35,931 nucleotides of DNA, from positions 1 to 35,931 of IMG/VR virus record IMGVR_UViG_3300017754_002644; one strand, written 5' to 3'. How positions within the stretch are numbered: the first letter of the stretch is position 1; each line of letters begins with the position of its first letter. A program made the translations under genes and the position numbers. This DNA is from a virus (lineage: Duplodnaviria > Caudoviricetes). Below the pieces are notes generated by a model that was not told the origin of the DNA, did no database searches, and saw nothing but the letters and a program-made list of their open reading frames with translations. Positions 1 through 35,931 of the stretch are shown here, in pieces.

Positions 1-993
1 GGCTACAACGTGAAAACTCGGAAGAAATACCTCTCCGCGTATGTTGAGATGCAGAGTCAAAAGATGGTGCAAGAGGGCGGCTACGATGGCTTCCCGTTCA
101 CCGTTGGCCGCTATCTGTCTTACGATTCGCTCATTCAATCCGCAGGCTGGGGCTATGGCCCAGGCTTTGCCATTTTGCCAGAGGCGCGGCAGCTGAACTT
201 CATCCAGCAGATGATGGACGTGTTTAGCGAGAAACAAGTCTTCCCGCCAATGATGGTTCCTGACAGCTTCGAGGGCAGTTTAAAGACGGCGGCACGGGCG
301 CTGAATTACTACCCGTCTGGCATGGGGCCGGAGTCGGTTTATCAAGTGCCTGTCACGGGTGAATGGTCCGTTGCGTTGGAGCGCGTGAAGATGCGGCAGG
401 ACATGATCAAGCGTCTGTGCTCGCTGGATATGTTCCAGATGTTTGCGCAGATTGACCGCGAGATGACCGCCTACGAGGTGGCGCAGCGGGCAGGCGAGAA
501 GCTGGACACTGTGGGCCCGATCTATCACCGCGACGTAAGAGAGACGATTGAGCCGCATCTTCGCCGTGCCTTTGAGTTATGCGCTGAAAATGGACTCTTG
601 CCGCCTCCGCCGCAGGAAGCATACGAGGCCGTTGGCCGTGGATTCGTCCAGGTGTCTGACCCTGAGATCGCGCTCACTTCCCGTCTGGCAATGGCAATTG
701 ACGCATGGAACGCACGCGGGGCGGATGAGGTAATGCAGACCGCCGCCGCCCTCGCTCCGATTGACCCAACTGTGATGGACAACATCGACACCGGCTTCTA
801 CATTCGCGAGAAGTCCCGCCTTGTTGGTGCGCCCGAGGGATTGCTTCGCAAGCGTGAGGAAGTCGAGGCCATCCAGCAGTCACGCGCAGAAGCTCAACAG
901 ATGCAGCAAGCCGCGATGATGGCAAAAGAAGCCGGGCAGGCGATAAAATCGGTTGGCGGTGTCGATAAGGTAGGCGAACTATTGGGAGCGTAA
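1..993 (+). CDS. Portal (head-tail connector) protein, T7 gp8/BPP-1-like, 5' truncated by window edge
   Basis: Frame is open from base 1. Contains 'EMTAYEVAQRAGEK' (MTAxEV..R..E motif of podoviral portals) and a Q/A-rich C-terminal helix; first gene of the virion module. Confidence 0.85.
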   Translation, partial: GYNVKTRKKYLSAYVEMQSQKMVQEGGYDGFPFTVGRYLSYDSLIQSAGWGYGPGFAILPEARQLNFIQQMMDVFSEKQVFPPMMVPDSFEGSLKTAARALNYYPSGMGPESVYQVPVTGEWSVALERVKMRQDMIKRLCSLDMFQMFAQIDREMTAYEVAQRAGEKLDTVGPIYHRDVRETIEPHLRRAFELCAENGLLPPPPQEAYEAVGRGFVQVSDPEIALTSRLAMAIDAWNARGADEVMQTAAALAPIDPTVMDNIDTGFYIREKSRLVGAPEGLLRKREEVEAIQQSRAEAQQMQQAAMMAKEAGQAIKSVGGVDKVGELLGA

Positions 994-1014
994 TTCATCA
1001 CGCTGAATCATCAC

Positions 1015-1296
1015 ATGACGCCCACAACCGCAGAACTCCTAACGCCGCTCACTGCCGGCGAAAAGAAGGACGTGCTAAAAGCCGCGCTCCGACTTTTTGA
1101 CAAGCCAGACTTTCAGCTAGTTTTCCGCAGTTTGAACGCAGACGTTGGCGGCATCCTCAATCCAGCCTTTGAGCAAGGCGGAGATGCTGTGAAAGCCGCA
1201 TTTCGCGAAGGGCAAAAAGAACCTCTGCGCTGGTTGTTCACGATGTTCCTCAAAGGCATTCCAGAGACTGAGAAACCCAAAGAACAAGAGACATGA
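1015..1296 (+). CDS. Small conserved protein following the portal (Bbp19-like)
   Basis: 93 aa with 'AAFREGQK' motif; position typical of BPP-1-like podoviruses; ATCATCAC immediately before ATG. Confidence 0.6.
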   Translation: MTPTTAELLTPLTAGEKKDVLKAALRLFDKPDFQLVFRSLNADVGGILNPAFEQGGDAVKAAFREGQKEPLRWLFTMFLKGIPETEKPKEQET

Positions 1297-1706
1297 TTAC
1301 GATCACACCAGACAACCAGATTGACCGCGACGGCGAAATCATCGGCAGCATTATCGGCGGCATTGCTTGGATGAAGGCCAAGCAAGCCCCGCGCATCATC
1401 GGCCAGATTCGCCAAGCCGCGGGCATCGATGGGCTCAAGTTTGAGATTGCCGACACGCCAGAAGAGCAAGCCAATCTTCCAACTGGTAAGGAATCCTTAC
1501 AGGTTGAACCACTTTCCGCCGCTGCCGGTGTCGATAACGACAGCGTGACGGAGCCTGTCCCTGTGAGTGATGACGCAGGGGCAGGCATTTCTTTCGCCAT
1601 CGGCTCCGATTGGGGCACGCCTGGAACGTCCTACTTCGCCCGGTGCTTTATCAACCATCACGGATCGGAAGCATACGCGCAGTATTGCAAATCTAACGGC
1701 TTATGA
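1293..1706 (+). CDS. Hypothetical protein
   Basis: 137-aa ORF with ATGA overlaps at both ends. Confidence 0.6.
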   Translation: MITITPDNQIDRDGEIIGSIIGGIAWMKAKQAPRIIGQIRQAAGIDGLKFEIADTPEEQANLPTGKESLQVEPLSAAAGVDNDSVTEPVPVSDDAGAGISFAIGSDWGTPGTSYFARCFINHHGSEAYAQYCKSNGL

Positions 1707-1942
1707 GATACAAAGACAAAACCACTGTTTGCGTTGACCTTCTCGACCCTAGCGAGGAGGCATTCAAACGCGCTCTCAATTTCATTAACGCTGGCGAGAT
1801 GATTCGATGCGTGACGGTTGTTGAGGGGCGCGAGAAGGAAAAAGCCGTCATCTTTGACTACACGCCAAGAGACCATCCTTACACGGGCGACGAATATCAA
1901 TCTTGGCTCAAGGCCAAAGCGCTCGCGCAAAAAGCCAACTAA
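1703..1942 (+). CDS. Hypothetical protein
   Basis: 79-aa ORF overlapping the previous stop (ATGA). Confidence 0.55.
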   Translation: MRYKDKTTVCVDLLDPSEEAFKRALNFINAGEMIRCVTVVEGREKEKAVIFDYTPRDHPYTGDEYQSWLKAKALAQKAN

Positions 1943-1947
1943 TTCCT

Positions 1948-2784
1948 ATGGAAAACGAAACCACACAAACGGCGGACAATGCCTTGCAACAGCAAGCAGC
2001 GACCACAACCGACACAACAACGACCACAATCGAGGCAGCGCCATCAACGGTGACACGCCCCGAATACATCCCAGAGAAGTTTTGGGATGCACAGAAAGGC
2101 GAGGCGAAGATTGACCAACTTGCCATCAGTTACGCCAATCTTGAAAAGGCGTTCTCATCGAAGTCGCAGGCACCGAAGAAGCCGGGAGCAGATGCCACCC
2201 CAGAAGATCACGCCAAGTATTTCTCTGAGCTTCGCAAGTTCACAGGTGCGCCTGAGAAGCCGGAGGATTACGGGCTAAAAGCTCCCGACAAGCTGCCGGA
2301 AGGCGTCGAGTGGAACGCAGAACTTGCCACGAAAGCGGCGAGCATCGCTCACAAATACAGCGTGCCACCGGAGGCATTGCATGAGTTGATTGCGCTCAAC
2401 AATGAGACGGTGGGCGCTTTGGTTGCGAAGTCCGAGGAGGCTCAAAAGGCCGAAGTCGAGGCCATGGTTGCAGAACTAAACGCCGAGTGGAAGGACGCAG
2501 CCAAAGACAACTGGCAGCGCGCTAACCGTGGTGCTATTGCTATGGGTGTGGACCTGGAAGCGAGCGGGCTTGGCAACAATCCGCATTTCATCCGCGCTGC
2601 ACTTCGTTTTGACGAGATGATTGGTGATGACAAAGGGCTGATCAGTTCCGACTCACAAGCGACTTATCGCGAACAAATGGAGCGAATCCAGAAGGGGCCG
2701 GATTTTAATGGCAAGAACGGGCCAGAAAAACAGCAGGCAGCACTCGAAACACTGAAAAGGCTGTTTGAGGCTAGCCAGAAATAA
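1948..2784 (+). CDS. Capsid scaffolding/assembly protein
   Basis: T/Q-rich disordered N-terminus, 'RPEYIPEKFW' and 'PEKPEDY' motifs, helical, directly before the capsid gene. Start moved to ATG 1948, after the upstream stop at 1942. Confidence 0.8.
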   Translation: MENETTQTADNALQQQAATTTDTTTTTIEAAPSTVTRPEYIPEKFWDAQKGEAKIDQLAISYANLEKAFSSKSQAPKKPGADATPEDHAKYFSELRKFTGAPEKPEDYGLKAPDKLPEGVEWNAELATKAASIAHKYSVPPEALHELIALNNETVGALVAKSEEAQKAEVEAMVAELNAEWKDAAKDNWQRANRGAIAMGVDLEASGLGNNPHFIRAALRFDEMIGDDKGLISSDSQATYREQMERIQKGPDFNGKNGPEKQQAALETLKRLFEASQK

Positions 2785-2803
2785 CTTTCGCAACGCCATC
2801 ACT

Positions 2804-2834
2804 AGCGGCTCTCAGAAATGGGAGCCGCTTTTTT
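2804..2834 (+). terminator. Rho-independent terminator after scaffold gene
   Basis: AGCGGCTC-TCAGAAATGG-GAGCCGCT followed by a T run. Confidence 0.8.
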
Positions 2835-2838
2835 GTGC

Positions 2839-2867
2839 TTGCATTAAATCATATATGATCTAGAAAT
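2839..2867 (+). promoter_or_regulatory. Putative sigma70-type promoter for the capsid operon with a palindromic site in the spacer
   Basis: TTGCAT-16/17 nt-TAGAAAT; perfect palindrome ATCATATATGAT at 2848-2859. Confidence 0.5.
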
Positions 2868-2877
2868 TGCACAACGA

Positions 2878-2978
2878 CGGCCCCGACAGGATAAGCCGCA
2901 AGCCGAAATTGAGGCCCGCGAAAGCGGAGAACCGAGAAGACGGGAGACACGATTCTTCCCGCTGATCACACGATCAGC
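2878..2978 (+). promoter_or_regulatory. Structured 5' leader of the major capsid gene (four hairpins)
   Basis: CGGC-C-CC-GACA-GG-ATAA-GCCG; GG-C-CCGC-GAAA-GCGG-AGAA-CC; CGGGAGA..TCTTCCCG; GCTGATC-ACAC-GATCAGC. Confidence 0.6.
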
Positions 2979-3009
2979 TTCCACTCAAATTCCAAACTTA
3001 CGCCTTATC

Positions 3010-3909
3010 ATGGCTACTATTGATACCTTCTACCCGGTCACGTTCCAAACATCGTTCGATCAAGTTCTCCAGCAGATGGATTCCCGTCTGCTCACATCCG
3101 TTACTCGCGCCGATTTCACCGGCAAAAAGAAATGGTTCAACCTCCTGAATGACAGTGAGGCACAAGACATCCTTACCCGCAAAGGTGATACTCCAGACGG
3201 CGAGCTTGATGCCAGCAAATACTGGCTCACCCAGCGCCCAAAAGAGAAGGTCACGACCTTTGACGAGTGGGATAAGCACTTCCTTGGCACCATCGTCCTG
3301 CCTACATCTGACGAGGTGCAGTCTCACGCGATGGCCTTCAACCGTGCGATTGATGACGTGATCATCAGCGCCTTTGACGCCACCCGCTACATTGGCGAGG
3401 ACGGCACGACCACTGACAGCTTCCCAAGCGGTCAAAGCATCGCCGCCAACTACGCTGAAACCGGCTCGCCCACCTCCATTGGCATGACCTTGGCAAAGCT
3501 CCGCCGCGCCAAGTATCTCATGGACGTTTCCGAGGTGCCTTCTCAGGGCCGTTACATCGTGATCGGTGCTCAACAGGAACAAGACCTCCTGCGTGACACC
3601 AATCTGACGAGCGCGGACTTCAACACGGTGAAAGCCCTTGTTGACGGACAGGTGAACACCTTCCTCGGTTTCACCTTCCTGAAGTCTCAACGTCTGCCAG
3701 TCGGCACCGTTAGCGGCACCGCTGACGTTCGCAGCTGCTTCGCCTTCCATTCCTCGGCTGTGAAGTTCGCCATGTCGGATCGTCAGACCCGCATGGACAT
3801 CCTGCCACAGCGCCGCCACGCGCTCCAGATCCGCTCCACGATGATGCTCGGTGCCGTCCGCACTGAAAATGAGAAAGTGGTCCGCATCTACAGCGACGAA
3901 ACCCCATAA
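3010..3909 (+). CDS. Major capsid protein (HK97 fold, podoviral)
   Basis: 299 aa; 'AMAFNRAIDDVII', 'KALVDGQVNTFLGFTF' and 'GAVRTENEKVV' are typical of this capsid family; follows the scaffold. Confidence 0.88.
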   Translation: MATIDTFYPVTFQTSFDQVLQQMDSRLLTSVTRADFTGKKKWFNLLNDSEAQDILTRKGDTPDGELDASKYWLTQRPKEKVTTFDEWDKHFLGTIVLPTSDEVQSHAMAFNRAIDDVIISAFDATRYIGEDGTTTDSFPSGQSIAANYAETGSPTSIGMTLAKLRRAKYLMDVSEVPSQGRYIVIGAQQEQDLLRDTNLTSADFNTVKALVDGQVNTFLGFTFLKSQRLPVGTVSGTADVRSCFAFHSSAVKFAMSDRQTRMDILPQRRHALQIRSTMMLGAVRTENEKVVRIYSDETP

Positions 3910-3917
3910 CCTGAACT

Positions 3918-3947
3918 GAGAAGGGTGGTGTAAAAGCCGCCCTTCTC
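3918..3947 (+). other. Intergenic stem-loop without U-tract (mRNA stability/processing or weak terminator)
   Basis: GAGAAGGGTGGT-GTAAAA-GCCGCCCTTCTC, 12 bp with G-U pairs. Confidence 0.55.
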
Positions 3948-3976
3948 TCAACCCTCACCTTCAAAGACTCACTACT

Positions 3977-4444
3977 ATGGCTGCTCTCACTGACACCTCA
4001 TTCTACACCGCACAAGCCTCCGCTTTGCTTGATGGCTCCGAACGTCCTAACCGGACAGGAACCACTGGCGGCACGGTTAAAATCCTTCGTGCTTCCTACA
4101 CCACTACCGGCAGCGAAGCCGCGAATGACACATTCAACCTCTGCTATCTTCCAAAGGGCGCTTCCATCCTTCGCGGTCTTAGCACGGTCACTTGTGTTGA
4201 CCCCGGCACTACGCTGACGCTCGACATTGGCACCAGCGCAAACGCTGACCTCTACGCTGACGGCATCGTTCTTTCGAGCGGTGGCACCGTGGGCTTTGGC
4301 TCTGCGGTTGCTGGCACAGCTGGCGACTTGGCCGCTACTGTCACCACTGACAATACCGCCGTGATTGTCACCGTTGCCTCTGCGAATACCGTCACCGCTT
4401 CCGTGGTGCTTTACTTCGACGTGGCATACATCAACTGGAACTAA
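3977..4444 (+). CDS. Putative capsid decoration/cement protein
   Basis: 155 aa, T/A/G-rich beta protein with 'LPKGA' and 'TLTLDIGT' motifs; directly after the capsid gene. Confidence 0.65.
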   Translation: MAALTDTSFYTAQASALLDGSERPNRTGTTGGTVKILRASYTTTGSEAANDTFNLCYLPKGASILRGLSTVTCVDPGTTLTLDIGTSANADLYADGIVLSSGGTVGFGSAVAGTAGDLAATVTTDNTAVIVTVASANTVTASVVLYFDVAYINWN

Positions 4445-4464
4445 CCCTCCCGTTGGTTGCTTAT

Positions 4465-4499
4465 GGGGGGCTCCTTGTGTTTGGGGAGCCTCCCTTTTT
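4465..4499 (+). terminator. Rho-independent terminator after the head genes
   Basis: GGGGGGCTCCTT-GTGTTT-GGGGAGCCTCCC-TTTTT. Confidence 0.75.
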
Positions 4500-4516
4500 C
4501 TTGAAACTTTACGACT

Positions 4517-5383
4517 ATGGCCGCGACTGCTACCGAGATTGCAAACCTTGCCATTGCCCACCTGGGCGGGCGTGCGCTGACTGCGCTGGATTCCGACACG
4601 ACGCAGCAGGCCGCGAGTCTGCGGAAGTGGTATAATCCAGGGGCAGGAACTCCGATCTACACCGCACTAGACGAGGTATTGCGGGCGCATCCGTGGAACT
4701 TCGCCACGGCTCGCCACCGGCAAACGGTGACGTATTACAATGTTACGGATGTGACAAGCTCGGGCGGGCTGATAAAGATCACAGACGGAAGCCACGGCAT
4801 TCAGACGGGTGACAGGGTTTACATCAAAGACGTGGAAGGCGTCACGGCTGCAAACGGTCAATGGTATGTCACTCGCGTGGACGCCGATGAGTTCACGCTT
4901 CAAGATTCCGTTTTTGCTGGCACCTACACGGCAGCAACGGGTGAATGGGTAAAGATTCCGGCCTTTGATTGGGATTTCCAGCACACGCCACCGGATGACT
5001 GCCTGCGCGTGATTTCGCTCAACGCTGGCGGAGGCCAGATGGAAGATGCCGGTGCTGACTTCACTTTTGAAAAGGGGCTAATCCTCACTGATGAGGAGAC
5101 GATCAACCTCAAATACATTCAGCGCATTACCGACGTCACCGAATATCCTGCCGACTTCGTGACGGCGTTCTCATTCCTCCTTGCCTCCTACATCGCGCAG
5201 GACACGCAAGGAGCGACAGGGCAGGCACAGCAGATGCGCCAGTTCTTTGAAAAGGCCGTTGCTCCACCTGTGAAGGCTCGCGACTCCAACGAGGGCAAGG
5301 CTAGGCGCATCCCGCCATTTAATGACTCTCAAATCGTAAGCGCTCGCTTCGGCGGATACTGGACGGGCGGAATTACTGACTAA
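4517..5383 (+). CDS. Tail tubular protein A (adaptor, gp11-like) with an inserted small beta-barrel (E1 FCCH-like) domain
   Basis: 'EIANLAIAHLG', 'HPWNFA' and 'PDDCLRV' motifs; insert 'HGIQTGDRVYIKDVEG..ANGQWYVT..DEFTL' at ~4730-4950. Confidence 0.8.
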   Translation: MAATATEIANLAIAHLGGRALTALDSDTTQQAASLRKWYNPGAGTPIYTALDEVLRAHPWNFATARHRQTVTYYNVTDVTSSGGLIKITDGSHGIQTGDRVYIKDVEGVTAANGQWYVTRVDADEFTLQDSVFAGTYTAATGEWVKIPAFDWDFQHTPPDDCLRVISLNAGGGQMEDAGADFTFEKGLILTDEETINLKYIQRITDVTEYPADFVTAFSFLLASYIAQDTQGATGQAQQMRQFFEKAVAPPVKARDSNEGKARRIPPFNDSQIVSARFGGYWTGGITD

Positions 5384-5388
5384 TCATC

Positions 5389-8142
5389 ATGCCACAGTTT
5401 CAAACCATCAAGGCAGTGTTCAACGGTGGCGAGATGTCACCGCTCATGGACGGGCGCACGGACTCGGAGAAATACGGCACAGGATGCCGAATCTTGGAAA
5501 ACTTCATCGTGCGTCCCTACGGTGGAGCGTTCAAGCGCCCCGGCACTCGTTTCGGCGCTGCTAACTCGGATGTGACGGGATGCGTGAGGTTGATCCCATT
5601 CCGGCGCTCGACAAGCATCAATTTCGTCCTCGGCTTCAAAGCGAACGCCACTAAGGTTTGGAGCTACAGCGCTGGCGCCTTCACGCTCGTCACAACTCTG
5701 ACGACAACCTACACGGAGGCAGAGATCCACGATCTGCATTATTGTCAGCTCAACGACATCATGCACCTCACGGTTGGGACGAAGCATCCGCGAATCATTA
5801 CCCGTGCAAATGACGGAACGTGGTCAATCATTGACACACCTTTCCAGTTTGCTCCTGCGCTCGATCCGCCATCGGATGCCGTGACGATGACGCTGGTTTA
5901 CGATGCCAATTCATGGGTGACATCTACAAGCTACGCCGTGGGCGATTTCGTCCTGTATCTCAATGAGCTTTACAGGTGCAAGACGGCCAACAGCGACGCT
6001 TCATTTACCGCGGCAAAGTGGGACAAGGCCGCTTACAAAACACCGTGGAATGTGGGGCAAGCCTACGTTGCAGGCGATGTCGTGGAATACTTCGGCAGCA
6101 ATTATTTTTGCATCACGGCAAACACGGCCAGTAGCGCAAACCGTCCCGGCGTAGGCGCTCAATGGGTGCTGATTTCCATCACTGACTATCGCCTGATCGC
6201 ATCTTCCGCCACTTTTGACGCTAACGAGGTTGGTTCTATCTGGCTGCTCTCTCCAGGCTCAACAAATCGCGTCACATCGGAGGCGATTCCCGCAAGTATC
6301 AGCACGACAACAAGCGCGGCCATTTTCATTCAGGGCAGCTACTTAGCCCGCACAAATTGGAGTTCCAGCGCATCTCCAAATCAATGCACCCTCCAACTTC
6401 AAGAGAGCTTGGATCGCATGAACTTTACTACCATTAAGGAATGGTATATCAGCGGCAGTTTGGAGGGCACAATTAGCTACACCGCAGATGCTCCGAACAC
6501 GGGCGGATGGTATCGCTGGGTTGCTATCAAGGCCAGCGCCACGGGTAGCGGAACGATGACTATTGAGCCCGCAGTCGGCAAGCTCGACATCCCTTTTGAA
6601 ATCGAGAGCTACACCAGCACAACGGAGGTGAAGGGCGTTCCCAAGCTGGCCGTTGATTCACTCATTCCAAACGAGGTAATTGGCACGGCGTTCCCGGTGT
6701 GGCGCAAGGGCGCATTCTCGGTGACTCGTGGGTATCCAAAGACTGTCGCCTTCCATGATTCGAGGCTGTTCTACGCCTGCACAGCAACAGAGCCCATGCG
6801 AATCTGGGGCAGCCAGACGGATGACTTCTATACCTTCCTGACTGGATCGCTGGACACCTCCGGCATTGACGTGACGCTAGCGGCAACGCAGGCGAATGAC
6901 ATCCAGTGGATTGCCAGCTTTAAGCGCACGATGGTAATCGGCACCACTGGCGAGGAATGGACGATGGACAGTGGAGATCAGGACAACGCGCTCACGCCTT
7001 CTAGCGTGCGTTTGCGCCGTTGGAGTCGCTACGGTTCAAGCAAACATCAACCTATCCTTTCGGGCGACGGCTTACTCTGGCTTACCCGAGATAACCGCCT
7101 GCGCGAGTTCGCTTATGTCTTCGAGAAAGATGGATATTCAGCGCCAGAGATGACGTTGCTGGCGGAGCACATTCCTAGCCGCTCAAACGTGAGAAACGTG
7201 GCTTATTCACAATCGCCCGATCCTATCGTGTGGTTAATTCATGAGGACGGATCATGGTCTGGCTTCACCTACGACCGAGAGAACAACGTCACGGCATGGC
7301 ATAGGCACAACTCAGGGCTTGGTGAATATCTTGGCGGCTGCTACTCGCTCTGCACTCTTTATAGCGAATCAACGGCCAGTGATTCCTTGATTTTCCTTTT
7401 TGAGAGGAGCAACGCTAGCGGTGATTTTATGTGCCTTGAGTCGATTGACGGGGCGGTTATGCAAGCCGCGATGACATCGGCAGATGAAGACTTTTCAAGC
7501 ACTACAAACAACTCGCCCATGATTTTCATGGATTCGTGGACGTTTGTGACTGGCACTTTTTCAATGGGTGCCACGAAGTTTCCAACAGCCGCCGCAAATC
7601 CTGCGCTTGGATATTTGGCTAACGTGGTGTTTACCAGTCAATATTCGGTTCTTTTGAATACTGACGGATCACCGCTTGAATTGACCGTTACGAGCGCCGG
7701 AGAGGCGGAGACTTTTGACAACATCGCAGGCACTTACAAAGTCGGCATTCCATACACCGCCGTTCTCATTCCAAACCGCACAGAGGTTCAGCTTCAAGAC
7801 GGCAGCTCGCAGATGAGGAAATGGCATGTCACTCGCGGCTCATTCCGTGTCTGGCAATCTCTTTACGGCAATGTTCAGCAGAAGATAGGCAGCGCTGGCG
7901 AGATTGATTTCACCGGATTTTCGGCCATCAAATACGAGGACATTGACGCCTTTCCTCGCTCGCCGACATCAGGCTATCCAACGCTACGCACAAAGACAGG
8001 CCAAACACTTCCGCAGCCTCTCGGCTTTGATTGGGGCAACGCGCTCGACATTGTGATTAGTTCACGCCACCCGACGCCGTTTAATATTCTGGGTATGATC
8101 TTGGAGGTTGAGATTGAAGGGGCCTCGGGCGCTGGCACTTGA
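5389..8142 (+). CDS. Tail tubular protein B (nozzle, gp12-like) with two CBM5/12-like repeats
   Basis: 'FNGGEMSP..GR', 'NFIVRPYGGAFKRPGTRF', 'GYPKTVAFHDSRL' and 'AWHRH' motifs; W-x5-Y-x2-GD-x-V repeats at 5914-6165. Confidence 0.85.
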   Translation: MPQFQTIKAVFNGGEMSPLMDGRTDSEKYGTGCRILENFIVRPYGGAFKRPGTRFGAANSDVTGCVRLIPFRRSTSINFVLGFKANATKVWSYSAGAFTLVTTLTTTYTEAEIHDLHYCQLNDIMHLTVGTKHPRIITRANDGTWSIIDTPFQFAPALDPPSDAVTMTLVYDANSWVTSTSYAVGDFVLYLNELYRCKTANSDASFTAAKWDKAAYKTPWNVGQAYVAGDVVEYFGSNYFCITANTASSANRPGVGAQWVLISITDYRLIASSATFDANEVGSIWLLSPGSTNRVTSEAIPASISTTTSAAIFIQGSYLARTNWSSSASPNQCTLQLQESLDRMNFTTIKEWYISGSLEGTISYTADAPNTGGWYRWVAIKASATGSGTMTIEPAVGKLDIPFEIESYTSTTEVKGVPKLAVDSLIPNEVIGTAFPVWRKGAFSVTRGYPKTVAFHDSRLFYACTATEPMRIWGSQTDDFYTFLTGSLDTSGIDVTLAATQANDIQWIASFKRTMVIGTTGEEWTMDSGDQDNALTPSSVRLRRWSRYGSSKHQPILSGDGLLWLTRDNRLREFAYVFEKDGYSAPEMTLLAEHIPSRSNVRNVAYSQSPDPIVWLIHEDGSWSGFTYDRENNVTAWHRHNSGLGEYLGGCYSLCTLYSESTASDSLIFLFERSNASGDFMCLESIDGAVMQAAMTSADEDFSSTTNNSPMIFMDSWTFVTGTFSMGATKFPTAAANPALGYLANVVFTSQYSVLLNTDGSPLELTVTSAGEAETFDNIAGTYKVGIPYTAVLIPNRTEVQLQDGSSQMRKWHVTRGSFRVWQSLYGNVQQKIGSAGEIDFTGFSAIKYEDIDAFPRSPTSGYPTLRTKTGQTLPQPLGFDWGNALDIVISSRHPTPFNILGMILEVEIEGASGAGT

Positions 8143-8179
8143 CGCGGTGGCGTTTCGTGGGATTGATCACCATCATCAC

Positions 8180-8593
8180 ATGACAATCCGCGCCTACACT
8201 CCCGACGATTTCCCGATTGTGGAACAATGGGCCAAAGCAAGGAGCATGGCAATAGTTCCACAGCTACTAAGTCCGAACGGCTTTCTTGTGGAAGATGAAC
8301 AGGGGCCGGTTGCCGTGTGCTGGGTGTATCTCACCTTTGACTGCCCGCTCGCCTTCATTGACCATCTATTCACAAGGCCGGGAACGAGCATGAAGAAGTG
8401 CCGCGAGGGCTGGCCGATTCTATGGCGGACAATCCAGGCGTATCTCTCAAATCTGCGAGCTTGCGATGGGACGCCACTGGAGTATAAAGTAGTTCGGATA
8501 TTCACCAGAACGCCGCTCGCAAGATTCTTGAAGGCGGACCGTTGGCACGTTTCCGATCATACCTCTACTCAAGCTGTCTATGTCATACCGTGA
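8180..8593 (+). CDS. GNAT-like protein in the T7 gp13 position (tail assembly/internal virion protein A-like)
   Basis: 'MTIRAYTPDDFPIVEQW' GNAT-like start; located between nozzle and ejection genes. Start reassigned to ATG 8180, after CATCATCAC. Confidence 0.55.
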   Translation: MTIRAYTPDDFPIVEQWAKARSMAIVPQLLSPNGFLVEDEQGPVAVCWVYLTFDCPLAFIDHLFTRPGTSMKKCREGWPILWRTIQAYLSNLRACDGTPLEYKVVRIFTRTPLARFLKADRWHVSDHTSTQAVYVIP

Positions 8594-9170
8594 TCACGCT
8601 GATTATGCGCCACTTTTTACAGGGGGGCCGATGGGCATCTACTCCGCCACGCGTCCACCATGTAACGAAGTGGTTTCTGGAATCGTGATGCTGGCGCTTG
8701 CGGCAACGTCCGCATACATCAGCTACGATTCCGCGCAGACAACGGCCAAGCAAACCGAATACAACGCACAAGCGCAAGCCGACGCCATCGGAGCGGAGCA
8801 GAAGCGGCAGGCGGCGGAGAACGAGGAAAACCGCAGGCGAGCCGTTCAGGAGCAACGGCGTTTCCGCGCCTCACAACTTGCCGCAATGGCGGGCTCTGGC
8901 GCGATGCTTGGCACCGGCTCAAGCCTCGCTTTGGAGGCTGATACCTGGGCAAAGCAGCAAACAGAGCTAGCCGATCAGCAGCGAGTGAACGACCTCGCGC
9001 AAAATCAGCTAGCGTTTCAGCGCCGTTCAACGCTGGCAATGGGCGCAGCTGAAGCTGGGCAGATTCGAGCCAACGCCACGGGGCAGGCTATTAGCTCGCT
9101 GGCTTCAACGGCATCGTCTGGATACTCGGCATGGTCAACACGTCCGCAACAGGCTAAAACAGCCGCTTAA
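8580..9170 (+). CDS. Internal virion/ejection protein (gp14-like)
   Basis: Hydrophobic N-terminal segment, A/Q-rich coiled coil, 'AAMAGSGA..GSSL' motif; exact start uncertain. Confidence 0.7.
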   Translation: MSYRDHADYAPLFTGGPMGIYSATRPPCNEVVSGIVMLALAATSAYISYDSAQTTAKQTEYNAQAQADAIGAEQKRQAAENEENRRRAVQEQRRFRASQLAAMAGSGAMLGTGSSLALEADTWAKQQTELADQQRVNDLAQNQLAFQRRSTLAMGAAEAGQIRANATGQAISSLASTASSGYSAWSTRPQQAKTAA

Positions 9171-9173
9171 TTT

Positions 9174-10700
9174 ATGGCACGAATCCCCATCCTTCAAAGC
9201 CCTGCGCAAATCAACACGGGCAATCAGACGGCGCGAGTCGCACAGCTTCCAGCCGTCACAAATGCCGCACTCGGGCAGGCGATTGGAGGCGTGGCAACGG
9301 TGGCGTTTGACATCAGCGAGAGAACAAAGCGCGTGCAAGATGTGAAAAATCTCACGACTGCCAGCCTAAAAATGCAGGAGGCTCAGTCACAGTTTGCTAA
9401 GTTTCAGATGGATCAACCCGACGAATCGAAGTGGCTGCCAGAGTGGGAATCCATCAAGACTCGCGTTCAGTCTGAGATTGCCGAAATGCCGCTGACTCCA
9501 GACGCTCGCAATCAGGCAACGGAGCGTTTCGGCATGTGGTCAATCAGCGGAACAACCAACGTCCAAGCGCAAAGCCTCAAACAGGCCGGAAGGAATGCCG
9601 CGCTTTCGGTTGAGAATGCCATTCAGATTGGGCGGCAAACTGGCGACTTCACAGCGGCTCGAATGGCAGCAAGTGATTACAAGTCTAGTATCCCCATGTC
9701 TAATGAGGAAAGGCAGTCGATTGATTTACAGATTCAAGAGGCTGAGCGCCAGTTTGCGGCCGAAGACTTCAAGGTAAAAATCGGCATGGCCCGTGACCGT
9801 TTCGATGGATTAGCCATGATGGACGCCGTTATGGAAGCGGAGAAAAAGGGCGCGATTACTCCGCAGGAAGTTAGGGCTTTTGAAGATGAATCGAAGCGGC
9901 TTGAAGCTGTCGGCACGATCAAACAGATTGCCGATGTTGACCCCATCATTGCCAAGGCAAAAATCAAAGCTGGAGAGTTCCCAGAGCTAACGCCGCAGGA
10001 AAAGGCCAGCGTTGAATCATACGCAGAAGGCGTTCAGCGTGATTTTCAGAATCGCGAGCGCTCAGAGTTTGCTGATTTTATCGTGAACGGTGGCAACGCT
10101 GACGATTACAAATTTAAGTGGAACCTGTCAGACGCAGAACAGGCAGAGCTACGACTTGCGGCAAAACGTCCCGTGATCGTGACAGCTGAACAAGCGGCAG
10201 TTAAGCGGCTCGAAATGGAGGCTAAGGTTGGCAAATACAACATGGACGCCGATCCAGACAGAAAGCAGATGATTGCCATATCTGCCGAACTGGACGCGCT
10301 CAAAAACGCGGTGCCTTATGCCTTCTCCGATCTTGGCACGGCGTGGGCAAACAAGACAAAAGGCAAAGGGCCGTCTCTTGTGGAAATGGACATCGCCGAC
10401 CATGACGATTACGTTCAGAAGCTTTACAAGCCAAAGATGGACGCTCTTCTTGAAAAGAACGGCAGCATTTCCACAGGCAAGGAAGCCGAGTTTCGCAGAC
10501 TTCAAAGCGAAGCTACCGACCTAAAGAAAAAGTATCGCGCTCAAATCGGCGACAATCCAACGCCAGAGCAGGCTCGCAAGACTTCACAAAATATCCTCAC
10601 GCTACCAACGGCAGAAAACGTCACGTCCTATTTTGACATGCTGGACGCGAATCCAATTTTGCCAGCTATTAACGCGCAACCGCAACCACTGAACCCATGA
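9174..10700 (+). CDS. Internal virion/ejection protein (gp15-like)
   Basis: 'MARIP' start, 508 aa all-helical, lies between the gp14-like gene and the giant ORF. Confidence 0.65.
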   Translation: MARIPILQSPAQINTGNQTARVAQLPAVTNAALGQAIGGVATVAFDISERTKRVQDVKNLTTASLKMQEAQSQFAKFQMDQPDESKWLPEWESIKTRVQSEIAEMPLTPDARNQATERFGMWSISGTTNVQAQSLKQAGRNAALSVENAIQIGRQTGDFTAARMAASDYKSSIPMSNEERQSIDLQIQEAERQFAAEDFKVKIGMARDRFDGLAMMDAVMEAEKKGAITPQEVRAFEDESKRLEAVGTIKQIADVDPIIAKAKIKAGEFPELTPQEKASVESYAEGVQRDFQNRERSEFADFIVNGGNADDYKFKWNLSDAEQAELRLAAKRPVIVTAEQAAVKRLEMEAKVGKYNMDADPDRKQMIAISAELDALKNAVPYAFSDLGTAWANKTKGKGPSLVEMDIADHDDYVQKLYKPKMDALLEKNGSISTGKEAEFRRLQSEATDLKKKYRAQIGDNPTPEQARKTSQNILTLPTAENVTSYFDMLDANPILPAINAQPQPLNP

Positions 10701-13700
10701 CTCCAGAGCAGATTCAAGAGAGAGAAAACCGACTGAGGAAAGCTTTTATTGATCGTGACTTTGGAGAGGCTGGGGCATCATTAGATGACTCGGCTTTTGC
10801 TGGCGTTGAAGATCGCGGCAAGCTCCTAATGTCTGGCGCGGTTGCGGGCTGGGCCGGTTCCATGATGGGGCAGCGCGTCAATCCAGCGTCTCCAGACTGG
10901 CAGGGAATCAAAGACGGCATTGCTCGCGGCTACTTCAAAAACCGTGAGGCTTCCAATGTTTCCGACGAGGATCTTTTCAGCAAGATCGCGGAAGACTACA
11001 AAGCGCAGGACGCACTGGCGGAGGCTGCCAGGAACGCGGCAGCGCGCGGCGAGTCGTGGCTTGGCAAGTTCCGCGAAGTTGAGCAATCAATGCCAAACGT
11101 GGCAGGCGGGCGGCAAGTGCCTTTCCTTGGACTGGCAAAAGAGACGCATGATAAATTCCGTGAAAAGATTCTGCCCTATCAATCCACAATTCGGAGCGTG
11201 GCAGAAAAGGCGAAGGCCATCGAAACGTCAGCGGAAGGAATGGACTGGTCAGGCATGGCGCAGGAGCTGATTCAGGTTCCCAAGGAATCGCGGCCTTTTG
11301 TGCTCGAAGCTATTTCGCGGCAGGCTACGGCAAACGTTGACGCGAACGCTGCCGAGAGGCTTGGCAAAGAGTTTGCGCGTGGGTTCGAGCGCTTCCTAGA
11401 CACTGCAATGTCGGGCTCTTACAACGTGCTTGCTGCTGCTGGTCAGTATTCAGAAATCCCGCTAACTCCCGAGACTACACAAGAGATTGAGGCACGCAAA
11501 GCGCGTGAATCACAGGACGCTGATTTGATGGACCTACGCGATGACATCCGCGACATCTCCACAGGCAAGCTGGCAAAGCTCGATGACGTGCGCGTGCTAG
11601 GCATGAACATCTCTGGCGCGGTTCGTAACGTGCCTATGACGATTGGCGCATTCATTCCTTACGCTGGCCCTGCGGCACTACTTGGCAGTTTCCAGCGCGA
11701 GACGGCAAACGAGTTGCGCAGGAGCAATCCAACGATGAGCCGCGCCGATGTGGAGCAGATTGCAACGCTCTCCGCGCCATTTCAGGCGGTGACTGAGGTT
11801 GTTTCGGATCGTCTGCTATTTGGTAGGCTTCCCAATCTGAAAAAGCTGTTCACTGCTCCCGTCTTTTCCGCCGGCGGGATTGCTGCGCAGTTCGCAGGCA
11901 GGACGGCAATCGGCACGACTACGGAGGTCACTGAGGAGCTAGCGCAAGGCGTGATTCCTCGCTTGGTTCAATCGCTTAAATCAGACGTGCCAGACGTTGA
12001 CTGGGACGGCTATTTCCAAGACTTCAAAGACCAGTCTCCCGAACTTCTGGCCACCATTCTTCCGATGGCGCTTTTTGGCGCAGGCGTGGGGCAAGTGTCG
12101 GATTATCGTGCATCCGTCCAGATGCTTAGAAATCCCGATGAGATGATGGCGGCAAAGATTCCAGAAGCGGAGGCTCGCAAGATCGCGGAGCTATCCGCGG
12201 CTGGAAAGATGCCCGAGGCCGAGTCGATGTTTCGGCAGGAGTTCAGAAAGGCTGCCACTAAAGGCGAGGCTCCGGCAGAAATGCGGGCGGCGGCACAGCG
12301 CGTCATTGCTGCAAATCAGGCACAGCGGCAGGTTGAAGAGGCAAACAACAAAGAAGCCTCACAAATTGGCGTTCGTGTGTTTCGTGACACTCAAGGCTGG
12401 AAGGTTGAAACGGCAGGTGGAAACGTGATTAATGCGGACTCGGCAGAAGCTGCTAGGCGCATTCGTGACGACATCCGCACGGCATCGACTGAATACGAGG
12501 CTGAGACGATGACAGCGCTTGTTGACGACATGGTTGCTCTACAGCCTCAGATGCGTGTGGAACTTCGTTCAGAGGTGGCGACGGCGACAAGTGAAGGAAT
12601 TGAGTTCACCGATCCAGTCACAGGAAAGACAACCAAAATCGGCGATGCCAAGAGCTTTCAAAACCTGCGAGACCAAGCGGAAGCTATCGGCGGCAATCAA
12701 ATTGAGTCTGCGCGTTTGATCCTTGGAGACAACTATTTAGAGTTTGGCGAAGGAATTGCCCGTGTTTTCCGGCGTTCTCGCGGGCCTGAGGCTGTGCCGC
12801 AAGCGATTACGGCAGCGCATGAAGTCATCGAAAGTTCGTTCCGGCGCGGGCTGCTGGCTGGGCAATGGACAGAAAATGATGCACGCAACGCTATCGGCTC
12901 GCTTCTTCCGGCGCTTGAATCCGGCATAATGAGGCTTGGCGCAAAGGCTACGGCTGAAGAAAAGCTCTGGCTTGATAATGCAAAGCGTGCCGTCGCTGAA
13001 GGCGATTCTAATCTTGTCCGTGAAGTCATCTCAGAAATGGGCGTTCGCACTTGGATAGGCCGCGACAGAGACGGCAACAAGACAGGCCTTCGACCCGGCA
13101 CGATTCTTCGCGCTCTTGACGCTGCGATTCTCCAAGAGAAATCACCCGAGAATGTGACTACATATCAGCGCTTGCGTGCATGGTTCAAAGCCGTTGGCGC
13201 ATACCTGAAGGGCGTCGTGGCAACTGCTAAAATCATCAGAGACGCAGAGCGAAACGGCACGATTGACGACTTCAGCGGCTTCCTAGACAAAGTGCTAGGA
13301 CTTCAAGAGGCGACACGGGAAGAGTCGGAGGTTAAGCAGGAAGTGCAGAACATGGCGTTTTCACTGGCTCCTGAAATGCAGTCACGCGCACAGCCTCAAA
13401 CAATCGCGCCAGTCGTGGAGATGCCAGACGGCGCTCGTCTTGTTGGGCCTTCTACGTTCTCAATTACTGCCTACCACGGCACGCCGCACAAGGTGGACAA
13501 GTTCAGCATGGCCAAGATTGGCACAGGCGAAGGCGTGCAGGCTTATGGCTGGGGACTTTATTTTGCGGCGGCGCGTATGGTGGCTCTTGATTACAAGAAC
13601 AAGCTCGGCAAGTCGCCCTCTCAACTACGAGCAGCCAAAATAAGCGTTCAATCATGGGAACGCGAGGTAGATGTAAATCCTTCACAGGCCAATAAAGACC

Positions 13701-16700
13701 AACTTCGCATGGCTAAGGCCGCCCTAGCAGAGATGGAAGCCAAACAAGGCAACCTCTACACCGTCGAACTGCTGCCGGATGAGGACGAGTTCCTCGATTG
13801 GGACAAGCCGCTGAGCGAGCAGAGTGAGAAGGTGAAGTCGGCGTTGGCTGACTTTGCTCCAAACCTAAATCAAACTGGCGGCGACTGGTATCAGTCTAAT
13901 CAATCCATCACTTCCCCAAATCCGAAAGAGACATCTGAATGGCTCGCCTCCCTCGGCATCCCCGGCATCAAATACCTTGACGCTGGCAGTCGTGGCGCTG
14001 GCGACGGCACGAGCAACTACGTCATCTTCGATGAGTCGCTTGTGAAGATCCTTGAAGAGAACGGCAAGCCCGTTGGCTCGACTTTCTCCCTAGCTCCTGC
14101 GTTAAATCCAGATGAATACGCAGTCCAAGCGTTTCACGGCACTGATTCCAAAAAGTTTAATCAATTCGACATTCTCAAGTTGGGCAAAGGCTCAGGCAAT
14201 GAGGGATTGTTCTCTGCTGGCTTTTACTTCTCGCCAAACGAGGGAGACGCTAAAGGTTATGGCAAGCATCTTGTTTCGGTTGGTTTAAAGGTTAAGCGCC
14301 CGCTTGTGGTGCCCGACTCTTTCCCGGTTATGATGCGCGGAGATGATAGCGCCGAGTATTGGGAAGGGTTCAACAATCAGATGCGCGAAGCTTTGCGTTC
14401 TGTTTTTGAGGCCAACGGATTTAATGACGTGGCGCGAATTAACCGCGTCAAAATGGATGAGTCATTCATTGGCAGTTTTACCCGTTCGTATGAAGCGCTT
14501 ACCGGGATGAATTTGTCACCATCGAAAGCTGCCGAGGTTTCCGCGACGCTGATTCAACGCGCTGGATTCGATGCGGTTTACGCAAAGGACATGGACGAAA
14601 CGACTGAAATTGTCATTTATGATCCAGCCAATATCCTGATTAAAAATTGGAACGGCAAAAAGATGGGCTCAACGTTCAGCCTATCCCCACAATCCGGCAT
14701 CGACATCGTAAGCGATACGCTGGAAAGCTGGCAGGATGTCTTTGACAAGGCGGCAAAACGCAATCCTGCGCGGGCAATGGCAATCCGTGACCTTGCTCAG
14801 CAGCGGATAAATAGGCTCGGTGAAATGTGGGCCGCTGACAGGTGGACGGCTAAGGGCGACAAGATCCGCGCAGTTGTAGAGAAACGCACGAAAGCGAGCC
14901 TAGACACAGAGCAAAGCTTCCGCGAGACGCTTGAACTTGACGCTATCCTTGCGGAAAAAGGGATGACTACGGAAGAAGCGCAGCGCTCCAAAGATTCCAA
15001 GGATTACGAGGCGTGGCAGCGCTTCCAAGAATCTAAGGCTCTCATCTTGAGCAAGGGCGAATTCACGGAAGAAGAGGCTAACAAGATGGCCGAGTTTTCA
15101 TCTTCTGCATGGCGCAAGAATTTTGTCTCCACCGTCCGTGATGCGGTTAAAGAAGCAAAGGCCCGCGTTGCTCCATGGCGCGAGGAAGCCGACGACATGC
15201 AAGCCGATGATTGGAGTCCTCGCGAATCCCTCGTTCGTGACATGCGCGTTCTCAACGTAGCGCTCTCGGCATTCCCTCCTGAAGTTCGTGCTAAGGTCAC
15301 GGGCGGCAGCATGGTGAAACTGGCAGGGCTGGCAACTGAACGCGCTCGTTATAAAGCCATTCAAACGGCTTTAGAAAAGGCCATCGTGGAAACTGAGCGC
15401 TTCATGCGCAAGGAATACACTGAGCAGATTGACGATTTGCTCGACACCTACCGATCACAAAAGGATTCAAGCGGGCGCATCTCCGGCAAGCTGCCGTCTC
15501 AATACACGGAGCTTGTGGACTACGCTTACCGCATCCGTGAGATGGACATAGAAGCGCAGGCAACCGAGGGCGACGGGCTAGAGAAGTCTTTGGAGAAATC
15601 CGAGTCTGACGAGGAAACACAGCGCATTCTCACAAAGATGGGCATCCTTCGCCTTTTCGAGACGTGGGACACCAAAGACAGCACAGCGATGGCGGCGGCT
15701 AGCGAGTGGCTATCTGACACCATCGAAAGCGGCAAGCTGGGCCGGAAGCTCCTGGATGAAGATCGAAAGGCGATGCTTGATGACTTCCGCGCCACTGCCA
15801 AAAAGGATGCAGTTCCAGAGGGCAAGATTAGCAAGGTGGACGTGGACAACGAGACGAATCAGATTCGTTTCAAAGTGTTCCGTCGCGCATGGCAGGGGCT
15901 TAACGGGATGCTTGATTCAGCCATCCACACTCTGGGCCAGCGGCTTGAATTGGTATTCGGTGAGGATTCCAAGATCACCGACCACTTCATCACGTCATTC
16001 ATTCGCGCTGCCAACGAATCAAACGACATCAAGCGCGGCGTCAATGCCAAGTATCACGACATGCTTTCAGTCGTGTTTAACTCGCGTTCACGGCTGGCAC
16101 ACGCTCGCGGCATTGGGCAGATGCAGAAGGTCAAAGCCTCCGGCATTATGATCACTGAGGGCCGCAAGGTAAAGGAAGTAAAGCTGGACATCGAGACGCT
16201 AACCAAGCTGGCAGACGGTGACATGACAGCGGAGGCCGCTGGACTCCGACAAGATCAGGTTGACGCCGCTCTCGAAGAATGGGCTGCATCCGAACGCAAG
16301 CGCACTGTCACGGTTGAAGTCGTGGAGAACGCAGGCGAGCAGAAAGAGCGTCAGATGACAGAACTGCAAGGCGTCCAGTGGTGGCTATGGAGCCGCCAGG
16401 ATGCCAGCCGTAAACAGATGGAGCGCGACGGATGGACAGAAGAGAGCTTCAAGCAACTCGACGCCTTCCTATCGCCAGAGGCTAAAGCCCTGGGTGAATG
16501 GATTGCCAAAGGCTACGACGACGCAGCACGTTTGATTGATCCGGTTTATCGTCGTCTCTTCAATGCTCCGCTGCCACGCGTGAAAAACTACGCGCCAATC
16601 TATCGCAACCGCTCCGGCGATGCTTCCGTGATGGATCTGGACGCCTCCGACATTTCAAGCGGACTGGCGGCAGGCTTTACAAAGTCCCGCGTGAATACTG

Positions 16701-18025
16701 TTTCACCTCTGGCTGAAATGGACGCTGTGACGGTGATGCTTACCCATTGGGAAAACGTGGCGCATTGGGTGACTCATGCGGAGGCTGTGAGAGACGCTAA
16801 AGCCGTTCTCTTGGATCGCGACGTAATGACCGCCATTAAGCAGTCATCTGGCAACGTGTCGGCCAACTCTATCAAGCAACGCATCGCGGCCATTGAGTCG
16901 CAGGGGACAAATGCAGCACGCGAGCTCGTTGACCTATCGCGCATGTGGAGATGGATCATGCAATACCGGGCATTTAAGGGGCTAGCGTTCCGTATGTCTC
17001 CGGTTATCAAGCAGACTCCGGCGCTACTCAATCCGCTACTTGCTGACGTTCCGGCGCATTCCTACACAATGGGCCTAGCAAGGGCGTTTTATGATCCCGC
17101 AGCGTTTGGCCGCGATGTCGCAGAAATGTTCAAATCTGACACCATTATGCGACGCATTGAAGGCGGTTTCTCTGCTGAGGCTAGAATTGCCATGCAGGGT
17201 GAAGGCGCGGTTGGCTCCGTGTCGCTAGCTTGGATGCAGCGCGGCATGATGCCGATGGCTTGGACTGATGCAGGATGGACAGCTTTAGGCGCTGCCGTGT
17301 CATTTGACTACTACAAGCGCGGCTACATCTCGGAAGGGATGAATGAAGCCATGGCAAACGCAGCCGCAACCAAGCGACTGGAAAAGATGATTGCCGTTTC
17401 TGCGCAGCCTTCCGACATCGTGAACCGTTCACTTGTGGAGGCATCATCCAACAACTTCATGCGCTCGCTTTGGATGTTTGCCAGTGACCAAAGAAAGGCG
17501 CTTGGCATCGAAGTAACGGCTCTGAAAAAGCTTTTGTCCGGCAAGTCCAAAAACAAGGCGATGGACGTGCAGCGCATCATTGTTGCTCACGTAGCGCAAG
17601 CCGCAATGTCCCAGCTTATGGCGTCTTGGATGGCCTCGCTTATCGGTGACGACGACGACAAAGATCGTGAATGGAGCCGCGAACAGTGGACTCTTTCGCT
17701 GGCTCTTGGCCCGATCAACGGGTTATTCGTGTTTGGCCGACTTATTGATATGGCGGGTCGTCGCATCCTTGGGCTGCGAATTTTCCCCGGTGGCAATCTT
17801 GTCGAAAAAGCCGCTGACGATCTTGTTCGCGGCGGAAAATCAATGGACGAGCTTTTTAATCCTGACGATCCAGAGGATTTTATTAATGCCCTTGATGCGC
17901 TGGCCGTTGGAGCTTCCGGTGTTATGACTCTTGGCATTGGCCCTCAAGCTGGAGTTGTCGATGTGACGGCTAACTTAGTCCGTGAAGGTAACAAGATCAT
18001 CAAGGCGGCGACTGAGGAGGAGTAA
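10697..18025 (+). CDS. Giant ejection protein (gp16 position) / large polyvalent protein with two ART-like domains and a degenerate metallopeptidase-like motif
   Basis: 2442 aa. Domains 'AYHGT..IGTGEG..YGWGLYF..NYVIFD' and 'AFHGT..GFYFS..GFDAVY..EIVIYDP'; 'AHEVIE' at 12815-12832; repeated (S/A)TFSL linkers. Confidence 0.8.
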   Translation: MTPEQIQERENRLRKAFIDRDFGEAGASLDDSAFAGVEDRGKLLMSGAVAGWAGSMMGQRVNPASPDWQGIKDGIARGYFKNREASNVSDEDLFSKIAEDYKAQDALAEAARNAAARGESWLGKFREVEQSMPNVAGGRQVPFLGLAKETHDKFREKILPYQSTIRSVAEKAKAIETSAEGMDWSGMAQELIQVPKESRPFVLEAISRQATANVDANAAERLGKEFARGFERFLDTAMSGSYNVLAAAGQYSEIPLTPETTQEIEARKARESQDADLMDLRDDIRDISTGKLAKLDDVRVLGMNISGAVRNVPMTIGAFIPYAGPAALLGSFQRETANELRRSNPTMSRADVEQIATLSAPFQAVTEVVSDRLLFGRLPNLKKLFTAPVFSAGGIAAQFAGRTAIGTTTEVTEELAQGVIPRLVQSLKSDVPDVDWDGYFQDFKDQSPELLATILPMALFGAGVGQVSDYRASVQMLRNPDEMMAAKIPEAEARKIAELSAAGKMPEAESMFRQEFRKAATKGEAPAEMRAAAQRVIAANQAQRQVEEANNKEASQIGVRVFRDTQGWKVETAGGNVINADSAEAARRIRDDIRTASTEYEAETMTALVDDMVALQPQMRVELRSEVATATSEGIEFTDPVTGKTTKIGDAKSFQNLRDQAEAIGGNQIESARLILGDNYLEFGEGIARVFRRSRGPEAVPQAITAAHEVIESSFRRGLLAGQWTENDARNAIGSLLPALESGIMRLGAKATAEEKLWLDNAKRAVAEGDSNLVREVISEMGVRTWIGRDRDGNKTGLRPGTILRALDAAILQEKSPENVTTYQRLRAWFKAVGAYLKGVVATAKIIRDAERNGTIDDFSGFLDKVLGLQEATREESEVKQEVQNMAFSLAPEMQSRAQPQTIAPVVEMPDGARLVGPSTFSITAYHGTPHKVDKFSMAKIGTGEGVQAYGWGLYFAAARMVALDYKNKLGKSPSQLRAAKISVQSWEREVDVNPSQANKDQLRMAKAALAEMEAKQGNLYTVELLPDEDEFLDWDKPLSEQSEKVKSALADFAPNLNQTGGDWYQSNQSITSPNPKETSEWLASLGIPGIKYLDAGSRGAGDGTSNYVIFDESLVKILEENGKPVGSTFSLAPALNPDEYAVQAFHGTDSKKFNQFDILKLGKGSGNEGLFSAGFYFSPNEGDAKGYGKHLVSVGLKVKRPLVVPDSFPVMMRGDDSAEYWEGFNNQMREALRSVFEANGFNDVARINRVKMDESFIGSFTRSYEALTGMNLSPSKAAEVSATLIQRAGFDAVYAKDMDETTEIVIYDPANILIKNWNGKKMGSTFSLSPQSGIDIVSDTLESWQDVFDKAAKRNPARAMAIRDLAQQRINRLGEMWAADRWTAKGDKIRAVVEKRTKASLDTEQSFRETLELDAILAEKGMTTEEAQRSKDSKDYEAWQRFQESKALILSKGEFTEEEANKMAEFSSSAWRKNFVSTVRDAVKEAKARVAPWREEADDMQADDWSPRESLVRDMRVLNVALSAFPPEVRAKVTGGSMVKLAGLATERARYKAIQTALEKAIVETERFMRKEYTEQIDDLLDTYRSQKDSSGRISGKLPSQYTELVDYAYRIREMDIEAQATEGDGLEKSLEKSESDEETQRILTKMGILRLFETWDTKDSTAMAAASEWLSDTIESGKLGRKLLDEDRKAMLDDFRATAKKDAVPEGKISKVDVDNETNQIRFKVFRRAWQGLNGMLDSAIHTLGQRLELVFGEDSKITDHFITSFIRAANESNDIKRGVNAKYHDMLSVVFNSRSRLAHARGIGQMQKVKASGIMITEGRKVKEVKLDIETLTKLADGDMTAEAAGLRQDQVDAALEEWAASERKRTVTVEVVENAGEQKERQMTELQGVQWWLWSRQDASRKQMERDGWTEESFKQLDAFLSPEAKALGEWIAKGYDDAARLIDPVYRRLFNAPLPRVKNYAPIYRNRSGDASVMDLDASDISSGLAAGFTKSRVNTVSPLAEMDAVTVMLTHWENVAHWVTHAEAVRDAKAVLLDRDVMTAIKQSSGNVSANSIKQRIAAIESQGTNAARELVDLSRMWRWIMQYRAFKGLAFRMSPVIKQTPALLNPLLADVPAHSYTMGLARAFYDPAAFGRDVAEMFKSDTIMRRIEGGFSAEARIAMQGEGAVGSVSLAWMQRGMMPMAWTDAGWTALGAAVSFDYYKRGYISEGMNEAMANAAATKRLEKMIAVSAQPSDIVNRSLVEASSNNFMRSLWMFASDQRKALGIEVTALKKLLSGKSKNKAMDVQRIIVAHVAQAAMSQLMASWMASLIGDDDDKDREWSREQWTLSLALGPINGLFVFGRLIDMAGRRILGLRIFPGGNLVEKAADDLVRGGKSMDELFNPDDPEDFINALDALAVGASGVMTLGIGPQAGVVDVTANLVREGNKIIKAATEEE

Positions 18026-18029
18026 TTAT

Positions 18030-18392
18030 TCAGAGGGCTTGAGCGGTTTCATTAGAGCATAGCAATCCCGTTGCCGGTAACTGCTAAGCGTAGATTATTC
18101 GTCGGGAATCGGGAACACCTTCGCACTCTTGAGTCTTCCCGCTCGGCTGTCTCAGTAAACACGGGTCAAACGATTCAAGGGCAACCCATCCTTTCGGATG
18201 CGACTTTTGCACGGCTGATTCTGCTTCCACCGTGCGCCGAATCCTTCGCTAGCCCGAGTTGCCCGCGCAGGGACTCTACCAGCATTTCAGCCCGAAGGAG
18301 CGGACCAACAAAAAGACCGACTCGGGCAAGGAGTCGGTCTTAGTGCGGTTCATCGCGTTTCGGACGGATCAACGCCTTGCCCGCGTGAACCT
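18030..18392 (-). ncRNA. Putative structured non-coding RNA: kissing-loop attenuator (18310-18392) followed by a ~260-nt multi-stem domain (18030-18295)
   Basis: Minus strand shows GAAA and GCAA GNRA tetraloops, several stems with G-U pairs, and an 11-bp terminator whose loop is complementary to an upstream hairpin loop. No convincing long ORF. Confidence 0.65.
18310..18341 (-). terminator. Rho-independent terminator within the RNA element
   Basis: Minus strand AAGACCGACTC-CTTGCCC-GAGTCGGTCTT-TTT. Confidence 0.75.
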
Positions 18393-18440
18393 AATTGTTC
18401 TGTATCCTCCGCTATGCCGCAGAGGTTGCAAGGGGAATTT

Positions 18441-18602
18441 TCATCCGTGCGGGAGTTCTGAGAAGTTGCAGCCGAGTTGGTGGCAGAAAGCGAAATCATT
18501 GACAGTTTCGCGCTCACGCAATGATGCCTGTGCAACATCTACAAAAGCAACTGACAAATCATCGGGCGCTATTGGCTCGTAGTCTGCGGCGTCGATGGTC
18601 AT
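18441..18602 (-). CDS. Small hypothetical protein (53 aa, MTIDAADYEPIAPDD...), below the ORF-track cutoff
   Basis: ATG overlaps the stop of the 18599-18988 gene (ATGA); open to TGA at 18441. Confidence 0.5.
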   Translation of the reverse strand: MTIDAADYEPIAPDDLSVAFVDVAQASLRERETVNDFAFCHQLGCNFSELPHG

Positions 18603-18988
18603 GGCAGGATTCCTTTCGTTTTGAGGTAGGCGAGGCAGCGTTGGCGGGCGGTGGCGGTGACGAGTTTAAAGACGCTCCACTCAAGCAACCACGCTGGAGA
18701 ACGTGGCGAGACTAAACCAACCTCTTCATTGAGTTGGTAGAAGTATTCTTGTTGCTCTTCATCCGTCAGCGTTGCCTCAAACTCCGCGCAGGCGTTGAGG
18801 TCTTTGGGGTAGTTAGGGACTGAGGGAGATCCCTCATAGGGCTCTGGCATTTCTGGATGATAGTAACGCCCGGCGAAGCCTCCTTGCGAACTTATCCATC
18901 CATAAAGACCTTGGATGTCCGTTGGCTCCCTGGTCCACCCTCTCGCCTCCGCCACCTTGATTCTGATTTCTTCGTCTGTGAGTGTCAT
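18599..18988 (-). CDS. Phage accessory protein (ABA-sandwich/NinX-like)
   Basis: 'TDEEI..KVAE..GW ... PNYPKDLNAC ... ATARQRCLAYL' pattern, common in phage early regions. Confidence 0.55.
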   Translation of the reverse strand: MTLTDEEIRIKVAEARGWTREPTDIQGLYGWISSQGGFAGRYYHPEMPEPYEGSPSVPNYPKDLNACAEFEATLTDEEQQEYFYQLNEEVGLVSPRSPAWLLEWSVFKLVTATARQRCLAYLKTKGILP

Positions 18989-19251
18989 GGCTTGATGAAG
19001 GGTTGGAGTTTGTCGGCAATCTCGTTGCAGAGTTTGTCGTGTGCGGAGGCATCTGGAGCGCCATCAGCGCAGCCTTCGGTGAGATAGTAGATGTCCTTGA
19101 TCGCCTCGCGCATTGCTTCCAGCTCCTCCCTCGCCTCGTCCCGCTCACGTTCGAGTTTGCGGGCGAAATTTGCATGAACTCCCGGCCCAGCGTAAGGCCA
19201 TGTTACCCATGCCGCGTTCGTCTCCGGTGTTGGTCTTTGTGTCGATTCCAT
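18985..19251 (-). CDS. Phage hypothetical coiled-coil protein
   Basis: 'TPETNAA..FARKLERERDEAR'; doubled CATCATCAC leader. Confidence 0.65.
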   Translation of the reverse strand: MESTQRPTPETNAAWVTWPYAGPGVHANFARKLERERDEAREELEAMREAIKDIYYLTEGCADGAPDASAHDKLCNEIADKLQPFIKP

Positions 19252-19318
19252 AGTGATGATGTGATGATGAAGCGGATAATCCGCCCCATAGACTCCCTGA
19301 TTTCCTAAAAAACGTCAA
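19252..19318 (-). promoter_or_regulatory. Promoter and leader of minus-strand island 1
   Basis: TTGACG-17 nt-GAGTCT, then hairpin GCGGA-TTA-TCCGC, then CATCATCACATCATCAC-T-ATG. Confidence 0.6.
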
Positions 19319-19321
19319 CGG

Positions 19322-19558
19322 CTATTTTGCAGCCGTGACCTGCTCAGGCGTTGGAGTCAGGAAAATCTTGCCGGCTTCACGGGCCAAGGCGGCATCCTCG
19401 GGTGTGATTTGCCCTTTCTTTTCAGCGTAGTTCAGGGCGATTTCACCTATCTGCGCAAGGCGTGCCTCGTCAATTTTGCCAGTCTGGCAGGACGAAAGAG
19501 CGGCAGCGGCGATGCAACCAATGAGAGTGAAGACAAGCTGGATGGTTCTGGTTTTCAT
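19322..19558 (-). CDS. Small lipoprotein (possible spanin component or exclusion factor)
   Basis: Basic N-terminus, hydrophobic core and lipobox LSS-C. Own promoter TTGACG-17-CAAACT (19595-19567) ends ~8 nt before ATG. Confidence 0.7.
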   Translation of the reverse strand: MKTRTIQLVFTLIGCIAAAALSSCQTGKIDEARLAQIGEIALNYAEKKGQITPEDAALAREAGKIFLTPTPEQVTAAK

Positions 19559-19644
19559 AGGCTGCCAGTTTGCCCTTTTCTGCGGCTGGCGTCAATCTTT
19601 TGTCTTGCGCGACTGGGGGCGGGGTGGAATCATATATCATCCCT

Positions 19645-19905
19645 ATGGCCGCTTCCCTTTTACGATCTGTCACGGCAACCACTTCCTACGTCTCGCTTGA
19701 ATCGCAGCGAGCGGAAAGGGTTTCCATTCTTAACAAGACTGGCGCAACGCTGGACATTCAGATGACCAACGATACCGGCAGCGGCAAGCTAATCTCACTT
19801 GCTGACGGCCTTTCCGTTGCAATCCAAGTCGGCGCTAATGCGAACGAAATTCAAATCAAATCAGCGTCCGGCACAAGCGGCGTTTACGTTGTCATTGATT
19901 CATGA
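19645..19905 (+). CDS. 86-aa beta-rich adaptor, copy 1 (appendage cassette 1)
   Basis: Paralog of 21726-21986 with identical length when started at ATG 19645 (MAASLLRSVTAT). Confidence 0.8.
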   Translation: MAASLLRSVTATTSYVSLESQRAERVSILNKTGATLDIQMTNDTGSGKLISLADGLSVAIQVGANANEIQIKSASGTSGVYVVIDS

Positions 19906-20525
19906 GCCTTATTCGCAATGCTCTATCTAATGCATTTGTAGGCACTGGCATTGAGGGACCACAAGGGCCACCTGGTCCTGAAGGGCCAGCCGGGCCCGCT
20001 GGAGAGCCTGGATTTGGTGGCGGTGGTGGCGCATCAAATATCTGGATTCCTGCTGCTCAGTGGATACCCAAAACCACGCTTGGATGTGGCGTCGATTCCG
20101 TTGAAACGACCACCAACGATCAGAACTTCGACCAGCTTTTATTTGATGCAGGAGCAGATGAGTTTGCGGATGCGATCGTCATCGTGCCGAACAACTGGGA
20201 CAACGGCACCATCACAGCTCGTTTTTACTGGACGGCATCAACCAGTAGCGGCGATGTCGTGTGGGGCATTCAAGCTCGCGCCTTCGCAAACGATGATGCT
20301 TTGGACACAGCGGTAGGAACCGCGCAGACCGTGACTGACACACTGACAGCGACGAACGACATGTGCGTCACCTCTGCAACGTCTGCGGTGACCATCGGCG
20401 GAACGCCAGCGGCAAACACGCCCGTGCAGTTCACCGTCTATCGAGACGCCAACGCTGGCGGTGACACGCTCGCTGCCGATGCGCGGCTGCTCGGCGTCGA
20501 AATCATCTACACCCTCGCAAGCTGA
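19902..20525 (+). CDS. Collagen-repeat fibre protein with C-terminal beta domain
   Basis: (Gly-X-Y)7 'GIEGPQGPPGPEGPAGPAGEP', poly-Gly hinge, T/A/D-rich beta domain. Confidence 0.7.
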   Translation: MSLIRNALSNAFVGTGIEGPQGPPGPEGPAGPAGEPGFGGGGGASNIWIPAAQWIPKTTLGCGVDSVETTTNDQNFDQLLFDAGADEFADAIVIVPNNWDNGTITARFYWTASTSSGDVVWGIQARAFANDDALDTAVGTAQTVTDTLTATNDMCVTSATSAVTIGGTPAANTPVQFTVYRDANAGGDTLAADARLLGVEIIYTLAS

Positions 20526-21247
20526 TGCACCGCCGCGCACGACATTTTAACCCCGGCAGTGCTGGAGCTGTTATAGCGGTCGATAGCAGGTTTATTAGCG
20601 GGCTAAGCAACAACGATGAGGTAACAACTTGGCGAAATATCGCTCAAGCCAATGACGCCACATCAATATCAGGACTCGGCACGCCGAACTACATCACTAA
20701 TCAATTGGCGGGACAGCCTGCTGTGCGTTTTGAAAACAATAACGCTTTGAGGTTTTCAACAATTACCTCTTTTACGGCTTCAACAATTATATGCGCTGCT
20801 AAGCCTATATCCTTACTGACCGGAGACAACAATATCATTTACTACGGAAACGATTCATCTTTTAGCACCAATTTTAATTGGGTAGGCGTTGGTAAAAACT
20901 TTGCATCTAATTTTTGGGTTACAGGCAATTTCAATAATCCGACCGAAAGATCTGTGGTGTCCACAACTGCCTACGATACTAATGAGCAAATTGCATCTGG
21001 GTTAACAAATGACTCTGGTGTAAATCGTATTTTTACTAAAGGAGTTCAAACCGGAACGGCTACATCGACCGCTATCAATGTGAGCGCATCCGCAAGGCCC
21101 ACCTTAGGCCGTCGAGGCAACCAAACGGTAGGGTATATCAATGCGGATGTTTACGCTGTATCGTTGATACCTTCCGCCGTTTCCGCATCCCTTCGCCGCC
21201 GACTTGAACACGCCGTCGCCTTCAGCTTCAAAATCCCATGCAGCTAA
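20525..21247 (+). CDS. Putative receptor-binding protein, ConA/LamG-like beta-sandwich
   Basis: 'VTTWRN..NDAT..PNY..QLAGQPAVRF' and 'RRRLE' C-terminal pattern; N/S/T-rich with an AT-rich core. Confidence 0.55.
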   Translation: MHRRARHFNPGSAGAVIAVDSRFISGLSNNDEVTTWRNIAQANDATSISGLGTPNYITNQLAGQPAVRFENNNALRFSTITSFTASTIICAAKPISLLTGDNNIIYYGNDSSFSTNFNWVGVGKNFASNFWVTGNFNNPTERSVVSTTAYDTNEQIASGLTNDSGVNRIFTKGVQTGTATSTAINVSASARPTLGRRGNQTVGYINADVYAVSLIPSAVSASLRRRLEHAVAFSFKIPCS

Positions 21248-21657
21248 CTTATCAACAGCAACTCCGCAGCGAGTCAGACGCCGCTGTCATCGCTAACCTT
21301 CAGCGCAAGGGATGGGTCGAAACCGTGCCGCCGAGCTACGACGCCACCACCCAGCACGCGCCCGAGTGGATCAACGGCACATGGGTCGTTCGTGATAAAA
21401 CCGCCGAAGAGATCGCCGCCGACTCCGCGAAAACATGGCCGACCAAAACCGAGTTTTGGGCCGAGTTCACCGATGCGGAAAAGCTCTCTATTCTCGATTC
21501 CACGATCCCGCAAATCCGACTCTTGGACAAAGAACTGACCATGTGGAGCGGCAGCATTGTCAGCACAGATTCGCGCATCATCGCAGGCATGGCAGCACTG
21601 GTGACGGCGGGCATCCTTACCGAGGCACGCAGCACGGCAATTCTTTCCAATGGTTAA
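21238..21657 (+). CDS. Putative fibre-associated/assembly chaperone
   Basis: 'PPSYDATTQH..WVVRDKTAEEIA' and 'EFWAEFTDAE..GILTEAR' patterns seen in proteins downstream of fibres. Confidence 0.5.
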   Translation: MQLTYQQQLRSESDAAVIANLQRKGWVETVPPSYDATTQHAPEWINGTWVVRDKTAEEIAADSAKTWPTKTEFWAEFTDAEKLSILDSTIPQIRLLDKELTMWSGSIVSTDSRIIAGMAALVTAGILTEARSTAILSNG

Positions 21658-21672
21658 CCCAATGTTTAAATT

Positions 21673-21720
21673 TTGCCCTATTTATTTTATAGACATTTTT
21701 TAGGGCAAGTTATATATAAC
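21673..21720 (+). promoter_or_regulatory. AT-rich promoter/operator region of cassette 2
   Basis: Inverted repeat TTGCCCTA(21673)..TAGGGCAA(21701); TAGACA-17-TATATA; palindrome GTTATATATAAC (21709-21720). Confidence 0.5.
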
Positions 21721-21725
21721 CCATC

Positions 21726-21986
21726 ATGGCCGCTTCATTACTTCGATCAGTCACAGCAACCGCTAGCTACGTCGCGTTAGAGGATATTCAATGCAGCGCA
21801 GTGACTATCCTCAACAAAACCGGCGCGACTCTTTCTGTGGAGATGGCGTCCGACTCTGGTAGCGGCAAAGAAATCGTCCTAGCAGATGGCCTTTCAGTGG
21901 TCATTCAAGTTGTCGGCAACGCAAAAGAAATCCGTATTAAATCCGCGTCGGGAACCACTGGCGTTTACGTTGTCATTGATTCATGA
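21726..21986 (+). CDS. 86-aa beta-rich adaptor, copy 2 (appendage cassette 2)
   Basis: Paralog of 19645-19905; last 27 nt identical. Confidence 0.8.
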   Translation: MAASLLRSVTATASYVALEDIQCSAVTILNKTGATLSVEMASDSGSGKEIVLADGLSVVIQVVGNAKEIRIKSASGTTGVYVVIDS

Positions 21987-22417
21987 ACACTTCATTTTCA
22001 AACGCTTTTGGTGGCCCATCTGGAGGCGCTCCCACCTCGACAGCGCCGTTCATACTCGCCTTCAAAAACATCACCGTTCTGACGACGGGGGCTCCAGCGG
22101 ATATTGCTTCGGTCACGCTGCCGAGTTGGTGCACGCGCTATACGGTCGTGATTTCTGGCTCACGCATGTTGGCTGAGTCCCTATCAGGCTCGTTGAACGT
22201 TTCAGCTTACATAGTTAGAGATGCGGCTTCTGGCAGTGGAAACGCCTTAACTACTTCAGCGGCTGGGCCGGGCAGCACAGCAGTGACTGTATCTATTACG
22301 GGTGCACCTACGGCTATACCTCCTGCTACCTCTAACACCCTTTACCTCCATCAAACCGCCAACTCTGGAAATGCGGGAGTGATCTCAGTTTATCTGATGA
22401 TCATTCCCTTTCTTTGA
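21983..22417 (+). CDS. Beta-rich structural/appendage protein
   Basis: 144 aa, S/T/G/A-rich; N-terminal 'SNAFGG' resembles 'SNAFVG' of the 19902 protein. Confidence 0.6.
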   Translation: MNTSFSNAFGGPSGGAPTSTAPFILAFKNITVLTTGAPADIASVTLPSWCTRYTVVISGSRMLAESLSGSLNVSAYIVRDAASGSGNALTTSAAGPGSTAVTVSITGAPTAIPPATSNTLYLHQTANSGNAGVISVYLMIIPFL

Positions 22418-22427
22418 CTACGCTAGT

Positions 22428-23267
22428 ATGCCTTTACCTGTGCATCCATCTGAAGACGAAGGCACCCTGAAGCACGAGCTGATTACCGGCTTGGATGCGC
22501 TGCTGGCGGATAGCCTGCCCTCAGCAGAGATGCCGATCTATTCGGCACAGGATCACACGGGCGGAGTTTACACGCGCAACACGAGCAACTGGGCATATTC
22601 CAAGGTTCAGGCCATGACGGCGATCAGTCCGTGGAACTCAGATTCTGTTTTCCAAAAGGCAGGTATTCTGGTGTCTCCACGGCATGTGCTCTTTGCCACC
22701 CATTACCGGCCTGCGGATGGCTCAACCATCCGCTTTGTGCAGGCGGATAACACGGTGGTCACGCGCACCCTTTCCGGTGTGATTGAGCTGCCGACGACGG
22801 GCGCGTATTACCCAGACATCACCATCGCCAAACTGGACAGTGATGTGCCTGCGGGCATCAGCTTTGCCAAGGTGCTGCCGTCTGGCTTCCAAACCAAATT
22901 GCCTGCCAGCCTCCAGCCTGAGCGCATTCCCTGCGCGGCTACGGACCAGGAGGAAAAGTTGCTTGTGGTGGATGTGGCTTACATCCCGCATGAAAACGTC
23001 ATCACGGAGTATTGCGCCATGCAGTTCCCCACCAGTGCCATCCGCCAGGGCTTCAATGAAGGCCTTGTTGGTGGAGACTCGGGCAATCCCGCATTCTGGT
23101 TCATCGGCTCTGATCTGGTGCTGCTGACGATGTGGACCGGCGCTCAAAACGGCGGCTATGGCACCAGCGTGGCGGCTTTCCGTAGCGCGATCAATGACGC
23201 GATGGCCACCCTGGGCGGCGGCTACCAGTTAACTACCATTGACCTCTCAACATTCCCTGACGTATGA
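22428..23267 (+). CDS. Trypsin/chymotrypsin-fold (clan PA) serine protease
   Basis: 'GILVSPRHVLFATH' (His, 22701), 'PDITIAKL' (Asp, 22815) and 'GGDSGNP' (Ser, 23079), in canonical order. Confidence 0.85.
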   Translation: MPLPVHPSEDEGTLKHELITGLDALLADSLPSAEMPIYSAQDHTGGVYTRNTSNWAYSKVQAMTAISPWNSDSVFQKAGILVSPRHVLFATHYRPADGSTIRFVQADNTVVTRTLSGVIELPTTGAYYPDITIAKLDSDVPAGISFAKVLPSGFQTKLPASLQPERIPCAATDQEEKLLVVDVAYIPHENVITEYCAMQFPTSAIRQGFNEGLVGGDSGNPAFWFIGSDLVLLTMWTGAQNGGYGTSVAAFRSAINDAMATLGGGYQLTTIDLSTFPDV

Positions 23268-23548
23268 CACTCGAGCAAACCCTTCTAGCCGGACTCTCCG
23301 CAGTCTCAACATTCCTCGGCTACGTTCTAAAGCTCCTATGGGCGAGGTCTGAAGCCTGCGAAAGATGGCGCTCTGAGATGGAGCCAAAAATTATTGAGAT
23401 GTCGCGGCAGCTAGGGCTAGCAGAGGCAACCACAACGATCATTAATGCGTGCAACGTTAAGGGCTGCCCGCATGCCGGGAAGCTAGATCCAAGTTACTCA
23501 CTTCACCCAAACGAGGAGGGCGAAAATGGCACTCGCTCTAGGCCTTAG
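23264..23548 (+). CDS. Putative holin-like single-TM membrane protein
   Basis: N-terminal TM 'LLAGLSAVSTFLGYVLKLLW' followed by a coiled coil; lies at the end of the late genes. Confidence 0.5.
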   Translation: MTLEQTLLAGLSAVSTFLGYVLKLLWARSEACERWRSEMEPKIIEMSRQLGLAEATTTIINACNVKGCPHAGKLDPSYSLHPNEEGENGTRSRP

Positions 23549-23621
23549 CTTCACGGCGCTGGCGTTGCTAATCTTCGCGCTTATTGCGCTGTTCCCGGCT
23601 TGCCAGTGGTGGCGGAAGTAG
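23526..23621 (+). CDS. 31-aa transmembrane peptide (MALALGLSFTALALLIFALIALFPACQWWRK)
   Basis: Strong SD GAGGAGG upstream; 23-residue hydrophobic run with a basic C-terminus. Confidence 0.5.
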   Translation: MALALGLSFTALALLIFALIALFPACQWWRK

Positions 23622-24555
23622 CTGCATCGTGGGTAGGTTGAAGGGTTTCCGGCGTGTAGGTGCGAGCTTGCGGAACTCCGTTGGAGTCGTGCCACTCGCA
23701 GGCGACACCGTCAGAGTCGGCTTGCTCGACGGTCATGGTGAATGAGCCGCCTTTGAGTTGCACTTTGTCACCAACAGCCCAAAGCTGGGTTGGCTCTGGC
23801 CCGGGCTCGGGCTTGATGCGGTAACGATTAGGCGGAGTATTCCAAAGCGGCTCAACTGGAAAGCTCCAGTCGCTCCATTTGGAGCCGTCCCTTGATCGTA
23901 TTTGAATCCTTTTGCCTTCCGCATATGCCGCCTTCAGCTCGGCGTATGGATCTGGCCTTCCTGCTTGCTCGACCTCCACAGCGTGCTGGCTGGCCTCGCC
24001 TCGGGCTGCTTCGATAAGAAGTTCACGAATATTTTTCATCCAAGATCCAGGCTCCCAATAAGCCTTCTGAATAGCTCCGTCCGTTACCGCCTCCATCCTG
24101 GCAATCGCTGCCTCTAGGCTGGACTCTTGCGCATCTTCCAATTGCCTTTCTAATTTGCGGATGGCCCGGCGGGCGTCTTCTAAGCCCTGTTGAGCGCCCA
24201 TTAGTGCGAATTTCAGTCTTTCGGCCTCTAGGCTAGCCTGGGCGCCAAACGCGGCGAGCACGGCGGAGGCTGTCTTTTCCCAGCACTCCTTGGTGGTTGA
24301 TCCGTCTCGCGTTGACACTTGAAACGTGTGCGCGCAAAACTCCCCCGGCGTCTTGCCGTCCACGACTGGCGGCGTGGGCTCTGGCAGGCGGTCGAGAGCG
24401 GACTTGAGGAGGTGAAGGCGGGCAGGTGTTTCTCCCTTCCAGCCTGCGTATGTCGGTCTGAGGTCTAGTGACTGATAGCCGTTTGGAACGGTTGTTTCTT
24501 CACAAGCCGCGTCAATGGCGGCTTGAAGGGTGGCGTCGTCGATGTTTGTTTTCAT
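23581..24555 (-). CDS. Mosaic accessory protein with C-terminal YodC/DUF2158-like domain
   Basis: 'WAVGDKVQLKGG..MTV..VACEW..YTPETL' (YodC-like); internal 'AYAEGKRIQ..W..YRIKPEP' phage motif; ATCATCAC leader. Confidence 0.65.
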   Translation of the reverse strand: MKTNIDDATLQAAIDAACEETTVPNGYQSLDLRPTYAGWKGETPARLHLLKSALDRLPEPTPPVVDGKTPGEFCAHTFQVSTRDGSTTKECWEKTASAVLAAFGAQASLEAERLKFALMGAQQGLEDARRAIRKLERQLEDAQESSLEAAIARMEAVTDGAIQKAYWEPGSWMKNIRELLIEAARGEASQHAVEVEQAGRPDPYAELKAAYAEGKRIQIRSRDGSKWSDWSFPVEPLWNTPPNRYRIKPEPGPEPTQLWAVGDKVQLKGGSFTMTVEQADSDGVACEWHDSNGVPQARTYTPETLQPTHDAATSATTGKPGTAQ

Positions 24556-24563
24556 GGTGATGA

Positions 24564-24758
24564 TTATTGATTGTTGGCTTTAAACTCTTGCAGCCTTGCG
24601 ATTGCCGCGTCCTCAAATGTGAAGTCTGCATTTTCACAGCAGAACTCAATAATGCAGTCGATTAGTCCGTCCGTCCCGTGCTGGCGCTGAGTTTCGCGCA
24701 TGATCTCCACAAAGTCGATATTGGCGCTGACGTCGTAGCTTATAAGATGTTTTGGCAT
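24564..24758 (-). CDS. Hypothetical protein (64 aa)
   Basis: Doubled CATCAC/ATCATCAC leader; co-oriented with the 23581-24555 gene. Confidence 0.6.
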   Translation of the reverse strand: MPKHLISYDVSANIDFVEIMRETQRQHGTDGLIDCIIEFCCENADFTFEDAAIARLQEFKANNQ

Positions 24759-24822
24759 AATGTGATGATGTGATGAGGGATAATTCCCGTGTCATTTTCT
24801 ACCGCGTCGCAAATTGCGCAAG
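24759..24822 (-). promoter_or_regulatory. Promoter and leader of minus-strand island 2
   Basis: TTGCGC-16 nt-GAAAAT, then hairpin GGGA-ATTA-TCCC, then TCATCACATCATCAC-ATT-ATG. Confidence 0.5.
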
Positions 24823-24861
24823 TAAAAGTTGCGTCATTCGTTAGCGTGCATTCATTGCGGC

Positions 24862-25395
24862 ATGATTATCATCCTCGACCCCGGCCACGGAATGAGCAAT
24901 CGCCGCGCTGGCCGCTATGATCCTGGCGCGGTCAACGGCTCGCATGAGGAGGCGGCTATTGCTATGCAATGGGCGAACGAGCTTCGCGCTATTTTGCAAT
25001 CTGCGGGGCATAGGGTAGTCCGCACGCGAGTCGATGAAAAGGATGCTGCGCCAGTCTCCCAACGGGCGGGGGTGGCGCTAGACTATCGCGGAGACATTAT
25101 GCTGTCCATTCACTGCAACGCAGCTAACGGCAGGGCGTCTGGCTCTGAGTGCATCCACCGTGGCAATCCCGTCAAAGCGGCGGCATTGTCTAAAGCGTGC
25201 TCTGCCGCTCTCGGCATTAAAGATCGTGGCGCTAAGGTGGAATCTGACAGCCAGCACGGGCGCTTGGCAGTTATGGCGTTTCAACCGTGTTTCCTGCTCG
25301 AAATCGGCTTCATCGACAACGCTACAGACTTGGCCGCGATGATTGATCCCGTGAAGCGCAAGGCCGCGTGTGAAGCGATTGCTAAATTGCTATGA
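24862..25395 (+). CDS. Endolysin, N-acetylmuramoyl-L-alanine amidase (Amidase_3)
   Basis: 'IILDPGHG', conserved Glu, 'LSIHCNA' and 'LLEIGFIDN' zinc/catalytic motifs; start at ATG 24862. Confidence 0.92.
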   Translation: MIIILDPGHGMSNRRAGRYDPGAVNGSHEEAAIAMQWANELRAILQSAGHRVVRTRVDEKDAAPVSQRAGVALDYRGDIMLSIHCNAANGRASGSECIHRGNPVKAAALSKACSAALGIKDRGAKVESDSQHGRLAVMAFQPCFLLEIGFIDNATDLAAMIDPVKRKAACEAIAKLL

Positions 25396-25601
25396 CCTCT
25401 TGGGAATCCATCATCACCAGCTTCAACGCCAACGCGAAATGCAGACGGCGCAAGGACGCCAAACCACAAGCTAGCTATGAGCCTGGATGCCTCTCGATAG
25501 GTTGCGAACATCCATTGTGCGCGTGCCGGACAAACTTCCACGGAGACGAAAAACCGACGCTTACGGAAGTGCTTAAGATGTGGGAAGATTGGCACGGGTG
25601 A
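25392..25601 (+). CDS. Small Cys-rich hypothetical protein
   Basis: ATGA overlap with the amidase; several Cys. Confidence 0.5.
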   Translation: MTSWESIITSFNANAKCRRRKDAKPQASYEPGCLSIGCEHPLCACRTNFHGDEKPTLTEVLKMWEDWHG

Positions 25602-25649
25602 AAATATTTTCACTTTCCACTTGTGTAAGTTTCTCCCGCGTGTTTATGT
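25598..25649 (+). promoter_or_regulatory. Early-operon promoter with upstream perfect 16-bp palindrome (candidate operator)
   Basis: GTGAAAATATTTTCAC (25598-25613); TTGTGT-17 nt-TTATGT. Confidence 0.55.
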
Positions 25650-25674
25650 GCTGGGCCATCACGACATCATCACA

Positions 25675-25863
25675 ATGGAAACCAAAACCTTAAAAATCAG
25701 CGAGCCCATTCACTCGCGGCTTCGCGTTAGCGCAGCACAACAAAAGCAGTCGATTCAGTCACTTGCTGAATCGTTCATCACCACCGGCCTCGCCTCGCTT
25801 CTCAAGCGCAAGCAGTCCGCAACTGGCAATCCTCTGCGCATTCGGAAGGGGGAGAGGGTATGA
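25675..25863 (+). CDS. Ribbon-helix-helix (Arc/CopG-like) regulator
   Basis: 'TKTLKISEPIHSRLRVSAAQQKQSIQSLAE' strand-helix-helix pattern; start after CATCATCAC. Confidence 0.7.
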   Translation: METKTLKISEPIHSRLRVSAAQQKQSIQSLAESFITTGLASLLKRKQSATGNPLRIRKGERV

Positions 25864-26207
25864 TTCCCAATCTTTCCGAATGGCTGGTTTACATTCCAGA
25901 CAAGACCGCTTGCAAAAGCAACGCTTGGCAGGAGTGGTTTAAGGCCATCTTTGCAGAATTGGCAGAGCGCGGCTTTGAATACAAAGGCTCTGAGCGTGAC
26001 ATCACAGACGGCTTCGACCTTGTATTCAGCAACGGCGAGGCAACCGTTTACGCCAGCCGCGAGTCCGTCACTACCATGAACTACGTGCCATCGGTCACGT
26101 TCACGGATTCGGCGGAGTGCTGGGAGGTGGTGTTTACTGTTACCTCGCCAATCAAAGCAGTGAAGAAGCTGATCGAGGAAATTCTACCGGAGGAACGCTA
26201 TGAATAA
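25860..26207 (+). CDS. Hypothetical protein
   Basis: 115 aa; SD and ATGA overlap. Confidence 0.6.
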   Translation: MIPNLSEWLVYIPDKTACKSNAWQEWFKAIFAELAERGFEYKGSERDITDGFDLVFSNGEATVYASRESVTTMNYVPSVTFTDSAECWEVVFTVTSPIKAVKKLIEEILPEERYE

Positions 26208-26430
26208 CCTATCTACCTTTAAATTCCGTAGCTCGTCACAAGATCGCGTGACAGACAACCGGGCGCAGTGGTATCTCCGCATGGATGACCTCCGCCGCGC
26301 CAACTCTCCACGCCAGCGCAGGCTTGCGGCACAACGCAGCTTTATGCTTGCTCGCTATCACGAAACACTTTCGACCATCGCGGGCGGCATCCTGCTAGTT
26401 GTCATAATCCTCTGCCTTTTCTTCATCTAA
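26200..26430 (+). CDS. Hypothetical protein with C-terminal TM helix
   Basis: 'IAGGILLVVIILCLFFI' at the C-terminus; SD GGAGG. Confidence 0.6.
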   Translation: MNNLSTFKFRSSSQDRVTDNRAQWYLRMDDLRRANSPRQRRLAAQRSFMLARYHETLSTIAGGILLVVIILCLFFI

Positions 26431-26443
26431 CATCATCACTACT

Positions 26444-27322
26444 ATGAGCACACAACTCGCTAAATCCACATCATCACCGCTTGCCATCATGGCGGCAAAG
26501 TTCAACGCCGATCCTGCTAAGCTGCTCGACACGCTGAAAGCAACCGTCTTTTCAGCGGCTCGCAACAATGAGGAACTTCAAGCTCTTGTCATCGTTTCCA
26601 ATCAATACGGGCTTAATCCGCTCACAAAGGAGATTTACGCATTCCCGGCCAAGGGGGGCGGCATTGTCCCAGTTGTCTCCATTGACGGCTGGGCAAACCT
26701 TGCCAACTCACATCCCGCTATGGACGGCGTGGATTTCGAGTGGTGTCACGATGAAGGCAAACTCATTTCCTGCACGGCCATCATCTACCGAAAAGACCGC
26801 ACGCACCCCGTCAAGGTCACTGAGTATCTGTCCGAGTGCAAACGCGCAACTGATCCGTGGAAGATGGAGCATAGAATGCTGCGCCATAAAGCGTTCTGCC
26901 AGTGCGTTCGCATTGCGTTTGGGTTTTCCGGCATTTACGACGAGGACGAGGCCGAGCGCATCACATCAACCCGCGACGTGACGCCAAAAGCTGAGTCATC
27001 CCCGCTCTTCAAGAATCTCGCGCCATCGGCGCAGACTGCCGCCTCACCTCGTGCAAATCAGGGCGATGTGCCCGAGGTCAACAACGAGGCGGCAGAATCC
27101 TCTCTCTTTGAGGTTGTGCCGGTCACGTTGCATGAGCAGGTGTCGTTAAAGCTGGCAGCATCCAGCCTCAAATGGTCTGACGTTCTGGGCAAGCTCCAGG
27201 AATCCGGCATCGGCGGAGACTCCTTCGTGCCACTGATCGACGCCGACGAGGACACGCTGAAAAGCACGTTGGAACTCTGGGCGGGCATCGAGGCTGCGAT
27301 TAGAAAGGAGGGCGCGAAGTAA
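26444..27322 (+). CDS. bet: Single-strand annealing recombinase, Red-beta/RecT family
   Basis: 'QYGLNPLTKEIYAFP..GGIVPVVSIDGW', 'RMLRHKA..QC.RIAFGFSGIYDEDEAERI'. Confidence 0.92.
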   Translation: MSTQLAKSTSSPLAIMAAKFNADPAKLLDTLKATVFSAARNNEELQALVIVSNQYGLNPLTKEIYAFPAKGGGIVPVVSIDGWANLANSHPAMDGVDFEWCHDEGKLISCTAIIYRKDRTHPVKVTEYLSECKRATDPWKMEHRMLRHKAFCQCVRIAFGFSGIYDEDEAERITSTRDVTPKAESSPLFKNLAPSAQTAASPRANQGDVPEVNNEAAESSLFEVVPVTLHEQVSLKLAASSLKWSDVLGKLQESGIGGDSFVPLIDADEDTLKSTLELWAGIEAAIRKEGAK

Positions 27323-27648
27323 TGAGCACACAACATACACCGGGGCCGCTTACTTGGCGAATGGGGGCACACATTCCAGAGGTTAAAGGACCGCTTGGCA
27401 TTGGCGTTTGTTATTGTCCTGTTGCAATTATTGCAGAAAACAAAGAGTCGTATCAAATTCGCATGGATGAAGCGACGGCCAATGCTAGACTTTTTGCAGC
27501 TGCCCCTGATCTTCTTGAGTCTTTGGAGAAGTGCGCTGCGGTTATTGGAGCGCCACAAAAAGGACATTGGGCGACTGACGACGAAGTGAACGACGCTTAT
27601 GACAGTGCCGTTGCAGCAATCGCTAAAGCGAAAGGAGGCGACCAGTGA
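27322..27648 (+). CDS. Conserved phage hypothetical protein (HTPGP...ANARLxAAAPDLL family)
   Basis: Both signature motifs are present. Confidence 0.7.
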   Translation: MSTQHTPGPLTWRMGAHIPEVKGPLGIGVCYCPVAIIAENKESYQIRMDEATANARLFAAAPDLLESLEKCAAVIGAPQKGHWATDDEVNDAYDSAVAAIAKAKGGDQ

Positions 27649-28820
27649 GCACTTACAACAATCCCTTTTTCAATGTTCCCAGCGCCTCAAAGTTAGGTCG
27701 CATCATGGAGTGTCCCGCGAGTCACAAAGCCGAGCTAGCCGCAGGCGATGTGCCAGAGGACACCCGAGACGCCGAGGTAGGGCAGGACGTTCACGGCGTA
27801 TTGTCAGAAGACATCAGCGCCGATGAGGTCAGCTACACAGCAGCGCAGACGTCGGAGATGTGCGAGGAACAAACGCAACGGTTGCTTGCCGATTGGCAGG
27901 AGCCGGGGGAAGTGCCGCTTGGATTCATGGAAGTGCGTTACGCTTTGACTGACATCGGCGCGGTAATCCCTGCCGATCCAGAGACTAAAGCCAGCGTCAT
28001 CTTCACCGGCCAATTCGACCGGCTATATGTTCAAGGCGAGCGCGGGCTTTTGATCGACTTCAAAGCGCTGCACGGTAAGCACAAGTCGGCCATCGAGAAC
28101 CCGCAGCTCATGGGCCTTGCCGTTCTTGTGGCAAAGCGTCACAAGCTAACATCTCTCCGCGTGGCACTCGTCCAACCTTGGAAAGGAAAGCCAACCGTGG
28201 CGGATTATGGCAAGAACGGGCTGGAATTAGCTCACGGCGCTTTGATCCAGATTCTCGATGCCGAGCGCAACGCCGGGCCAGATGACCGCAAGGCGGGTGA
28301 CTGGTGCAAATACTGCCGCGCTCGTTTTAGCTGCGACACGTTCAAAAACCAGAACATCACCGCGCTAGACATCGTAAAACCCGAGACGCTGCCAGCCGAT
28401 CTCGACACACGCAATAAGGCGGTGTTTGCTCGCATGGCGGAGCTAACGCCGCAACAGCTAATCCACATTCAAAAGAACGTCGTGAAGCTCATGGGCGTTT
28501 TCATCGCTTCTCATGCCGCCATCTTCAAGCAGCGCGTTGAGGCTGGCGAGATCCCAGGATACACGCTCAAGGAAAAATCAGGACGCCGTAAGATCACCAA
28601 CGTCGCAACGGCATACGAACGCGCTGCCGCCCACGGCGTCACTCCTGAGGCTTTCACGGCTAAATGCACACTTAGCCTGAAAGGGCTGAATGAAGCGCTC
28701 AAAGATGCCACAAGAGCGAAAGGTAAGGCTCTTGAGGCAATGGCAGCGCAGGTGCTGCGAGGCATCACAGATACAGGCAAGCCAACTTTTGAGGTTGTCG
28801 AAGTCGCCGCGTTAGAGTAG
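27645..28820 (+). CDS. Cas4-like PD-(D/E)xK exonuclease (DUF2800-like), recombination partner of Bet
   Basis: 'SAS...CP' N-terminus, 'GQFD..LIDFK', 'QL..LA' and 'WCKYCRARFSC' Cys cluster. Confidence 0.8.
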   Translation: MSTYNNPFFNVPSASKLGRIMECPASHKAELAAGDVPEDTRDAEVGQDVHGVLSEDISADEVSYTAAQTSEMCEEQTQRLLADWQEPGEVPLGFMEVRYALTDIGAVIPADPETKASVIFTGQFDRLYVQGERGLLIDFKALHGKHKSAIENPQLMGLAVLVAKRHKLTSLRVALVQPWKGKPTVADYGKNGLELAHGALIQILDAERNAGPDDRKAGDWCKYCRARFSCDTFKNQNITALDIVKPETLPADLDTRNKAVFARMAELTPQQLIHIQKNVVKLMGVFIASHAAIFKQRVEAGEIPGYTLKEKSGRRKITNVATAYERAAAHGVTPEAFTAKCTLSLKGLNEALKDATRAKGKALEAMAAQVLRGITDTGKPTFEVVEVAALE

Positions 28821-28851
28821 AAAATCACCCCAATCATCACACATCATCACA

Positions 28852-31050
28852 ATGGAAAACATCGACTACGATCAATTTATCACACAGAAAACCAAACGCT
28901 TTGAATCTCACGGATTTGAGCCGCTGCCACTAATAGTGCCAGCGTTTGACTGGCAAGCGCACGTTATTCAATGGGCAGTTCGCAAGGGACGCGCTGCATT
29001 ATTCGAAGATTGCGGACTTGGTAAGACTCTCCAACAGCTTGAGTGGGCATCGCAAGTGTGCCGTCATTCTGGCGGCAGCGTGATCGTTCTTACGCCGCTT
29101 GCGGTTGCTCACCAAACAGCCAAGGAAGCATCCAAGTTTGGACTCGTCGCAACCGTGGCAGAGTCTCAAACGGATGTTACATCGCCAGGCATCTGGATCA
29201 CTAATTACGAGAAGCTTGAGCACTTTGACGCAGCCGCATTTGTTGGCGTCGTTCTTGATGAATCATCCATCCTGAAAAACTTCACGGGCAAGATGCGCAA
29301 GATGCTGACTGAAAAATTCAGTCAGACTCCGTATCGGCTTTGCTGCACGGCTACACCGTCACCAAACGACTATACTGAGTTCGGCCAGCACGCTGACTTC
29401 CTCGGCGTTTGCTCACCTGCGCAGATGCTTGCCACGTTCTTCCTGAATGACACATTTAACACTGGCGACTGGCGATTGAAAAAGCACGCCGAGTCGGAGT
29501 TCTGGGCGTGGCTTGCATCGTGGGCGGCGTGCGTTTCTAAACCTTCCGACATCGGTTTTTCAGATGATGGCTATATTCTGCCACCGCTGAATATGCGCAG
29601 CATCACGGTAGATGTGGATTGGACCGAAGGCGCAAAAGAGGATGAGCTTTTTCGCTCTCCAACGCTTAGCGCCACAACGATGCACGAAGAGATGCGGATG
29701 ACTTCGCAAGCTCGCGCTGAGAAAGTGGCGGGGTTGGTTAATGGATCGCCTGAATCGTGGATTGTCTGGTGTAATACGAATGACGAATCCGAGAGGCTGG
29801 CGGCATTGATTCCTGATGGGGTGGAAATTCAAGGCTCTGATAGCGCCAAGAAAAAAGAACAAGCCGCAGACGATTTTGTGAGTGGTAAGATTCGCGTCCT
29901 TATTAGTAAAAGCGGCATCTTTGGATTTGGCATGAATTGGCAGCACTGCTGGAACGTGGCATTTGTTGGTTTGTCCTATTCGTTTGAGTCATTTTACCAA
30001 GCGCTCCGCAGGTCTTACCGCTTCGGCCAAACGCACGAAGTAAACGCCTATATTGTCAACGCAGCCACCGAGGGAGCCATCATCAAGAACGTCACAGAGA
30101 AGATCAACCGGCACAAAGCGATGCAGGAGAAAATGAAGCTCGCGGCATCAGCATTCCAGTCACAACAGAAAAAGCTCACTATGAAAACAGACATCACCAC
30201 CGCAGTCGGCAACGGCTGGCAACTCCATCACGGCGACTGTGTTCGCGTCATTCGTGAAATTGAAAGCGAGTCCATTGACTTCTCGGTATTCTCTCCGCCA
30301 TTTGCAGACTTGTTCACATACTCGAACGACCTTCAGGATATGGGCAACTGCTCCGACATGGAGGAGTTCATGGGGCATTTCGGCATCCTTATTGACGAGC
30401 TTTACAGGGTCATGAAGGAAGGGCGCATCGTGGCGGTGCATTGCGTCGATCTGCTTTCCACCATGAGCAAACATGGAAAGATCGAGTTCCAAGACTTCTC
30501 TGGCGAGATCAAGAACGCCTTTCGCGCTCGCGGGTTTCTCTTTCACTGCCCGATAACCATCTGGAAGTCTCCAGTCACTGAGATGCAACGCACGAAAGCG
30601 CACGGGCTGCTTTACAAAACTCTCAAGTCTGACTCGTGCAAATCCCGCGTTGGTTGCGCTGACTACCTGCTCGCATTCCGCAAGCCGGGAGAGAATCAGG
30701 AGCCGGTCACGAAAGACCCGAACAAGTATCCTGTGGACTGGTGGCAGGAAGTTGCATCGCCGGTTTGGATGACGGTCGATCAAGGGCGCGTCTTGAATAA
30801 AGACGGGGCGCGAGACAATAACGACGAGCGCCACATCTGCCCGCTCCAACTCGATGTGATTGAGCGCGCAGTTGAGCTTTGGAGCAATCCCGGCGACTTG
30901 GTTTACTCACCGTTTACTGGCATTGGCAGCGAGGGTGTGGGCGCTTTGACTTTGGATCGCCGGTTTATTGGCTCTGAACTCAAGGAGTCGTATTTTAATC
31001 AAGCGCGGCAGAATCTTGCGAACGCGAAAGCTCAACTCACGCTCTTCTAA
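28852..31050 (+). CDS. SF2 (SNF2-like) helicase fused to a beta-class N4-C/N6-A DNA methyltransferase
   Basis: Helicase motifs 'CGLGKT', 'LDES', 'TATPSPN' and 'QALRRSYRFGQ'; MTase motifs 'HGDC', 'FSPPF' (IV) and 'SPFTGIGSEG' (I). Confidence 0.88.
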   Translation: MENIDYDQFITQKTKRFESHGFEPLPLIVPAFDWQAHVIQWAVRKGRAALFEDCGLGKTLQQLEWASQVCRHSGGSVIVLTPLAVAHQTAKEASKFGLVATVAESQTDVTSPGIWITNYEKLEHFDAAAFVGVVLDESSILKNFTGKMRKMLTEKFSQTPYRLCCTATPSPNDYTEFGQHADFLGVCSPAQMLATFFLNDTFNTGDWRLKKHAESEFWAWLASWAACVSKPSDIGFSDDGYILPPLNMRSITVDVDWTEGAKEDELFRSPTLSATTMHEEMRMTSQARAEKVAGLVNGSPESWIVWCNTNDESERLAALIPDGVEIQGSDSAKKKEQAADDFVSGKIRVLISKSGIFGFGMNWQHCWNVAFVGLSYSFESFYQALRRSYRFGQTHEVNAYIVNAATEGAIIKNVTEKINRHKAMQEKMKLAASAFQSQQKKLTMKTDITTAVGNGWQLHHGDCVRVIREIESESIDFSVFSPPFADLFTYSNDLQDMGNCSDMEEFMGHFGILIDELYRVMKEGRIVAVHCVDLLSTMSKHGKIEFQDFSGEIKNAFRARGFLFHCPITIWKSPVTEMQRTKAHGLLYKTLKSDSCKSRVGCADYLLAFRKPGENQEPVTKDPNKYPVDWWQEVASPVWMTVDQGRVLNKDGARDNNDERHICPLQLDVIERAVELWSNPGDLVYSPFTGIGSEGVGALTLDRRFIGSELKESYFNQARQNLANAKAQLTLF

Positions 31051-31424
31051 TGACCGCCATCACCATCACCCTACCCCTCCCCGACAAGTGCCTTTCTCCA
31101 AACGCCCGCGTGCATTGGGTGAAAAAGGCGAAGGTTGTGAAGTCTTACCGCCGCTTGGCTGGCTGGACTGTGCTTTGCCAGATTCACCCATTAAATCCCC
31201 CCTTGGAACGCTGGCAAAAAGCAAAATACACTGCCCGCTTTTACTTCCCAGATAAACGACGCAGGGACGCCGACAACGCCATTGCCTCAATCAAAAGCGC
31301 CCTGGATGGCGTGGCCGACGCTGGCCTAGTCGTCAACGATTCCGGCTTGTGGCCCGAACGTCCAGAGTTCCTGATCGACAAAGAAAGCCCACGACTTGAA
31401 ATCACATTTACCAAAGAAGCATAA
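31050..31424 (+). CDS. rusA: RusA-like Holliday junction resolvase
   Basis: 'LSPN', 'RRRDADN..K..LDG..ND' acidic catalytic pattern. Confidence 0.75.
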   Translation: MTAITITLPLPDKCLSPNARVHWVKKAKVVKSYRRLAGWTVLCQIHPLNPPLERWQKAKYTARFYFPDKRRRDADNAIASIKSALDGVADAGLVVNDSGLWPERPEFLIDKESPRLEITFTKEA

Positions 31425-31427
31425 CCC

Positions 31428-31802
31428 ATGAAAAAACTGAACATCTCAATCAACCTCCTGCAACTTCAAGGCGCCGTCCGCGCCACCATTAAGGGCGAAG
31501 ACTGCATCGTCATCCGACTCGCTAAAAGCCGCGCCAAACCGCATCAGAACGGCAAGGTGTATCTCAACCTTGAAGCCGTGACGAACAAGAACGGCGCTGA
31601 CGACTACGGCAATACTCACTTTGTCTGCGAGCCCTCCACGAAGGAAGAGCGCGAATCCGGTGCGGAGCGTTTGCCTATCATCGGCAACGGCAAGGAGTGG
31701 AGCAACGAGGGGCAGCAAGCCGCGCCACCGCGCACGACTCGCCAGACTTCACGGGCGCAACCGCAGGACGAATCTGAAGACGACCAAAGCATTCCATTCT
31801 GA
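31428..31802 (+). CDS. Putative single-stranded DNA-binding protein
   Basis: Beta-rich N-terminus, 'PIIGNGK' and acidic tail 'EDDQSIPF'. Confidence 0.65.
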   Translation: MKKLNISINLLQLQGAVRATIKGEDCIVIRLAKSRAKPHQNGKVYLNLEAVTNKNGADDYGNTHFVCEPSTKEERESGAERLPIIGNGKEWSNEGQQAAPPRTTRQTSRAQPQDESEDDQSIPF

Positions 31803-31813
31803 CCATCATCACC

Positions 31814-32128
31814 ATGAAAACATCATCACGAAAACCACGCCAAAAAAGCACCGTCACAACCGAATGGACCGAACGAGCCAAAGCCGCAGAGTTGCACATA
31901 CCCGGCATTTCCATCGGTCATGTCCAGAAGCTCCTAGAAATCCAAGCGGAGCCGCTGCCAATAGGCGTGAAGATCAAAGGCAGGAAAAATATTCCTTCGC
32001 CATCGTCTAAGTGCAGCATCGGGCCTCACATTACCAACGGATTCCTGCGCTTGGAGTCCGGCTTTTACCGGATCACTTGGAAAGGCGAGTTTTACCTCAA
32101 CCAACTGCGGGAGGCTGGGCTGATATGA
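31814..32128 (+). CDS. Hypothetical protein (possible winged helix)
   Basis: C-terminal 'GFL..YRITWKGE.YL' wing-like motif; CATCATCAC leader. Confidence 0.55.
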   Translation: MKTSSRKPRQKSTVTTEWTERAKAAELHIPGISIGHVQKLLEIQAEPLPIGVKIKGRKNIPSPSSKCSIGPHITNGFLRLESGFYRITWKGEFYLNQLREAGLI

Positions 32129-32400
32129 GATCCATCATCGAACGCATCCAGCAGTCTGAGGACGTCTTTAAAGCTGCCAAGCTGAATCGTGACGAGGCTT
32201 ACAAGGCGTTTGCCTTGTTTGTCCGGCAGCGCATGGAAAAGAGCGGCATTCACGGCGGCATCGTATGTCAACGCATGGGCTGGAAGCGTCACACGCTGGG
32301 CAATTTGCTGAATCAGGGTGACCGGCTGCCCGAGGCTGAAATGCTCCGGCTGGTCGATTCTTTGCACCCGCTGACGGCAGAGGAAGGGAGGGCGAGATGA
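32125..32400 (+). CDS. Hypothetical protein (possible HTH)
   Basis: Start reassigned to ATG 32125 (SD GGGAGG, ATGA overlap). Confidence 0.55.
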   Translation: MRSIIERIQQSEDVFKAAKLNRDEAYKAFALFVRQRMEKSGIHGGIVCQRMGWKRHTLGNLLNQGDRLPEAEMLRLVDSLHPLTAEEGRAR

Positions 32401-32621
32401 AGCTAAGAGCTTACCACAACCCTCAAAAAGCCGACGAGTCACTTGTTCCCGATGGCTGGCGAATGCTTTATGCTGACGAGTTCCCGCTTGAGCGCAAAGT
32501 GCCGTGCCGTTTGTTTGTGAGGCCGATGGATCAAAAGTGGGGGCCATGTCATTTTGATATGAAACCAGATCGCACCGGCAGAATCGCAGACATAACCTAC
32601 ATCGTCCCCGTCGCGCTATGA
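32397..32621 (+). CDS. Hypothetical protein
   Basis: 74 aa; SD and ATGA overlap. Confidence 0.55.
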   Translation: MKLRAYHNPQKADESLVPDGWRMLYADEFPLERKVPCRLFVRPMDQKWGPCHFDMKPDRTGRIADITYIVPVAL

Positions 32622-32718
32622 ACTCCAAGCTTGAATCTTGCCCGAATTTGTGGTAAAAGATCGCGCCGATTGGAGGTCGAAACTCCGCACGGCGCTAACC
32701 TCAAAACATACTATTACT

Positions 32719-33354
32719 ATGAATGAAGCTATTAAAACAGGTGCCACGCGCACAAAGGAAATCAAGCTCACATCTGCCGAGATGGCAAGGTTCTGGGCGA
32801 AGGTGAACAAAAACGGCCCAACAATGCCACACATGGATTCCCCGTGTTGGACTTGGACGCCAAGTAGAAATTTAGGCGAATATGGAAGGTTTCGCGCTAA
32901 TGGTAAATTTCACAAAGCCCACAGGTTGTCATGGATGATTCATCGCGGCGAAATTCCACACGATGGAAGCAGTCACGGCATTTGCGCATGTCACCGCTGC
33001 GACAATCCATCCTGCGTGAATCCCGCTCATTTATTCCTTGGCACTCACGCCGATAATGTGCGCGACAGAGAATTAAAGGGGCGCAGGACCCCATTGAGCG
33101 GAGATCATCATTGGACACGATTTAAACCTGAGAAATTGGCCCGTGGGGATAGGCATAGATCGCGAACAAAGCCTGAAACTTTAAAAAGAGGAGAAGCCCA
33201 TGGGCAGGCTAAATTAACATCCGAAAACGTTATTCAGATACGTGAACTTGCTATGACGGGCATGTCTGCGACAGCCATTGGAAAACTTTTTGGCCTTGCA
33301 AAGTCTTCCATTCAAAGCGTCATCGCTCATAAAACTTGGAGGCATATTTTATGA
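32719..33354 (+). CDS. HNH homing endonuclease with C-terminal HTH
   Basis: 'RFWAKV', 'CWTW', 'AHRLSW', 'CHRCDNPSCVNPAHLFLGTHADN' and 'AKLT..V.QIR' motifs; lower GC than the flanks. Confidence 0.9.
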   Translation: MNEAIKTGATRTKEIKLTSAEMARFWAKVNKNGPTMPHMDSPCWTWTPSRNLGEYGRFRANGKFHKAHRLSWMIHRGEIPHDGSSHGICACHRCDNPSCVNPAHLFLGTHADNVRDRELKGRRTPLSGDHHWTRFKPEKLARGDRHRSRTKPETLKRGEAHGQAKLTSENVIQIRELAMTGMSATAIGKLFGLAKSSIQSVIAHKTWRHIL

Positions 33355-33479
33355 AAACCTGTTTACGTTGTTTGGGCCGTGGTAAAATCCTTGTAAACAC
33401 TGGCACTGGCAGAACTGAGCCTTGCCCGAGGTGTAAATGTAACGGCCAAATCACTTGCCACGCCGAGCCGAAAAAGTAG
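33351..33479 (+). CDS. 42-aa DnaJ-type zinc-finger peptide (CLRCLGRG...CPRCKCNG)
   Basis: SD GGAGG, ATGA overlap with HNH stop, two CxxCxxxG motifs. Confidence 0.6.
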   Translation: MKTCLRCLGRGKILVNTGTGRTEPCPRCKCNGQITCHAEPKK

Positions 33480-33613
33480 AGTGACAGCGCCGAAAGGCAA
33501 GCCGACTGGAAACGGCTATCGCATCATGAACCAAAGTAATAAAACGCCCCCAGCCCGTGAGGAATACCGCAGCGATACGGTTTCCAGCCTCGCGGTTCTG
33601 GGGGCGGCCTTTT
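33455..33613 (+). promoter_or_regulatory. Promoter plus kissing-loop attenuator-like RNA leader of the replication operon
   Basis: TTGCCA-16-TAGAGT; GCC-GAAA-GGC; AGCCG-ACTGGAAA-CGGCT; long GC stem 33545-33606 containing GTTTCCAG, followed by TTTT. Confidence 0.65.
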
Positions 33614-33617
33614 GCTC

Positions 33618-33830
33618 ATGAAAATAAAAACGCCAATGCCCGAAGGTCATAAGATCCGTGATGCCTCATTCCGCATAAAACGCGATGCGAGCGGTCAAAT
33701 CCACATTCGATGTGAACTCGCGGCAATTCCAACGCTCGCAGATTTGATATATATTCTGTCCACATCGCAGGCTGAACAGTTAGCCAAAGCCATTCAGCTA
33801 ATGACAAAAGGAGAGGGGGTGGAAGATTGA
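33618..33830 (+). CDS. Hypothetical protein
   Basis: 70 aa, lies between the leader RNA and the initiator. Confidence 0.55.
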   Translation: MKIKTPMPEGHKIRDASFRIKRDASGQIHIRCELAAIPTLADLIYILSTSQAEQLAKAIQLMTKGEGVED

Positions 33831-34510
33831 AAAGGTTTACTGAATCGACAAAATGGGATGATCCATGGTTCCGGCAATTACCCGCTGCCGCCAAACTGCT
33901 ATTCCTCTGGCTTGTCGATAAATGCGATGGAGCCGGAATCATTGACGCTGACATTGGGTTAGCATCATTCCAGATCGGAATGAAGATCAATGACGATACC
34001 TTAGCGTTACTTGGTGACAGGGTTACACGTCTTGATAACGGCAAGATTATCCTCATCAAGTTTATCAAATTTCAGCACGGAGAGCTTTCAAGAGAGTGCA
34101 AAGCTCACAATCCAGTGTTCAAGAGTTTGGAGGCTAACGGTCTTTTGACTGTCGATGAGGATGGAAAAGAAAGGGTATCCATACCCTATGCAAACCCTAT
34201 GCAAAGGGTTCAAGTAAAGGTAGATGGAAAGGGAAAGGTAACGGTAAAGTCAGGGGAGAGTGCAGAGAGGGGAAATTTCAAAGCTCCAAAACTCACAGAT
34301 GAGGAATGGATGGCGTCACTCAAAGCCAACCCTGATTACAAAGGAATCAACATCGACGCTGAATACAAGCGAGCTGCTGACTGGATAGCCAAGAATCCCG
34401 GCAGGCAACTATCACGGCCATTCTTCACCAACTGGCTTTCCAAATGCGAGAAGCCCTTAACTATCAAACCGCCTCCGCAATATCCACGAGGCCAAAGCCG
34501 CTGCGTATGA
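33827..34510 (+). CDS. Phage replication initiator (lambda O/replisome-organiser-like)
   Basis: 'KRFT..KWDDPWFRQLP..AKLLFLWL' N-terminal wHTH, low-complexity K/G linker, 'F.NWL' C-terminus; directly upstream of dnaB. Confidence 0.8.
   Translation: MKRFTESTKWDDPWFRQLPAAAKLLFLWLVDKCDGAGIIDADIGLASFQIGMKINDDTLALLGDRVTRLDNGKIILIKFIKFQHGELSRECKAHNPVFKSLEANGLLTVDEDGKERVSIPYANPMQRVQVKVDGKGKVTVKSGESAERGNFKAPKLTDEEWMASLKANPDYKGINIDAEYKRAADWIAKNPGRQLSRPFFTNWLSKCEKPLTIKPPPQYPRGQSRCV
34172..34275 (+). repeat. Iteron-like repeats and purine-rich tract (putative replication origin)
   Basis: AGGGTAT-CC-ATACCCT inverted repeat; ACCCTATGCAA x2 followed by AGGGTT; A/G-skewed tract downstream. Confidence 0.6.
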
Positions 34511-35802
34511 TTTCCACTTCCGACTCAGAAACCGCCGTTATCGGTGCGCTATTCAACATTCCCGGCTGGCTCAATAGACGCCGCGAGCAGATCGTTCCCG
34601 GCCTTTTCCAGAACGTATTTCATCAAGCTATCGTATCGGCGGCTCTTTCGCTGACCTCGCATGAGTCCAATCCCGATTTGTGGGCAATCACGAATCACCT
34701 TTCTGCCGATCCGCAAAATGCAGGCATTGCGCCACTTTTAGCCGAGCTAGCTTACCCTGCCAATATTCCGTTTGGCGATACCGGAGACACGCATTTGCAG
34801 GCTCTACGCACTGCCTACCAGAGACGGGAGCTAGCAGACGCTCACACAAAGGCCGCTGAGCTACTGCGTGACGCTCCTTTATTCGGTCCAGATGGCGAGA
34901 ACGTGGCTCAAAAGGTGGACGACATCATGCAAGACGCGGGAAAGATGCCGGGTAAGATGCTCGCCCGAAGGCACGTCAAAGACATCATACATGACGTTTT
35001 AGACGAGATTCAGGACCGCGTTGATAATCCTGGCAGGCTCGCGGGCATCTCCACCGGCATTCCGACGCTTGACCGAAAAACGGCGGGTATGATGAAGGGC
35101 CAAGTTTGGGTGTTTGCGGGCCTTCCCGGCGACGGCAAATCAACGCTCATGCAGAACTGCGCGGAAGCTGCGGCCTACTCGGGCCATAAGGTGTCATGGT
35201 ATCCTTTGGAAATGCCCGACACTGAGCAGGTGTTTCGACTCCTTGCCAGCGGTGGCGGAGTGGACAACGAAAGACTTTTTAGCGGGATGCTTTCACAAGG
35301 CGACATGGCCGCCCTTGCCGCTGCCAATCGCAGGCTTAGAGACAGTCCCATTGAAATCGTGAACGTGGACGGCGCAACCGCAGGCGACATCATCAACGAC
35401 ATCGAACGCTCCGACGCTGAGATCGCCGTGGTCGATTACCTGCAACTCATGGAGGAAACCAGCGCCCGCAAAGGTGCGAACCGTGAGGAGATCATTGCCA
35501 GCATTTCCCGCAGACTTAAACGCACGGCCCGCCGCTCCGGTAAAACGATTCTCACTGGCTCACAGCTTAACGACGGCGGCAAACTCCGCGAGTCCCGCGC
35601 AATCGGTCAGGACGCCGACAAGATATTTCTCATTAACAAGCACCCGTTAGAAGGTGGCGAGAATGGCGAGCTTGACGACACTAAACGCTTGCTTTGGTGC
35701 GACAAAAACCGAGGATTGAAACGCCATTGGGAACTACCTTTGCACTTCCTCGGCCATGTTTTCCAATTCAAAGAAATTCCTCAACATGAAACCGAATACT
35801 GA
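34507..35802 (+). CDS. dnaB: Replicative DNA helicase, DnaB family
   Basis: 'GISTGIPTLD', Walker A 'GLPGDGKS', 'LEM', 'VVDYLQL', 'SQLN', 'LRESRAIGQDAD' and 'KNR' motifs. Confidence 0.93.
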   Translation: MISTSDSETAVIGALFNIPGWLNRRREQIVPGLFQNVFHQAIVSAALSLTSHESNPDLWAITNHLSADPQNAGIAPLLAELAYPANIPFGDTGDTHLQALRTAYQRRELADAHTKAAELLRDAPLFGPDGENVAQKVDDIMQDAGKMPGKMLARRHVKDIIHDVLDEIQDRVDNPGRLAGISTGIPTLDRKTAGMMKGQVWVFAGLPGDGKSTLMQNCAEAAAYSGHKVSWYPLEMPDTEQVFRLLASGGGVDNERLFSGMLSQGDMAALAAANRRLRDSPIEIVNVDGATAGDIINDIERSDAEIAVVDYLQLMEETSARKGANREEIIASISRRLKRTARRSGKTILTGSQLNDGGKLRESRAIGQDADKIFLINKHPLEGGENGELDDTKRLLWCDKNRGLKRHWELPLHFLGHVFQFKEIPQHETEY

Positions 35803-35931
35803 CCAATCCCTAGCCGCCATTTTCCGCCACTGTGACGAGGTTGCGGAGGGGAAACGACAGCCGAGAAGCGAGAAAGAGGGCAGGCAGGTCGCTTTGACTT
35901 GGCTGGGGGTGAAGGAGAACGATAAAACGCA
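35786..35931 (+). CDS. Partial hypothetical ORF running off the window
   Basis: ATG overlaps the dnaB 3' end; frame is open to the window end. Confidence 0.35.
   Translation, partial: MKPNTDQSLAAIFRHCDEVAEGKRQPRSEKEGRQVALTWLGVKENDKT

Follow-up and report, generated by a model that had tools for sequence, protein, structure and literature searches.

A conserved two-pseudoknot RNA of freshwater podoviruses behind an attenuator-like leader

The locus and its leader

The window, that is, the whole 35,931-nt stretch of DNA analysed here, is a linear virus record that is 93% complete and carries portal/adaptor, capsid, tail, internal virion, Bet, helicase, and DnaB genes in a podovirus-like layout. 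The cultured capsids nearest to its own are those of HTVC010P-like pelagiphages (~36% identity), which are too distant for naming the host of the window phage, and neither the protein atlas nor homolog searches yielded one. The public runs that contain this region are for the most part freshwater DNA runs. The RNA locus lies between the stop of a giant 2442-aa gene (ORF 10697–18025, plus strand) and a series of small minus-strand ORFs. The first-pass annotation had proposed a structured minus-strand RNA at 18030–18295 that runs up to this stop. The region does abut the giant gene's stop, and all the strings named in it sit at their coordinates on the minus strand. A structured RNA is indeed present, but its limits had to be redrawn, as the interval joined two separable modules and left out the leader. 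We found three modules: a promoter with a ~90-nt leader, a variable middle, and a core at 18240–18026. The accessory ORFs upstream (18440–19260, minus strand) are mosaic, with many joints with replaced segments among contigs, and no PHROG or Pfam family could be assigned to any of these small ORFs. Compared with its counterpart in L003, the 2442-aa virion protein diverges in the middle part but has 86% identity over the C-terminal 400 aa, which suggests that it may have exchangeable internal domains.

A sigma70-type promoter is predicted at 18404–18431 on the minus strand, with the −35 element TTGCAA at 18431–18426, a 16-nt spacer, and the −10 element GAGGAT at 18409–18404. Although the window's own box falls under the threshold of our simple scan, a TTGnnn-16/17-nAnnnT box was observed 28–44 nt upstream of 30 of 33 leaders, compared with 39 of 965 control windows. 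The first leader domain (18347–18395, minus strand) was defined from an alignment of the 33 leaders, its fold, and a match to model R2 (E 2e-15); its closing helix, 18391–18386/18352–18347, encloses a variable, phage-specific segment A (18383–18375). It is followed by a predicted intrinsic-terminator-like hairpin of 11 bp with a U tract (18307–18341, minus strand), whose loop A′ (18331–18323) is complementary to segment A, 40–55 nt upstream of it. Across 39 leaders with 28 distinct loops, among which two mis-picked rows remain, the A:A′ duplex averaged −15.3 kcal/mol for a leader's own pair versus −8.0 for foreign pairs (sd 3.1). The terminator-like hairpin precedes the core in 38 of 43 loci; L169 is a mis-pick, and no such hairpin was detected in the other four, in two of them owing to missing or rearranged sequence. 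The leader would thus resemble an attenuator, and the earlier proposal of a structured RNA downstream of one is upheld to the extent of this prediction. Since the terminator fold has the lower energy (−39.9, versus −31.4 when A:A′ pairing is enforced), read-through would need kinetics or a factor. Alternatively, the A:A′ contact could be of the kissing type and form within a small, terminated RNA instead of serving antitermination.

The variable middle of the window starts with a small hairpin with a pyrimidine-rich loop (18289–18306, minus strand), seen in the fold and judged by eye, uncounted, to be alike in homologs. It is followed by a conserved hairpin with an internal loop and a CA bulge (18248–18283, minus strand), which covaries: over 14 distinct sequences it is 97.6% paired, 6 of its 12 pairs are compensatory, and 0 of 500 shuffles reach its score. 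The same hairpin also stands before different cargo in L017, making it a separable module. The distance from terminator to core is ~70–85 nt in most loci and 227–338 nt in some. Other loci have in their middle another hairpin, a tRNA-Met (L095, 14 nt ahead of the core), or tRNA-like pieces carried on long stems; long-stem inserts occur in 7 of 43 loci, five with a T-loop-like motif. Two apparent recombinants place such a tRNA-like long-stem insert upstream of the promoter (L126) or in the position of the core 5′ domain (L144).

A covarying minus-strand core

Pattern scans recovered 36 distinct full-length homologs of the core from related podoviruses, down to 51% identity to the window. The exact-pattern scans, which overlap heavily, returned true relatives in 5 of 9 metagenome stretches and in 18 of 32, 36 of 39, and 43 of 46 viral stretches. 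L065, L071, and L072 are near-identical to the window and provide no independent evidence. Collapsing duplicates left 37 distinct cores, and removal of the truncated L065 gave the 36 sequences of alignment A2, with core lengths of 214–254 nt (~215 nt in the window). These cores group in clades and amount to ~22 effective sequences at 90% identity, so cell counts overstate the number of independent events. Other searches were less productive. The first viral patterns, based on the middle hairpin, picked up 40, 1, and 13 stretches, only one of which was a true relative, and a scan of genome contigs gave seven matches, all unrelated as judged by context. BLASTn against phages and plasmids returned nothing or chance matches of 23–28 nt only. 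The core model had no match in 151 genomes of the phylum of G016 (a Planctomycetota record) or in five other bacterial genomes, both searches being run with no positive control. In X19, the one true RNA run, available as contigs that cannot show absence, nothing covered the element on the window or L160, and run X20 is probably DNA.

The alignment supports a minus-strand structure of 50 pairs with two pseudoknots, in which 97.2% of 1800 cells (36 sequences) are paired, 27 of the 50 pairs are compensatory, and the covariation score is 0.435. None of 500 shuffles reached the paired fraction, the compensatory count, or the covariation score, while the pair-type count was matched by 15 of 500. Partners slid out of register paired in only 29–38% of cells, a comparison that favours the proposed structure because it was built from the same 36 sequences. 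A screen of all column pairs gave too much noise to be of use when left uncorrected; with corrected mutual information, Watson-Crick helix pairs rank at the top.

The 5′ domain of the core (18129–18240, minus strand), delimited by the covariation alignment and by independent changes on the tree, contains two hairpins (18235–18209 and 18200–18187) and the helices 18178–18172/18135–18129 and 18165–18161/18142–18138; the nested helices of the fold show 4–7 independent changes at their best pairs. The helices 18240–18236/18147–18143 (100% paired, ~2 events) and 18204–18202/18151–18149 (100% paired, one compensatory event, nine sequences) together form one pseudoknot that crosses two long helices. 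In the second pseudoknot, a hairpin loop pairs with a downstream strand (18224–18221/18184–18181; 97% paired, ~2 changes per side). Invariant bases are dense around the stacked short helices and both pseudoknots. The 3′ domain (18026–18128, minus strand) comprises a conserved linker, a short hairpin, a GCAA-capped hairpin at 18086–18060, and a conserved unpaired tail; its helices (8–10) are less well supported, being 88–94% paired with fewer compensatory pairs.

The homologs also bear on strand and coding potential. Among the 1800 cells there are 120 G-U but 13 A-C combinations, and the GAAA hairpin keeps a GNRA loop in 21 of 36 copies, as expected from the minus-strand orientation that the first-pass annotation had deduced from wobbles and tetraloops. 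No reading frame is shared, each of the six being stop-free in at most 4 of 36 sequences. Together, these observations establish a structured minus-strand RNA. Folding energy, which had been suggested as a check, is marginal alone: the minus strand has a z of −1.65, a value reached by 9 of 200 shuffles, and the plus strand one of −0.91; for 18026–18397, z is −2.28, with 1 of 100 shuffles as good. Several local helices drawn from the window persist in the covarying structure, namely GCACGG/CCGUGC, the CAUCC-GAAA-GGAUG hairpin, and the 3′ GCAA hairpin (18086–18060). The long-range helices of that earlier structure all fail in the homologs. CGGC/GUCG and GAGCGG/CCGCUC have no compensatory pairs and are 83.4% paired, the shuffle level. 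The 9-bp helix GGGCAACUC/GGGUUGCCC is complete (9 of 9 pairs) in the window's own type alone, with 6–8 of 9 in the remaining 17 of 18 rows that have the motif. For the supposed closing helix, the duplex between the middle and the 3′ tail is about as good with foreign as with own partners (−13.2 and −14.0, sd 4.0, 36 rows).

Three of the top ten covarying column pairs proved to be identical, not complementary, and belong to a direct repeat. The motif at 18100–18095 recurs at 18031–18026, adjoining the giant gene's stop codon (both copies on the minus strand). The first five letters of the two copies agree in 33 of 36 sequences, and on average 5.5 of 6 letters are identical within a sequence versus 3.6 between sequences (maximum 4.3 in 5000 trials). 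The copies change together on the tree, with at least seven changes of state. No strand complementary to the repeat was found at a shared place within the element or in the 450 nt upstream, and the window holds a single other loose match, at 28975. The repeat period is 64–77 nt and a multiple of three in 6 of 36 sequences. The idea of a never-ending ORF was rejected, as the period is not tied to three. The segment between the copies is present in the DNA of all 36 cores. In the simplest reading of these sequences, the copies would be two binding or reaction sites.

Genomic slots and alternative cargo

The core follows the giant virion gene in the window, L066, and L067; elsewhere, it is flanked by scaffold and capsid genes or has portal/terminase genes nearby, and in these three identified slots it is on the strand opposite to the virion genes. 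The first suggestions, of a function connected with the giant gene or with an origin, are therefore unsupported. In L003, where the end of the giant protein is 86% identical, four ORFs fill the window's slot, and a contig of run X3 has 330 other letters after the giant gene. The core model matched none of five other records, two of them complete. Among complete relatives, the 100%-complete G011 is without the core, which the same model detects in the window, and has other RNA-like cargo behind one of its leaders. The presence of the leader before other cargo and the absence of the core from a complete relative indicate that the core is a swappable accessory. A sense ORF of at least 40 aa, of many unrelated kinds, starts within 50 nt downstream of the core in 21 of 43 loci; the window has none within that distance. 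With no fixed partner gene, and no such ORF in the window, action in trans is favoured.

The leader has a wider distribution. A leader-only scan returned 22 stretches, of which 12 had the core, six were true leaders without it, and four were chance matches. The six core-less leaders, L017, and one G011 leader precede hairpin-rich, non-coding-looking sequences of several types, and no Rfam match was found for the other cargo that was scanned. G011 has two leaders with different A/A′ pairs, each complementary to itself, and one stands directly before a protein ORF. The leader is thus not linked to this RNA alone; its occurrence before other RNA-like cargo and a protein ORF marks it as a general cis module, and the different pairs of the two G011 leaders point to pairing in cis. 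The leader upstream of the protein ORF, with its own complementary loop pair (L221:1500–1620, at G011:36585), is a candidate for a new attenuator family in its own right.

The alternative cargo falls into several groups. A second cargo of ~200 nt behind the same leader is nearly identical in L206:3086–3400 and L219:1590–1870 (both plus strand). It shows compensatory-looking changes in its 3′ hairpin and has no Rfam match in L206; the ORF behind it is of HNH type in L206 and nuclease-like in L219. A third group (L207:3086–3330, L218:2528–2770, L213:3086–3300, and L201:3086–3380, all plus strand) ends in a long purine/pyrimidine hairpin, followed in L213 by an HNH ORF. Two further types occur in L200:1147–1470 (plus strand) and L017:900–1545 (minus strand); the latter, from a complete phage of 71.6 kb, has more than 600 nt of hairpin-rich non-coding sequence that holds a minimal tRNA-like piece (acceptor-like stem and T arm) on a long stem. 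That other cargo RNAs share the 3′ domain of the core was unsupported, with best profile scores of 2–6 bits. A small ORF family, nuclease-like in look, recurs in the same cassette slots (L003:5692–6084, minus; L179:1655–1987, minus; L153:3155–3397, plus; L219:1866–2200, plus), with a weak HSDR_N match in L153 only.

Relation to known RNAs and possible roles

The first-pass annotation could not assign the RNA to a known family, and the window indeed has no match at the gathering threshold of Rfam 15, its sole match being a chance microRNA on the terminator (E 5.7). Scans of 12 homolog loci returned only one tRNA, and 6 + 9 further loci gave only chance-level matches below threshold and outside the core. 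Individual models were also negative: GOLLD (RF02032; 0 of 5 records at E ≤ 10), ROOL (RF03087; 0 of 5, with no positive control, all-family scans being negative too), raiA (RF03072; 0 of 5, with no end-closing helix supported), tmRNA (ARAGORN negative, and RF00023 0 of 5 with working controls; no conserved tag frame), group I intron (RF00028; 0 of 6, the core being intergenic), RNase P RNA (RF00010; 0 of 6 with working controls), and the Cripavirus IGR IRES (RF00458; 0 of 6, with no control above the cut-off). Resemblances to tmRNA, group I introns, RNase P, IGR IRES, and raiA were rejected on these grounds. As to retron/DRT-type ncRNAs, no reverse transcriptase was seen among 45 window ORFs scanned or 12 neighbour representatives, and a repeat period that is a multiple of three in only 6 of 36 sequences speaks against a repeat-to-repeat open frame. 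Against HEARO/OMEGA-type systems with a cognate HNH gene, an HNH signal was present in only 1 of 10 core-adjacent ORFs scanned. We found no description of this RNA in the literature searched, a scope with most subscription journals outside it; IMG/VR intergenic regions have been mined for candidates of 29–151 nt, according to PMC10690425, and that collection may already include parts of the leader or core without naming them. The RNA is a real structured family of phages, apparently undescribed.

This phage RNA is closest in kind to GOLLD-type RNAs and outside every family tested. As described in PMC12286853 and its preprint, GOLLD is a phage-borne structured ncRNA with a conserved 3′ part, a less conserved 5′ part, and a linker that sometimes carries tRNAs, a variable linker comparable to the one with tRNA-Met in L095. 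Unlike GOLLD, the core is ~215 nt instead of 400–800 nt, matches no GOLLD model, and has a terminator-bearing leader ahead that is common to other cargo. Multiple pseudoknots are shared with ROOL and with the raiA motif RNA, which is also similar in size (163–253 nt, two pseudoknots; PMC12968392), but in raiA P1 joins the 5′ and 3′ ends, and such a closing helix is not supported here. The leader recalls the seqA–seqC attenuation of the P4 CI RNA, as outlined in PMC4825925, in having internal complementary segments and predicted control by premature termination. It differs in that no downstream seqC-like copy covaries (L067 keeps the window's downstream 9-nt copy with a different A/A′), two leaders of one genome carry different pairs, and the gated cargo is predicted often to be an RNA. 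Theta ribozymes are likewise reported to lie downstream of phage tRNAs in some members (PMC10879173), but the present core is far larger than a minimal HDV-like ribozyme, has another helix order, and has a tRNA in a minority of loci, set off by a paired spacer.

Our preferred reading, which we put at roughly 0.4, is that of a conserved two-pseudoknot ncRNA in a swappable freshwater-podovirus cassette, likely acting early and in trans as a decoy for a host RNA-binding protein or nuclease. We infer early transcription, gated read-through, processing, and trans action as follows. Host RNA polymerase would start near 18397, and the leader would attenuate transcription; pairing of A with A′ would take 1–4 bases of the terminator 5′ arm, block the terminator, and allow read-through into the cargo. 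Processing at the middle hairpin, or at the tRNA-like insert, may release the core. The compact 5′ domain would make the RNA stable, while recognition may fall to the repeat copies of the 3′ domain, both of which are unpaired and phage-specific, so that the RNA could act in trans, early in infection, on a host RNA-binding protein or nuclease. Neutralisation of a host protein by a phage RNA has a precedent in pseudo-ToxI of phage PhiTE (PMC12926258), which has a short repeated motif and would work by mimicry; the core has no tandem array and no Rfam antitoxin match, only two short repeat copies with a large pseudoknotted domain. Against the decoy, no target emerged and, with a best cultured capsid match of ~36%, no host could be named; no RNA run covers the element in contig data, and one of the pseudoknot helices has just a single compensatory event behind it. 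The two repeat copies could just as well be the places where a ribozyme reacts: its pseudoknotted 5′ domain would cleave or ligate RNA there, or at the tRNA-like insert ahead of the core, and so free or circularise the 64–77-nt segment between the copies. A new ribozyme would fit the crowding of invariant bases around the two pseudoknots and the short stacked helices, the two sites kept identical within each phage, and the tRNA-Met that precedes the L095 core by 14 nt. We nevertheless regard it as doubtful, given no match to group I, RNase P, or any Rfam ribozyme model, a repeat without a guide strand, long-stem inserts in only 7 of 43 loci, and an inter-repeat segment missing from the DNA in 0 of 36 cores.

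The remaining readings each account for part of the data. Ribosome binding, as a structured translation starter for the gene behind or as a ribosome sponge, draws on the 21 of 43 loci in which a sense ORF begins no more than 50 nt past the 3′ end, the tRNA-like inserts, and the ribosome pull-down reported for GOLLD in PMC12286853. It appears quite unlikely, because the core is kept without a downstream ORF in the window and many others, matches neither the tmRNA nor the cripavirus IRES model (no control above cut-off for the latter), and has no conserved tag frame. A selfish cassette, in which the RNA is scaffold or hitch-hiker of a small HNH nuclease spreading among intergenic slots, would fit the use of at least three slots and the HNH-like ORFs after the core in L166 (below cut-off) and after other cargo, with signals above cut-off in L206 and L213 and a weak one in L200. 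With a signal in only 1 of 10 core-adjacent ORFs scanned, none beside the window core, and no variable guide segment at a fixed place, we consider it improbable. That the element works by transcription itself, damping late structural genes by convergent or antisense transcription, agrees with its strand in the three identified slots, but such interference would need no covarying two-pseudoknot fold and the neighbouring late gene varies by slot, leaving little in its favour. It would be more surprising still if the RNA were built into the virion or packaging motor as a structural component, oligomerising via its complementary leader loops; the loops, the position among virion genes, and the cages that GOLLD and ROOL form via kissing loops (PMC12286853 and its preprint) bring it to mind, yet the core is missing from a complete relative and the leader also precedes a protein gene.

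Alongside the decoy reading, we tentatively envisage a broader RNA cargo system, in which a promoter-attenuator module keyed by a phage-specific loop pair would drive several unrelated RNAs of ~200 nt that are swapped like anti-defence genes. The core would then be a new catalytic or decoy class whose co-evolving repeats encode target specificity. GOLLD and ROOL are large pseudoknotted phage RNAs with known structures whose function is not known. The new family is smaller, and offers a covariation-supported fold, 36 natural variants, sharp boundaries, and specificity variants in its repeat types and leader loop pairs, so that self-cleavage, pull-down, and cryo-EM tests are direct. One leader before several interchangeable RNA cargoes suggests that phages carry accessory RNAs as they carry accessory proteins, a layer that would escape protein-centred annotation.
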